DNA of 64,000 nt from Felixounavirus LF82P2. This document shows, in pieces, positions 1-64,000 of this stretch. A program made the translations under genes and the position numbers. The stretch's first letter is position 1; the number at the start of each line of letters is the position of its first letter. Under the pieces are notes generated by a model. The model was not told where the DNA came from, searched no databases, and saw only the letters and a list, made by a program, of their open reading frames with translations. The stretch is from the sequence record OZ035741.1; one strand, written 5' to 3'.

Positions 1-29
1 CTGAATAATTCTATTTGCGGAGGCGCTTA

Positions 30-1631
30 ATGGACTTAAATGCTGTTAAGCAGAAGCGAGTGGAAGATGTTAGGAAAGTCCTAGCTGGAGAGTTGGGGCT
101 TTCTGATGAAGTAAAAGAAATTATTAAATCATTCGGTAAAGACCCCTCTAAATTCCTTCCAACTCAAATTCTGACTTTATTAAGATACACACCAGACCAA
201 GTTCGCCTTATCTTTAAATTGATGACTGATAAGAACTATGTAGCCCCTCAGCCGGGTTCTCAAGAGGTCTTTTTAAATACTAATGCTGACTTGGTTCTCT
301 ATGGTGGTGCTGCTGGTGCTGGTAAGACTGCCGCATTGTTAATGGACTCTTTAAGATTTATTGAAGACCCTAACTATAATGCTGTATATTTCCGTCGAAA
401 TACAACACAGTTACAAGGTGGTTTATGGCCTGCTGCAAAGAAACTATTTGGTAAGTTTGGTGGGATTCCTCACGAGCAGAAAATGACTATCACATTCCCT
501 TCTGGGGCAACTATCAAGTTTACCTACCTAGAACTTGAAAAGCACGCTGAAGGTCATCAGGGTATTGAATACTCAGCTATTTACTTTGACGAAGGTACAC
601 ACTTCTCTGCTTCACAGATTTCATACCTACAAACCCGTCTACGTTCTGGTGCTGAAGGCGATTCATACATGAAGATTTCCATGAACCCAGACAGAGACCA
701 CTTTATTTACGATTGGGTAGAGCCATTCTTAGATGAAGAAGGCTACCCAGACCCTGAAAAATGTGGTCGTATTCGTTGGTATGTAATGAACGATGGCGTG
801 ATGGTTTCTGATTGGGAGAGAGACAAGATTCTTGAAATGTTCCCCCTTGAGATTCCTCAAACATACACCTTTATTTCTGGTACGATTGATGATAACCCAA
901 TCCTTGACTTCTTAGAGCCTAAGTACCGTGGTAAGTTGGAAAACAACACTCCTGTAAACGTTGCAAGACTTCGTTTCGGTAACTGGAAGGCTCGTGCAGA
1001 AGGTTCAAACTATTGGCAAAGACAATGGTGTGAAATTGTTGATTCACTCCCAGAAGATGTATTTGATGTTAGAGCATGGGACTTAGCAGCAACTTTACCA
1101 TCTGAGATTAACCCTAATCCAGACTGGACAGCAGGTGTTAAGATGGGTAAATCTAAAAAAGACGGTTGCTATTATATCATTGATGTAGTAAGATTTAGAG
1201 ATAGACCCTCTGGAGTCGAAACACAAATTAATTTGACTGCTGAAAGTGACGGTAAGCGAACTGGTATTTTTATCCCTCAAGACCCAGGCGCTGCTGGTAA
1301 ATCCTACGCAACATCCCTCATCAGGAAACTTGCCGAGAAAGGTTATCGAGCAAGAGCCAAACCAACAAATAAAGATAAAGTTACCCGCTTTGCGGGATTT
1401 TCTGCTGCTTCTGAAGCTGGACTTGTAAAAGTCTTGAGAGGTAGTTGGAATGAAGCTTACTTTCAAGAACTTGAAGGCTTTTGTGGTGACGGTAAAACTA
1501 AAGATGACCAAGTGGATGCTACCAGTGATGCTTTCAACAGTCTTAACGAAGTTAAATTATTCAAGCCACCATCAATGGGTGCTCACACAGATTTAGTGAG
1601 AGGAAACCCATATGAGGGGCTTAGACGTTGA
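30..1631 (+). CDS. terminase large subunit
   Basis: Walker A LYGGAAGAGKT near residue 95; sits immediately upstream of portal; ORF-track start at 15 is TTG, first ATG at 30 is preceded by GGAGG at 19-23. Confidence 0.85.
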   Translation: MDLNAVKQKRVEDVRKVLAGELGLSDEVKEIIKSFGKDPSKFLPTQILTLLRYTPDQVRLIFKLMTDKNYVAPQPGSQEVFLNTNADLVLYGGAAGAGKTAALLMDSLRFIEDPNYNAVYFRRNTTQLQGGLWPAAKKLFGKFGGIPHEQKMTITFPSGATIKFTYLELEKHAEGHQGIEYSAIYFDEGTHFSASQISYLQTRLRSGAEGDSYMKISMNPDRDHFIYDWVEPFLDEEGYPDPEKCGRIRWYVMNDGVMVSDWERDKILEMFPLEIPQTYTFISGTIDDNPILDFLEPKYRGKLENNTPVNVARLRFGNWKARAEGSNYWQRQWCEIVDSLPEDVFDVRAWDLAATLPSEINPNPDWTAGVKMGKSKKDGCYYIIDVVRFRDRPSGVETQINLTAESDGKRTGIFIPQDPGAAGKSYATSLIRKLAEKGYRARAKPTNKDKVTRFAGFSAASEAGLVKVLRGSWNEAYFQELEGFCGDGKTKDDQVDATSDAFNSLNEVKLFKPPSMGAHTDLVRGNPYEGLRR

Positions 1632-1647
1632 TAGCTAGGTGAGAAGA

Positions 1648-3114
1648 ATGGCAGATATTACAGAAACACAAGAAAGCTTACCACCATTTAGAATGGGTGA
1701 AGTAGGTTCTTTGGGTCTGAAGGTTAAGAATGGAAGAATCTATGAAGAACCTCGTCAGGCACTAAGGTTCCCTGAAAGTATTAAAACTTTCCAATTAATG
1801 ATGCGTGACCCTGCTGTAGCAGCATCTGTAAATATTATTAAGATGTTTGTCAGAAAAGTCAACTGGAGATTCGTACCTCCAAAGGGAAAAGAGCAAGACC
1901 CTAAAATGCTTGAAAGAGCAGACTTCTTTAATTCTTTAATGGATGACATGGAGCATGATTGGGCAGATTTTATTAATTCTGTAATGTCATTCTGCACTTA
2001 TGGGTTCTGTGTTAACGAGAAAGTTTATAAGAAGCGACAGGGTAAAAAAGGAAAGTACCAGTCAAAATTTGATGATGGTCTAATTGGATGGGCTAAATTA
2101 CCAATCAGAAACCAATCAACACTTGATAAGTGGTATTTTGACGAAGACTTTAGAAAAGTTACTGGTGTTAGACAGAATCTGAGAAATGTTTCACATATTG
2201 CTGGAGCAATTAATCTCGGAGAAAGGCCACTAACAAGAAAACTTCCACGAGCTAAATTCATGCTGTTTAAGTATGATGATGAATATGGAAACCCAGAAGG
2301 TCGTTCACCATTACTTAATGCCTATGTACCGTGGAAGTATAAAGTTCAGATTGAAGAGTACGAAGCCGTTGGTGTTTCAAGAGACTTGGTAGGTATGCCA
2401 AAGATTGGTTTACCACCAGATTATCTGGATGAAAATGCAGAACCTGAAAAGAAAGCTTTCGTACAATACTGCAAAACTGTTGTTAACGATATGATTGCTA
2501 ATGATAGAGCAGGTTTAATCTGGCCTAGATATATCGACCCAGATACTAAAGAGGATATTTTCGAGTTCTCATTAGTTTCTAGACAGGGTGCTAAAGCATA
2601 CGATACAGGTTCTATTATTGACAGATATTCCAAGCAGATTATGATGGCATTTATGTCAGATGTTCTTGCTATGGGTCAGTCAAAATATGGTTCATTCTCT
2701 CTTGCAGATTCTAAGACAAGCTTACTAGCAATGTCAGTGGATATTCTGCTGAAGCAAATTAAGAACGTAATTAACCGTGATTTAGTTGCACAGACTTATG
2801 CTCTTAATATGTGGGATGATGAAGAACATGTACAAATCACATATGATGATATCGAAACTCCAGACCTTGAAGCAATTGGTTCTTATATCCAGAAGACTGT
2901 TGCAGTAGGTGCTTTGGAAGTTGACAAAGAGCTATCTAACAAGCTTAGAGAGCATATTGGTCTTCCTCCTGCTGATGAGTCTCAGCCAGTATCTGAAAAG
3001 CTTTCTCCAAATAGTCAAAGCCGTTCAGGAGATGGTTATAAGACCGCTGGAGAAGGTACTGCAAAGACACCTTCAGCGAAAGACCCAAGCACAGCAAATA
3101 AGGCAAATAAATAA
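1648..3114 (+). CDS. portal protein
   Basis: about 490 aa ORF directly after terminase with acidic C-terminus; track start 1639 is GTG, ATG at 1648 follows GGTGAG; call is by size and synteny. Confidence 0.65.
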   Translation: MADITETQESLPPFRMGEVGSLGLKVKNGRIYEEPRQALRFPESIKTFQLMMRDPAVAASVNIIKMFVRKVNWRFVPPKGKEQDPKMLERADFFNSLMDDMEHDWADFINSVMSFCTYGFCVNEKVYKKRQGKKGKYQSKFDDGLIGWAKLPIRNQSTLDKWYFDEDFRKVTGVRQNLRNVSHIAGAINLGERPLTRKLPRAKFMLFKYDDEYGNPEGRSPLLNAYVPWKYKVQIEEYEAVGVSRDLVGMPKIGLPPDYLDENAEPEKKAFVQYCKTVVNDMIANDRAGLIWPRYIDPDTKEDIFEFSLVSRQGAKAYDTGSIIDRYSKQIMMAFMSDVLAMGQSKYGSFSLADSKTSLLAMSVDILLKQIKNVINRDLVAQTYALNMWDDEEHVQITYDDIETPDLEAIGSYIQKTVAVGALEVDKELSNKLREHIGLPPADESQPVSEKLSPNSQSRSGDGYKTAGEGTAKTPSAKDPSTANKANK

Positions 3115-3614
3115 TGGCTGAAGTTATCTCTATTTCAAATGCTACACGAGTGCATTCGTATAGAGGTGTTCTTATCATTACTGACAAATTATCTGTAGAG
3201 GCTGGCTCAAGGGTCAGCCTTTCAGGTTATGTAAGTGATGGTGGAACCTCTGACGTTTTCACTATTTGTAGGTTACTTGATGCTCCAATGAGTGGAAAAC
3301 CGTTTATTTCAGGAAATTGTAGTGAAATTGTTAAAATTCCATTTGACAGTTCATGCCTTTTGGGTGTAAAGTTATATAACTGCGAGAATAAACGTATCAA
3401 TGTTAATAGCATTGAAGCCGCTTTCATTACCCTCGACACTGCATTTCAATCTCCAATGACAGTTAATAAAGAAACAAACAGACTTGAATACATTTTTTCA
3501 CAAAATGATTACAAAGTACTTGTCAAAGGTAAAGTATATGATATGATTGTAAATGTGGTAGATGAATCTGGTAACCATTCAACAGTCCTTAAACAAAAAG
3601 TAAGGTTTAATTAA
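3114..3614 (+). CDS. hypothetical head-module protein
   Basis: 166 aa ORF, ATG start overlapping portal stop; no recognisable motif. Confidence 0.4.
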   Translation: MAEVISISNATRVHSYRGVLIITDKLSVEAGSRVSLSGYVSDGGTSDVFTICRLLDAPMSGKPFISGNCSEIVKIPFDSSCLLGVKLYNCENKRINVNSIEAAFITLDTAFQSPMTVNKETNRLEYIFSQNDYKVLVKGKVYDMIVNVVDESGNHSTVLKQKVRFN

Positions 3615-3946
3615 TGGGAACATTAACTATTGATGGTAAGAATAAAATCCTCGCCACGCTAACCCCAACGACTATTATTTTACACAATGTAGACCCAACG
3701 GCAGACCCTACAGCAAATAAGGTTACTCAGCCAGTGGCTATTTATTTTTCTGAACCGGATAATGGCTTAATTGCCTCAGAAGATACAGTTAACATTACTG
3801 TTCCAGCTTCTGCAACGGTCTCACACTATAGCTTGTGGGATGCTAACGATAAATGCGTGGCAACTGGTGCTCTTAGCAAACCTCAATTCTTTGCTGAAGA
3901 AGGTATCTATGTTATCTCTTCAGTCTCTGTAGATTTAAACAAATAG
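3614..3946 (+). CDS. hypothetical head-module protein
   Basis: 110 aa ORF translationally coupled to upstream gene; no motif. Confidence 0.4.
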   Translation: MGTLTIDGKNKILATLTPTTIILHNVDPTADPTANKVTQPVAIYFSEPDNGLIASEDTVNITVPASATVSHYSLWDANDKCVATGALSKPQFFAEEGIYVISSVSVDLNK

Positions 3947-3957
3947 GGTGAGTAAAA

Positions 3958-5304
3958 ATGAGTTCGAATATCTTCAGACTTGCTGATAGATTATTCAACC
4001 AACCTTTACTAGCCACTGAATCATTAGCTCACTCAGCAGCAACTTATGTGAATAACAGATTGCTGGGTGATGTCCAAGCAGCAGTAAACTTTGATAAACC
4101 CAAAGGTGAAGCAAGAAGTCTTTTAAAAGTAAAAGATGACATTGCTATTATCCCTATTATGGGTGGTTTAACCCATCGTATGACATTCATTGATGCAATG
4201 TGTACAGGTGGATTAAGCTCTTATGAAGGTTTGCGCAGAGGCTTTGACGAAGCTTTAGCAGATGAGTCAATCAAGACTATTGTTCTGCACATCGATTCTG
4301 GTGGTGGTGAAGCTTCAGGTTGCTTTGAATTAGCACGTCACATTATGGCTTCAAGAGGCCAAAAGAAAATTATTGCTTATGTAGATGAGTTCGCTTGTTC
4401 CGCTGCATACGCTCTTGCATCTTCTGCTGAAGAAATTATTGCATCACCAGATGCAGATGTTGGTTCTATTGGTGTAATTATGGTTCATCAGGAATTAACT
4501 AAGGCATTTGAAAAGAATGGCGTAACAATTAACGTCATCAAAGCTGGTGAGTTTAAAGGTATGGGTTCACCATTCCAAGCACTCTCAGAAGAAAGCAAAG
4601 AAAGACTTCAAAAGAGAATTAATGATACCTACGCAACCTTTACAGGTTTTGTAGCCGAATCCCGTAATCTCTCTGAAGAAGCTGTAAAGAATACTGAGGC
4701 GAATGTTTATTCTGCTCAGGAAGCTCTTGAACTTGGTTTAATTAACTCAATCATGTCTCAAGATGATTTCTTAAATTACTTACAAGGTTCTGAAGAGGCT
4801 CCTGTAAGTTTAAACGTTAACAATTCAGGTGAAGAAATGACTGAACAAGAAAAGCAAGAACTAGAAGCTTTGCGTCTTCAGGTTGCTCAAATGAAAGCTA
4901 AAGAACAGGAAGCTGCTTTGTCAGATTTGACTAATAAGATTTCTGCTTCTGCTGAAGCTTTTGGGTTTGATGCAAAAGAAGCTGCAACGACTATTTTAGG
5001 TGCTGGTCTTGATAACCCTCTGAGCGTTCTGTTTATGAATGCTATGGAAGGTGCTAACCAGAAACTTAATGAAACTATCGCGTCCCATGCTTCTGCAATG
5101 GAAGAAAAAGAATCAGAAATTACCAAGCTGAAAGAAACTGCTGGTGCTGTTCTTGAACATTCCAACGCTATGGAAGAAGTGGGTAATGACGGCGAAGCTG
5201 ACTTGGTTGAAGAAGAAAAAGAACCAGCTAAAAATGCTTCCGAAGACACCGCTGAACAACGCAAACTGGCTCTCCAGAATGCTCTAAAATCTCTTATCAA
5301 ATAA
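3958..5304 (+). CDS. prohead protease (S49/ClpP-like) fused to scaffold-like coiled-coil domain
   Basis: N-terminal region resembles S49/SppA-type serine peptidases (IPIMGGLT...IDSGGGEASG); C-terminal half is a low-complexity E/A/K-rich coiled coil typical of scaffolds; RBS GGGTGAG. Confidence 0.65.
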   Translation: MSSNIFRLADRLFNQPLLATESLAHSAATYVNNRLLGDVQAAVNFDKPKGEARSLLKVKDDIAIIPIMGGLTHRMTFIDAMCTGGLSSYEGLRRGFDEALADESIKTIVLHIDSGGGEASGCFELARHIMASRGQKKIIAYVDEFACSAAYALASSAEEIIASPDADVGSIGVIMVHQELTKAFEKNGVTINVIKAGEFKGMGSPFQALSEESKERLQKRINDTYATFTGFVAESRNLSEEAVKNTEANVYSAQEALELGLINSIMSQDDFLNYLQGSEEAPVSLNVNNSGEEMTEQEKQELEALRLQVAQMKAKEQEAALSDLTNKISASAEAFGFDAKEAATTILGAGLDNPLSVLFMNAMEGANQKLNETIASHASAMEEKESEITKLKETAGAVLEHSNAMEEVGNDGEADLVEEEKEPAKNASEDTAEQRKLALQNALKSLIK

Positions 5305-5315
5305 GGAACACAATA

Positions 5316-5693
5316 ATGGCATATCAAGGTTTTACTAAGTTAGGTAACAGAGAACCTCTGAATGATATCATTCTTTGGGAACAGATTACCCCAACAGGCC
5401 ACTCTCGTAAAGAGTACACTCCAGTTGCTTCAACAGAATACCGCGTAGGTGAAGTTCTGAAAGCAGATGGTACTAAGGTACAAGCTGGAGAAGAAGCCCA
5501 AGCAGACTCTGTATGTATCGTTAATTTCTACGCAGACCTGCAACTGTCTTATCATGGTCAGTTGAAAGTGGTAGGTATCCACCGTGATGCAGAACTGAAA
5601 GACCTGCTAACTCTTGAATCAAGCGTTGATGCTACTGAAGTCAAGAAAGCTCTGGCTGCTAAAGGTATTGATTTCGTACCAACTGGCCTGTAA
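5316..5693 (+). CDS. hypothetical head protein (possible decoration protein)
   Basis: 125 aa ORF between protease-scaffold and major capsid gene. Confidence 0.35.
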   Translation: MAYQGFTKLGNREPLNDIILWEQITPTGHSRKEYTPVASTEYRVGEVLKADGTKVQAGEEAQADSVCIVNFYADLQLSYHGQLKVVGIHRDAELKDLLTLESSVDATEVKKALAAKGIDFVPTGL

Positions 5694-5726
5694 TAACAAT
5701 AATAAGACATTCTGGAGAATTTTACA

Positions 5727-6833
5727 ATGTTGACTAATTCTGAAAAAAGCAGATTTTTCCTTGCTGACCTGACTGGTGAAGTCCAGTCTATCCCTAATAC
5801 TTATGGGTATATTTCCAACTTAGGTCTGTTCCGTTCAGCACCAATCACCCAAACTACTTTCCTTATGGACTTGACTGATTGGGATGTTAGCTTGCTTGAT
5901 GCGGTAGACCGTGATAGCCGTAAAGCAGAGACTAGCGCACCTGAGCGTGTTCGTCAAATCAGCTTCCCAATGATGTACTTCAAAGAAGTTGAAAGCATTA
6001 CTCCTGATGAGATTCAGGGTGTACGTCAGCCAGGCACTGCAAACGAACTTACTACTGAAGCTGTAGTACGTGCTAAGAAGCTGATGAAGATTCGTACCAA
6101 GTTCGATATTACTCGTGAGTTCCTGTTTATGCAAGCTCTGAAGGGTAAAGTTGTTGATGCTCGTGGTACTCTGTATGCTGACCTGTACAAGCAGTTCGAC
6201 GTTGAGAAGAAGACTATTTACTTCGACCTTGACAATCCTAATGCTGACATTGACGCTGCTATTGAAGAACTGCGTATGCACATGGAAGACGAAGCTAAGA
6301 CTGGCACTGTAATCAACGGTGAAGAAATTCACGTAGTTGTTGACCGCTTATTCTTCAGCAAACTGGTTAAACACCCTAAGATTCGTGACGCTTATCTTGC
6401 ACAGCAGACTCCGCTGGCTTGGCAACAGATTACTGGTTCTCTGAGAACTGGTGGTACTGACGGCGTTCAGGCTCACATGAACACTTTCTACTACGGTGGT
6501 GTTAAGTTTGTCCAGTACAACGGTAAGTTCAAAGACAAGCGTGGTAAGGTTCACACTCTGGTGAGTATTGATAGTGTAGCAGCAACTGTTGGTGTAGGTC
6601 ATGCTTTCCCTAACGTTTCTATGCTGGGTGAAGCAAACAACATCTTCGAAGTGGCATATGGTCCATGTCCTAAGATGGGTTATGCAAATACACTTGGTCA
6701 GGAACTGTACGTATTCGAATACGAAAAAGACCGTGACGAAGGTATTGACTTTGAAGCTCACTCTTACATGCTGCCATACTGCACACGTCCTCAGTTGCTG
6801 GTAGACGTTCGTTCTGACGCTAAACCAGACTAA
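5727..6833 (+). CDS. major capsid protein
   Basis: 368 aa ORF after protease-scaffold, RBS GGAGA, high codon-usage quality; call is by synteny and size. Confidence 0.6.
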   Translation: MLTNSEKSRFFLADLTGEVQSIPNTYGYISNLGLFRSAPITQTTFLMDLTDWDVSLLDAVDRDSRKAETSAPERVRQISFPMMYFKEVESITPDEIQGVRQPGTANELTTEAVVRAKKLMKIRTKFDITREFLFMQALKGKVVDARGTLYADLYKQFDVEKKTIYFDLDNPNADIDAAIEELRMHMEDEAKTGTVINGEEIHVVVDRLFFSKLVKHPKIRDAYLAQQTPLAWQQITGSLRTGGTDGVQAHMNTFYYGGVKFVQYNGKFKDKRGKVHTLVSIDSVAATVGVGHAFPNVSMLGEANNIFEVAYGPCPKMGYANTLGQELYVFEYEKDRDEGIDFEAHSYMLPYCTRPQLLVDVRSDAKPD

Positions 6834-6854
6834 TATTCTTAAGGAGGGTTATGA

Positions 6855-7304
6855 ATGTGCTATACAGGCGACCCAGCCAATAACCCTCTTGATAGAGTAA
6901 GAATCCTCTGCACAGACACCAATAATGATGAAATTCTTATTGAACAGTCTGTGCTAGAGTGGTTCTATCTAGAATCTGGAAAGGATGAAAAGAAAGCAGC
7001 CATCAAAGCTCTTAAATATTTACTCTTTCAAGTAGCCAAGATGGGAGATGAGAAGGTTGGTGGTGTTTATTTACGTAACTCTTCCAGATTCAAATCTCTG
7101 AAAGCTGTTTATGACGACCTTGTTAAAAGCTCTGTTTCAGGACTACCCTATGCAGGTGGTATTAATCAGTGTGATATTGACATGCGTCGTCAGAATCCTT
7201 GCTCTGTCAAGAAATACACAGAATATGGTGATGCTGCCAGATACGAAGGCAGAGATTACTGCAACCGTGTTAATGGCGTATTTATTATCGAGCGAGATGA
7301 ATAA
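6855..7304 (+). CDS. head-tail connector/completion protein (hypothetical)
   Basis: 149 aa ORF with strong RBS AAGGAGGG; position between capsid and sheath. Confidence 0.35.
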   Translation: MCYTGDPANNPLDRVRILCTDTNNDEILIEQSVLEWFYLESGKDEKKAAIKALKYLLFQVAKMGDEKVGGVYLRNSSRFKSLKAVYDDLVKSSVSGLPYAGGINQCDIDMRRQNPCSVKKYTEYGDAARYEGRDYCNRVNGVFIIERDE

Positions 7305-7786
7305 TGGTTAAAAGGGTTATTCACCCCGCGAGAGCAAAATTAGTCGGGGCTATGAAGAACTTGCAAACGGCTAATGCTCAAGTTGGGTATTTTCAAGAAC
7401 AAGGTCAACATAGCTCTGGTTTTTCTTATCCTGCTTTAATGTATTTACAAGAAGTTATTGGGGTTCCTTCAGCTTCTGGTAAAGTATATCGTAGGTTGTT
7501 TGAAATCACTATGATGCTAAACAAACAGACCTTGTTAGAGCAGACTAAGAAGAATCTATATAAGCAACTTAGCAGTCTCAACACAGACCCTTCAAATACC
7601 TTAGAAGCATTTGCAAAGAATGCTCAAAAGGCAATTAAAAGAGGTTTTGGTAATTCTGCTATCCTCCCTCCTAACGCACCTTCCACAGTCAAGAAAAAAG
7701 GCTTTAACGCACCTCTTGTTGAGACAGGTGACTTAAGAGATAACCTTGCTTATAAAATTTCTACTAAGAAGGGTATTAAGAAATGA
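7304..7786 (+). CDS. head-tail connector/completion protein (hypothetical)
   Basis: 160 aa ORF in tightly packed operon. Confidence 0.35.
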   Translation: MVKRVIHPARAKLVGAMKNLQTANAQVGYFQEQGQHSSGFSYPALMYLQEVIGVPSASGKVYRRLFEITMMLNKQTLLEQTKKNLYKQLSSLNTDPSNTLEAFAKNAQKAIKRGFGNSAILPPNAPSTVKKKGFNAPLVETGDLRDNLAYKISTKKGIKK

Positions 7787-8184
7787 GACTCTTAAACAGA
7801 CACAGCTTTGTAGTAAAGCGTAAAGTCTCTGAAGACGGTTATTATAACGATGATGGTGATTGGGTAGCTTCACAAGATATTGTAGAGGTTAACTGTAAAG
7901 GTAATATCCAGCCATACATCAAAGGTTCTGTAAAGAATGGTACACAGATTGCTTTACCGGAAGGTATTAGGCTTACCGATACAAGAATCCTGTATACCAC
8001 ATATAAACTTAGAACTTCAGATGATGTAGAGTGGAATGAGTCTGATATTGTTATGATTGATGGTCATGAGTATGAAGTATTTATGACTATGGATTGGTCA
8101 CAGCAATTAGCCCATACGTCCCATTATGAATATATCATTATTAGAAGGGATAAAATGAATGCAGTTAGAAACAGCAGAACTTGA
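7783..8184 (+). CDS. head-tail connector/completion protein (hypothetical)
   Basis: 133 aa ORF, ATGA overlap with upstream gene. Confidence 0.35.
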   Translation: MRLLNRHSFVVKRKVSEDGYYNDDGDWVASQDIVEVNCKGNIQPYIKGSVKNGTQIALPEGIRLTDTRILYTTYKLRTSDDVEWNESDIVMIDGHEYEVFMTMDWSQQLAHTSHYEYIIIRRDKMNAVRNSRT

Positions 8185-8758
8185 AAAAGGTCTAGTTAGA
8201 ACCTTAGTGGATGTTATTGGTCACAGATTAGCTCGTGATAAAAATAATAGGCCAAACGTAATTAGGGCTTACCCTTCTGATAACTCAAATGACAAAGGTT
8301 TAAAACCTGACCAGCCATTTATCACCGTATATTGTCAGGATGCTGCAACACCTTATGGTTGGGTTCTTGATAAGTTTGTTGAGGATGATGTAGTTTGCTA
8401 CAGAATTGCTTTTCAGATTCCAGTATTAATTACGGTGAATGGTAAAGGTGCTCACAGTATTATGCTTGAGCTTAAACAACGATTAGAGATGAGTTCAGTC
8501 AGAGATTTAATCCTTGAAGAAACAGGAGCTACAGTACTGGACACTGGAGCAATCCCAAATGATTACACTTATCTCAATACAGATTTCGAAAATTCTGCAC
8601 CTCTTGTTGTAACTCTTGTAAAAAACTCAGTCCTGAAAGATGAACGTGGAAGTATTATTGAGCGTGTCATTGTTGATGGTGAGTTAGTTTATGAAGAAGG
8701 ACAAGAGCCACCAGAATATATTATCCATCTAGATGTAGACTCCAAAGGGGTAAAATAA
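8159..8758 (+). CDS. tail completion/neck protein (hypothetical)
   Basis: 199 aa ORF immediately upstream of sheath gene. Confidence 0.35.
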   Translation: MQLETAELEKGLVRTLVDVIGHRLARDKNNRPNVIRAYPSDNSNDKGLKPDQPFITVYCQDAATPYGWVLDKFVEDDVVCYRIAFQIPVLITVNGKGAHSIMLELKQRLEMSSVRDLILEETGATVLDTGAIPNDYTYLNTDFENSAPLVVTLVKNSVLKDERGSIIERVIVDGELVYEEGQEPPEYIIHLDVDSKGVK

Positions 8759-10111
8759 ATGTGGAATCCAATTGTTAATGTAGATATTACATTGAACACC
8801 GCAGGAACTACAAGAGAAGGTTTTGGTTTGCCACTATTCTTAGCTTCAACAGATAACTTTGAAGAAAGAGTCCGTGGTTACACTTCCTTAACTGAAGTTG
8901 CTGAAGATTTCGATGAAAACTCTGCTGCATATAAGGCTGCTAAACAACTTTGGAGTCAGACTCCTAAAGTAACTCAGCTTTATATTGGTAGACGTGCTAT
9001 GCAGTACACTGTATCAATTCCTGATGCCGTTACCGAAAGTACAGACTACTCAATTACTGTAGCTGCTGGCGGTGGAATTTCTCAACCATACCAGTACACA
9101 GCACAAGATTCAGACACTGCTGAGGTAGTGTTGCAACAGTTTAAAACACAGATTGAAGCTGACCCAACAATCAAAGATAAGGTTTCTGTGAATGTAACTG
9201 GTAGCAATGGCTCTGCCACAATGATTATTACCAAAGCTGGTGATAATGACTTTGTGAAAGTAACAACCACAGCACAGACTGTATATATTGCAAGTACAAC
9301 TGCCGATACAGCATCAACTGCTCTGGCAGCTATCGAAGCTTATTCTACCGACTGGTATTTCATTGCAGCAGAAGACAGAACTCAACAGTTTGTCTTAGCA
9401 ATGGCTTCTGAGATTCAGGCTCGCAAGAAAATCTTCTTTACAGCTAACTCTGATGTAGCAGCACTGCAAGGGACAGAATTAGCCAGTGCAAATGATGTTC
9501 CAGCACAGCTTGCTAAGAATATGTACACTCGCACAGTTTGCTTGTGGCATCACGCAGCAGCAGAAGATTACCCAGAGATGGCATACATTGCTTATGGTGC
9601 TCCATATGATGCAGGTTCAATTGCTTGGGGTAATGCTCAGCTAACTGGTGTAGCAGCTTCTCTACAACCTTCTAATCAGAGACCTCTGACAAGTATTCAG
9701 AAGTCAGCTTTAGATGCACGTCACTGTAACTTTATTGACCTTGATGGTGGTGTTCCAGTGGTTCGTAGAGGGATTACTTCTGGTGGGGAATGGATTGATA
9801 TCATCCGTGGTGTTGACTGGTTAGAATCAGACCTGAAAACTTCTCTGAGAGACTTGCTAATTAACCAGAAGGGTGGTAAGATTACTTATGATGATACTGG
9901 TATTACCCGTATTCGTCAAGTCATTGAAACCTCTCTGCAAAGAGCAGTCAACAGAAACTTCCTGTCATCTTACACAGTTAATGTTCCTAAAGCCTCTCAA
10001 GTTGCTTTGGCAGACAAGAAAGCTCGTATCCTGAAAGATGTTACCTTCGCAGGTATCTTAGCAGGGGCTATCTTGGATGTTGACTTGAAAGGTACAGTGG
10101 CTTACGAATAA
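8759..10111 (+). CDS. tail sheath protein
   Basis: 450 aa ORF directly followed by a 148 aa tube-size ORF and an intrinsic terminator; sheath-tube-chaperone-tape measure order. Confidence 0.55.
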   Translation: MWNPIVNVDITLNTAGTTREGFGLPLFLASTDNFEERVRGYTSLTEVAEDFDENSAAYKAAKQLWSQTPKVTQLYIGRRAMQYTVSIPDAVTESTDYSITVAAGGGISQPYQYTAQDSDTAEVVLQQFKTQIEADPTIKDKVSVNVTGSNGSATMIITKAGDNDFVKVTTTAQTVYIASTTADTASTALAAIEAYSTDWYFIAAEDRTQQFVLAMASEIQARKKIFFTANSDVAALQGTELASANDVPAQLAKNMYTRTVCLWHHAAAEDYPEMAYIAYGAPYDAGSIAWGNAQLTGVAASLQPSNQRPLTSIQKSALDARHCNFIDLDGGVPVVRRGITSGGEWIDIIRGVDWLESDLKTSLRDLLINQKGGKITYDDTGITRIRQVIETSLQRAVNRNFLSSYTVNVPKASQVALADKKARILKDVTFAGILAGAILDVDLKGTVAYE

Positions 10112-10126
10112 TAGAGGTAAATTGGA

Positions 10127-10573
10127 ATGGCTATGTATCAGCAATATTCCCCTAAAGACGTTGTATGTAGCTGGAATGGTATTGCCATTGAAGGCTTTGC
10201 CCCAGATTCATTCTTACGTCTACAGAGAACATCACCACTTGTGACACCAGTTGTTGGTGCAGGTGGTCAGGTTGCTCTGACAAGAAATGCAGACAAGACA
10301 GGTACTATTGAGATTGAGCTAATGCAGACTTCTCTCTCTAACCAGATGCTTTCTGCAATTCAAGCTAAACAAGACAATATGGAACTTGAAGAAGATATCT
10401 CTTCTAACTTCGTAATCTACGACCCATCAGGCTCTGTTCTGGCAACCGGTATTAATGCTTGGTTGCAGGAATTACCACAGATTGAACTTGGTCGTGACCA
10501 GAACTCTAAAACTTGGATTTTTGGTTGTGAGAAGCTAGACTACACTTCTACAATTCCAGCGTCAAGTGTTTAA
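10127..10573 (+). CDS. tail tube protein
   Basis: 148 aa ORF after sheath, followed by strong terminator. Confidence 0.5.
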   Translation: MAMYQQYSPKDVVCSWNGIAIEGFAPDSFLRLQRTSPLVTPVVGAGGQVALTRNADKTGTIEIELMQTSLSNQMLSAIQAKQDNMELEEDISSNFVIYDPSGSVLATGINAWLQELPQIELGRDQNSKTWIFGCEKLDYTSTIPASSV

Positions 10574-10585
10574 TAAATCCTATAA

Positions 10586-10617
10586 GGGGGAGACTTTAAA
10601 AGGTCTTCCCCTTTTTT
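10586..10617 (+). terminator. intrinsic terminator after tail tube gene
   Basis: stem GGGGGAGACT / GGTCTTCCCC (two G-U pairs), loop TTAAAA, then TTTTTT. Confidence 0.6.
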
Positions 10618-10646
10618 GTTTCTTTTAAAAGTATTAAGGAATCACA

Positions 10647-11045
10647 ATGAAAACAGAATCTAGAGTAATTAATGGCAAGAAAGTAAATATCGTTCTGCTT
10701 GGGGCAAGAGATGGTATTAAGATGTCTATGAAGTTGGGTAAAATTGTTGTTCCAACTTTTGCACAGATGCTGTCAAGTCTGACTGACAAGGGTAAGAAAG
10801 AAGCTCCAATGGTTCCATTTAAAGAACTTGTTGAAGCTTGTTTTGACAGAATTGAAGAAATTAACCTTGAAGAAATGGCTACCCTGTTATTTCAAGGGGC
10901 AACTGTTGATGACTTCCCACTTAATATTGATACATACTTCCAAGCAAACTATGGTGAATTTATTGATTACTTAGCATTTGCGCTGGAGGCAAACTTCGGA
11001 AGTTTTTTCGAAGCAAGCATTTTCAAAAGCCTAACTTCTCAGTAA
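10647..11045 (+). CDS. tail assembly chaperone
   Basis: 132 aa ORF between tube and tape measure; contains slippery heptamer T_TTT_TTC at 11003-11009 near its 3' end. Confidence 0.5.
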   Translation: MKTESRVINGKKVNIVLLGARDGIKMSMKLGKIVVPTFAQMLSSLTDKGKKEAPMVPFKELVEACFDRIEEINLEEMATLLFQGATVDDFPLNIDTYFQANYGEFIDYLAFALEANFGSFFEASIFKSLTSQ

Positions 11046-11047
11046 AC

Positions 11048-11286
11048 ATGGGTAACACTCTACAGACACCACTGACTGATGCTGCTGTAGAGGCAACCTA
11101 TGAAGAAGCAGACGAGATGAAATTTGTGCTTGCTATTTATGGTATGGAAGGGTGTAAAGAAACACTTGACCAACTCTTTGCTATGACATTCTCTGATTTA
11201 TTATCATTGAGACAATTTCTTGAAATTCAGAGGTCGTATAAAGAGGAAATTGCTTACAACGAACTTAGAAGAGCAGGAAAAATGTA

Positions 11287-11287
<1 letters not shown>
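11048..11287 (+). CDS. tail assembly chaperone, -1 frame extension ORF
   Basis: 79 aa ORF in the -1 frame relative to upstream chaperone; this frame is open back across the slippery site. Confidence 0.45.
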
Positions 11288-19303
<8,016 letters not shown>

Positions 19304-19305
19304 TA

Positions 19306-20493
19306 ATGGCAGTAGGTGAAATTCAAATTAGTGCCTTGCCTCAAGCAGCCTTACCAATTGACCTTAGTGATATCTTCCATCTTAAGCAGGGTATTGAGGA
19401 TAAGAGGTGTACTCTTGAGCAATTACTTGCTCCACACGCAAGCCTAAGAAATAACCCTCATGGTGTTACTAAGACACAAATTGGTTTAGATAATGTTATT
19501 AATGCTCTTCAATTAGTTGCTGCAAATAACTTATCAGATATTGTTAATGTAGCTGAGGCAAGAGCAAATCTACAGATTATGTCTTCAGAAGAGGTTAATA
19601 ACCTTGTCCAGCAACATATCAAGGACAAGAGTAACCCACACAATACAACTAAGGCACAGGTTGGTTTAAGTAATGTTCAGAACTGGACAACATCTAACCT
19701 GTATAACGAGGATGCAGATAAGTATGCTACAGCAAGAGCAGTAAATAACTTGTACAAGGCTGTTCAGGCTTCTTATCCAGTAGGTACTATCCATCTTTCT
19801 ATGAACTCTGCAAACCCTTCTACATACTTAATTTGTGGAGGTACTTGGGAGTTAGTTTCAAAAGGTAGGGCATTGGTTGGTTATGACTCTGATACAAGGC
19901 CAGCAGGTTCTGTATTTGGTGCTTCAACTGTCACTTTGTCAGTTAATAACATGCCTCAACACTCACATTCTGTATCTCTTAGTGGTGGTGGTCACACTCA
20001 TAATGCAACTGTTTCAATTTCAGCTTTTGACTATGGGACTAAGACTACCAACTCTTTTGACTATGGAACAAAGACCACTAACACAACTGGTAACCACAAT
20101 CACGTTGGTAGTGGGTCAACAAGTGCTGCTGGTGCTCACAACCACAGATTGACTTATGAAGCAGGTGGTGGTCTGTCGGAAAGACCTGCAATGGTTTGGT
20201 CTACAAGGAATGACCAATCGTGGTACTCAGCAGATGCTGTCTGCGAAGTCGCTGGTTCGCACACCCACTCTTTTAGCGTTACCACTAACACAACTGGTAA
20301 CCACAATCACACAGTGGGTATTGGTGCTCATAGCCATACAGTTGGTATTGGTTCACATACACACAACGGTACTGTGACAGTTTCTTCTTCTGAGCATACA
20401 CATAGCGGAAACACTAACAGTGTTGGTGGTGGACAAGCTTTCAACATTGAGCAGCCATCATTCGTACTGTATGTATGGCAGAGAACAGCTTAA
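19306..20493 (+). CDS. tail fibre protein with HxH-rich tip
   Basis: N-terminal phage fibre repeats (NPHGVTKTQIGLDNV, NPHNTTKAQVGLSNV); C-terminus rich in HxH motifs (GNHNH, SHTHS, GAHSHTVGIGSHTHNG) like metal-binding fibre tips; tandem 30-bp duplication at 20025-20084. Confidence 0.7.
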   Translation: MAVGEIQISALPQAALPIDLSDIFHLKQGIEDKRCTLEQLLAPHASLRNNPHGVTKTQIGLDNVINALQLVAANNLSDIVNVAEARANLQIMSSEEVNNLVQQHIKDKSNPHNTTKAQVGLSNVQNWTTSNLYNEDADKYATARAVNNLYKAVQASYPVGTIHLSMNSANPSTYLICGGTWELVSKGRALVGYDSDTRPAGSVFGASTVTLSVNNMPQHSHSVSLSGGGHTHNATVSISAFDYGTKTTNSFDYGTKTTNTTGNHNHVGSGSTSAAGAHNHRLTYEAGGGLSERPAMVWSTRNDQSWYSADAVCEVAGSHTHSFSVTTNTTGNHNHTVGIGAHSHTVGIGSHTHNGTVTVSSSEHTHSGNTNSVGGGQAFNIEQPSFVLYVWQRTA

Positions 20494-20502
20494 TTTCTTT
20501 AC

Positions 20503-20523
20503 AGGGGCTTTATAGCCCCTTTT
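20503..20523 (+). terminator. terminator-like hairpin after first fibre gene
   Basis: AGGGGCT-TTAT-AGCCCCT followed by TTT. Confidence 0.45.
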
Positions 20524-20539
20524 AAGAGGAAAATTTATA

Positions 20540-22915
20540 ATGGCAGATTACAAATTGAGTGAATTAAACTCAATCGATACAATCCGTTCAGATGACCTTC
20601 TTCATGTCAGAGTTAAAAAGAGACCTGAAATGCTGGGTGATGAAGACCGTCGAATGACCTATCAAGATTTCTTAGCATCTTTTAAGCTTGAGAGATTTGT
20701 TCAGATTGCTGGTAGCACTATGACAGGTGACTTAGGGATTGTTAAGTTACTTTATGGTGGTAAGGTAGTATTTAACCCGACAGGCTCTTCTGAGATTACT
20801 ATTGGGGATGTTTTAAAGACTTTTAAAATTAACGCAAATGGTCTTAAACTAACTATTGCAGATGCTTCAAGGTCGGCAACTGTTTATCATACTCTGAATA
20901 AGCCAAGCCCTAATGAGCTTGGGATGAGAACTAATGAAGAGAATGATGCAAGATACTCAAGATTAGCTGCAAATAACATCTTTACCTTCCAACAGGTTAT
21001 TCAAGCAAATGGCGAAGCTATTAGACTAAAAAACTCTTCTGAGAACTCCCCGTTATATATTAGAGGACAGGATAGCACTGGTGCTAATAGGTGGTATGTA
21101 GGTAATGGTTCAGGGAATGATGATGTTATTATCCACAACTACAAGACAGGTTGTGAAGTTAATCTGTCTAGTGTTGCTGCTATTAGCAAAACACTAAGAA
21201 TCACTGGTCAAGTTCAACCATCTGACTTCTCTAACTTAGATGCTAGATATTTTACTCAGACAGTAGCTAATCAGAGATTTGCACAGTTAAATGCTAGTAA
21301 TGTTCTTTATGGTGCTAATACATTTAAAAAAGATGTTGTATTTAACTCAGATATCCCTGTCATTCTTAAGAGTCTAACAGCTAACAAACCATTATATATT
21401 CTAGGTAGAGATGACCAAAACTCCAACTTGTGGTTTGTTGGTAAAGGTGGTTCGGGAACAGAGATTAAATTCTATAACTATGTGAGTGATACTGTTTTAG
21501 AGTTGTCTGAGACGGCAAGATTTAATAAAACTTTGAGGATTACTGGTCAAGTTCAACCTTCAGATTGGACTAACATTGACTCTAGGTACATCCCAGCAGC
21601 TACTTTGAGTAATCTTGCCAAGCTGAGTGATGCAAACACTTTCAGGTCTGCACAGGTTATCAATCTGAATGGCTCATTGTTACAGCTAAAGAACACTACA
21701 CAAGACAGAGAGCTTTACTTTGCTGGTCATAATGCTGATGGTGTTAGAAGGTGGTACATCGGTAATGGGGAACCATCCAACCCAACAAGATTTACTATCC
21801 GCAACGACAGAACTGCAACTACGCTTTATATGCAAGACGATTTCTTGTTGGATAAAACTGTCAGAATTACTGGTCAAGTTCAACCTTCAGATTTCTCTAA
21901 CTTAGATGCTAGATATTTCTTAAAAACAAAACTGTTAAACCAATCTTTAATGACAAGGACAGCTAATAGACTGGATGACCCATCATCATTCAACAAAGAT
22001 TGTTCAGGGTTTGTAAGAAACAACGCTATTGAGCAGGGTCTGAAAGATTTAGCCATCCATGTAGCACATTCTGCTGGTATTGCTCATGCCAGAGGTATTG
22101 CTTTTACATATGGGTCTAAAGGTCTTGATGTCTTCACATACGCTTATGGGTCAGATGGAGCATATGTTGGAGAGGCACAGTTGTATTCAACGGCATTTAA
22201 ACCAGCCCCTTCAGATATTGGTGCATACACTAAAGCTGAAACTGACCAGAAGATTGCACAGGCAGTAAGTGACTCTACAGACCTTAACAAAATCTATCCA
22301 GTAGGTATTGTAACATGGTTTAACAGTAATGTTGACCCTAATACGGCACTTCCTGGTCTAACTTGGACGTACCTGAACAATGGTGTTGGTAGAACTATCA
22401 GAATTGCAGCAGCAAATGGTTCAGATGTTGCTACAACTGGCGGTTCAGATTCTGTAACGTTAGCTGTTGGTAACTTACCATCACACACCCACAGCTTCTC
22501 TGCTACCACTTCATCTTTTGATTATGGTACGAAGAGCACTAATAGCACTGGTGGTCATACTCACTCTGTAAGTGGTACAACAAGTGCTGCTGGTAACCAC
22601 GCTCACCACTTAGGTCTGCTATTGGTTAATGGTGGTGATGCTCAGTACGGTTATACAACTGTTAGCAATAACAAGACGAGAACTCTTGACTGGCTTGACA
22701 GAACTGATAACAAGTTCCCTAACACTAACACAACTGGTAACCATACACACACATGGTCTGGTACTACAAGTAACACTGGTGCTCACACCCACTCTGTAGG
22801 TATTGGTGCTCACACCCATACAGTTAGTGGTAACACTGGTGGTACAGGTTCTGGTTCAGCATTTAGTGTCACTAACCAGTTCTACAAGTTAATGGCTTGG
22901 GTGAGAACTGCTTAA
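20540..22915 (+). CDS. tail fibre protein (long) with HxH-rich tip
   Basis: 791 aa; three internal repeats each ending [10 protein letters not shown](F/W)(S/T)N(L/I)D(A/S)RY; C-terminal HxH block ([43 protein letters not shown]) homologous to the 19306 fibre. Confidence 0.75.
20960..21920 (+). repeat. three tandem ~330-bp intragenic repeats in tail fibre gene
   Basis: near-identical DNA segments ACTGGTCAAGTTCAACC(A/T)TC(T/A)GA at about 21203, 21541 and 21869 encode the repeated [10 protein letters not shown] motif. Confidence 0.6.
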
Positions 22916-22922
22916 TCCCTTG

Positions 22923-22951
22923 TTGACTGATTGTTAAGATGGTGTTAATAT
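22923..22951 (+). promoter_or_regulatory. sigma70-like promoter (TTGACT-17-TAATAT) with overlapping 9-bp inverted repeat
   Basis: TTGACT at 22923-22928, TAATAT at 22946-22951; inverted repeat AAGATGGTG (22936-22944) / CACCATCTT (22968-22976). Confidence 0.4.
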
Positions 22952-22994
22952 TCTTTATGGGTATTCTCACCATCTTGGCTGATGAGGTGATTAA

Positions 22995-23189
22995 ATGCCT
23001 ACAATCCTAGCAATTCTTCTAAAAAATCTAGGTAGCTTCTTCTGGAAACTCATTTTATCCCTTCTAAGTGAATACATGATTGAGAAAGTGTTCTTTAAGC
23101 TTGCAAGATACCTTGCGAGTAAAACAGACACACCTATTGATGATGAGTTCGTAGATAACTTAGAAAAAGCTTTTAAGGGGGAGAAATAA
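22995..23189 (+). CDS. small hydrophobic protein (possible holin-like)
   Basis: 64 aa, hydrophobic N-terminal half (ILAILLKNLGSFFWKLILSLL); ATG with upstream promoter. Confidence 0.35.
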   Translation: MPTILAILLKNLGSFFWKLILSLLSEYMIEKVFFKLARYLASKTDTPIDDEFVDNLEKAFKGEK

Positions 23190-23561
23190 ATGAAGTGGCT
23201 AGAGGAAGCTTTTAAAAATAATATTGGTGCAATTGTAGTTGGTATTTTTAGTGTTATTGGGATGTATACCACTATGCAAGTTTCAAGTGGTAAGCAAGAA
23301 GTGTCTGTCACAACAAAGTTACAGCAGCTAGATAATTATTCCAAAAGTAACTATTCAGCTATTCGTGATTTACAGTCTGACATGAGACTGATTCAGCTAG
23401 GGATGGAGAACCAGAAAGTTCAGTTAGAGAATGTTAAGGGTGAAAACGCAAAACTTACCAAAACTCTTGATAAATTCTCTGACAGTGTGAATAATCTGGC
23501 TCAATCAGTATCAGCCCTCCAAGCTATTACTGAAAAGAACACAAAGAATACTGAAAAATAA
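23190..23561 (+). CDS. single-pass membrane protein with coiled-coil ectodomain
   Basis: 123 aa, one TM segment (IGAIVVGIFSVIGMYTT) then heptad-like coiled coil; RBS GGGGGAG. Confidence 0.45.
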   Translation: MKWLEEAFKNNIGAIVVGIFSVIGMYTTMQVSSGKQEVSVTTKLQQLDNYSKSNYSAIRDLQSDMRLIQLGMENQKVQLENVKGENAKLTKTLDKFSDSVNNLAQSVSALQAITEKNTKNTEK

Positions 23562-23566
23562 AGTTT

Positions 23567-23596
23567 AAGGCTCCTTTTTACGGGAGCCTTTTTTGT
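23567..23596. terminator. intrinsic terminator between convergent modules
   Basis: stem AAGGCTCC / GGAGCCTT with 8-nt loop, then TTTTGTTTT; lies between the + strand structural operon and the - strand thyA operon. Confidence 0.6.
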
Positions 23597-23597
23597 T

Positions 23598-24497
23598 TTA
23601 CTTACCTACTGACAGAGGTGCTTCAATCTTCCCTGCATGTTGGTAGTTGTTAATGCCACCAATAAAATCACTTGCAGTAAGATGTTTTAAGTCACTTAAA
23701 GTGTTAAGTGGTACACCAATCTCAAAAGTAGGTGCATGGAACTCTTCGTTGTTCATCAGTTCATAAACCTGCTTCATATGATTCTGATAAATCTGAGTAT
23801 CCCCAAAGACACCTATCAAGTATCGTGGAGTGTACCCAGTCATCTTACAAAGAACTTCCAGAATAAAACCATAAGACGCAATATTAAACGGAAGTCCTAA
23901 AAAGGTGTCTACAGAACGTTGATACCATTGTAAGTCAACTTCACCTTCGTTAGTGATATAAATCTGAAACAGAACATGACAAGGTGCTAAAGCCATCGAG
24001 TTGGCTGCAATATCTGCTGCATTCCAAGCATTAACAAGCATGTAACGGTCTGTGATATCACCTTTCATCTTCGTTACTAAGGTCTCTAACTGGTCTACAA
24101 CACAACCATTATGACCTTCAAAGTTTCTCCACTGAACCCCGTAGATTCTCCCACCTGCATCCTCTAACCAGTCTTGCTCAGAAGAATAGTTAGAGCTTAA
24201 CCAGCGTTTAAAGTCATCTGACCAGATAGTCCAGCGTTCTCCATCATTTTCACCCCAAGTACGGTAACGGAGTTCGCCAAGTTTATTCTCACCATTCAGG
24301 AACCATAAAGCTTCCCCAATAACTTGCCGTGTAAACACCTGTTTAGATGTTAAGAGTGGAAAACCAGTACGCATATCAAAGCGAAACTGTGGTGGAGCAA
24401 ATGCAGAGATAACATCTCCAGTTCTTGTAGTACGCAGTTCACCAACGGATAAAACATGGTTCAGTATATTTTTGTAACTTGAATCTGCTTGTGACAT
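23598..24497 (-). CDS. thyA: thymidylate synthase
   Basis: clear ThyA motifs: RTGTG-like RTTRTGD, GFPLLTSK, WFLNGE, SAWN-like VNAWN, ALAPCH active-site Cys, LYQRS-like QWYQRSVDTFLGLPFNIASY, GDTQIYQNHM. Confidence 0.9.
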   Translation of the reverse strand: MSQADSSYKNILNHVLSVGELRTTRTGDVISAFAPPQFRFDMRTGFPLLTSKQVFTRQVIGEALWFLNGENKLGELRYRTWGENDGERWTIWSDDFKRWLSSNYSSEQDWLEDAGGRIYGVQWRNFEGHNGCVVDQLETLVTKMKGDITDRYMLVNAWNAADIAANSMALAPCHVLFQIYITNEGEVDLQWYQRSVDTFLGLPFNIASYGFILEVLCKMTGYTPRYLIGVFGDTQIYQNHMKQVYELMNNEEFHAPTFEIGVPLNTLSDLKHLTASDFIGGINNYQHAGKIEAPLSVGK

Positions 24498-24498
24498 A

Positions 24499-25044
24499 TC
24501 AAAAGTGTCCTTTTACTTGTGGAACATAGATTTCAAAGGTTGCTTTACCATCTACTGATGGTTTTGACTGAATCTTAGCGAAAATTTGACGGTCATGCAA
24601 CTTATCAAAGAAATTCTCAAAAGGTAGATGCACAGTTGCCTCTTCAGTAACTTCATGGAAAACTGTATGGAACACTACATCAGCATACGGTAAAGCACTG
24701 ACAAGAATACCTACACCACCAATTACGAAGACGTCTTCTTCAATATTACTATCAAGATACTTTAAAAATGCTCCAAAAGAATCTTGATGAGCCTTAGCAA
24801 ACATAACATCATCTTTGGTGAAGTCCATACCATAATAAGGCACAGAATTTGTTAAGATGAGGTTTGTACGTTCTGGTAAAGGTTTATTGCCCAGAGTCTT
24901 AAAAGTCTCGTTACCCATAACTACTAAGTTGTCTTTAGTAAGTCTCTTAAACTCTTGCATATCCTGTTTATGTCTAGGCCACGGCATACCAGTCGGTGTA
25001 CCAAATTCACCGTTTTCACCACTTGCAAATATTAGCTTAATCAT
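24499..25044 (-). CDS. folA: dihydrofolate reductase
   Basis: DHFR motifs MPW, VVMGNETFKTLGNKPLPERTNLIL, VIGG; directly downstream of thyA. Confidence 0.85.
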   Translation of the reverse strand: MIKLIFASGENGEFGTPTGMPWPRHKQDMQEFKRLTKDNLVVMGNETFKTLGNKPLPERTNLILTNSVPYYGMDFTKDDVMFAKAHQDSFGAFLKYLDSNIEEDVFVIGGVGILVSALPYADVVFHTVFHEVTEEATVHLPFENFFDKLHDRQIFAKIQSKPSVDGKATFEIYVPQVKGHF

Positions 25045-25301
25045 TTTGTAAACCCTTTCTTAATGAACCAGTTGATGACACTCTTCACAGCTTTATTGCT
25101 ATGGTAGATTAAGTGTGGTGTAGGTTGGTATGAACCATAAGCCCAGAAAGCAATGATTTCATTACACCCTGTACACCTTGTACTCTCTTCAGCGATATGA
25201 CCATTGACTATTTCACTTACCTCACCTTGCAAGTCTGTACATCCACAATGTGGACATCGGATAGGTGTTCCATCAGACTCATAGCAGTGTTCAATTTTCA
25301 T
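25041..25301 (-). CDS. zinc-ribbon protein
   Basis: 86 aa with CPHCGC ... CTGC four-Cys pattern. Confidence 0.45.
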   Translation of the reverse strand: MKIEHCYESDGTPIRCPHCGCTDLQGEVSEIVNGHIAEESTRCTGCNEIIAFWAYGSYQPTPHLIYHSNKAVKSVINWFIKKGFTK

Positions 25302-25817
25302 CTATTTAACCTCAAAAACTGGCTCAAGAACCAATATAAAGTCTACACAGTCATCTTCTTCATCCAGAATACCATCAAAGTTCTTAGGAACGAAGTCGAA
25401 GAGGCTCATAACAAAACAGTCAGAAGTGACCCTGATAGTTCCTCCAATGTTCTCTACAGTTAACACTGTACGACTTTCTTTTACCTCCCTCAGAAGATTA
25501 CCCACAAAGTCATCTAAGAAGTACTTCATCAGTGACTTAAACCCTTTAGGATAATCTGTACCAGAGTATGTTTCAATCTGAGGCACAAGCTTAACATTTA
25601 TACTAGTCTTTGTTAAGAACGTGTTAGAGAACATACTATCAGGTAACTTACAAACAGTCTTCCCAGTACCTTCATGTTCAATCTCAACAAAACCAGCTTC
25701 GTCGCCACATGTAACTATTTTAAAAGATGCTTCATTCTCATACTGTGAAGCCATAAACTTTTTAAGCATCTCTTTAAGGAAATCTGCATGAGCATCTTGT
25801 AAGTAGATATCAATCAT
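25302..25817 (-). CDS. hypothetical protein
   Basis: 171 aa ORF, no recognisable motif. Confidence 0.4.
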   Translation of the reverse strand: MIDIYLQDAHADFLKEMLKKFMASQYENEASFKIVTCGDEAGFVEIEHEGTGKTVCKLPDSMFSNTFLTKTSINVKLVPQIETYSGTDYPKGFKSLMKYFLDDFVGNLLREVKESRTVLTVENIGGTIRVTSDCFVMSLFDFVPKNFDGILDEEDDCVDFILVLEPVFEVK

Positions 25818-25830
25818 AGTTAATCACCTA

Positions 25831-26190
25831 TTATGGGAACAAACACTTAATGTCATCGTTTTTGAAAACGAAACTTGTGTAGTTATGACCATCAACATCC
25901 AACCAAACAGCCTGAACATCTACACCATCAAGATTCTGGTAAAGCTCTTTGATGAAGTGGTCTTTCACAAGCTGACTGCTAGTTGTTTCCAGCTTAATGT
26001 TCGAGATTGCTGAACCTACAGCCATATAGCCCATGACACGTTTCTTCTCAGTATGCTTAATCTTACCATCTTTGTAAGCCATAATGAGATTGGAGAGAAT
26101 CTTCACACCATAATACTTTTCAAGGTGAGTGGGTACGCCATAAAAGCCTAATGCGAAGTTTTCAGAGTGGATAATGTTTTCACGTTTCAT
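25831..26190 (-). CDS. hypothetical protein
   Basis: 119 aa ORF, no recognisable motif. Confidence 0.4.
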   Translation of the reverse strand: MKRENIIHSENFALGFYGVPTHLEKYYGVKILSNLIMAYKDGKIKHTEKKRVMGYMAVGSAISNIKLETTSSQLVKDHFIKELYQNLDGVDVQAVWLDVDGHNYTSFVFKNDDIKCLFP

Positions 26191-26191
26191 A

Positions 26192-26491
26192 TTAATCTGC
26201 CAACCTTAAATTAAAATTAACACCAAATTTTTCACATACTTCCAACATATACTCAAGGGAGACGTTACCAGTGAGATGGATTATGTTGGATACACGAGCC
26301 TGAGAGATACCACAAATTTTAGCAACTTGCTCTTGAGAAAGACCTCTGGATTTAATCTCTCTCTTAAAACGATGTGCAACGAAATCTCTCATTTCATCTA
26401 CATCCATTGGACAAATATAACTCTCCATTTCAGCCTCTCTATCAGCCTCCCAATCATCTTGTGGAGCATAAGGGTCAAAAATCTCATTCAT
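26192..26491 (-). CDS. HTH (XRE/Cro-like) DNA-binding protein
   Basis: helix-turn-helix LSQEQVAKICGISQARVSNIIH; track start at 26521 is TTG, first ATG at 26491 (MNEIF...) overlaps the stop of the upstream ORF by 8 nt. Confidence 0.6.
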   Translation of the reverse strand: MNEIFDPYAPQDDWEADREAEMESYICPMDVDEMRDFVAHRFKREIKSRGLSQEQVAKICGISQARVSNIIHLTGNVSLEYMLEVCEKFGVNFNLRLAD

Positions 26492-26696
26492 CTTTCTTCT
26501 TCCGTTTGCGTGAAGTGTCAATCAATGAATCTATGTTTGTAGCCCTAACCTTTTCACGTTCATCGTTAAGATAATCGTCAAGAGCCTTTTCAATCTGTGA
26601 ATCATCTTGACAGATGACTGTAAAGACTGTAAATCCGTCTGTATCGTCAATTATCTTACCATAACCGCTTCTGGGATGTAACTTTTTAAGAGCCAT
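26484..26696 (-). CDS. small protein with basic C-terminal tail, coupled to HTH gene
   Basis: 70 aa, C-terminus SRKRKKKDE; stop overlaps the HTH gene start. Confidence 0.4.
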   Translation of the reverse strand: MALKKLHPRSGYGKIIDDTDGFTVFTVICQDDSQIEKALDDYLNDEREKVRATNIDSLIDTSRKRKKKDE

Positions 26697-26697
26697 A

Positions 26698-27081
26698 TCA
26701 AATACCTGTGCAGCTTCTGTTTTCTAAGAAATACTCAACACCATACATAGCTTTTTGCATCAAATCTTCTTTAAACTGGATACGGTGGTTGAGCATAGTT
26801 TGTACATCAATATCGTCATGGTGTTTATCTTTAATATTTGCAGATTGCAGGAAATACTCTGCAAGAACACGATATTGATAGTCAGTTACCTTATCAGTCA
26901 TCTCTGTCAAAGACTCTTCAGAGATTGGTTTAAGTAGCTCACCTTTAGATAGAGCAACACCTTTAACAATCTGGCAAGTGTCTTCTGGGACACCTGATAA
27001 GTCCACATTGGGAAGTTCTGTTGCATTGACTGGTAAATTCATTGCCATAACCATTGCAGCAGCTAATAAAATCTTTTTCAT
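26698..27081 (-). CDS. secreted/periplasmic protein with Sec signal peptide
   Basis: N-terminus MKKILLAAAMVMAMNLPVNA then TE; RBS GAGG 6 nt upstream of ATG at 27081. Confidence 0.5.
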   Translation of the reverse strand: MKKILLAAAMVMAMNLPVNATELPNVDLSGVPEDTCQIVKGVALSKGELLKPISEESLTEMTDKVTDYQYRVLAEYFLQSANIKDKHHDDIDVQTMLNHRIQFKEDLMQKAMYGVEYFLENRSCTGI

Positions 27082-27125
27082 AATGACCTCAAAGTTATAT
27101 TAAATTTTGTATTACGTTGAGTATA

Positions 27126-27171
27126 AAAATAAGCTATAACACCTGACTTGTCAACAGATTTTATAGCTTAT
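27126..27171 (-). promoter_or_regulatory. putative promoter (-35 TTGACA on minus strand) flanked by 10-bp inverted repeat
   Basis: minus-strand TTGACA at 27149-27154, weak -10 TATTTT at 27126-27131; ATAAGCTATA (27129-27138) and TATAGCTTAT (27162-27171) form a perfect inverted repeat. Confidence 0.3.
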
Positions 27172-27189
27172 TTGGCAGATTTTTTATAA

Positions 27190-27430
27190 GGCTACTGCCA
27201 TCCTTCCATACCTTACCTTACCACACCTAACCATACCTAACCAAACTACACCATACAATACCTTGTTAAAAGACCCTTTTAAAGACATTTTAAAAAGGTA
27301 AGTCTCATTTTAATGTAGCTGAGACTAACTACCCTTACCTAACCTTACATCACCTTACAAAGCCAAACCTCACAATACCGAACCATACCTAGCATCACTT
27401 AAAAACCCTCTTAAAAGACTCTTAAATGAT
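27190..27430. repeat. G-depleted (C/A-rich) degenerate tandem repeat region, two ~115-bp units
   Basis: + strand 27199-27264 contains no G (CCTTACC / CCTAACC-type heptamers); second unit 27318-27400 has 3 G; each unit ends with TTAAAAG(A)C-type motifs; noncoding. Confidence 0.5.
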
Positions 27431-27485
27431 GCTGGTGAGTACCCGTTGGTTTATGCTGCTCAGTATACTCACCAAATTTTCTATG

Positions 27486-27674
27486 TCAACAACTTTCTAA
27501 TAAAGTTTTATGAAGATTTTGCTTAACGACCCGCCTCACATGCCTGTGTTCTTTCTTAATAAAGAGTGACCTCTTCTTGTCAGAGCGCCTATTCTTGTAA
27601 GTATTACTAGGATACTTATCATGAACCGGACAACAGCTACCCGGATTTGTAAACTTGATAATCTCTCTTTTCAC
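27486..27674 (-). CDS. small basic protein
   Basis: 62 aa, Arg/Lys-rich, immediately downstream of ligase. Confidence 0.35.
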   Translation of the reverse strand: MKREIIKFTNPGSCCPVHDKYPSNTYKNRRSDKKRSLFIKKEHRHVRRVVKQNLHKTLLESC

Positions 27675-28774
27675 TATTCATAATCCCTAATAACTAGCCC
27701 AACAGGGAACTGTAAAGAACCCTTACGAGTCATCTTCTGGAACTGAACCGTTAAAGGCTTCCCGATAAACTCTTCAGGATGCTCAGCAAGATACTGTTTC
27801 TTCTCGTGTGTAGTTTTCCATGAAACATCTACAAAGACGTTAGGAAGAGTCTCTACAACGAACTTACCATGACCACGCTTATCGGTCTTTACACCAGTCA
27901 CTTTAAACTCTTCAGTGTGCATCTTCTTGTGCTTAATCAAGAAGTATGAACGGTGACAACACTCATAGAAGGAGTCTTCAGAGATTGAACGGTACATTGC
28001 ACCTTCAAACTTAGCTTCAACCCACTTATCATGAGCTTCATCAAACTCTTCCCAAGAATTTACACGGATAGTCTGTACAGGAACAACTCTACAGGTATCC
28101 CCAAGCTCAACAATAGGTGAGTTATCAATAACTTCACGACGCTCAGGCCAAGATTTTGAATTGTCACAGATATCATACCAGTAGAATTTAAGAAGGTGAC
28201 GGTCTGGATTGTCAGCATTCTTAATCATAGATACAATATCTTCTAAGTCCCAACCATGAGCATAAATCTCTCCGTCAAAGTCTTCAACTTGCGGATGTAA
28301 TTTAAGCAACAAAAGCAAATCTGGGATTAGTTCTGTTGGAACGTTGTAAACAGTATTCTCACGAGAATAAGCTGTGAAACTGACTGCATCAGCATCTCTT
28401 GAAATTCTACAACGGACACCATCAAGTTTTGGTTGAGCATCAGCAGGGAACTTCAGATACTTTGCATGACTAACCTTTGCAGCATCATGAGCAAGCTGTA
28501 CACCTACCTTCTCAGTATTCTGTGCAGACTCTTTTGTGTAAGCATAACCTTTGCGGTCAACTTGCTTTTTATACTTAGCAGCAACTTCAAAGAGGGCTTG
28601 CTGTTCAGCGTTACGCTCATTCTTTTTACCGATGTTTTTAGGCTCTGCTGTATACTCTTCAAACATCATCTTGCCATTTTCTTTACCGTAGGTTGTAATA
28701 ACTTTGTCACCTACAGCAACGCATGACCAGACGTTGAAGGAACCGTCTTTATTTTGTTTGTACAGAATTGTCAT
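27674..28774 (-). CDS. ATP-dependent DNA ligase
   Basis: adenylation motif I KLDGVR (PKLDGVRCRI); 366 aa, typical of compact phage ligases. Confidence 0.75.
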   Translation of the reverse strand: MTILYKQNKDGSFNVWSCVAVGDKVITTYGKENGKMMFEEYTAEPKNIGKKNERNAEQQALFEVAAKYKKQVDRKGYAYTKESAQNTEKVGVQLAHDAAKVSHAKYLKFPADAQPKLDGVRCRISRDADAVSFTAYSRENTVYNVPTELIPDLLLLLKLHPQVEDFDGEIYAHGWDLEDIVSMIKNADNPDRHLLKFYWYDICDNSKSWPERREVIDNSPIVELGDTCRVVPVQTIRVNSWEEFDEAHDKWVEAKFEGAMYRSISEDSFYECCHRSYFLIKHKKMHTEEFKVTGVKTDKRGHGKFVVETLPNVFVDVSWKTTHEKKQYLAEHPEEFIGKPLTVQFQKMTRKGSLQFPVGLVIRDYE

Positions 28775-29076
28775 TTTCTCTTACCACCAATCTCTACGTC
28801 GATAACTTGAACATCGCCAGCAACATCAAACTTATGTATGATGCTTTCCACAGTATAAGTCCAACCATCAATGCGAACCATCTCACCTTCTCGTGGAACT
28901 ATTGGATTACGTTGAGCTACAGTTGTAGTGGAGTGAACAACATCATAACGATAGATATAGTTTACTAGGACTTCCATCGTGAAAACCTCACTCAATAACC
29001 GTAGTATGTGATTGTCCATTTTTGCCATAGCTGTAAGATGTTGTTGTTTGAGAGTTTGGACATCTGACAACAACAA
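28771..29076 (-). CDS. hypothetical protein
   Basis: 101 aa ORF; true start uncertain. Confidence 0.3.
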   Translation of the reverse strand: MLLSDVQTLKQQHLTAMAKMDNHILRLLSEVFTMEVLVNYIYRYDVVHSTTTVAQRNPIVPREGEMVRIDGWTYTVESIIHKFDVAGDVQVIDVEIGGKRK

Positions 29077-29224
29077 TATCTCTGCTTATAGCATCACCAT
29101 GTAACTTGTATACTCTGCAATCTTGCATCTCTGGTGGGAGGCTATAAGAAGCATTTTTATCTTCATAAGAAGGGTTGCAGCCAGATAGAAAAATAACACC
29201 AAGCGCAATTACCACTTTCCACAT
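28988..29224 (-). CDS. small lipoprotein (outer-membrane type)
   Basis: internal ATG at 29224 with GGAG 8 nt upstream; signal MWKVVIALGVIFLSG followed by Cys (lipobox LSGC); residue +2 is Asn; mature part about 62 aa with 3 further Cys. Confidence 0.5.
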   Translation of the reverse strand: MWKVVIALGVIFLSGCNPSYEDKNASYSLPPEMQDCRVYKLHGDAISRDIVVVRCPNSQTTTSYSYGKNGQSHTTVIE

Positions 29225-29237
29225 AACACTACTCCTA

Positions 29238-29480
29238 TTACTGTTCACGATGTTCTACTTCTCTGTACGTTCGTCGATAGTATATAATAAGCTGTGCTAA
29301 CTCGTTGCTTTTAACATCTGAACGTAGCAGTTGCCAATCAAAACCTTTACCGACTCTTCCATATAAACTAAACAGTTTTACTTTGCGTTTCATTTTGGTA
29401 TACCAATACTCAGAAGTCAATATTAATACGTTCGCCCTTAAGGACTCCAGTACGGTCTCTTGCAATCTTGCCGTCAACAA
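29238..29480 (-). CDS. hypothetical small protein
   Basis: 80 aa ORF in tightly packed early block. Confidence 0.3.
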   Translation of the reverse strand: MLTARLQETVLESLRANVLILTSEYWYTKMKRKVKLFSLYGRVGKGFDWQLLRSDVKSNELAQLIIYYRRTYREVEHREQ

Positions 29481-29637
29481 TAAGGATATGTGCAGCCCTT
29501 AAAGAGTCACTATTAAAAGCTTTTACGAACTTACTAGGCATCACTACAATGGGCATCTCCTGAATCAACTCTGGAGTATAGCAATTGTCGTGAAGTTGCT
29601 GAATAACGTCTGCAAGTGTCATTTTTGATGTCTCCAA
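29410..29637 (-). CDS. hypothetical small protein
   Basis: 75 aa ORF, overlaps neighbour in a different frame. Confidence 0.3.
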   Translation of the reverse strand: METSKMTLADVIQQLHDNCYTPELIQEMPIVVMPSKFVKAFNSDSLRAAHILIVDGKIARDRTGVLKGERINIDF

Positions 29638-29828
29638 TACTCAATGTCAATAAGTTCTTGTGCAATGCTTTTAAGGTTACCTTTCAAGAAAACCTTCTCA
29701 GAACCTGAAAGAGATGAATTGTCAATTAACCTGTTCATTCTCTCAAACAACTTCTGCTTACGATTTTTGATAGTCTCCTTTGAAGCACCTTTCATCATTG
29801 CTGCATGGGTTCTTCCACGATGGCTCAT
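29619..29828 (-). CDS. hypothetical small basic protein
   Basis: 69 aa ORF, Lys/Arg-rich. Confidence 0.3.
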   Translation of the reverse strand: MSHRGRTHAAMMKGASKETIKNRKQKLFERMNRLIDNSSLSGSEKVFLKGNLKSIAQELIDIEYWRHQK

Positions 29829-29879
29829 AAGCCCTCCTATATAAGATACAGTATAAGGTACTCTTCCATGAGCACCTTG

Positions 29880-30443
29880 TCAACTTAGTTTTGCAAACTC
29901 TCCGTGGAGTTTAATAGCAGCTTCACAGTAAGCTTTATGGGCTTCTTCTGGTGTGTCAAACATACCAAGATGATAGTTTTTACCTTGTAAACGTATCATT
30001 GCTCGAAACCTTTTACTTATCTTCTGTACACCTTTTGGCAACCCAGATGGGGACTTTCTTGACCGATTGCAAGAGTTTTGTGAAGCTGTACAAACCCTTA
30101 AATTCAAGTACCTATTGTCCCAACCGTCCCCATTCTTATGGTCAACCTGTAAGTTTTTATCAGGCAGGTATCCATCCACATATAGTATTGCTAGACGGTT
30201 AGCTTGGTAGCCTTTACCATCAAGCAATAACTGAACAGACTTGTGACCATCTGTGTTTATCCTATAATTTCCTGCCTTTTTACCTCCAAAACGAGAGTTG
30301 AAGTTCTTATTGCCTCGTGATACCGGCTCTCTAAACTTCCAAGTAAAGACCCCTGTTTCGGGGTCGTAGTCCAATAGCTCCTTAAGACGAATTTCTGTAA
30401 TCATTTCAACACCATCAATGTACTTCCAACCAGCTCTTACCAA
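29880..30443 (-). CDS. HNH homing endonuclease with AP2-like DNA-binding domain
   Basis: HNH motif VDHKNGDGWDNRYLNLRVCTASQN; N-terminal YDPETGVFTW shared with paralogue at 39995-40519; overlaps 3' end of DNA polymerase gene. Confidence 0.7.
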   Translation of the reverse strand: MVRAGWKYIDGVEMITEIRLKELLDYDPETGVFTWKFREPVSRGNKNFNSRFGGKKAGNYRINTDGHKSVQLLLDGKGYQANRLAILYVDGYLPDKNLQVDHKNGDGWDNRYLNLRVCTASQNSCNRSRKSPSGLPKGVQKISKRFRAMIRLQGKNYHLGMFDTPEEAHKAYCEAAIKLHGEFAKLS

Positions 30444-33114
30444 CCTTACCTGTGCCAGTTACAAGCGTCTCACTCTTCAAACCTAAATTCTTAGATGCCT
30501 GACCATACATCCAGTCAGTTATGGCTTTCACTTCTTGAGTCATACTTTCTGGACATTCCCAACTGTTTTCATCGTGGTATGCCAGCAAAAGCCTAGCACC
30601 AATTGCTGGTTTTCGTCCATTTAATTTTGTCAACCCTTCTTCACATGCTCTTCTACAAGCAAGGTTAATTGCCTCATTTTGAATCTGAGCCTCCGAACCC
30701 ATGAGCAAATAATTCAATAACTTATGTGGAGATTTACACCACAACCAAGCTCCAGCAACCTTTACGAAGCCACCTTTAGAGATTGCAGCAGTCTTACCAA
30801 ACACCTCTTCAAGTGCCTTTTTAGTTGCTTTGTAGTCAGCTTCCAAGTCATCTAGCAGCTTCTTAATTTTAGGCAAACGAATAAAGTAAGTCTGTTTAGT
30901 CAGTGCACCTTCCTGAGTAGTTGCAGCTTTAATCGTCTTAGCAAACTTCTCATCACCTGCACCGAACAGCAGTGCATAGATACCATTCTTAGCTTTCTTA
31001 CGGCCTTTGCTAATCTCATGGAGGAGGTTCTCATCCTGAGTAGCTCGACAAGTCAAGATGTCCTGCTCATCATTCAAGCTAAAGTAAATACTGTTCAGTG
31101 TATGTGCATCAGTCCCTGAATAGACAACGTACAGGTCATTTTCAGAGTCATAGCGAAGGTACTTATCAATCTCTGGGTTGAGGTACTCATCAAAATGTTT
31201 GCAGTAATAGCGTCCATCTTCTTGACGAATGAACTCAATTTCTTCTTTACCTTGCGTTACCGCTTTGGTGAAGTCCTTATCACCCATAAAGTTACAAAGC
31301 AGAACTAGCTGGGCTGAGTTCATGTCTACAGAGACAACGTTAGTACCTTCCTCACAAATCCACACTGCCCTCATTGGTTCCCCATAGACAGCAGCACCAG
31401 ACGGTACGTTTACAATACCATATTGTGTCATACGTCCAGTTGAAGTACCGAACACCATTGCACCAGCACTAAGGCGACCATCAGGACGAATCTGGTTCAA
31501 CCAACCTTTTTCATCATCCTTTGAGTTCTCAATAGTTCTGCGTCGGTGCATCAAAGTATAGTACTTAGCAATCTTCTGTCCAAGTTCACCTTCAATCGTA
31601 TCATAAGATGATTCAGTAAGTTTTGGTGAAGTACGGATTAAGCAAGGCTCAAGCAAATCTGTGTATTTCTTCACAGACCAGTTATGCTCGATGTACTGGA
31701 CGCCTTCATGCTCGACATAACTCAATCCACACCGTTCTACCATCTCCTGCCACTTAGGATGTTTTGTAATCATCTTTTTATTGTCTTTGAAACGACAAAC
31801 TTTGACAGGGCGACCGTCTGAGTCTTTCTTGTAGTTCCAGTCATCTGGAATCCAACCAACTGATTTCAAGTAGTCTTTTACAACTGCTACCTGAGTCATA
31901 CGAGAAACTTCAAACTCAATTGGTGTATATGGTGCATCAATCAATCCTGTGTAGCGACTTGACTCAAGTTCAAAGTGGTTAACAACGTGGCTGTTATAGT
32001 ACTTCACAGTTTTGACTGTTTTTACTGGCTTCCAGTCTTTGCATTTCTTACCAATCTTTGCGTTCAACTCATTGCAAATTGCACGAGCATCCTTCATTGC
32101 TACAAAGCCTTCCTTGTACTCTTCACCAGTTACAGAGTTGGTTGGTGTATAGCAATTTCTCTTTTCAATGTTAAAAATCTTTGTAGTTGGCTTACCAAAT
32201 GGTTTGATTTCGTATGTCTGCATCTCACCGTTACGCACCTGTTGACGGTACTTCGTCTTAGGATACTTGGTGATTCTCTTCAACCCATCTGCATGACCAA
32301 ATGTTTCAACATACTCATTCCAAGCCTTTGCAAACTCTTCACCAGTTACTTTACCTTTGGTCTTAATAGTTGGAGGTAGATGTGGTTCAACCTCTGAAGC
32401 AAGCTCATTAGTCAACTTGTCAAGTTCCTTTACATGGAACTCCATAAGCTCTTTATCAGCTTTCCAACCATTGATAGCTTGCTGGCTCATCCAGAAAGAT
32501 GTTTCTTTAGCTCGCATGTAGGTTTCATAAGTATCTATGCCACACTTCTTAAGCTTGAGATACTCATTATCAAGTGCCCGTTTAGTTTTGGCGTTAATAC
32601 GGATATCTTCTACAACACGAGTGAAGATTTCTGCATTCCACACACCCCAATGTTCAATCTCTGGTTTACGAACACCAACACGAGCACCCCATGCAGCCAA
32701 ACCATGAGCACCTTTATAACCCTTTGGAGTTGGTCTATCCATCCACTGAACACGAGACTGGATAAGAGAATCCTGAAAGAAATTACTCCACGGTTTACAC
32801 TTTGGGTTATCAAAGTTCCATAAATCAGGTGCAATGTGATTGAAAACCCACCAGTCATAACCGAGACCGTTATGGATGCAAAGACGTTTTGCCTTTAACG
32901 CAAACTCAATACCTTCACGTAAGCCACCCTTGATGTACTTGGTGTACTTGTGACCGAGAATAGGTTCATCTGTAAAGACCCATACAGGTGGCTCTTCATC
33001 GTCAGATTTATAGTCTGCGAAAGCCATTACGTGCACTTTAGTGAACTCAAGGAGTAAACCATCAGTTTCTGTATCACCAACTAAATGTAAGTTTTTAAAA
33101 TCTACGTTTTCCAT
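30415..33114 (-). CDS. DNA polymerase, family A, with 3'-5' exonuclease domain
   Basis: exo motif DTETDGL; Pol A motif A-like VVSVDMNSAQLVLL, motif B-like KNGIYALLFGAG, motif C YHDE; best start ATG at 33114 (MENVDF...) with RBS AGGGAG, track start 33144 is further upstream. Confidence 0.85.
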   Translation of the reverse strand: MENVDFKNLHLVGDTETDGLLLEFTKVHVMAFADYKSDDEEPPVWVFTDEPILGHKYTKYIKGGLREGIEFALKAKRLCIHNGLGYDWWVFNHIAPDLWNFDNPKCKPWSNFFQDSLIQSRVQWMDRPTPKGYKGAHGLAAWGARVGVRKPEIEHWGVWNAEIFTRVVEDIRINAKTKRALDNEYLKLKKCGIDTYETYMRAKETSFWMSQQAINGWKADKELMEFHVKELDKLTNELASEVEPHLPPTIKTKGKVTGEEFAKAWNEYVETFGHADGLKRITKYPKTKYRQQVRNGEMQTYEIKPFGKPTTKIFNIEKRNCYTPTNSVTGEEYKEGFVAMKDARAICNELNAKIGKKCKDWKPVKTVKTVKYYNSHVVNHFELESSRYTGLIDAPYTPIEFEVSRMTQVAVVKDYLKSVGWIPDDWNYKKDSDGRPVKVCRFKDNKKMITKHPKWQEMVERCGLSYVEHEGVQYIEHNWSVKKYTDLLEPCLIRTSPKLTESSYDTIEGELGQKIAKYYTLMHRRRTIENSKDDEKGWLNQIRPDGRLSAGAMVFGTSTGRMTQYGIVNVPSGAAVYGEPMRAVWICEEGTNVVSVDMNSAQLVLLCNFMGDKDFTKAVTQGKEEIEFIRQEDGRYYCKHFDEYLNPEIDKYLRYDSENDLYVVYSGTDAHTLNSIYFSLNDEQDILTCRATQDENLLHEISKGRKKAKNGIYALLFGAGDEKFAKTIKAATTQEGALTKQTYFIRLPKIKKLLDDLEADYKATKKALEEVFGKTAAISKGGFVKVAGAWLWCKSPHKLLNYLLMGSEAQIQNEAINLACRRACEEGLTKLNGRKPAIGARLLLAYHDENSWECPESMTQEVKAITDWMYGQASKNLGLKSETLVTGTGKVGKSWLEVH

Positions 33115-33144
33115 TTTTACTCCCTCTAAAATCATTAACCTCAT

Positions 33145-33371
33145 ACATTACTGCAAAAAATTATAAAAAGCAAGTTGACAATGCACTTGACAAGGTGTTA
33201 ATCTTTGCGAAGTGGGTTTTTACTTAAAAGGTTACTTAACAGTTTAACTATACAGATACTTTAAAACTCTTAAAAGATTATTTAATAGCTTTTAAAAAGC
33301 TTTAAAGTATAACGTATAGAATACGTTAAGATAAAAGATTAAAACTTAATAGTTACTTAAAAGAGGCTTAC
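33145..33371. promoter_or_regulatory. divergent intergenic control region (DNA polymerase operon / rightward early operon)
   Basis: tandem TTGACA hexamers at 33175-33180 and 33187-33192; minus-strand TATAAT at 33160-33165; TAGAAT at 33317-33322 embedded in palindrome AACGTA-TAGAA-TACGTT; AT-rich with TTAAAAG repeats. Confidence 0.35.
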
Positions 33372-33794
33372 ATGCAGAAAATGTTTGTTCACCCAGACAT
33401 AGCTGACTTTGTTAGAGCTTTGCAGAAGTTGGAAGAACTTGACATTGCTGCTCAGCGGGAATATGCTCACCATCACAGGAGAATGGTTGATATACAACAT
33501 GAAATAGAGTTGTCTGAAAACTATGAAGACGACTTAAAATGCTCTGTATTTGAGCATATGAAAGATGTTGCTACAGCGAGACGTAAAGCTAAAGACACAG
33601 TTGCTTTACTAGATTCTCTTAAAAAGAGGTTGCAAAGTGGTACAGACCTGTGTAATCTAGCGTCACTGATTAACGATGTTGAAACTTCTTGGGATAGGCA
33701 CTATTATCCACGTTCTGAAAAGACACTTGACTTTTCTTCATCCGAAAACTTAAAATGTTCTAGAAAGAAACTTAACCAACTGAGAGAGAAATAA
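33372..33794 (+). CDS. hypothetical early protein
   Basis: 140 aa ORF, first gene of rightward block. Confidence 0.4.
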   Translation: MQKMFVHPDIADFVRALQKLEELDIAAQREYAHHHRRMVDIQHEIELSENYEDDLKCSVFEHMKDVATARRKAKDTVALLDSLKKRLQSGTDLCNLASLINDVETSWDRHYYPRSEKTLDFSSSENLKCSRKKLNQLREK

Positions 33795-33795
33795 T

Positions 33796-34608
33796 ATGAA
33801 TATCGATGTAGAAAAGATGCTTGAAGAGAAAGGTGTTGATGAAGCATTCTTAATCAATGCCGTAGAAATCATGGCTATGATTCTTCGTGGTAATAACTAC
33901 ACAGAACAGTTTATGCCTGCAAGCTATAACTTGCCTGAAGACAAGTCTGATAACGGTGCTTTTGCAGAACAGGTCAACATGATGTTAACAGACACTACAC
34001 TTGCTCTGGCATCTATTGCGGTTGGTGTTGATGCACTTGCTGAGTTCATTTTTTATGAAATGCAAAAGAATGACTATATCAGGATGTCAGACGAAGATAA
34101 GGAACTGTTGCTGACTAAGGACACTGATTTCATTATTGATACGCTTATCTCATCAACGAGTGCTGTTATGGCTGTTCTTGAGAAGCGTATGGAAGAGAAA
34201 CTTTCACGATATGAAAAACTTGATTGGGGCGTAGAAGAATTAAACCCACGAATCAAAGAGATTATCCAGCAAACTAAAGAGTCTTTGGAAGAAGCTGTTG
34301 AAAATGACTCTGTAGCTGACATTGAACCACTTCAGGTGAAAGTTGCACTGATGATTCCAGCTATCTCTACGATGATGAATATCGTTGCACTAATCCAACT
34401 GTCACAGATGATGGGTGTGAGTATTGAGTTCATTGAGGAAATGACTGGTGGCGTTAGTATGCAAGCAATCAATGATGTTCTGGTGAGCATTGGTGCTTCA
34501 ATCATTGAAGAGAAGCTGCGCATTAACTTTGGTGATGATTTTGTGAAGCAAATCTCAGCTATGGCTGAAAAAGAGTATTCACAGGCTAATACTGACCAAC
34601 TGCACTAA
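33796..34608 (+). CDS. hypothetical acidic protein
   Basis: 270 aa ORF, acidic; followed by terminator. Confidence 0.4.
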   Translation: MNIDVEKMLEEKGVDEAFLINAVEIMAMILRGNNYTEQFMPASYNLPEDKSDNGAFAEQVNMMLTDTTLALASIAVGVDALAEFIFYEMQKNDYIRMSDEDKELLLTKDTDFIIDTLISSTSAVMAVLEKRMEEKLSRYEKLDWGVEELNPRIKEIIQQTKESLEEAVENDSVADIEPLQVKVALMIPAISTMMNIVALIQLSQMMGVSIEFIEEMTGGVSMQAINDVLVSIGASIIEEKLRINFGDDFVKQISAMAEKEYSQANTDQLH

Positions 34609-34625
34609 GTCTTTATAAATCTTAC

Positions 34626-34650
34626 AAGCCTCCTTAGTTGGGGGCTTTTT
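34626..34650 (+). terminator. intrinsic terminator
   Basis: AAGCCTCC-TTAGTT-GGGGGCTT followed by TTTTT. Confidence 0.5.
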
Positions 34651-34669
34651 AGTAATTAATGGAGATAAG

Positions 34670-35413
34670 ATGAGTAATATTATAGCATTTACTGGAAAGG
34701 CGCGTTCTGGAAAAGACACCTCATGTTCTATTGTGAAGAACATCTTAGAGGATGAGCACGGCTACAATGTTGCAGTAATGGCCTTTGCAGACAACCTTAA
34801 ACTATCTGCATCAAAGATATTTGACTTGACTTGGAATGACCTGTACGGTGAAACTAAAGAGACTCCGCAGGTATTTGACTTATCATATCATGAACTGATG
34901 TTTAAAGTTACGGAAGCTATGGAGTTCACCTTCAGGGATGAACGTTACCATATGGACTTCAAGCTTATGTCAGAGTTAACCGGACGATTAATCATGGAGC
35001 TTAAGAAGGTTGCTAAACCGACTCTATTGACACGTCTGGGGTTTAGTAAAAAGTATAAATTCTCATCAAGACAAATTCAACAGATTTGGGGTACTGAAGT
35101 TGTCCGTAAAGTAATGGGCGACAAGTTCTGGTCTAAAGACCTTGAAAAAAGAATGGTTAGATTCCATGAAATGTGCTCACTTAGAAATCAATATGGTTTT
35201 GTCTTAATCAGTGATTTAAGATTTGACTCTGAAGCTGAATGGCTGAGTAGATTTGCACACCAAACTATTGAAGTAAAAAGAGACAATGTGGACAAAGTTT
35301 CATCACATGTTTCAGAAAATGGGATTTCTACAAAATATGAGCGTGACATTATTCATAATAATGGTACTCTTGCAGACCTTGAGAACAAGCTAAGAGCCAT
35401 CATTAAAGTTTGA
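34670..35413 (+). CDS. deoxynucleoside monophosphate kinase
   Basis: P-loop FTGKARSGKDT matches T4 gene 1 dNMP kinase N-terminus (SGVKRSGKDT); C-terminal NNGTLADLENK resembles T4 NDGSLEEL. Confidence 0.75.
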   Translation: MSNIIAFTGKARSGKDTSCSIVKNILEDEHGYNVAVMAFADNLKLSASKIFDLTWNDLYGETKETPQVFDLSYHELMFKVTEAMEFTFRDERYHMDFKLMSELTGRLIMELKKVAKPTLLTRLGFSKKYKFSSRQIQQIWGTEVVRKVMGDKFWSKDLEKRMVRFHEMCSLRNQYGFVLISDLRFDSEAEWLSRFAHQTIEVKRDNVDKVSSHVSENGISTKYERDIIHNNGTLADLENKLRAIIKV

Positions 35414-35622
35414 AAGAGATAATGAAGATGAGAGTAAAAGACAATTTTAAAGTTATTGACCACCGTTTAGTGGAACTCTCATCTCTTTCCAATGAGGTAA
35501 TGATTGAACGTCTTAAGAGAGTTGAATCACGAAGGAAAGAGATTGCAGATGAAATTCATGAACTGGACAAGATTGAAAATGGATTGAAGGCAGAACTACA
35601 ACGAAGAGGTGCTAATGTCTAA
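35410..35622 (+). CDS. hypothetical coiled-coil protein
   Basis: 70 aa ORF translationally coupled on both sides. Confidence 0.35.
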   Translation: MKEIMKMRVKDNFKVIDHRLVELSSLSNEVMIERLKRVESRRKEIADEIHELDKIENGLKAELQRRGANV

Positions 35623-37600
35623 AGGTCGTAAATTGAAAGAGGCTGGTCAGTTTGTTGGTCATTGCGCATGTCCACGTTGTGGTTCATCAGATGCTGGTTC
35701 AATCTATCACCATGACGATGATTCTTATTCAATGACTTGCTTTAGTTGTAACAAAGGTTTCCCAGAGTGGGATTTTGATAAAGGACAAATCGTGAGCACT
35801 TATTCTACTGGTTCAGACAATAAAAACCGTACTTTCCGTGGAATGGATTTAGACGATGTGAGAGAAAACCTTGAAGCAATGGACTTAAAGGACAGGAAGA
35901 TTCCTGCAAAAGTTCTTGAGCGTTTGGGTATCAAGGTTGACATTGACAGTGACGGTGAAATTGATGCGCATTTCTATCCAACTTACAAACGTAATGAAGA
36001 TGGTAAGCTAGAGCACGTCGGTTACCGTGTACGTCATCGTTATCCAGAAGACCATCCAAAAGAACACCTACGAGGTAAGCTAAAAGACTTCTCAGGTGGT
36101 GTTGGAGACATTAAAGGTGAACTGGCAATGTTCGGTTCATGGATTGCTCCAGAAGGTGGTAACCGTCTATTCATCTGGGAAGGTGAGATGGAATGTGCGA
36201 CAGCAATCTATATGACTTCTCTTGCGATTAAGGACAAGTCTCGTCGTAAGAATTACTGTCACGTATCTGTTCCATCAGGTGCAAACATCAAGTCTATCAA
36301 AGATAACTATCAGTACATTACATCCTTTGATGAAATTTACTTGTGCTTTGATAACGATGAAGCAGGTGCTAAAGCTACTAAAGAGGCTGCTGGTATCCTA
36401 CCTATTGAGAAGGTTCGTTTATTCCAGTACCCAGAGGGTGTAAAAGACCTTAACGAATGGTGGACAAAGTTCTATAAAGAAAAAGATACAGTTCTGGAAG
36501 GATTTAAGCAGCGTATCTACAATGCACCTCGTTACTGCCCTGCTGGTATCAAGAACTTCGCAGATGGTTTTGAGGCAATGAAGAATCGTGGTCAGATTCC
36601 ATTGATTCCTTTCCCAGAATCATTCGGAGATTTGAACAGACTGACTTATGGTGGTTATGGTTTAGGTGAGATTACAACTCTGGCAGCACCCTCTTCAGTG
36701 GGTAAATCTGCATACACTCGTGAAATGATTTATACTGCTTGGAAAGATACCGATTACAATATTGGTGTAATTCCTGTAGAAGATACCTATGAAGAGTTGA
36801 TGGAGATGCTCTGTGCAATCCACCTGAGCAAGCAGATTTCTGAGATTCCTTATGACGAACGTGATTGGGATGAATTGAAGAAGGCACACGCAGAACTGTC
36901 TAAAGGTCGTCGTATCCACATCGTTGACCATCAAGGGGCAATTGACCAAGATAACTTGCTGGAGTTTGTTGACTATCTTGTTAACAGCTTAGACTGTAAG
37001 ATTATTATTCTTGACCCTATTACGTTGGCTCTGTCACGTTCAGATACGGACGAAGAGGAAGTTTTATCTGAGCTATTGCGTCGTTGCAAACGCTACCAGT
37101 ATGCACAGGTGAACGTCTGTCACGTTCGTAAGAGTGCAGGTGGTCAGAAGGCTAACTCCGAAGGTGGAGATATCTCTGAAGAGGATATTAAAGGTTCTGG
37201 TGCGTATTTCCAGATTTCTATGAACAACATTCTGTTAATGCGTAACAAGGTTGACCCAGACCCTGTTAAGAAAAACTTGACAAAAATCAAGTTAACTAAA
37301 TGCCGTCGTCACGGTAAGTCAACAGGTATTGCTGGTCATACTTGGTACAATCCAGATACAGGACGTCTCATTAAAGCCTCTGGTTGTGGAGTTGACATTG
37401 ATGGTGCAGCAGAAAATATTCGCCAACAGTTTGGTATTGGTGAAGCTGAAGACCATTACGATGACTCTTTGCCACATTATGAGGATGAAGTGTTTGACCG
37501 TGAGACTGGTGAAGTCTATACTGAAGAGCAGCGTCAAAGCTCAACGATTCCACCTGTATTAAGTGAGGATGCAGATGACTGCCCGTTCGAAACTGAGTGA
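35609..37600 (+). CDS. DNA primase-helicase (T7 gp4-like bifunctional)
   Basis: N-terminal zinc finger CACPRCGSSD ... CFSCNKG; central TOPRIM-like acidic region; C-terminal DnaB-type Walker A APSSVGKSA. Confidence 0.8.
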   Translation: MLMSKGRKLKEAGQFVGHCACPRCGSSDAGSIYHHDDDSYSMTCFSCNKGFPEWDFDKGQIVSTYSTGSDNKNRTFRGMDLDDVRENLEAMDLKDRKIPAKVLERLGIKVDIDSDGEIDAHFYPTYKRNEDGKLEHVGYRVRHRYPEDHPKEHLRGKLKDFSGGVGDIKGELAMFGSWIAPEGGNRLFIWEGEMECATAIYMTSLAIKDKSRRKNYCHVSVPSGANIKSIKDNYQYITSFDEIYLCFDNDEAGAKATKEAAGILPIEKVRLFQYPEGVKDLNEWWTKFYKEKDTVLEGFKQRIYNAPRYCPAGIKNFADGFEAMKNRGQIPLIPFPESFGDLNRLTYGGYGLGEITTLAAPSSVGKSAYTREMIYTAWKDTDYNIGVIPVEDTYEELMEMLCAIHLSKQISEIPYDERDWDELKKAHAELSKGRRIHIVDHQGAIDQDNLLEFVDYLVNSLDCKIIILDPITLALSRSDTDEEEVLSELLRRCKRYQYAQVNVCHVRKSAGGQKANSEGGDISEEDIKGSGAYFQISMNNILLMRNKVDPDPVKKNLTKIKLTKCRRHGKSTGIAGHTWYNPDTGRLIKASGCGVDIDGAAENIRQQFGIGEAEDHYDDSLPHYEDEVFDRETGEVYTEEQRQSSTIPPVLSEDADDCPFETE

Positions 37601-37856
37601 TAGCTATAAAAGAGAGGGGTTCACACCCTTATTTGAAGAAAAAAGCTTAAATAAATTTCATGAAGAGTGTTTGACAAAGATTGATAGGTTCTATAGAATG
37701 CTCCACATGAAATGCGATGGAGAAGTTGAAATAGAACAGCAGTTCCATCAAAGTATGATTACAGTCATCATTACACTGCCTCAGCATAATATTGGTTGGC
37801 TGTTTATAATGAAAGAAAATGTGTTTGAATATCAAGTATATCGGAGAATATCATGA
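37563..37856 (+). CDS. hypothetical protein
   Basis: 97 aa ORF overlapping 3' end of primase-helicase in another frame; uncertain. Confidence 0.3.
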   Translation: MRMQMTARSKLSDSYKREGFTPLFEEKSLNKFHEECLTKIDRFYRMLHMKCDGEVEIEQQFHQSMITVIITLPQHNIGWLFIMKENVFEYQVYRRIS

Positions 37857-38002
37857 AACACTCTAAAGCATTTGAAAAAGTTTTTGGGGATTCCTTAAAA
37901 GCCACTGCTGGAAAACCAGCAAAATACTATGAAGAAAAACGTGTAAGAACTGGAAAAACTGCACGTAAAGCAGCTTCTAAAGATAAGCACAACTTCCAGT
38001 AA
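37853..38002 (+). CDS. small lysine-rich protein (49 aa), absent from the >=60 aa ORF track
   Basis: ATG at 37853 preceded by GGAGA (37843-37847), ATGA overlap with upstream ORF; translation MKHSKAFEKVFGDSLKATAGKPAKYYEEKRVRTGKTARKAASKDKHNFQ. Confidence 0.35.
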   Translation: MKHSKAFEKVFGDSLKATAGKPAKYYEEKRVRTGKTARKAASKDKHNFQ

Positions 38003-38009
38003 TTAGTAT

Positions 38010-38047
38010 TTGACAATAGAGTATCAACAAATTAGAATTGATACTCT
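38010..38047 (+). promoter_or_regulatory. sigma70-type promoter TTGACA-17-TAGAAT with overlapping 10-bp inverted repeat
   Basis: TTGACA 38010-38015, TAGAAT 38033-38038; perfect inverted repeat AGAGTATCAA (38018-38027) / TTGATACTCT (38038-47) spans the spacer and -10; 28 nt upstream of the SSB gene. Confidence 0.5.
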
Positions 38048-38074
38048 TCATAAATTGAGATAGAGGTTTAAATA

Positions 38075-38932
38075 ATGTCTAAAGTTGTTAAAATGAAAGC
38101 TCCGGTAGAGAAGTACAACGGTACTGAACGTCAAACTCTGCGTTACCTGCTGAAAGATGTCTGGTTTTATTACCTGAACACTTCACCACGTCCGGGTAAA
38201 GGTAAATCTATTGACAAGAAATTCCCAGGAAAAGATTGTAACTACAGCGTATCAATTCTGGCAGAAGACGGTAACAAACTCTTTAAAGAGTTTACTAAGT
38301 CTAAGAAGAACCCAGAGGGTTGGGATAAAGTTACTACTGAAGCAGTTGATGCAGATGACTTCGAAGAGAAGTTTGGCTGCAAACCACCATTTGAAGCAGA
38401 CACTTACTACATCTTGAAAGTAAGTCGTGCAGCAGCTTATAAAGATGGTGCTGTATGGACAGCTAAACAGTCATTCCCTGTAATGCTGATTGAAGAAGTG
38501 AATGGTAAGCGTGTAGCTGTTAAGCAGCCGATGAAGAAAATCAAAGCTCAAGCATCTGATAAACATGAAGATGACAAGAACTATGATGTAATTCATCCAG
38601 ATATCGCAGTTGGTAACGGTTCTTTTGGTAGTGTGATTCTTTCTACTCACTTCTACACTTTTGAGAACAATGTTCTGACAAAACCTATTCAGGAACAGTT
38701 TATCATCGATACCCTTGTACCTTACACTGGTGGTAACGGTGCTAATGGTGAACCTGAACTGGATGAAGATGAACTGGCTATGCTTGGTCTTGATGGTGTC
38801 GAAGATAACGGTGAAATCACTGAAGAAGACGCAACAGACCATAAATCTTCGAATGATTCTGATGATGGTGATGATGAAGATTTGCCAGACCCAGATGACG
38901 AAGAAGATGAAGACTTCGATACAGAAGACTAA
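38075..38932 (+). CDS. single-stranded DNA-binding protein
   Basis: 285 aa with highly acidic C-terminal tail (DDGDDEDLPDPDDEEDEDFDTED) typical of phage SSBs; strong upstream promoter and downstream terminator. Confidence 0.5.
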   Translation: MSKVVKMKAPVEKYNGTERQTLRYLLKDVWFYYLNTSPRPGKGKSIDKKFPGKDCNYSVSILAEDGNKLFKEFTKSKKNPEGWDKVTTEAVDADDFEEKFGCKPPFEADTYYILKVSRAAAYKDGAVWTAKQSFPVMLIEEVNGKRVAVKQPMKKIKAQASDKHEDDKNYDVIHPDIAVGNGSFGSVILSTHFYTFENNVLTKPIQEQFIIDTLVPYTGGNGANGEPELDEDELAMLGLDGVEDNGEITEEDATDHKSSNDSDDGDDEDLPDPDDEEDEDFDTED

Positions 38933-38949
38933 TCTCTAAAAGTTACTTT

Positions 38950-38978
38950 AAAGCCCTGTACTTAGTATGGGGCTTTTT
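38950..38978 (+). terminator. intrinsic terminator after SSB gene
   Basis: AAAGCCC ... GGGGCTTT stem followed by TTTTT. Confidence 0.45.
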
Positions 38979-38994
38979 CATATGGAGAGCCATA

Positions 38995-40041
38995 ATGGAG
39001 AAGTACACATTAACAAAACTTCCCGATTCAGTTACACATGTTTTTATTGACTCTGACAGCATTGCCTATAAAGGTGCTTGTGTAGTTGAGAAAGCAAAAT
39101 ATAAATACGTCAATAAACTCACAGCAGAAGAATCTGAACCATTTGACAATGCGAAAGATGCTGCAAGATGGTTAGCAGACCAGAGAATCCTTGTGGAAGA
39201 ACTTGGCCTGACATTTGATGAAGATGAATGGGAAAGACAGACTTGGAAAGAAGCTAAGAGTGAAAAAGAAGCTATCATGGCTACTCAACAGGTGCTTCAG
39301 GAATGGCTTAAGATTGTTGGTAAAGAAAGAACTTGGGTAGGCTATTTAACAGAGAAAGGTGTGCATAAACATAAAGACATTAAAGGTCTTGAGCACCAAT
39401 ATCAAGGGAACCGTAAAGATGCTGTCACACCAACACACTTAGTCGCTTGTCGTGAATACCTTCTGTCAAGACCAGAGTTCAAACTCTTAAAGGGAGGATT
39501 CGAAGCCGATTCAATCGTAATTGCTAAAGCTGAAAAGATGGGTAAGAAAGCTGCTCTTATGAGTATTGACAAAGACCTTCGACAAGCTGAAGGAACTTAT
39601 TGTATTGATATGACTTATGAAAAGTCACCACTAATTTTTATCGCTGATAATAATGTTGGTGATATCTGGGATTGTCCTATCAAATCAAAACCAAAAGCTG
39701 CAAAAACAGTTGGTGTAGGTTTTAAATTCTTGTGTTATCAGGCTGTTGCTGGAGATAATGCAGACAACTACTTCGGCCTAAAAGGTGCTGGTAAAGTAGC
39801 TGTGATGAATGCTTTAGATGGTAAAGAGACCTACAAAGAGTGTCTTGACGCTATCTATGAACTCTATGCTAAAAAAGACTCTTATACCTATGTGTCATGG
39901 GATGGACAGACTGTTACAAAGACACCGTTAGAGTTAATGGAACAGCATTTCTTCCTAGCTTATCAAGAGCGAAATAAATCAGATATTTTTTCATTTGAAA
40001 AGTATGGTTGGACTCCAAATGTTGACTCAGCAGATACTTAA
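38995..40041 (+). CDS. 5'-3' exonuclease / flap endonuclease (RNase H-like)
   Basis: FEN-family motifs: acidic VFIDSDSIAYKG, EADSIVIAKAEKMGKKAALMSIDKDLRQ (compare T4 RNase H EADDHIAVL...SSDGDFTQL), HhH-like GDNADNYFGLKGAGK. Confidence 0.65.
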   Translation: MEKYTLTKLPDSVTHVFIDSDSIAYKGACVVEKAKYKYVNKLTAEESEPFDNAKDAARWLADQRILVEELGLTFDEDEWERQTWKEAKSEKEAIMATQQVLQEWLKIVGKERTWVGYLTEKGVHKHKDIKGLEHQYQGNRKDAVTPTHLVACREYLLSRPEFKLLKGGFEADSIVIAKAEKMGKKAALMSIDKDLRQAEGTYCIDMTYEKSPLIFIADNNVGDIWDCPIKSKPKAAKTVGVGFKFLCYQAVAGDNADNYFGLKGAGKVAVMNALDGKETYKECLDAIYELYAKKDSYTYVSWDGQTVTKTPLELMEQHFFLAYQERNKSDIFSFEKYGWTPNVDSADT

Positions 40042-40519
40042 AGAATATCTACACTATGACCCCGAAACAGGGGTCTTTACGTGGATAAAGAAATCAGCTA
40101 ACAGAACAGTTATAGGTTCCATTGCAGGTACACCACATAAGCGAGGTTATATTAGGATAAAAATTAAAAGAAAACCCTATATGGCTCATGATTTAGCAAT
40201 CCTGTACACAGACGGTTTCCTACCTAACAGAGTAGACCATCGCAACGGTATTACTAATGATAATCGGAGATTAAATCTAAGGGTTTGCACACAAGCTGAA
40301 AACTCTTGGAATAGAAGAACACACTCCAACAACACATCTGGAGTTAAGGGTGTATCTTTCTATAAGGCTAACCAAAAATGGAAGGCCAGAGTTATGACAC
40401 ACGGAGTATCTCACTTTCTGGGGTATTTTGACAGTATTGAAGATGCCAAAGATGCAGTCACAAAGAAAAGAGAAGAACTACATAAAGAGTTTTCAAATCA
40501 CGGAGAAGCTTATGAATGA
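39995..40519 (+). CDS. HNH homing endonuclease with AP2-like domain
   Basis: HNH motif VDHRNGITNDNRRLNLRVCTQAEN; YDPETGVFTW shared with the 29880-30443 paralogue; overlaps 3' end of upstream gene. Confidence 0.7.
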   Translation: MKSMVGLQMLTQQILKEYLHYDPETGVFTWIKKSANRTVIGSIAGTPHKRGYIRIKIKRKPYMAHDLAILYTDGFLPNRVDHRNGITNDNRRLNLRVCTQAENSWNRRTHSNNTSGVKGVSFYKANQKWKARVMTHGVSHFLGYFDSIEDAKDAVTKKREELHKEFSNHGEAYE

Positions 40520-41013
40520 AGATTAAAGGATTTGGCAATTGCCCCACCTATGGTCATTGGGTATCTTTATGTGGGGAAGTTGACCCCACTAAACATTTTG
40601 GCTTTGTCTATTTAGTACACTGTAAGAAGACTGGACAATATTATATCGGAAAGAAACAGCTTAATAGTGTGACTAAAAGAAAAGTTGCTGGCAAGACTCG
40701 GAAGAAGGTAGTCACTAAGGAGAGTGATTGGATGACTTATGAGACTTCTTCTGAGTATATCAAAAAAGATATTGAAAGCTTTGGAAAAGAATCTTTTGAC
40801 TTTTATATTATTCAAACCTACTACACGAAAGGTGGTCTAGTTTATGGTGAAGCAAACCTCCAACATAAATTCGATGTAATGACAAAAAGGATTGACTCTA
40901 AGCTCAGACTCTTCTACAATGCCAATATTGCAGCAATTAAGTTTATTACTAAAGAAACTTATGAAGATGCTGAAAAAAGAATCCATAAGGTAATGAAAGC
41001 AAATTGTGCTTGA
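40516..41013 (+). CDS. GIY-YIG family endonuclease
   Basis: N-terminal FGFVYLVHCKKTGQYYIGKKQ matches GIY-x10-YIG architecture. Confidence 0.5.
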   Translation: MKIKGFGNCPTYGHWVSLCGEVDPTKHFGFVYLVHCKKTGQYYIGKKQLNSVTKRKVAGKTRKKVVTKESDWMTYETSSEYIKKDIESFGKESFDFYIIQTYYTKGGLVYGEANLQHKFDVMTKRIDSKLRLFYNANIAAIKFITKETYEDAEKRIHKVMKANCA

Positions 41014-41019
41014 TAACTA

Positions 41020-41283
41020 TTGAGAGAGAATAAAATGTTTAACAAAAGTAAAGCTGTGAGTCATGTAGCAAAGGTTGACAGCAAGATTGAAGAACTTGAG
41101 CGCATTCTTGCAAATGCCAGAGAGTCAATAATTAAAGAAGTTGAAGCTGTTGAATCCCAAATGCAGCACCTAATGCTTAAACGTCAAGAGTTACGTGAGC
41201 ATCTGGAATATATTGAAACACGAGAGCTAAAAGTTAACAGATATTTTAAGGAGTCCGAATGTTTAACTCAAGAGAATCAGTAA
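41020..41283 (+). CDS. hypothetical coiled-coil protein
   Basis: 87 aa ORF. Confidence 0.3.
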   Translation: MRENKMFNKSKAVSHVAKVDSKIEELERILANARESIIKEVEAVESQMQHLMLKRQELREHLEYIETRELKVNRYFKESECLTQENQ

Positions 41284-42014
41284 AAAACTGGAACCTTCGT
41301 TGTGGAAACACTCAAAAGCAACCTTACAGTAATGAGTATTGGGAATCTTTAAAATCTCAATCTCTGTGTATGCTTGAAGAAGCAAAAGAGCTTGTAAAAG
41401 CAATTGAAGAGAAAGACCCCATTGAGACACTGGATGCTCAGGCGGATTTACAATATGTTCTTGACGGTTTGATTTACCTGTCACAACATGACCACAATGG
41501 TGCTATGAAAGCTGTTTGCCATAATAATGACCTGAAGTACACAGATGACTATGAAGAAGCTTTAAAACGTCTTGCAGACATTGAAAAGCGTACTGGTCAA
41601 GAGTGTATTATCAGAATGTCAGTAGTTGATGGTAAAGAGTGGTATGCGATTGTTCGTGCAGCCGATGGGAAGATTATGAAGCAATCAAATCTCCCTAAAG
41701 TACAGCTTGGTGAATACATTGTAGAACTTGAAAGCCAAGAACTTTTTGTGGTAGTATCTGAGACATGCGTTATCTGCAAAGGTATTGTAGGTAGCTTAAA
41801 GGATTTGGGTGTAGATGGTTTTGTAGAAGTTAATCCAATTACCTCTAAAGCAGATAAAGACTTCTGTAAAGAGAATGGACTATGGATTGCAGATATTGTC
41901 TACTATGATGGTGAGCAGTTCCATGTAACCTCATACCCGAAACTGAATTATGATGCTAATAACCTGAAGTGCTGGTTAAAAGGGGTTGGTTATAATGGAT
42001 TCACAGAACATTAA
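41259..42014 (+). CDS. MazG-like nucleoside triphosphate pyrophosphohydrolase domain protein
   Basis: N-terminal all-alpha NTP-PPase-like motif LEEAKELVKAIEEKDPIETLDAQADLQYVLDGL; C-terminal ~130 aa extension of unknown function. Confidence 0.45.
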   Translation: MFNSRESVKNWNLRCGNTQKQPYSNEYWESLKSQSLCMLEEAKELVKAIEEKDPIETLDAQADLQYVLDGLIYLSQHDHNGAMKAVCHNNDLKYTDDYEEALKRLADIEKRTGQECIIRMSVVDGKEWYAIVRAADGKIMKQSNLPKVQLGEYIVELESQELFVVVSETCVICKGIVGSLKDLGVDGFVEVNPITSKADKDFCKENGLWIADIVYYDGEQFHVTSYPKLNYDANNLKCWLKGVGYNGFTEH

Positions 42015-42318
42015 TAAAGAGGGTGTGGCTCAGAAGAGCCACTTCTCAAACTACAACATTTCTATGACGGTGTTTATGAATGACCCGTTACTAGAAAAGT
42101 ATGGTGAGACTCCAGATACACTTCTGGACAATGAACAAGTTTTAAAAGCAGTCCTGTACAAATACGGGATTGACATTGAGAAAGAGTATTCTTTTGAAAT
42201 CTGCCAACACAGGAATACTTTTGGGAAAGTTGTGATGGCCCCGCTCTTTATGGGTGTAGAAAGGACTGACTATGGTTGGTTATATCTAAAAAGAAACTTG
42301 GAGAAATACCGTGTCTAA
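41986..42318 (+). CDS. hypothetical protein
   Basis: 110 aa ORF. Confidence 0.3.
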   Translation: MVIMDSQNINKEGVAQKSHFSNYNISMTVFMNDPLLEKYGETPDTLLDNEQVLKAVLYKYGIDIEKEYSFEICQHRNTFGKVVMAPLFMGVERTDYGWLYLKRNLEKYRV

Positions 42319-42649
42319 AGCAAAAAAGCTATCTTATGATGATATTGTCTCAGGTGCTAAGTTAGGCGTTGACAGCCTCGGACAAGATGTTAAGCACGGG
42401 GACACAGTTATGTACTGTGATGACCGAAGAGGCAGAAGTGCAATCTTGTTTGGAAGAATTGTTTGCAAGATGCGAGGCAATTACGTTGTTGCAGACATGG
42501 ATGTGAACGTTACACAAAAACTTGAAACACTTATGAATGATAATACACCATCATGGTTCTCCCTGAATTGTATGCACACTTCTTCAGTCACAAAAGTAAG
42601 TGATAAGTTTTACGATATGTGGCAGAATGAGCAAATTTTCAAGATTTAA
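42311..42649 (+). CDS. hypothetical protein
   Basis: 112 aa ORF followed by terminator. Confidence 0.35.
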   Translation: MSKAKKLSYDDIVSGAKLGVDSLGQDVKHGDTVMYCDDRRGRSAILFGRIVCKMRGNYVVADMDVNVTQKLETLMNDNTPSWFSLNCMHTSSVTKVSDKFYDMWQNEQIFKI

Positions 42650-42654
42650 ACTAG

Positions 42655-42677
42655 GGAGCCTCTTCGGAGGCTCTTTT
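42655..42677 (+). terminator. intrinsic terminator
   Basis: GGGAGCCTC-TTCG-GAGGCTC(T) stem then TTTT. Confidence 0.6.
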
Positions 42678-42695
42678 CATCTGTAGGATTCGAAA

Positions 42696-44930
42696 ATGAT
42701 TAAGACAATTAAAAAATCAAATGGTACAGTAGTAAGCTTTGACCCAGAAAGACTGAATAAGTGGGCATCATGGGCAGATAAACGTGGAATTATCTGGTCA
42801 GAAGTCACTATGGAAGCTATGAAACGTGTCTATGAGGGTTGCACTACAAAAGAGATGCACCAAGCCATGATTGATGTTTGTGTTGATAAACAAACTCAAG
42901 AGTACTCAGATATGGCTGGGCGGCTACTTCTAGGGATTATCTACAAAGAAGCCTTTGGAGGCTTTACTAAGGTTCCTACGCTGATTACCTTCGTTAAAAA
43001 TATGGAGAGAGCAGGACTTTGGGAGAAGATGGACTATTCACAGGAAGAGCTTGAATACCTGCAAGGTTACATCGTACACTCAAAAGATATCTCTTACGGC
43101 TATGCGGTCTTGAAACAGTTCAGAGACAAGTACGGTATCCGTGATATTAAAACGGGAAGACTGTTTGAGTCACCACAATTTATGTTTATGGGTATGGCTA
43201 TGAAAGCCTTTGAGAAGCAACCAAAGCACCGTAGACTGCAAGATGTTATCAAGCTGTACACTTACCTATCTGACCTGAAGATTAACGCTCCTACACCTTA
43301 TTTAAACGGTTTAAGAGCAACTAAATCAGGCTATGCGTCATGCTGTTTGATTAAGGCAAATGATACTGCTGAGTCACTTGGTATTGCTGCAAAGGTTGCT
43401 TATGATATGACCACAAAGCAAGCTGGTATTGGTATGCTGATGGAGACTCGAACTATTGGTGATGGTATCCGTCAAAATACTATTGAGCACATGGGTAAGC
43501 TACCTTATTACAAGCTTGTACGTTCATCTGTAGAGGCAAACAAACAGAAGAGTCGTGGTGGTTCAGCTAATAACTTCTACACTGCTCTAGACCCGCAGAT
43601 TGAAGATTTACTGCGTTTGAAGCACCCTACAACGGTTCCTTCTAAACGTATTAATGAGATGGACTACTCATTCGGCACAAACGATTATTTCTGGCAGTGT
43701 GTCCAGTATGATACAGATTGGTTGCTATTCTCTTACAAAGATGCACCAAAACTCTATGACATGTTCTACACAGCATCTGCTGATGAGTTTGCTATGGCAG
43801 TTGGTCACGCAGTACATTCAGGTGTTAAACACAGACGGGTAAAGGCTCGTGAAATTGCTAAACTGTTTATTCAGCAGCGTTATGCTACAGGTCGTGTGTA
43901 TCCATTCTTCACTAACAATGCAAACACACATACACCATTCAAAGAACCATTGAAGATGTCAAATCTTTGTATGGAAATTGTATTGCCAGTGTATGGTTTT
44001 GAGAAAGAGACAGACCTTTACAGAGACGATGCTGTGAAAGAGGATGGTGAGGTGGCTCTTTGCTTCCTAGCTAGTTTGGTTGCAGGGAGAATTTCAGAAG
44101 ATGAATACGCTGACGTTGCTTATTATGCTCTTGCAATGGTTGACTCCGTTATTGACCTTATGGATTATCCGTATCCGTCGATGCGTAACCATGTTCAGAA
44201 GCGTCGTTCTGTTGGGATTGGCCTTACAAATGTGGCTCATTACCTTGCGAAGAACTACGTGAACTACTCTTCACGAGCAGGTAAAACGAAGCTTCATGAA
44301 CTTGCAGAGATGCACTCTTACTATCTACATGAAGCCTCTCTGAGACTTGCTAAAGAGCGTGGAGTTCCAGAGTACATGAAGTTCACTAAGTATCCTGAAG
44401 GCTGGGTTCCTCCAAAGACAGCCAACAAGAAGATTGATGAGAAGCATGATGCAAAACTAAGATATGATTGGGATGACTTAGCACAACGTATCAAAGAAAA
44501 TGGTGGAATCCGAAACTCTGTATTAGAAGCTTACATGCCTAATGAGAGTTCTTCACTAGCAACTAATACGACAAACGGCTTGTACCCAATTCGTGACTTT
44601 ATTTTAACTAAAAAGTCTGCAACTGGTAACGTACTGTTTATTGTTCCAGATTATGAAGAGTTGAAGTATGTATATGAAATTGCTTGGGGTATTGACACCT
44701 TTGACCTGATTGATTGTTATGCAATTGTTCAAAAGTTCACTGGTCAAGCTATCTCTTCAGACTTCTATGTTGACTATGCAAAGTCTAAGAAGGTATCATT
44801 GGCTCAAGCTTTGAAGTACATGATTTATGCCAACTCTGTAGGTATGAAAACCATGTACTACCTTAACAGTCGCATTGGTGTAGGTAAATCTGCACTGCAA
44901 GATGCTTATTGCGAGGGATGTGGTGTTTAG
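42696..44930 (+). CDS. nrdA: ribonucleoside-diphosphate reductase large subunit (class I)
   Basis: N-terminal ATP-cone (IKKSNGTVVSFDPERLNKW), 744 aa, C-terminal Cys pair (CEGCGV); followed by nrdB. Confidence 0.9.
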   Translation: MIKTIKKSNGTVVSFDPERLNKWASWADKRGIIWSEVTMEAMKRVYEGCTTKEMHQAMIDVCVDKQTQEYSDMAGRLLLGIIYKEAFGGFTKVPTLITFVKNMERAGLWEKMDYSQEELEYLQGYIVHSKDISYGYAVLKQFRDKYGIRDIKTGRLFESPQFMFMGMAMKAFEKQPKHRRLQDVIKLYTYLSDLKINAPTPYLNGLRATKSGYASCCLIKANDTAESLGIAAKVAYDMTTKQAGIGMLMETRTIGDGIRQNTIEHMGKLPYYKLVRSSVEANKQKSRGGSANNFYTALDPQIEDLLRLKHPTTVPSKRINEMDYSFGTNDYFWQCVQYDTDWLLFSYKDAPKLYDMFYTASADEFAMAVGHAVHSGVKHRRVKAREIAKLFIQQRYATGRVYPFFTNNANTHTPFKEPLKMSNLCMEIVLPVYGFEKETDLYRDDAVKEDGEVALCFLASLVAGRISEDEYADVAYYALAMVDSVIDLMDYPYPSMRNHVQKRRSVGIGLTNVAHYLAKNYVNYSSRAGKTKLHELAEMHSYYLHEASLRLAKERGVPEYMKFTKYPEGWVPPKTANKKIDEKHDAKLRYDWDDLAQRIKENGGIRNSVLEAYMPNESSSLATNTTNGLYPIRDFILTKKSATGNVLFIVPDYEELKYVYEIAWGIDTFDLIDCYAIVQKFTGQAISSDFYVDYAKSKKVSLAQALKYMIYANSVGMKTMYYLNSRIGVGKSALQDAYCEGCGV

Positions 44931-44985
44931 TTTTAACAACTATGAGGGTCGTAAAAGACCCTCTAAAAATAACTTTGGAGAGACC

Positions 44986-45243
44986 ATGAAAGATTTAATA
45001 GAAAAACATGAGCGACCAATATACTTGCTCTACAAACCCCGCAAAGCATTGTACTATGTGAGCAGCACAGGTATCATGATAAAGCAGAATAATGACTTAT
45101 GGGTCACTGGAGCCTCTTACATCTCTACAGCAGATGGTAAAATCTATGCAAGACCTTATGAGATGTTTAACAAAGAAAATTGGGAAGTTTTAGACAGAAA
45201 ACAAGCCTTAGAAATGATAAAGAAAGGAGAAATCACGCTATGA
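44986..45243 (+). CDS. hypothetical small protein between nrdA and nrdB
   Basis: ATG at 44986 preceded by GGAGAG; track ORF 44902-45243 begins earlier inside the nrdA tail and a hairpin (44944-44963); uncertain. Confidence 0.3.
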   Translation: MKDLIEKHERPIYLLYKPRKALYYVSSTGIMIKQNNDLWVTGASYISTADGKIYARPYEMFNKENWEVLDRKQALEMIKKGEITL

Positions 45244-46313
45244 TTAACCAGCACCCAATCTTTTTAGGTGGTGAGAGAAAAACTTTTGACTCACTTAATA
45301 AGCACTACCCAAAAATCTTTGAGCTTTATAAACAACAAAAAGCACAAGATTGGTCAGAAGATGAGTTCCCTTTTGAACAATCACGTCTTGATTTTGAGAG
45401 TGTTCCAGCATCTATGTCAGGTGTAATGCTTGAGATTCTTAAGTGGCAGTGGGAAGCAGATACTCAAGTTGCTAAGAGCTTGGCATTTGCCTTTGCACCA
45501 TTTATCTCTGATGACATCTATGCAACTGCAATTATGAAGCAGTCTGAGATTGAGAACCTTCATGCTTTGACTTACTCAGAGATTGTGAGGCAATGTATTA
45601 AAAACCCTGAAACAATCTTAGATGAGATTAACCAGAATGTTGCTGTGCAAGACCGATTAAAAACTGTGAATCGTGTTCTTGAAGAATTACTGGATGAAGG
45701 GATAAACTACCGACTGAGTTATGTCCGTGATTCACTTCTGGACAAAGACCCTTTACACTTCCATAAAGTGATTCTGAAAGGTCTATTTGCAGTGACTGCA
45801 CTGGAAGGTATATCTTTTATGGCATCCTTTGCATGTACTTTTGCACTTGATGCTCAAGATAAATTTCAGGGTATTGCTCAAGCGGTACAGAAAATTATGC
45901 TTGACGAAATCCTTCACACTAAAATTGATATTGAAGTTTTAAAAGAAACTTTAAGAGATGATGAGTGGCAGAAAGCTTTTCAACAAGTTCTTCCAGAGAT
46001 TAAAGTAATCTTAGATGAAGTAGTTGAAAGTGAAGAGAAATGGTCGTATTATATCTTCTCCGAAGGACGTGCTGTAGTTGGCTTAAATACAAAGCTTCTT
46101 CATGAGTGGGTTTACTATAATGCTGCACCACTGTATGATATGTTTGGCATTCCCAGAGATTTTGTAGCTCCTAAAGAACCACCTTTGAAGTACATGATTA
46201 AGAAGATGGAAATTGATAAAGAGCAGAATGCTAATCAGGAGCAACAGAACGGTGCGTACCTATTGAATACTGTTGTAGATGATTTGAATAGTGGATTTTT
46301 AGAGGTTCCTTAA
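45240..46313 (+). CDS. nrdB: ribonucleoside-diphosphate reductase small subunit (class I)
   Basis: ferritin-like di-iron protein; ATG at 45240 preceded by AAAGGAGAA, track start 45180 likely too far upstream; follows nrdA. Confidence 0.8.
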   Translation: MINQHPIFLGGERKTFDSLNKHYPKIFELYKQQKAQDWSEDEFPFEQSRLDFESVPASMSGVMLEILKWQWEADTQVAKSLAFAFAPFISDDIYATAIMKQSEIENLHALTYSEIVRQCIKNPETILDEINQNVAVQDRLKTVNRVLEELLDEGINYRLSYVRDSLLDKDPLHFHKVILKGLFAVTALEGISFMASFACTFALDAQDKFQGIAQAVQKIMLDEILHTKIDIEVLKETLRDDEWQKAFQQVLPEIKVILDEVVESEEKWSYYIFSEGRAVVGLNTKLLHEWVYYNAAPLYDMFGIPRDFVAPKEPPLKYMIKKMEIDKEQNANQEQQNGAYLLNTVVDDLNSGFLEVP

Positions 46314-46555
46314 TGACTTATGTAATTTACTCCAAAACTGGATGCCCTCAGTGTGAGACTGCAAAGAATTTTGCAAAAGCTCGTGGTATTGACCATGTTG
46401 TGAGAATGTTAGGGCAGGATTATGAACTGTCAGACCTGATGGATATTGCACAGATGCCAGTTCGTCAGATGCCATTCATCATGAAGACTGATGGTCAAAA
46501 TCTAAAACCTGTTGGGACGCTACAGAATTTTATGGCAGAGGTGAATAATGCTTAA
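46313..46555 (+). CDS. nrdH: glutaredoxin-like protein (NrdH-type)
   Basis: 80 aa with CPQC redox motif near N-terminus (YSKTGCPQCETAK). Confidence 0.75.
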   Translation: MTYVIYSKTGCPQCETAKNFAKARGIDHVVRMLGQDYELSDLMDIAQMPVRQMPFIMKTDGQNLKPVGTLQNFMAEVNNA

Positions 46556-46754
46556 ACGCCTTTGGGAAGGTTTGGTTGTTGATGCACCAGCCATTGTGAT
46601 TGGTATGCTTGTTGTTAACCTATTTACTGATTTTGAACAAGGTTCATTGTTTGGAGCCATGCTATTATGGGTTATCTTTGAAATATTAGAGATACAGCTA
46701 GGCATCACTGAAAAACTAAGAGAAATCTTTGCGAAGTTTTCTAAAAAGATTTAA
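46548..46754 (+). CDS. small membrane protein
   Basis: 68 aa with hydrophobic segments (AIVIGMLVVNLF, LFGAMLLWVIF). Confidence 0.35.
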   Translation: MLKRLWEGLVVDAPAIVIGMLVVNLFTDFEQGSLFGAMLLWVIFEILEIQLGITEKLREIFAKFSKKI

Positions 46755-46759
46755 AATGA

Positions 46760-46783
46760 AAGGGTCTCTTCGGAGACCTTTTT
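46760..46783 (+). terminator. intrinsic terminator
   Basis: AAGGGTCTC-TTCG-GAGACCTT then TTTTT. Confidence 0.6.
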
Positions 46784-46802
46784 AGCATGTAAAGGGGCAA
46801 TA

Positions 46803-48947
46803 ATGAACAAAGTACAGATTATTAAAAAGAATGGCTCACTTGAAGAACCTGATATCAAAAAAGTTTTAGCAGCAGTCACAAAGTCAGCTAACAGAGTTGG
46901 TTATAAAGAGCTTCCACCAGATGTTACTCAAGCTCTTGAGTCAGCATTTATGAGGATTCTGGTAAAGTCCACTAAACAGAATAATTTGCTAATTTCGGTA
47001 AATGATATTCACAGTATTGTTGAGGGTGCTTTGGCAGAAGTCAATCACGAGATTTATGAGTCTTACTCAACATATAGAAATTACCGTAAAGAGGTTGCTC
47101 AAAATTGGGATGAACTCTACCAGAAGACCAAAGATACACTCTTCTTAGGCGACCGAGAAAACGCTAATTTTGACAGCAGTTTAATTTCTACAAAAGGCTC
47201 AATTATTCGTGGTTACCTGACTAAAGAAATCTTTAAACAGTACCATTTAACACCAGAGGAACTTGAAGCCATTGAAAAAGGATTTATCTATATCCATGAT
47301 TTAAGAGACCTAATTTTTGGTGGTATCAACTGTTGCCTGTTTGACATTGGTAAAGTCCTGAAAGGTGGCTTTGAAATGTCTGGCATCGAATATTGTGAAC
47401 CGAAGTCTGTGCTGTCAGCCTTACAGGTTATTGGTGATGTAGTTCTTTCAGCAACTGCACAGCAATTTGGTGGCTTTACTTTAGCAGAGATTGATAAGGT
47501 ACTTGTACCGTATGCTAAGAAGTCTCTACGCTATCATGCTGAGAAAGCAGCATCTTATGGTATTCCTAAAGAACATTACCATAATTATGTCATGGAGCAG
47601 CTACAGATTGAATTAACTCAAGGTTTTCAGTCACTTGAAATGAAACTGAACACTGTACCTTGCAGCCGTGGTGATTTCGCATTCACAACTTTAACATTTG
47701 GGTTGCTCGACTCAGATATGTCTAATGAAGACAACCGACTACAATACATGATTGCAAGTACTCTCCTAGATGTTCGTATGAATGGACAAGGTAAGAGCAA
47801 GAAGCCTGTTGTATTTCCTAAACTGGTTTATATTTATGACCAGAAGAGACATGATGAAAATATCTGTCAAGGTCACCTGTACAGTAAAGCTATTGAGTGT
47901 TGCTCTAAAGCAATGTATCCAGATTTCTTAAGTGTATCTGGTCATGGTGCTGTAGCAGAGGCTTTTGAGCGTTCTGGCAAGGTTATTTCGCCGATGGGTT
48001 GCCGAGCGTTCTTATCTCCGTATCTTAACGAGAATGGGGAAGAGTTCTACGTTGGTCGTGCTAACATTGGTGCTGTATCTTTGAACTTACCAATGATTTA
48101 CCAGTATTCTAAAGAGAATGGTTTAGATTTCTGGAAAGAGCTTGATAAGTACCTAGAAATGATTCGCAGCTTCCACAAGAAACGCTACGAAATGATTGCT
48201 AATATGCCAGCAAGTTCTAACCCTCTTGCATTCACGCAAGGTGGTCTGTACAAAGGGACTAAGAAGCCTACTGATAAGGTTGGTTGGGATATCGTGAAAT
48301 CTTTCACAGCCTCTTTTGGGGTTACTGCTCTTGATGAGTTGTCTGTTCTTGCTGAGGGTAAACGACTCCATGAAGTTGGAAGCTGTAGTTTTGCATATGA
48401 TGTTCTGGCATACATTAACATGAAAACTGAAGAGTTTAAGAACGAAGATGGCTTCTTGTATGCGGTATATGGCACTCCAGCAGAGTCATTGTGTGGAACT
48501 CAGCTAAAACAGTTCAGAGATATGTTTGGTGTTATTAAAGGCGTTTCTGACAAGGAATACTTTACAAACAGTTTCCATATGAATGTTGCAGCAAACATCT
48601 CACCATTTGAGAAGCAGGACTTAGAAGAGCCATTCTTCCATATCTGTAGAGGTGGCAGAATCCAGTATGTAAGGGTAGCTAACCCAGAAAACTTACCAGC
48701 ACTTAAAAGTTGTATTACCAGAGGGATGTTGAAGGGTTTTTATCAGGGACTTAACTTTGACTTAGCAATCTGTGAACATTGTGGTAACAGACCAAAGGCT
48801 GATGTTGAAGAATGTGAGGTTTGTCATTCACACGATATCTCTGTGATTAACAGGGTGTGCGGGTACTTGTCATTCACAAAAATTAAAGGTCAGTCTCGAA
48901 TGAATGACGCTAAGATGGCAGAAATTAAGGATAGGGTTTCTATGTAG
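46803..48947 (+). CDS. nrdD: anaerobic ribonucleoside-triphosphate reductase (class III)
   Basis: C-terminal Zn-ribbon CEHCG ... CEVCH and glycyl-radical motif RVCGYL. Confidence 0.9.
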   Translation: MNKVQIIKKNGSLEEPDIKKVLAAVTKSANRVGYKELPPDVTQALESAFMRILVKSTKQNNLLISVNDIHSIVEGALAEVNHEIYESYSTYRNYRKEVAQNWDELYQKTKDTLFLGDRENANFDSSLISTKGSIIRGYLTKEIFKQYHLTPEELEAIEKGFIYIHDLRDLIFGGINCCLFDIGKVLKGGFEMSGIEYCEPKSVLSALQVIGDVVLSATAQQFGGFTLAEIDKVLVPYAKKSLRYHAEKAASYGIPKEHYHNYVMEQLQIELTQGFQSLEMKLNTVPCSRGDFAFTTLTFGLLDSDMSNEDNRLQYMIASTLLDVRMNGQGKSKKPVVFPKLVYIYDQKRHDENICQGHLYSKAIECCSKAMYPDFLSVSGHGAVAEAFERSGKVISPMGCRAFLSPYLNENGEEFYVGRANIGAVSLNLPMIYQYSKENGLDFWKELDKYLEMIRSFHKKRYEMIANMPASSNPLAFTQGGLYKGTKKPTDKVGWDIVKSFTASFGVTALDELSVLAEGKRLHEVGSCSFAYDVLAYINMKTEEFKNEDGFLYAVYGTPAESLCGTQLKQFRDMFGVIKGVSDKEYFTNSFHMNVAANISPFEKQDLEEPFFHICRGGRIQYVRVANPENLPALKSCITRGMLKGFYQGLNFDLAICEHCGNRPKADVEECEVCHSHDISVINRVCGYLSFTKIKGQSRMNDAKMAEIKDRVSM

Positions 48948-49518
48948 AATACAAATGAATTACGAACTAATATATAATGCAATTATTAAAAAGGCACATT
49001 CTGAAAGGGGTGTGCCTCTCACATACTACAAATGTCAAGGTAAGGGTTATGAAAGACACCATATCATACCAGTATGTCTAGGTGGCGATAAAATTAGTGG
49101 AGATAACATTGCTTTACTTACACCTAGAGAGCATTATATAGCTCATAAATTACTGGTTAAGATGTATCCAAACAATCATAAGTTATGGTTTGCATGGAGC
49201 AGGTTAGCTCATGATGGCCTAGATAGGAAAATATCATCCAGAGACTATGAAAAGGTAAGGGCTTTAAACTCGAAAGCTCTATCGATTGTGAATAAAGGTA
49301 GGGTTTTCACTGAAGAGCATCGAAGACGATTAGGAGAAGTTCAAATAGGTAATACAAAGTCAAAAGGTTGTAAAAGGTCTATGGAAACAAGGAAGAAGAT
49401 GTCAGAAGCCGGAAAAAAGCCAAAGAAAAAGAAAACTTGCCCGCATTGTGGCATGACTGGTGGTGCTGGTAACATGACTCGATATCATTTTGACAATTGT
49501 AAGAAAAAAAAAAAATAA
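48904..49518 (+). CDS. HNH homing endonuclease
   Basis: HNH-like RHHIIPVCLGGDKISGDNIALLTPREH; alternative start ATG 48955; ORF ends in Lys run encoded by A12 tract (49504-49515). Confidence 0.6.
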   Translation: MTLRWQKLRIGFLCRIQMNYELIYNAIIKKAHSERGVPLTYYKCQGKGYERHHIIPVCLGGDKISGDNIALLTPREHYIAHKLLVKMYPNNHKLWFAWSRLAHDGLDRKISSRDYEKVRALNSKALSIVNKGRVFTEEHRRRLGEVQIGNTKSKGCKRSMETRKKMSEAGKKPKKKKTCPHCGMTGGAGNMTRYHFDNCKKKKK

Positions 49519-49590
49519 CCTTATGTAAAACTTGACAAGGTGGTGTGGGTCTTGATAGGCTTACATCACCTTTTTATTTGGAGTTACATT

Positions 49591-49926
49591 ATGGACTTGT
49601 GGCTTTATGTAGCAGTTTGTGGGATTGTATGTCTGATAATCTTATTTATTCTTGGAATAATGCGATTTAGAGACATCATACAGTCAGATTTTTTACCTGA
49701 GTTTGCCATGATGGTTGGAGTTATTGCACTTTGTGTCTTGGCGGTGTTCTATTCATACAAAACTGTGATATGGATGAAGTCAAACAATTGTGTAAAAACT
49801 CATCAACATCGTGAGGTTACTTATTTTGTGAGTGTACTTAGTGGGAACACCACTGTACTTGTCCCACAAACTTCTGTAGAGTATCTTTACACATGTGATA
49901 ATGGTAAAACTATATGGTGGAATTAA
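49591..49926 (+). CDS. small membrane protein (2 TM)
   Basis: ATG at 49591 preceded by GGAG; track start 49540 is GTG; two hydrophobic helices. Confidence 0.4.
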   Translation: MDLWLYVAVCGIVCLIILFILGIMRFRDIIQSDFLPEFAMMVGVIALCVLAVFYSYKTVIWMKSNNCVKTHQHREVTYFVSVLSGNTTVLVPQTSVEYLYTCDNGKTIWWN

Positions 49927-50129
49927 CAATGGCAACACTCTTAAAGGTATTGACACCCACACTACACATAGTAATCTTCTTCTTTGGTGTTAGTGTTATG
50001 GTATGGGGTTTTTCAGACCCACAATGGAATTTCTCATATCATGGTCAGATGGATTTATGGTCATGCTTCAAACCATTTTTAGGGTTAGCTATAGCATTCA
50101 GTGCATTACCAACTAAGGTGAGATTATGA
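49914..50129 (+). CDS. small membrane protein
   Basis: 71 aa, hydrophobic (HIVIFFFGVSVMVWGF, LGLAIAFSAL). Confidence 0.3.
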   Translation: MVELTMATLLKVLTPTLHIVIFFFGVSVMVWGFSDPQWNFSYHGQMDLWSCFKPFLGLAIAFSALPTKVRL

Positions 50130-50521
50130 TTAAGTTGAACCAAAAACAATTAGAGTGGATTAAAGATTACGCCTCAGAGTGTGGCTCTTGCGAAAAGAAT
50201 CATGTAAGATACTCAACATTCCACACAGTATTCACATTGTATATCGGCGACAATGTTCTAAGTGATTCTGTAGAAGATGGCGTAGCATTGCCTAACGAAT
50301 TGCTTGACAAATTAGCTGTAGTCACTGGAACTTGGTCTGAAGAAGACGGTCATGAACTATCTAATGATATTGTCTTCTACAGTCTTGAAAACATTATGAA
50401 TCCAGAGTACATTATGCTAATGACTTGTGCACAAGACTGTGTGCCATTACAAAGCTTCATTAAAGAGCACTGCGAAGAGTTTATTACTAAACAGGTTCCC
50501 TGTCAGGTGGTGTTTGAATGA
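50126..50521 (+). CDS. hypothetical Cys-containing protein
   Basis: 131 aa ORF, CGSCE near N-terminus. Confidence 0.35.
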   Translation: MIKLNQKQLEWIKDYASECGSCEKNHVRYSTFHTVFTLYIGDNVLSDSVEDGVALPNELLDKLAVVTGTWSEEDGHELSNDIVFYSLENIMNPEYIMLMTCAQDCVPLQSFIKEHCEEFITKQVPCQVVFE

Positions 50522-50817
50522 GTAAAACAATTCGAAGAAAAGGTTTAAAGAACGTTCATGGACTCTATGAGTGGAGAAATGAGGTACGTAACAGAGAAAA
50601 TGCTTCAGATGTCTACTTCCATTCTGATATGATGTCCAGAAAAGGTGGCTCTTATGACTTTACAAGTCAGCCTTGTAGAGAGATTAAGCAGGCTACTAAA
50701 CGTCTTACAAGAACACAAATCAGGCAGCTTTCTAAGACATCCTTCTTAGATGAAGACTTTGACATTGATAGCAAGTCTCCAAAGAAAGCCGCTAAGAACA
50801 CTTATATGTATTGGTGA
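50518..50817 (+). CDS. hypothetical protein
   Basis: 99 aa ORF, basic. Confidence 0.35.
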   Translation: MSKTIRRKGLKNVHGLYEWRNEVRNRENASDVYFHSDMMSRKGGSYDFTSQPCREIKQATKRLTRTQIRQLSKTSFLDEDFDIDSKSPKKAAKNTYMYW

Positions 50818-50826
50818 GGTAACTAG

Positions 50827-51312
50827 ATGAATTACATGGAGATTCGACCATTTGACACAGCTAATGGTGAAGGGGTTCGTGTAAGCCTCTTCGTAGCTGG
50901 TTGTAAGCATCACTGTGAAGGCTGCTTTAACAGGGAGTCTTGGAAGTTTAATGCTGGTAAAGTATTTACTTATGCAAACCTCTACGTCATCATTAAGCTA
51001 ATGGATGATGAGGCCATCAGTGGGTTGTCAATACTTGGTGGGGAGCCTCTGGATGATAGAAACATTCAAGAGGTCACCAACATATGCAAGCGTATTAAAA
51101 CTGTTTATCCAGAAAAGTCTATATGGCTTTGGACAGGTTTTCAACTGCACGAAAAAATCCACTTAGATGTGATGAAATATGTTGACGTGGTGATTGATGG
51201 TAAGTATGATTCATCTAAACCAACAGTTAAACCATATCGTGGTTCTGATAACCAAAACCTCTGGAGAAAAGAGTATGGGTGGCAAGGTGATTGCCAATGG
51301 CGAGCAGAATGA
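50827..51312 (+). CDS. nrdG: anaerobic ribonucleotide reductase activating protein (radical SAM)
   Basis: radical-SAM cluster motif CKHHCEGCFN; size 161 aa. Confidence 0.85.
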   Translation: MNYMEIRPFDTANGEGVRVSLFVAGCKHHCEGCFNRESWKFNAGKVFTYANLYVIIKLMDDEAISGLSILGGEPLDDRNIQEVTNICKRIKTVYPEKSIWLWTGFQLHEKIHLDVMKYVDVVIDGKYDSSKPTVKPYRGSDNQNLWRKEYGWQGDCQWRAE

Positions 51313-51550
51313 TTATTCTGGTAAGTGGACTTATGACATCAACAAGTTAGATGCCTGGATGATTTATACGAGAGAAAAATTTGGTGCACGTTCATTATGT
51401 GCTCTTGCAACGATGGTGAAGAACGTTACCTTTGAAATTCATGAATCAGATAAGTTTGGAGACTTCTACAGGATTCAAAACATCAGAGAAGGTATAACTC
51501 CAATCGGTATCACTGAAGAAGAACTTCATAAGTTCTGTATTAAACTTTAA
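51275..51550 (+). CDS. hypothetical protein
   Basis: ATG 51275 preceded by GGAG; overlaps nrdG 3' end in another frame. Confidence 0.3.
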   Translation: MGGKVIANGEQNDYSGKWTYDINKLDAWMIYTREKFGARSLCALATMVKNVTFEIHESDKFGDFYRIQNIREGITPIGITEEELHKFCIKL

Positions 51551-51831
51551 TGAGAGAGACTAAAATGGGAATTTTAGGCAATATTAAAGCTGGCTTTTTG
51601 AAGGTACTGGCAAAAGCAGCAGCAATCATTTCTATGACTGGGAAGCAGGTTGGTGTAGATGCTTCAGCAATTGCACAGGTTCTTGCAAGCCAAATTGAAC
51701 AGCAGCCTTACATCCACGTTGGACGTGGTAAAGGTGGTAAAAAACAAGCACATCGACCAACTGGTGCAGCAGCAATTAAACGTGCAGCTAAGAAAGCTCG
51801 TAACCGTAAACGTAATAAGAAGGCTAAATAA
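51550..51831 (+). CDS. hypothetical protein with basic C-terminal tail
   Basis: 93 aa, C-terminus KRAAKKARNRKRNKKAK. Confidence 0.3.
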   Translation: MRETKMGILGNIKAGFLKVLAKAAAIISMTGKQVGVDASAIAQVLASQIEQQPYIHVGRGKGGKKQAHRPTGAAAIKRAAKKARNRKRNKKAK

Positions 51832-51833
51832 TC

Positions 51834-52145
51834 ATGAGCAAAGTTTATAACACTCGTAAGATTCAGATTGCAGTTCTGTGTCAGTTTATGGTTGAGCAAC
51901 ATAACGCACATTATTGTGGTACGGGATTTCTAACCTTTGGTGGCGAACACATCCCATTTAAGAAAGCTGTGAAGATGTACAACGAATCTCTTGATGGTAG
52001 TAAAGAGCTAGAACAGCTTAAACTAACTTACAATAAGAAAGACAAGAAGATTGTATGTCTAAACCACTCTATTAAACCTACAAATTACATTATAAGCAAC
52101 ATTGGCGAAGAAGGCTTCCTCAAAGTGTTGAAAATCTCACAGTAA
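51834..52145 (+). CDS. hypothetical protein
   Basis: 103 aa ORF followed by terminator. Confidence 0.35.
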   Translation: MSKVYNTRKIQIAVLCQFMVEQHNAHYCGTGFLTFGGEHIPFKKAVKMYNESLDGSKELEQLKLTYNKKDKKIVCLNHSIKPTNYIISNIGEEGFLKVLKISQ

Positions 52146-52157
52146 TATTATATGATT

Positions 52158-52183
52158 AGGGAACTGTAAAGGTTCCCTTTTTA
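52158..52183 (+). terminator. intrinsic terminator
   Basis: AGGGAAC-TGTAAAG-GTTCCCT then TTTTT. Confidence 0.6.
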
Positions 52184-52196
52184 TTTTGGAGATAAC

Positions 52197-52712
52197 ATGT
52201 ATCTGTCAAACCTGAAACGTTCGGCTGCAATGTCAGTTCTAAGACTCAGCTTTGAGGAACGTCAAGAATTTATAGACTCCCACAAATATGACCCTTCAAA
52301 TTCTAATCACATGGTTCTTTGGAATCGTGATAACTTCCGTGAAAGAGCACTTGTCCGTTATTACCCACACTACACAATAGATAACCTGTATGAATGGTGT
52401 GTTGTGAAGAACACCATTGCAACACTGAACAATCTTTGCAGGTATACGGGTAAGCAAACATTTACACTAGGCCACCACAAACCTGTTACAAAAGGTGGTG
52501 AACATCACTGTGCGAACTGGTTTATCCAAACTAAAGCTGATAACCAGAAGCAAGGAGATAGCCTCCTAAGTATCCCTAAGATGACCTATGAAGAGCAAGA
52601 GAAATATATCAAAAATAATATGCCAGATGTGCTTGACAACAACTATACAGATTTGGCAATATCTCTCCTGTTGAAGTTCGAGACAGTTTATAGGGCAACT
52701 TATAATGGCTAA
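52197..52712 (+). CDS. HNH-like endonuclease (putative)
   Basis: His/Asn-containing segment LGHHKPVTKGGEHHCANWFIQTKADNQKQG compatible with an HNH motif. Confidence 0.4.
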   Translation: MYLSNLKRSAAMSVLRLSFEERQEFIDSHKYDPSNSNHMVLWNRDNFRERALVRYYPHYTIDNLYEWCVVKNTIATLNNLCRYTGKQTFTLGHHKPVTKGGEHHCANWFIQTKADNQKQGDSLLSIPKMTYEEQEKYIKNNMPDVLDNNYTDLAISLLLKFETVYRATYNG

Positions 52713-52983
52713 AGAAAAGTGGGAGATTTTACCATTAGTCAGTGAAGGAGGTAATGGTTGTGAAATGTACATGATACGTGGTCATGTTCCAGAGCCAATT
52801 GCACTTGAGATGGTAAACAACTTTACAGATGGTTCTTACAAAGACTTAGGCGAACCAACTGTCAAGCAACAATGGGTTAAACCTGTACCAGACAGCACAG
52901 GTAACTGTAGTGTACTTTATCACGTTGTAGACCCTGCAAAATGCAAATCTGCAATGGCAGTAACAAACGTAACTTTTGATTGA
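52705..52983 (+). CDS. hypothetical protein
   Basis: 92 aa ORF. Confidence 0.3.
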   Translation: MAKEKWEILPLVSEGGNGCEMYMIRGHVPEPIALEMVNNFTDGSYKDLGEPTVKQQWVKPVPDSTGNCSVLYHVVDPAKCKSAMAVTNVTFD

Positions 52984-53876
52984 GAGAGAAAACTATGAAA
53001 ACATCTATCCGTGTTACAGTTCATTCACCAACTAAAGGGACTCATGAAGAAGAGTTTAACATCGTCCAATTCCCTTCTGGTGAGATTGGTGGACACTTTT
53101 CGCCAGAGTTTGTTGATTTTACTGCTTATGCAGCATCATCCATCAACAATGTGATTATGATTGTAAAAGGTTATGACAAGGACACATTGTTTGCTGTGGC
53201 ACTTGCTAAAGAAGCAATTGATGATTTAATTCCTCATGATTATGCTTTAAAGACTGTCATCTTTTACTACTTACCAAATGCACGATATGACCGTCACATG
53301 TTTAAAGGTGACGCAGCAGCTTTAAAGGTTTTTGCTAAACAGATTAATGCAATGGGATTTGGCGCAGTCTGTGCAGTTGACCCTCACAGTTATGTACCAG
53401 ATAACCTGTTTAACTGCTTCCAAAGTATTCCTCAAAAGGAGATTGCAGTCCACTATGCAAATGACCCTCTAATTGATTACTTAGTAGCCCCAGATGCAGG
53501 TGCTGCTAAGAAGATTGCAGAGACTGCTAAAGAGGTGGATAAACCATACATCACAATGTCTAAAGTGCGTAACCTTAAGACTGGTGAAATTACTGGTATG
53601 CGAATCCTTGATGATGTTGATTTGACAGATAAAACCGTCATGATTCTGGATGATATCTGTGATGGTGGTCGAACCTTCATAGAAGCAGCGAAGCATCTTC
53701 GTGAAGCAGGTGCAAAACGTGTGGAACTTTATGTAACACATGGTATCTTCTCTAAAGATGTTGAAAACCTTCTTGACAATGGTATCGACCATATTTACAC
53801 TACAAACTCTTTAGGCGAAGCTAAAGACCGTGGCTTAACACATTACAGTCAAGTTACTGTAGCAAACCTTGATTGA
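52980..53876 (+). CDS. ribose-phosphate pyrophosphokinase homologue (Prs-like; possibly ADP-ribose pyrophosphokinase)
   Basis: aligns by eye with E. coli Prs: AVDPHS vs TVDLHA, VAPDAGA vs VSPDIGG, PRPP loop VMILDDICDGGRT, AGAKRVELYVTHGIFS vs GAKRVFAYATHPIFS. Confidence 0.8.
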   Translation: MREKTMKTSIRVTVHSPTKGTHEEEFNIVQFPSGEIGGHFSPEFVDFTAYAASSINNVIMIVKGYDKDTLFAVALAKEAIDDLIPHDYALKTVIFYYLPNARYDRHMFKGDAAALKVFAKQINAMGFGAVCAVDPHSYVPDNLFNCFQSIPQKEIAVHYANDPLIDYLVAPDAGAAKKIAETAKEVDKPYITMSKVRNLKTGEITGMRILDDVDLTDKTVMILDDICDGGRTFIEAAKHLREAGAKRVELYVTHGIFSKDVENLLDNGIDHIYTTNSLGEAKDRGLTHYSQVTVANLD

Positions 53877-53885
53877 AAGTTTATA

Positions 53886-53906
53886 GGGGCTTAAAAGCCC
53901 CATTTT
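53886..53906 (+). terminator. hairpin (weak terminator/attenuator) between Prs-like and NAMPT-like genes
   Basis: GGGGC-TTAAAA-GCCCC followed by ATTTTG. Confidence 0.35.
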
Positions 53907-53921
53907 GAGAGAGATTAAAAG

Positions 53922-55703
53922 ATGACTAAATCACTTTATGCAGTACCAGCAGGTTTAAACGCAGATGCTTACAAATCTGGTCATGTTTACCAGTACCCTA
54001 GTGCAACAGAGTACTTGATGTTCAACCTGACACCACGTAGTGACAAATGGTTTAACAGCCCCTTAGCAATTGATGGTGTAGTAGCTTTTGGTATTCAACG
54101 TTTCGTTAAAGATTACTTGATAGACCACTGGAACGCCACTTTCTTTGAACGTGATAAAAAAGAAGCCATTGATGAAATCTTAGAAGTCATGAATGGTGTT
54201 CTGGGTAAAGATGCTATCAGTCGAGAGCATTGGGAAGCACTTCACGACTTAGGTTATCTACCAGTTGAAGTATACGCTGTAGAAGAAGGTACAGTTGTCC
54301 CTATGCGTGTCCCAATGATTGTTTTCCAGAACACTGTTTCAGGTTTCCATTGGGTAGCAGGTTATCTGGAAGATGCTTTCTCTGCTGAGATTTGGAAGGC
54401 TTGTACCATTGCAACTATTGCATTGCACTACAAACGTATCTGTAAGAAGTGGGCTGACCTTACTTGTGACAACGACTTACATTTGCCTTATCAGTGCCAT
54501 GACTTTGCTATGCGTGGTATGTCCGGCTTTACTGATGACGCATTTAACGCTGTAGGCCACTTAACCAGCTTTAAAGGAACTGATAGCTTCCCTGCTGTGT
54601 ATACGGCTAAACGAATCTATGGACAGTCCTACCCAATCTCTGATATTGGTAGCTCTGTACCAGCCACTGAGCACTCTGTAATGTGTGCAAACATTGCTTG
54701 GGAAGGTGGTAATGAGTTGATTGAAGAAGAAAGACGCTTTAAAGGTGAGTTACAAACCTTCCGTCGTTTCTTAACAGAAACTTACCCAACTGGTATTGCA
54801 AGTATTGTTTCAGATACTTATAACTTCTGGAGAACTGTGTCAGAAATCTTACCAGCACTCCGTAAAGAAATTATGGAACGTGATGGTAAACTGGTAATTC
54901 GCCCTGACTCTGGAGACCCTGTACATATTGTCACAGGTTATAAAGCAATCCACTTAGAGTGTGCTAAAAAGGCTTATTACGAGCACCTAAGCAAGCTTGA
55001 AGCCAGCGACACAATGTTGAATGCTGTTCTGAACATGAAGCTTGAAAACATCAATTATGGTATTGCTGGATGGCTACTGTCAGAAGGCTACGAAATGGTT
55101 GTTGACAGAGAAGACTTTGAAGTTGCTGATACAGTGCTGTTGAAAAATGCTTATATGGTTGGTTCTGCAAACGTTGTAACACGTCCTGTAGCGGAGATTG
55201 ATGGAGCTATCAAGACACTGTATAACATCTTTGGAGGAACTATCAACTCTAAAGGTTTTAAAGTACTGGATGAGCATATCGGGCTTATTTATGGCGACTC
55301 TATCACGCTGGAACGTGCAAACGAAATACTGAAGCGTTTGTATGAAATGGGTTTTGCAAGCTCTAACGTAGTGTTTGGTGTAGGTTCTTACACTTACCAG
55401 TACATGACTCGTGACACCTTTGCATTTGCTGTCAAAGCAACTCTTGCAAGCATTGGTGGTAAAGAGATTATGCTTGCAAAAGACCCTAAAACAGATAGTG
55501 GTGTTAAGAAATCTGCCTTTGGTGGTGTAGCACCTATGTGGGATGGTGATAAGCTGAAAGCTGTAGATGGCTATGGATTCCAGAGTTTTGCAGATGTACT
55601 TGACCACCCAGCTTGTGCTTTACGTTTAGTCTTTAGCGACTCTGAGCAGTTTGGTTACACAACTCTTGGGGATATTCGAAATAATATTGACAAGCAGCTT
55701 TAA
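53922..55703 (+). CDS. nicotinamide phosphoribosyltransferase homologue (NAMPT-like)
   Basis: aligns by eye with human NAMPT: NADAYKSGHVYQYP vs ATDSYKVTHYKQYP, CHDFAMRGMSG vs LHDFGYRGVSS, HLTSFKGTDS vs HLVNFKGTDT, SVPATEHS vs SVPAAEHS, IVSDTYN vs VVSDSYD, LVIRPDSGDP vs LIIRPDSGNP. Confidence 0.85.
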   Translation: MTKSLYAVPAGLNADAYKSGHVYQYPSATEYLMFNLTPRSDKWFNSPLAIDGVVAFGIQRFVKDYLIDHWNATFFERDKKEAIDEILEVMNGVLGKDAISREHWEALHDLGYLPVEVYAVEEGTVVPMRVPMIVFQNTVSGFHWVAGYLEDAFSAEIWKACTIATIALHYKRICKKWADLTCDNDLHLPYQCHDFAMRGMSGFTDDAFNAVGHLTSFKGTDSFPAVYTAKRIYGQSYPISDIGSSVPATEHSVMCANIAWEGGNELIEEERRFKGELQTFRRFLTETYPTGIASIVSDTYNFWRTVSEILPALRKEIMERDGKLVIRPDSGDPVHIVTGYKAIHLECAKKAYYEHLSKLEASDTMLNAVLNMKLENINYGIAGWLLSEGYEMVVDREDFEVADTVLLKNAYMVGSANVVTRPVAEIDGAIKTLYNIFGGTINSKGFKVLDEHIGLIYGDSITLERANEILKRLYEMGFASSNVVFGVGSYTYQYMTRDTFAFAVKATLASIGGKEIMLAKDPKTDSGVKKSAFGGVAPMWDGDKLKAVDGYGFQSFADVLDHPACALRLVFSDSEQFGYTTLGDIRNNIDKQL

Positions 55704-55717
55704 AAGTATATGATAAG

Positions 55718-55739
55718 AGGCTCCTACGGGAGCCTTTTT
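55718..55739 (+). terminator. intrinsic terminator
   Basis: AGGCTCC-TACG-GGAGCCT then TTTTT. Confidence 0.65.
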
Positions 55740-55753
55740 AATTTCTGGAGAAG

Positions 55754-56101
55754 ATGATGGATAGCCTTTCTATATGGTTTAACAAGAAACCTGTGCAACC
55801 AAAATACTTACAAGTTGCCTATACAGACATCCTTGAAGTTCTCGGTAAAGAAAAGTTTGAAAAGTTTTGTGAAGGTATCTACAATCACCACTGCCAATTT
55901 GCTACAAAAGAAGGTATGTTTGTCATAGAACAATTCTTTGGCAGAGACCCAGATGACTATGAAGAGATTAGCTTTGTAATGAAATACATGATAGATTATA
56001 TTGAAAATCGTGGATTCGAAGTTAATCCTGAGTTTTATGAACATGAGGGTGTACCTTTAGCAAAAGGTTTTGATGGTATACTCGTTAACTGGACTTGGTG
56101 A
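55754..56101 (+). CDS. hypothetical protein
   Basis: 115 aa ORF. Confidence 0.35.
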   Translation: MMDSLSIWFNKKPVQPKYLQVAYTDILEVLGKEKFEKFCEGIYNHHCQFATKEGMFVIEQFFGRDPDDYEEISFVMKYMIDYIENRGFEVNPEFYEHEGVPLAKGFDGILVNWTW

Positions 56102-56442
56102 AAACTATGAAAATCAAAGAGATGAATATCAACATTGTCTTAGAAGAACGTTGGGAGAATATTAAGAAACCTGAAAATGGTCATAAGTTCCTTAACAAAA
56201 TTTTAGTAGCAGCTAAAGAAGAACTGACTGGTAAGATTGCAGCAGCAATCACAATAAAGGTCTGCGTAAAAGGTCTTCCAGACAATCACCAATTTGCACT
56301 TGACGAGTTTAAAGGAAGCTTCTACAATCCAAACAAACAGATGCTTGAAAGTAACTTTGCAGTGTCTACAAGTATCGTTCATGACAGAAGCTTTATCCTT
56401 TACAAGAATATGAGAGGTGAGTCATGCAAGCATATTGGATAG
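56095..56442 (+). CDS. hypothetical protein
   Basis: 115 aa ORF. Confidence 0.35.
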   Translation: MVKTMKIKEMNINIVLEERWENIKKPENGHKFLNKILVAAKEELTGKIAAAITIKVCVKGLPDNHQFALDEFKGSFYNPNKQMLESNFAVSTSIVHDRSFILYKNMRGESCKHIG

Positions 56443-56600
56443 AAATTTTGCTGTCACTTGGTAGTGTAGCAGTATTTGTTTACCTCCTTTGTAAGTACTT
56501 TGCAGAGCACAAAAAATGTGACTACTGTAATGGAGAGGGGTACATAAGGGCAGGATGTTGCCCTATGTGTGGTGGTTCTGGTAAAATGTTTAATAAGTAA
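56424..56600 (+). CDS. small membrane-anchored protein with DnaJ-type CxxCxGxG zinc-finger repeats (58 aa), absent from the >=60 aa ORF track
   Basis: ATG 56424 preceded by GAGAGGTGA; translation MQAYWIEILLSLGSVAVFVYLLCKYFAEHKKCDYCNGEGYIRAGCCPMCGGSGKMFNK: one hydrophobic helix then CDYCNGEG and CPMCGGSG. Confidence 0.4.
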   Translation: MQAYWIEILLSLGSVAVFVYLLCKYFAEHKKCDYCNGEGYIRAGCCPMCGGSGKMFNK

Positions 56601-56628
56601 TTTAACAGTAAACTGAGAGGAAAGTATT

Positions 56629-58995
56629 ATGCGCATGGTAAATGACCACGCAGAAGTGATTAAGAGTTCAACTTCTTTAGAGACGTCTCAAGCACAGATT
56701 ACAATGACACCTGAGATGTTCAGCCTTTTGAGTTCTGGTGTATATACCTTTAAAGAAAGGGCAGTGATTCGTGAACTGTCATGTAACGCAGTAGATGCTC
56801 AGAAAGAAGCTGGAAAAGAGAACATCCCATTCCATGTGCATTTACCTACTCGTTTTGAGCCTTACTTCGAAGTTCGTGATTTTGGAACTGGATTGACTCA
56901 TGATAAAGTTATGAGTTTGTACCTAAACTATGGAGCTTCTACGAAGAATGACTCTAATGACTACATTGGTGCAATGGGTATCGGCTCAAAGTCACCATTT
57001 GCAATTGCTCAGTCATTCACAGTATCTAGTTATGTTGACGGTGTTGTTAATAAGTACTCTGTTTATCTTGAGAATGGTATCCCTCAAGTAACTAAGCTGA
57101 CAACTAACCAAACAAAAGAACCTAATGGTTTAGCTGTACGTGTGGCAGTTGCTGACCACCGTATCTCAAAGTTCTTTGAAGAAGCTGGGAATGTGTACTC
57201 ATACTTCACTGTAAAACCAGAAAGTAATATTGAGTACGACGATGTATTAGCAGATATGAACGTAATTGCCCGTGAAGAAGGTGTTTATGATGCCATGATT
57301 CATAAGCACAGCTGGCGTTCTAGTGATAACAGGACAGAGTTTAATGTGGTGATGGGTAACATTGCCTATCCAGTGAACATGGAAGCGTTACTTGGTGATG
57401 ATTTCTTCAAAGTCTTGCCAGAGTTTTTCCGTAGGAGCGTAGACCTTGTAAACATCTACATGCCTATTGGTTCAGTTGCTATTGCAGCTTCTCGTGAAGC
57501 ATTGCAGATGAATGACACGACAAAAAATGTTATCATTGAGGCTACTAAAAAGATAACTGAAGCAATTACAAAGGATGTTATCAAAAAGATTAACAATCAG
57601 CCCACACTCATGGATGCTGCACAGGCTTATGCTGAGTTGCGTTTGAACTCACGAGAAATGTTTAATGCTGTGTGTCCAAAGCTAGAGTGGGGAGGCGTTA
57701 AGCTTGATTCTCTGGAAGAAGAGTTGCTAAACATTCGTCGCGGGATTATCTACGCAGAAGACGGCTCAGTCATTTATGAACGTGACGGTAAAGGTAACAT
57801 TAAGGTTGATAGGAACGGAAACAACATCCCTAAAGTAGATTACCTTTATGACCCAGTTGCTTATGTCAAGTTCAACTCTTTAGAGAGTAAGATTCGTGCA
57901 ACAGCACTTTCCTACACTCAAGAGGCAAGTATGTTCAATATCTTTGGTGCAATGCGTAAAAGCCAAATTGAACAGTTTTTGTTTGTTATAAATGACCGTC
58001 GCAATAAAAATGGTACTGAGAAGACTGTAGGACGCAATCAAATCTTGCGTGGTGCATGTCGAGACTATGCCAGTGAGTCTAGTCTGTTTCACAGATACAA
58101 TGGTATTGTCTTTGTATTCTCAACTGAAAAAGAGTTAGATGACCTAATCAATCTACACAAACTTGATAAAAGCTTGTTAAAGATTGTGAAGATGTCTGAT
58201 AAGGAACACCATTATCAGCGTAAAGAAGCTGTAAGAGGTGTTGTAAAACTCTGGAAAGCTGTTCCAGCAGAAGGTGTAGCTTCCTATAAAGAGGTTTCAG
58301 AGGACTTTGATACAATTGAAGAACCCCAGCTTTACATTAAGGCAATTGGTGACACAGTTGATGGTGAATGTTTTTGCTCATCCCCAGAAGATGTAGCTAA
58401 GTCAGTTGCTAATGTTATTGGAAAGACAGTCTATGTTTTCCGAAAAGCAAATTGGAAAAAGATACCAGAAGACTGGATTGAAGTAGATGAGAAACTCTTG
58501 AACGATAGCTTAACTGATGTTCATTGGATTAATCATAACAGGTATATGACACGTATCTATATGAATGGTGTCCTTGACCTTACAAGCAGTTGGATTATTG
58601 CCAGAAACTTTACGTTCAATAACAGGAAGATTTCTCGTGGCTATTGCTATTCACGGGATACAAACAAAACTATCTTCCTAGAAGGTAATGAAGAGGCTGT
58701 AGAGGCAATGTTTGGTAAAATCCAGTATGTTGCTGCACCATTTGCATACACTTACACTATTAGTGTGTTGAAAACTTTGAAAGATTGTCTTGACAACGAT
58801 ACAAAGCTTTACAAGAAAATTAAGAAAGCTGGTGACCGTATGGTTATTAAGGTGACAAACTACCTTTCAAAAAGAAAACAAGAAAACTTCTTGCTTTCCC
58901 ATTTAGATTGGAATAAAGTGTCACCCATCGAAGTGAGTAAGTTCTTAGGTTTTGATGTGAAGTGTGTTCCAGAAGGAACTACAGTTTACGATTAA
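56629..58995 (+). CDS. rIIA: rIIA-like protein (GHKL ATPase fold)
   Basis: N-terminal GHKL/Bergerat motifs: N-box ELSCNAVDAQ, G1 DFGTGL, G2 GAMGIGSKS; 788 aa, comparable with T4 rIIA; followed by a candidate rIIB. Confidence 0.6.
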   Translation: MRMVNDHAEVIKSSTSLETSQAQITMTPEMFSLLSSGVYTFKERAVIRELSCNAVDAQKEAGKENIPFHVHLPTRFEPYFEVRDFGTGLTHDKVMSLYLNYGASTKNDSNDYIGAMGIGSKSPFAIAQSFTVSSYVDGVVNKYSVYLENGIPQVTKLTTNQTKEPNGLAVRVAVADHRISKFFEEAGNVYSYFTVKPESNIEYDDVLADMNVIAREEGVYDAMIHKHSWRSSDNRTEFNVVMGNIAYPVNMEALLGDDFFKVLPEFFRRSVDLVNIYMPIGSVAIAASREALQMNDTTKNVIIEATKKITEAITKDVIKKINNQPTLMDAAQAYAELRLNSREMFNAVCPKLEWGGVKLDSLEEELLNIRRGIIYAEDGSVIYERDGKGNIKVDRNGNNIPKVDYLYDPVAYVKFNSLESKIRATALSYTQEASMFNIFGAMRKSQIEQFLFVINDRRNKNGTEKTVGRNQILRGACRDYASESSLFHRYNGIVFVFSTEKELDDLINLHKLDKSLLKIVKMSDKEHHYQRKEAVRGVVKLWKAVPAEGVASYKEVSEDFDTIEEPQLYIKAIGDTVDGECFCSSPEDVAKSVANVIGKTVYVFRKANWKKIPEDWIEVDEKLLNDSLTDVHWINHNRYMTRIYMNGVLDLTSSWIIARNFTFNNRKISRGYCYSRDTNKTIFLEGNEEAVEAMFGKIQYVAAPFAYTYTISVLKTLKDCLDNDTKLYKKIKKAGDRMVIKVTNYLSKRKQENFLLSHLDWNKVSPIEVSKFLGFDVKCVPEGTTVYD

Positions 58996-59000
58996 AGTGT

Positions 59001-59030
59001 TTGACAAGGGGCTTCAAAGCCCCTTAGAAT
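59001..59030 (+). promoter_or_regulatory. TTGACA-18-TAGAAT promoter-like element with palindrome in spacer (also the hairpin ending rIIA)
   Basis: TTGACA 59001-59006; AAGGGGCTT / AAGCCCCTT palindrome 59006-59025; TAGAAT 59025-59030. Confidence 0.4.
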
Positions 59031-59074
59031 AACCTCACAAAATGATTTATTAACTAACAAGAGAGAGTAATAAG

Positions 59075-60184
59075 ATGACTACTAAAACTAAAGCACAGAT
59101 TGACGCAGAAATTTACAAACTGGTTAAAGAAGGTAAGCTGACTAAAACAGCTATTGCACAGAGATTTAATACTTCAACCCGTTCAGTTGGTCGTGCTGTA
59201 GAGCGTCATGAAGCAACTTTAAAAGGGGATAAGAAGGCAACTTCTACACCAGCTACGAAGACTTTGAAGCAAGTTGCTAAGACATTTAAAAAGAAAGCTG
59301 ACAAACCAGTTGAAAAGGTCGTTAAAGATGCTGTACAGAAAGCTCCAGTAAATAAACTGCATGAAGCTATGCAGAAAGATGACAAAATTGAGTACATGAT
59401 TACTGGCGACTCTGTAATTATGACTTATGGTTCAGAATCTGAAATTGTTGAGTCTACTCATCCGAACTATCAAGAGATTGTAGTTCATGTTGTGAAAGGT
59501 GAGTTCAAGAAAGCCTTTGAACTGATGAATATTCGTAAGTCTATCGAAAACTTCACTCAGGGTGCTATCACAATCAAAGGTGACAAGCTATTCTACGGTG
59601 CTGTTGAGATGCGTTCTACTCTGGTTGACCGTATTCTTCACATGATGAAGACTGGAGATAAAGGCTTTGAACGCCTTGTGATGTTCTTCGAAAAACTGAT
59701 GGAAAACCCATCTAAAGACTCTGTAGAACAACTTTGGGGCTTTGTATCTCACCTTGATGTTGAAATTGATGAAGAAGGCTACATCATTGGTTGGAAGAAA
59801 GTATCTACTCGTGAAGGTAAGCTGGTTGACTCCCACACCTACAAAGTTCCTAACGATTTGGGTAACATTGTAGAGATGCCACGTTGGATGGTTGATAATA
59901 ACCGTAACGTGACTTGCTCTCAAGGTCTTCATGTTGGTGCTTGGGATTATGTTCGTAGCTTCTCAGGTGATACAATCCTGAAAGTTCGTGTCCACCCACG
60001 AGATGTTGTATCTGTTCCAACTGATTACAATGATATGAAAATGCGTTCATCACGTTATGAAGTTGCAGCTATCGTTGATAGCCAGCGTAATGTTCTGAAA
60101 GCATGGGATGGCAAGACTGAAGCTCTACATGTTATCGTTGGTACTGCTGGCGAACTTATTTCTCAGCGTAAACGTGAAATCTAA
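59075..60184 (+). CDS. rIIB: rIIB-like protein (by synteny)
   Basis: 369 aa ORF immediately downstream of rIIA-like gene; no independent motif recognised. Confidence 0.4.
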   Translation: MTTKTKAQIDAEIYKLVKEGKLTKTAIAQRFNTSTRSVGRAVERHEATLKGDKKATSTPATKTLKQVAKTFKKKADKPVEKVVKDAVQKAPVNKLHEAMQKDDKIEYMITGDSVIMTYGSESEIVESTHPNYQEIVVHVVKGEFKKAFELMNIRKSIENFTQGAITIKGDKLFYGAVEMRSTLVDRILHMMKTGDKGFERLVMFFEKLMENPSKDSVEQLWGFVSHLDVEIDEEGYIIGWKKVSTREGKLVDSHTYKVPNDLGNIVEMPRWMVDNNRNVTCSQGLHVGAWDYVRSFSGDTILKVRVHPRDVVSVPTDYNDMKMRSSRYEVAAIVDSQRNVLKAWDGKTEALHVIVGTAGELISQRKREI

Positions 60185-60201
60185 TAAGTAATTCTCTTAA
60201 A

Positions 60202-60224
60202 AGGCTGCTTCGGCGGCCTTTTTT
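60202..60224 (+). terminator. intrinsic terminator
   Basis: AGGCTGC-TTCG-GCGGCCT (one G-U pair) then TTTTTT. Confidence 0.6.
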
Positions 60225-60225
60225 A

Positions 60226-60254
60226 TTTGTATTTTGTGCAGAGTGCTGTATAAT
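60226..60254 (+). promoter_or_regulatory. putative promoter with consensus -10 TATAAT
   Basis: TATAAT at 60249-60254 preceded by TG; weak -35 TTTGTA at 60226-60231; 32 nt upstream of the SLT-like gene. Confidence 0.3.
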
Positions 60255-60285
60255 TGTTGTCACGATAAACTAAACAGGAGAACCA

Positions 60286-60834
60286 ATGAAGAAATTGATT
60301 CTAGGTTTGTGCTTAATGTTTACAGCACACTTATCTTATGCAGTTGACTGCCCAGAGCTATCAATTAGCCAAAAAGTGAACATGTTAAAAGCTTACCAGT
60401 ATGGCGAGAATAACATGGGTAAAGGTTGGGGTATCACTCTAGCAGCTATAGCCTTACAAGAGTCAGAGTTAGGTCTGAAGGTAGAAAATAAAAAGACACA
60501 TGATTATGGTATTTTCCAGAATCACTTGAAGACTGTTGTAAAGCGTAACAAAATTAGCCCTAATGTGGCTAAAAAGAAACTCTTAAGAGACTTTGATTAT
60601 GCTGCGAAGGAAACTCACAAAGAGCTTGAGTTTTGGACAAAGGTGCATGGTCAGCCAAAGTCAAAGAAGACTTTACAAAAAGTTTTAGCATCATATAATG
60701 CTGGGTATTCGTACAGAATCCCTAAAGCTAAGAAGTATTCTCAAGATGTCTATAACAACATGAAAGTAATTGCTCAATGTGAATTTGCAACAAACATTTC
60801 TAAGGTAAATCATGAAAAAATTAAGAAAGTCTGA
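60286..60834 (+). CDS. secreted lytic transglycosylase-like protein (SLT domain; candidate endolysin or virion peptidoglycan hydrolase)
   Basis: Sec signal peptide MKKLILGLCLMFTAHLSYA; SLT-like catalytic region AIALQESELG ... HDYGIFQN. Confidence 0.5.
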   Translation: MKKLILGLCLMFTAHLSYAVDCPELSISQKVNMLKAYQYGENNMGKGWGITLAAIALQESELGLKVENKKTHDYGIFQNHLKTVVKRNKISPNVAKKKLLRDFDYAAKETHKELEFWTKVHGQPKSKKTLQKVLASYNAGYSYRIPKAKKYSQDVYNNMKVIAQCEFATNISKVNHEKIKKV

Positions 60835-61507
60835 TGAAGTACTGTGTCATGCTTATGACTTACATCCTCATGAGTTAGGTCTTGATTCCTGTGTATGGTC
60901 TCCAGAACAGTGTAGGGATTTTGAAGACACTGCAAGAGAAGTTGTATGTTCACTTGAAGAGTTCCACACATCAGAACCAATTGTGAACGTTGTGGACAAA
61001 GAGACTGGACAATCTATAGGAGTAAGTCGTGATAGCTTAGTCATAGTCAATAAAGACCTTGTAGAAAAAGGGAATCTCATCTTAGCAGATATTGATGGTG
61101 TTCTTACAAATTTTAATCACGAAGATTGTTCAACGGAATTGACTGATGGGTCATTCTCACAGTACACTAATCTTCTTGATTCTGTAAGAGCAAAACCAAC
61201 GTATGTTTTTAGTATTATTGATGCAATTGCTAATCATGCTGCCATTGGACTCTTGACAGCGAGAGGTGAATCTCAGAGAATACCTACTGAGATGTTTTTA
61301 AGGCATAACATAGAGCATGACTACATGCTTTTTATGCGTGGTTTTGGAACTAACTCTATAAGTGCAGAAAGTTTGAAAGTGAGGATGATTCAGTCTTGCA
61401 TCCTGCCTTACTTTAATATAGTATGTTTTATAGAAGACACAGAGAAGAATGTGCAGAAGGTGAACAGAATCCTTCCACACATTAAAACCATGTTAGTTAA
61501 ACATTGA
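60812..61507 (+). CDS. HAD-like phosphatase (putative)
   Basis: possible HAD motif I LILADIDGVLT (DxDG[VT]); otherwise unassigned. Confidence 0.3.
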   Translation: MKKLRKSDEVLCHAYDLHPHELGLDSCVWSPEQCRDFEDTAREVVCSLEEFHTSEPIVNVVDKETGQSIGVSRDSLVIVNKDLVEKGNLILADIDGVLTNFNHEDCSTELTDGSFSQYTNLLDSVRAKPTYVFSIIDAIANHAAIGLLTARGESQRIPTEMFLRHNIEHDYMLFMRGFGTNSISAESLKVRMIQSCILPYFNIVCFIEDTEKNVQKVNRILPHIKTMLVKH

Positions 61508-61517
61508 GAGAAAACTT

Positions 61518-61982
61518 ATGAACAATATCATTACGGTAGCACTGGACGATACGGTAAACAAATCTGCAATAGTTCGTAAAATGATTCAAGGTAACTTTGA
61601 AGGTAAAATTTTTCGTGCTGTTAATGTAAAAGCTGATGGCAGCATTCGTGAATATCGTGCATTATTGAATGTTAAAAAACACGTAAAAGGTGCTGGTTCA
61701 ACTACTGCACACAAAGAAAACCTGATGACTATCTATGATATGGGCAAGGCTTCAGAGTTAGGTGCTGAAGGTATCGTTAAAGAAGGTGCTCCGTATCGCT
61801 CTTTCAATCTGGAAACTACTCTTATGCTTTCCTTTACAAGTGGTTCTAAAACAATCACTTATCTCTTTACTGATGCTGCAACGGTATCTGCTATTAAGGA
61901 TAGCACTGTCAAAGCTGGCGTAGTTGCTGCTGCAAAAGCTTCTTCGATGGCTGCGAATATCCTTGCTAAAGTCCTCGGTTAA
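61518..61982 (+). CDS. hypothetical protein
   Basis: 154 aa ORF followed by strong terminator. Confidence 0.35.
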   Translation: MNNIITVALDDTVNKSAIVRKMIQGNFEGKIFRAVNVKADGSIREYRALLNVKKHVKGAGSTTAHKENLMTIYDMGKASELGAEGIVKEGAPYRSFNLETTLMLSFTSGSKTITYLFTDAATVSAIKDSTVKAGVVAAAKASSMAANILAKVLG

Positions 61983-61993
61983 GGTTAAGATAC

Positions 61994-62015
61994 AGGCTCC
62001 TTCGGGAGCCTTTTT
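61994..62015 (+). terminator. intrinsic terminator
   Basis: AGGCTCC-TTCG-GGAGCCT then TTTTT. Confidence 0.65.
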
Positions 62016-62034
62016 CATTTTAGGAGATTGTTAA

Positions 62035-62382
62035 ATGACATTTAAAGAGTTCTGTCAAGCTACTTTCATAATTGTTTTCTTAGTTGGTGCAGGTGTCTGG
62101 GGAGGATACTCTTACAGAGACTATCAAGTTGCTGAAACTGAGCTAAATAATGAGAAACTAATAAGTGTTGCTAAAGATGCTTATCAGGAAGGTTTAGCCA
62201 CACTCAGCACCAATTACAAAAATGATTTGAAAGATGTGCTTGCTAAGAATAAGCATACAAAAGAGGTACTAACATATGAAAAAACTAAGCCAGAGTTTTA
62301 TAATGTTTGTGTTACTGATAACTATGTCAGGGTGTTCAACGAACAAAGTGAGCAGTACATTCAAAAACTCCCAAGTAAGTGA
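62035..62382 (+). CDS. i-spanin-like protein (Rz-like; N-terminal TM plus periplasmic coiled coil)
   Basis: 115 aa; N-terminal TM FIIVFLVGAGVWGGY then helical charged domain; a lipoprotein ORF is embedded in its 3' end in another frame. Confidence 0.4.
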   Translation: MTFKEFCQATFIIVFLVGAGVWGGYSYRDYQVAETELNNEKLISVAKDAYQEGLATLSTNYKNDLKDVLAKNKHTKEVLTYEKTKPEFYNVCVTDNYVRVFNEQSEQYIQKLPSK

Positions 62383-62545
62383 GGGTGATAAGTACACCCA
62401 AGAAGAATCACGGTATATCATCAAAGGCAACACAGGCAGCGATGTAGCAGCAGCCCTTGAGTTCTATCGTGACGGCTTTTACCAGTGCACAATCAAAGCT
62501 AACAACCTTATTGACATGATTTTATTAGGGAATAAGCAGCAATGA
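62276..62545 (+). CDS. o-spanin-like lipoprotein (Rz1-like), overlapping i-spanin gene
   Basis: signal plus lipobox MKKLSQSFIMFVLLITMSG-C; starts inside the 62035-62382 ORF in a different frame; atypical for Rz1 (89 aa, not Pro-rich). Confidence 0.35.
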   Translation: MKKLSQSFIMFVLLITMSGCSTNKVSSTFKNSQVSEGDKYTQEESRYIIKGNTGSDVAAALEFYRDGFYQCTIKANNLIDMILLGNKQQ

Positions 62546-62811
62546 CAGAGAATCAAGATACTTTTTACGTAGAAGGGTACTTACTGTTACCACGACCAAA
62601 AGAGACTTATATGCGAATTGATTTCTCACCAACCATTATGGATAATGTGATGTGCCATATCTTTATGCAAGGTGTCACAGCACAGCTTAAACATGTTGGT
62701 AAAGAGTGCAAAATAAAGGTTGACACTCATCCAGAAATCAAAGAGAATCACTACACATGGTTCTTACCAGATTCTAAAGAAATCTTAGCAGTTCTTAAAA
62801 CGAGGAAGTAA
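62542..62811 (+). CDS. hypothetical protein
   Basis: 89 aa ORF. Confidence 0.3.
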   Translation: MTENQDTFYVEGYLLLPRPKETYMRIDFSPTIMDNVMCHIFMQGVTAQLKHVGKECKIKVDTHPEIKENHYTWFLPDSKEILAVLKTRK

Positions 62812-62813
62812 CT

Positions 62814-63140
62814 ATGCAGATTAATGGAAGAGACTTTGTAGCCGTTTACTATGAGAAAGGTAAAGAAGTTGGCGTAGCACAAGTATCTTATGGCAATGGT
62901 AAGTGGCTATATGGAACAATCGCAGTAGTAGGAACAAGAAGTGATACAAAAACCTTTAAAGATTGTGTTGACCTTCTTGAAGAATCCATCCAGAATCATT
63001 GGTGTCTGATATGGATGACTGATAACGAAGTGATGGAGCGTTTCAAAAAGATTGATATCAACATTGACAGTATTGAGCATGTTGATTTATATGAACTAAC
63101 TGAGAAGGTAAACTATGAAAGTAATACTAGCCAGAGATAA
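62814..63140 (+). CDS. hypothetical protein
   Basis: 108 aa ORF. Confidence 0.3.
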   Translation: MQINGRDFVAVYYEKGKEVGVAQVSYGNGKWLYGTIAVVGTRSDTKTFKDCVDLLEESIQNHWCLIWMTDNEVMERFKKIDINIDSIEHVDLYELTEKVNYESNTSQR

Positions 63141-63342
63141 AAAGACACGAAAACTTATAAGGTCAGCAGTATTCATTGGACGAAATGAGGTCATCCCATT
63201 TACAGCAAATGATGTGATAGCTTACAGGAAGAACTTAGTATTCACTGACTGCTTACGTGGCTTCATCTCTGAACCATTGGAAGACTTTAAAAGTCGTTGT
63301 GGTAAAGGTATCATCATTCAAGAGGCAATTATTCATGGCTGA
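63115..63342 (+). CDS. hypothetical protein
   Basis: 75 aa ORF. Confidence 0.25.
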   Translation: MKVILARDKKTRKLIRSAVFIGRNEVIPFTANDVIAYRKNLVFTDCLRGFISEPLEDFKSRCGKGIIIQEAIIHG

Positions 63343-63535
63343 CTTCTGTAAAGACTGTTCTATCGAAATGTTCGGACGTGATACAGGTGACTTAAAAGGT
63401 CTTATCACTGAAGATGATTTTAAAGCTGGTTATGCAATGCCAGTAATCTGTGAAGGTTGTGGGTGCATCTGGGTAGACCATGAGGGGCAACGTGTAAAAC
63501 CTTCAGAAGATAAAGAATCTTGGGAGAGATGCTAA
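63335..63535 (+). CDS. small Cys-rich (zinc-binding) protein
   Basis: internal ATG 63335 (MADFCKDCS...); CKDC ... CEGCGC pattern; track ORF starts at 63257. Confidence 0.3.
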   Translation: MADFCKDCSIEMFGRDTGDLKGLITEDDFKAGYAMPVICEGCGCIWVDHEGQRVKPSEDKESWERC

Positions 63536-64000
63536 ATGGGTATTGTAAAAATCATCAATGGTGATATCTTTGCTGCATTTGATAAAGGTAAGTTTGACAT
63601 CATTGGTCATGGTTGTAACTGCATGAACCTAATGGGCGCAGGTATCGCTGACAAGATTTCTAAACTTTACCCAAAAGCATATGAGACCGATACAGAAGTT
63701 TATCTCTATGCAGGTGGTATAGGTCACAAACCCTGTGAGAATTTACTAGGTAATTTCTCTGTAGCACGCTTAAAACAAGGTCGTATAGCTAACCTTTACA
63801 CTCAGCTTAAGACTGGTAAAGATGCCCGATACAGTGCTTTAGAGTCATCTTTGAAACAGCTTAACAGATACTGTGAAGTTAATCAGTTGAAGAAAGTTGG
63901 TTTACCTATGATTGGTGCAGGTATCGGTGGACTTGACCCTCAAGCCATCACAGTTATCATCAATCAGGTGATGAAGAGTGTAGATGTTTATCTGTATGTC
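63536..64000 (+). CDS. macrodomain protein, TARG1/DarG-like (3' partial, runs off window)
   Basis: ATG 63536, no stop before window end; translation MGIVKIINGDIFAAFDKGKFDIIGHGCNCMNLMGAGIADKI ... VGLPMIGAGIGGLDPQAI parallels TARG1-type macrodomain motifs (HCIS.D.RMGAGIA and MPRIGCGLDRL). Confidence 0.55.
   Translation, partial: MGIVKIINGDIFAAFDKGKFDIIGHGCNCMNLMGAGIADKISKLYPKAYETDTEVYLYAGGIGHKPCENLLGNFSVARLKQGRIANLYTQLKTGKDARYSALESSLKQLNRYCEVNQLKKVGLPMIGAGIGGLDPQAITVIINQVMKSVDVYLYV

What the first reader, a model, noticed from the sequence alone, without database searches (positions are those of the whole stretch)
63536..64000. TARG1/DarG-like macrodomain ORF at the window edge: candidate ADP-ribosylation reversal enzyme
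The final ORF (truncated by the window) has the hallmark pattern of TARG1-type macrodomains: GDIF, then DIIGHGCNCMNLMGAGIA, and a distal LPMIGAGIGGLD loop. Macrodomains of this subfamily bind and hydrolyse ADP-ribose adducts; in bacteria the DarG antitoxin macrodomain removes DarT-catalysed ADP-ribosylation of DNA, and DarTG is an anti-phage system. A phage-encoded homologue, in a genome that also carries an NAD+/ADP-ribose module 8-10 kb upstream, suggests a counter-defence against ADP-ribosylating immunity or a role in processing ADP-ribose derivatives.
Basis: partly seen in the sequence, partly recalled or inferred. Interest (0 to 1): 0.65.

Follow-up and report, generated by a model that had tools for sequence, protein, structure and literature searches.

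The report
Phage macrodomain, likely anti-DarT2 enzyme
The last gene in the window is a real, conserved Felix O1-type phage gene for an ADP-ribose-removing macrodomain, whose closest studied relative is the phage T4 protein Tk.4/AdfM that protects T4 from the bacterial DarTG2 defence, so it is a plausible but unsurprising counter-defence gene.

Summary
An ORF starts at ATG 63536 (+) and runs off the window after 155 codons. Identical Felixounavirus genomes show the full gene is 261 aa (Felix O1 gp13, annotated "phosphatase").

The TARG1/DarG catalytic lysine is not conserved. The family has an invariant NLYTQ motif, with Gln90 at that position, and TARG1 Asp125 is Gly131. This is the active-site pattern of S. 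coelicolor SCO6735 (Asn27/Gln85/Gly128 = Asn28/Gln90/Gly129 here). SCO6735 has been shown to remove DarT-made ADP-ribose from thymidine in DNA.

The nearest characterised relative is T4 Tk.4 (35% identity, same motifs). A 2025 preprint named it AdfM because deleting it sensitises T4 to DarTG2.

Most likely function: removal of DarT2's ADP-ribose from phage DNA. This has not been tested for this phage.

What is new is a roughly 105-aa C-terminal domain, found only in Ounavirinae-type macro proteins, with no detectable fold or sequence relatives.

The Prs-Nampt NAD module upstream is real, but nothing links it to this gene. Verdict: new member of a known kind; modest interest.

The parts
63536..64000 (+). 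First 155 of 261 codons of the macrodomain gene (Felix O1 gp13 / ekra_14 orthologue). This covers essentially the whole macrodomain. The gene would end at window-equivalent position 64321.
63596..63649 (+). Loop 1, DIIGHGCNCMNLMGAGIA (aa 21-38). It contains the HGCNC motif with Asn28 (nt 63617-63619) and the Gly-rich loop expected to bind ADP-ribose.
   Evidence: H25, G26, N28, C29, M33, G36 and A38 are invariant in 30 family members. Asn28 aligns with SCO6735 Asn27, with the DarG Asn and with PhiKZ AdfM Asn23. Mutating those residues reduces or abolishes activity (PMC9411070; PMC13309987).
63791..63805 (+). NLYTQ motif (aa 86-90). Gln90 (nt 63803-63805) occupies the position of the catalytic Lys84 of TARG1 and Lys80 of DarG.
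   Evidence: N86, L87, T89 and Q90 are invariant in the family. The profile and MAFFT alignments put Gln90 in the column of TARG1 K84, DarG K80, SCO6735 Q85, BT1257 Q and T4 Tk.4 Q. SCO6735 Q85A is inactive on dT-ADPr.
63902..63937 (+). Loop 2, LPMIGAGIGGLD (aa 123-134), the second Gly-rich loop, which aligns with the loop 2 region of the solved homologues. Gly129 corresponds to SCO6735 Gly128. Gly131 sits where TARG1 has the catalytic Asp125.
   Evidence: P124, G127 and G129 are invariant; alignments; SCO6735 G128E has reduced activity.

Best explanation
The gene encodes a two-domain phage protein. Its N-terminal macrodomain (aa 1-156) belongs to the ALC1-like (TARG1/DarG/SCO6735) class. It most likely acts as an ADP-ribosyl glycohydrolase that strips ADP-ribose from thymidine bases in phage single-stranded DNA after modification by the host DarT2 toxin. 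That would neutralise the DarTG2 abortive-infection defence, as reported genetically for its T4 relative Tk.4/AdfM. Catalysis would follow the SCO6735 mechanism. In that mechanism a Gln (here Gln90), held in place by an Asn (here Asn28), positions the distal ribose for attack by a backbone-activated water. This differs from the lysine-based chemistry of TARG1 and DarG.

Shown here: the ORF, the fold, the class, the active-site pattern, homology to Tk.4, and conservation and synteny across Ounavirinae-type phages.
Inferred: the substrate (dT-ADPr on DNA) and the anti-DarTG2 role in this phage.
Unknown: the role of the lineage-specific C-terminal domain (aa ~157-261).
For: - Macro fold and class.
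- Closest characterised homologue is T4 Tk.4: 35% identity over aa 3-157, E 2e-24, sharing the HGCNC, NLYTQ and IGAGIG motifs. Tk.4 is the only hit in the T4 genome, and this ORF is the only Tk.4-like ORF in the window.
- A tk.4 knockout sensitises T4 to DarTG2. It was the single significant hit in a transposon screen (preprint 10.1101/2025.11.20.689424).
- SCO6735 has the same Asn/Gln/Gly constellation. It hydrolyses DarT-made dT-ADPr in vitro and rescues cells from DarT. Q85A is dead and N27S nearly dead (PMC9411070; alignment).
- A second, lysine-type phage macrodomain (PhiKZ gp104 AdfM) removes DarT2 marks from DNA in vitro (PMC13309987). Macrodomain-based anti-DarT2 defence is therefore an established phage strategy.
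- The gene is conserved in 257 phage records at full length, and the macro part in 2,792 of 50,697 records, almost all of them large virulent phages.
Against: - No experiment exists for any Felixounavirus protein.
- The T4 evidence is a preprint, and its enzymology is inferred rather than measured.
- The DarG/TARG1 catalytic lysine is absent.
- The family lacks the 5-aa longer 'mobile loop' that the SCO6735 authors link to high activity on DNA.
- The HxCNC motif is also shared with yeast Poa1p, an ADP-ribose-1''-phosphate phosphatase.
- SCO6735-type enzymes also act on U-ADPr in RNA and on protein ADP-ribosylation, so the substrate cannot be fixed from sequence.
- The gene lies between two terminator-like sites (one after the gene ending at 61982, one just past the macro stop) together with the spanin genes. 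Early expression therefore cannot be assumed.
Confidence: 0.6

Rival explanations
1. It reverses a different macromolecular ADP-ribosylation. Candidates are uracil-linked ADP-ribose on RNA, or protein (Glu/Asp) ADP-ribosylation, made by another host defence ADP-ribosyltransferase or by a phage-encoded one. DarT2-modified DNA would then not be its main substrate.
For: SCO6735 shares this active-site pattern. It removes U-ADPr from RNA (PMC13036486) and protein mono-ADP-ribosylation. The survey PMC9503650 notes that substrate ranges of phage macrodomains are largely unstudied. The extra C-terminal domain is absent from T4 Tk.4 and could redirect specificity.
Against: The only genetic phenotype known for a close homologue is DarTG2 sensitivity. 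No ADP-ribosyltransferase was detected next to the gene. SCO6735 is inactive on 2'-OH RNA ADP-ribosylation, and the same paper reports it inactive on 5'-phosphate-linked marks in its results section while its discussion calls it active on RNA phosphate ends.
Confidence: 0.18
2. It is a small-molecule ADP-ribose-derivative hydrolase, as the database label 'phosphatase' implies. It would be a Poa1p-like ADP-ribose-1''-phosphate phosphatase or an O-acetyl-ADP-ribose deacetylase. It might clean up by-products of RNA repair or feed the phage's NAD metabolism.
For: The HGCNC...GAGIA motif is shared with Poa1p (HSCNC...GGGIA). Poa1p is among the top sequence and structure hits. A homologue is named 'Poa1p_like' by NCBI. 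A polynucleotide-kinase/HAD-phosphatase-like gene (60812-61507) and a Prs+Nampt module (52980-55703) are in the same genome arm.
Against: The 'phosphatase' label derives only from the generic A1pp/macro motif (T4 annotation). At the Gln90 position Poa1p has Ser, not the invariant Gln. No KptA/Tpt1-type enzyme that would generate Appr>p was seen. The NAD genes are 8-10 kb away, outside the stretch bounded by the terminator-like sites. Tk.4 homologues occur in thousands of phages irrespective of Nampt (that T4 lacks Nampt is my own knowledge).
Confidence: 0.12
3. It acts mainly without catalysis. It might bind and inhibit the DarT toxin directly, as the DarG C-terminal domain and ICP1 AdfB do. 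Alternatively it might sequester an ADP-ribose-derived immune signal.
For: Catalytically dead SCO6735 Q85A still inhibits DarT by interaction. ICP1 AdfB is proposed to neutralise DarT by direct interaction (PMC11481870). The orphan C-terminal domain could be a protein-binding module, and its pI is not consistently basic across the family (4.6-8.8).
Against: All residues needed for SCO6735 catalysis are invariant across the family, which argues for selection on enzymatic activity. T4 Tk.4 protects without any C-terminal domain. There is no similarity to the DarG C-terminal domain; the DarG HMMs match positions 4-154 of 338 only.
Confidence: 0.07

Closest known systems
Phage T4 Tk.4 = AdfM (anti-DarT factor Macrodomain; NP_049723; bioRxiv 10.1101/2025.11.20.689424)
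   Same: Same macrodomain lineage: 35% identity across the whole domain (E 2e-24). It shares the HGCNC, NLYTQ (Gln instead of Lys) and IGAGIG motifs. Both come from large virulent enterobacterial myoviruses, and both are annotated 'phosphatase'.
   Different: Tk.4 is a bare 155-aa macrodomain. The Felix O1-type protein carries an extra ~105-aa C-terminal domain. Only Tk.4 has a genetic phenotype (DarTG2 sensitivity on deletion). Neither protein has published enzymology.
Streptomyces coelicolor SCO6735 (PDB 5E3B) and Bacteroides BT1257 (2AFC/2FG1): Gln-type ALC1-like macrodomains
   Different: Only about 22-23% identity. The phage family lacks the 5-residue longer 'mobile loop' after the Gln. 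SCO6735 is a cellular, DNA-damage-induced protein rather than a phage one, and it has no C-terminal extension.
DarG antitoxin macrodomain (M. tuberculosis 5M3I, T. aquaticus 5M31, T. africanus 7OMU) and PhiKZ gp104 AdfM
   Different: DarG and PhiKZ AdfM have the catalytic Lys in an FPTK motif, where this family has NLYTQ. Identity to PhiKZ AdfM is only 22% (E 5e-4). There is no DarG C-terminal DarT-binding domain and no adjacent darT. The score is far below the DarG equivalog cut-off (46.8 against 250).
Human TARG1/OARD1 (C6orf130; 4J5R, 2LGR)
   Different: The catalytic dyad Lys84/Asp125 is replaced by Gln90/Gly131.
Yeast Poa1p (6LFQ-6LFU), ADP-ribose-1''-phosphate phosphatase
   Different: Poa1p has Ser where this family has the invariant Gln, and it has a long insertion before loop 2. 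No phosphatase activity has been shown for any phage member.

Membership tests
Macrodomain superfamily (Pfam PF01661) | Significant match to the Macro HMM above the gathering score | tested here: met
   32.4 bits against a cut-off of 22, E 1e-7, covering profile positions 2-115 of 118. The full-length protein scores 30.5 bits.
Macrodomain superfamily (Pfam PF01661) | Three-layer alpha/beta/alpha macro fold | tested here: met
Macrodomain superfamily (Pfam PF01661) | Binds ADP-ribose in the cleft formed by the two Gly-rich loops | not testable with these tools
   Loops MGAGIA and IGAGIGG are present and invariant. Binding itself needs ITC or a crystal structure.
ALC1-like class (TARG1 / DarG / SCO6735 / Poa1p) | Nearest sequence and structure neighbours are members of this class rather than MacroD, PARG or macroH2A types | tested here: met
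TARG1-type hydrolase | Catalytic dyad Lys84 / Asp125 | tested here: not met
   Gln90 and Gly131 occupy these columns. Gln90 is invariant in 30 homologues; the Gly131 column varies (Ala in some members).
DarG antitoxin (NCBIfam NF048014 equivalog) | Score at or above the equivalog cut-off | tested here: not met
   46.8 bits against a cut-off of 250.
DarG antitoxin (NCBIfam NF048014 equivalog) | Catalytic Lys80 in the FPTK motif | tested here: not met
   The motif here is NLYTQ; Gln90 aligns with Lys80.
DarG antitoxin (NCBIfam NF048014 equivalog) | C-terminal DarT-binding domain | tested here: not met
   The DarG HMMs match only positions 4-154 of 338 (NCBIfam) and 18-146 of 329 (PADLOC). The C-terminal domain here has no detectable relatives.
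DarG antitoxin (NCBIfam NF048014 equivalog) | Encoded next to a darT toxin gene | tested here: not met
   The upstream neighbours are 65-115-aa phage proteins of unknown function (the small hypothetical genes; the spanins were not scanned). The downstream ORFs have no Pfam hit above threshold.
SCO6735-type (Gln-type) dT-ADPr hydrolase | Asn27 / Gln85 / Gly128 constellation required for dT-ADPr hydrolysis (PMC9411070) | tested here: met
   Asn28, Gln90 and Gly129 fall in the same MAFFT columns. All three are invariant in the family.
SCO6735-type (Gln-type) dT-ADPr hydrolase | Extended (+5 aa) mobile loop after the Gln, characteristic of the SCO6735/BT1257 subclass | tested here: not met
   The TGSKG-type insertion is present only in SCO6735 and BT1257. 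The phage proteins have the short loop, like DarG and TARG1.
T4 Tk.4 / AdfM-type phage anti-DarT2 macrodomain | Sequence homology with shared signature motifs (HGCNC, NLYTQ, IGAGIG) | tested here: met
   BLASTP gives 35% identity, E 2e-24, over aa 3-157. Motifs are shown. The hits are unique in both directions.
T4 Tk.4 / AdfM-type phage anti-DarT2 macrodomain | Protects the phage from DarTG2 | not testable with these tools
   Needs plaque assays on DarTG2-expressing hosts. Only T4 Tk.4 has been tested.
Poa1p-type ADP-ribose-1''-phosphate phosphatase | Appr-1''-p phosphatase activity | not testable with these tools
   There is only motif-level resemblance (HxCNC). The Gln90 position is Ser in Poa1p.

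The most novel reading that the evidence does not exclude
The ~105-aa C-terminal domain has no sequence or structural relatives outside Ounavirinae-type macro proteins. The full-length AF2 model is confident overall (pTM 0.89), which would be consistent with this domain packing against the macrodomain. It might give the enzyme a second, unprecedented activity. One possibility is a new toxin-binding module that directly inhibits DarT, a convergent analogue of the DarG C-terminal domain. Another is a targeting module that redirects the Gln-type macrodomain to a different ADP-ribosylated substrate or defence system than T4 Tk.4 handles.
Probability: 0.2. Interest if true: 0.5.

Novelty: new member of a known kind. 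Interest (0 to 1): 0.3.

Why it matters
Felix O1-like phages are used for Salmonella and E. coli typing, biocontrol and therapy. Knowing that they carry a probable anti-DarTG2 enzyme helps predict host range on strains that carry DarTG.

Two mechanistic points may be useful:
- The widespread T4 Tk.4-type phage macrodomains (about 5% of phage genomes) have the SCO6735-type Gln active site, not the DarG lysine. The two proteins now both called 'AdfM' (T4 Tk.4 and PhiKZ gp104) are therefore different lineages, probably with different chemistry.
- The Ounavirinae version adds an orphan domain of unknown role.

Neither point changes the overall picture. Phage macrodomains that undo host ADP-ribosylation are already an established concept.

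Tried and rejected
1. TARG1-type or DarG-type catalysis was rejected. Lys84/Lys80 and Asp125 are replaced by Gln90 and Gly131.
2. DarG membership was rejected. The score is far below the cut-off, there is no C-terminal DarG domain and there is no darT neighbour.
3. C-terminal domain identification failed:
   - Pfam gives only a sub-threshold PH hit (E 0.19).
   - BFVD hits only its own family.
   - A profile search of 1.84 billion representatives finds only macro-fused family members, two gene fragments and a few long proteins matched in several short stretches, which I take to be spurious.
   - The afdb50 library was unavailable.
   - Charge and pI show no consistent basic character.
   I therefore do not call it a PH or DNA-binding domain.
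4. A functional link to the NAD module was examined. Prs (52980-53876) and Nampt (53922-55703) are confirmed. They lie outside the stretch bounded by terminator-like sites at about 61994-62011 and just past the macro stop. No NMN adenylyltransferase or Nudix gene was found among the neighbours scanned.
5. The promoter scan of the region was no better than shuffled sequence (13 sites against 9.3 +/- 2.9), so expression timing is left open.
6. Literature searches for Felixounavirus plus macro domain or DarTG found nothing relevant.
7. A hunch that the 180-aa ORF 1 kb downstream in LF82P5 (N-terminal 'CYHGT') might be an ADP-ribosyltransferase found no support. There was no Pfam or PDB hit, and PHROGs lists it as unknown function.
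8. The small upstream ORFs in this window and in a distant syntenic phage (L005) show no significant similarity. No conserved partner gene is therefore claimed.

Full report
**Observation.** The + strand carries an ATG at 63536, placed immediately after the TAA stop of the preceding small ORF (TAAATG). The frame stays open to the last base of the window, giving 155 codons. The ORF is therefore real, and it is cut by the window edge.

**Origin and full length.** The last 2 kb of the window are 100% identical to several Felixounavirus genomes (LF82P5, LF82P3). They are 96% identical to Salmonella phage Felix O1. In these genomes the ORF continues to 261 aa. This is Felix O1 ORF13/NP_944801, annotated 'phosphatase', and ekra_14, annotated 'putative phosphatase'. 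About 321 nt of the gene lie beyond the window.

**What the N-terminal part is.**
- Pfam Macro scores above its gathering threshold (32.4 bits against 22).
- PHROG 335 ('phosphatase') matches with E 2e-70.
- The NCBIfam and PADLOC DarG models match the macro part with E about 1e-12. That is far below the DarG equivalog cut-off (46.8 bits against 250), and only the macro half of those models is matched.
- A profile of 30 homologues hits only TARG1, DarG, SCO6735, Poa1p and BT1257 among solved structures (E 4e-17 to 1e-13).
- An AlphaFold2 model of a 95%-identical family member is confident (pLDDT 91.7, pTM 0.89).

**Active site.** The family has an invariant NLYTQ motif.
- In both the HMM alignment to TARG1 and a MAFFT alignment with eight reference macrodomains, Gln90 falls in the column of the catalytic lysine. 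That is Lys84 in TARG1, Lys80 in DarG, and the FPTK lysine in PhiKZ gp104.
- Gly131 falls where TARG1 has Asp125.

The same column is also Gln in S. coelicolor SCO6735 (Gln85), in BT1257 and in T4 Tk.4. SCO6735 has been characterised (PMC9411070):
- It efficiently removes DarT-made ADP-ribose from thymidine in DNA and protects cells from DarT.
- Q85A abolishes activity, N27S nearly abolishes it, and G128E reduces it.
- The proposed mechanism uses a backbone-positioned water rather than a lysine nucleophile.

Asn28, Gln90 and Gly129 of the phage protein align with exactly these three residues. All three are invariant in the family. The phage proteins do lack the five-residue longer 'mobile loop' that typifies the SCO6735/BT1257 subclass.

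**Closest characterised relative.** The Felix O1 record itself points to the T4 '17.5 kDa protein in the tk-vs intergenic region'.
- I retrieved T4 tk.4. It is 35% identical over the whole macrodomain (E 2e-24) and shares HGCNC, NLYTQ and IGAGIG.
- Tk.4 is the only hit in the T4 genome. The ORF at 63536 is the only Tk.4-like sequence in the window.
- A November 2025 preprint (10.1101/2025.11.20.689424) found tk.4 as the single gene conditionally required on a DarTG2-expressing host. It confirmed this with a clean knockout and named the gene adfM. Enzymatic removal of ADP-ribose was inferred there, not measured.
- Independently, PhiKZ gp104 was shown in vitro to erase DarT2 marks from DNA (PMC13309987). 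It is also named AdfM, but it is a DarG-like, lysine-type macrodomain only 22% identical to our protein.

This gene is an untested member of the T4-type lineage.

**Distribution and context.**
- tblastn finds the macro part in 2,792 of 50,697 phage records. Most are large virulent phages of enterobacteria, Pseudomonas, Vibrio, Acinetobacter and Aeromonas.
- Only 257 records cover at least 80% of the query. These are Felixounavirus and related Ounavirinae such as Sf13; a Suspvirus (SUSP2) two-domain homologue appears in BFVD.
- Two distant metagenomic homologues (33-35% identity) keep both the two-domain architecture and the synteny rIIB ... SLT-like ... HAD/PNK-like ... macro.
- In the window, terminator-like hairpins flank the block of genes running from the spanins (62035-62545) through four small unknown ORFs to the macro gene. 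One lies after the gene ending at 61982, the other just past the macro stop.
- Promoter-like sites are no more frequent than in shuffled sequence, so expression timing is unknown.

**NAD module.** It lies 8-10 kb upstream, beyond rIIA/rIIB and the lysis genes. I found no evidence that ties it to the macro gene.

**The C-terminal domain.** Residues ~157-261 form a helix, six or seven strands and a helix.
- It has no Pfam family; the only hit is a sub-threshold PH match (E 0.19).
- In BFVD it has no neighbour apart from its own family.
- A profile search of 1.84 billion representative proteins finds it only fused to this macrodomain, plus two fragments and a few long proteins matched in several short stretches, which I take to be spurious.
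- It does not resemble the DarG C-terminal domain, and it is not consistently basic.

It is a lineage-specific orphan domain of unknown role. This is the only really new element in the finding.

**Mechanism and rivals.**
- Best explanation (about 0.6): a Gln-type ADP-ribosyl glycohydrolase that removes DarT2's thymidine-linked ADP-ribose from phage DNA.
- Rival 1 (0.18): reversal of another macromolecular ADP-ribosylation, such as RNA uracil or protein marks. SCO6735-type enzymes do act on these.
- Rival 2 (0.12): the annotated 'phosphatase' role on ADP-ribose-1''-phosphate or other small ADP-ribose derivatives. This rests only on motif resemblance to Poa1p.
- Rival 3 (0.07): a mainly non-catalytic mode, such as DarT binding or signal sequestration. 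Strict conservation of the catalytic constellation makes this less likely.

**Verdict.** The gene is a new member of a known kind, with a modest twist in the orphan C-terminal domain.

Noticed in passing
window 63338-63535 (+): A 65-aa ORF with two Cys pairs (CKDC ... CEGCGC, zinc-ribbon-like). Its TAA stop abuts the macro gene's ATG (TAAATG), which suggests translational coupling. It belongs to phrog_2210 (unknown function) and is Felix O1 ORF12, 'Phage conserved protein'. A 63-aa ORF occupies the same position in a distant syntenic phage (L005) but shows no significant similarity, only a short shared Cys-pair (CxxCG) match.
   Followed up: partly
window 52980-55703 (+): NAD salvage module: a PRPP-synthetase-like protein (Pribosyltran/Pribosyl_synth) followed by a 593-aa nicotinamide phosphoribosyltransferase (NAPRTase + NAMPT_N). 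No NMN adenylyltransferase was seen among the neighbours scanned. It may relate to the phage NAD+-reconstitution counter-defence, which I recall from the literature and did not check here.
   Followed up: partly
L003:5381-5586 (window-equivalent ~64380-64585, just beyond the window end): The ~520-nt gene-free stretch after the macro gene starts with a strong terminator-like hairpin (17-bp stem, L003:5352-5393). It then holds four spaced direct repeats with the core TCATTTT(A/C)(G/A)AA(T/C)TGTGCAGGTA, at 39-84-nt spacing. These could be repeated promoter or operator-like elements or iterons.
   Followed up: no
L003:6324-6866 (outside the window; 1 kb downstream of the macro gene in LF82P5): A 180-aa ORF beginning MKCYHGTTQENF. 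The YHGT motif reminded me of the NAD-binding motif of H-Y-E ADP-ribosyltransferases and KptA. There is no Pfam or PDB hit, and PHROG 3303 is of unknown function. This is a memory-based lead only. No structure prediction quota was left to test it.
   Followed up: partly
window 62035-62545 (+): Overlapping spanin pair (i-spanin at 62035-62382; the o-spanin is embedded and overlapping, annotated in phage ekra at the equivalent of ~62324-62545). It lies between the same two terminator-like sites as the macro gene. This is an unusual neighbourhood for a presumed early counter-defence gene.
   Followed up: no
literature: Two unrelated-lineage phage macrodomains now share the name AdfM. T4 Tk.4 is Gln-type (NLYTQ). 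PhiKZ gp104 is DarG-like and Lys-type (FPTK). They are only about 22-24% identical to each other's families and probably use different chemistry.
   Followed up: yes
window 50827-51312 (+): A 161-aa protein with a 4Fe-4S single-cluster/radical-SAM domain (Fer4_12, E 4e-43). From memory this looks like an anaerobic ribonucleotide reductase activase (NrdG-like).
   Followed up: no
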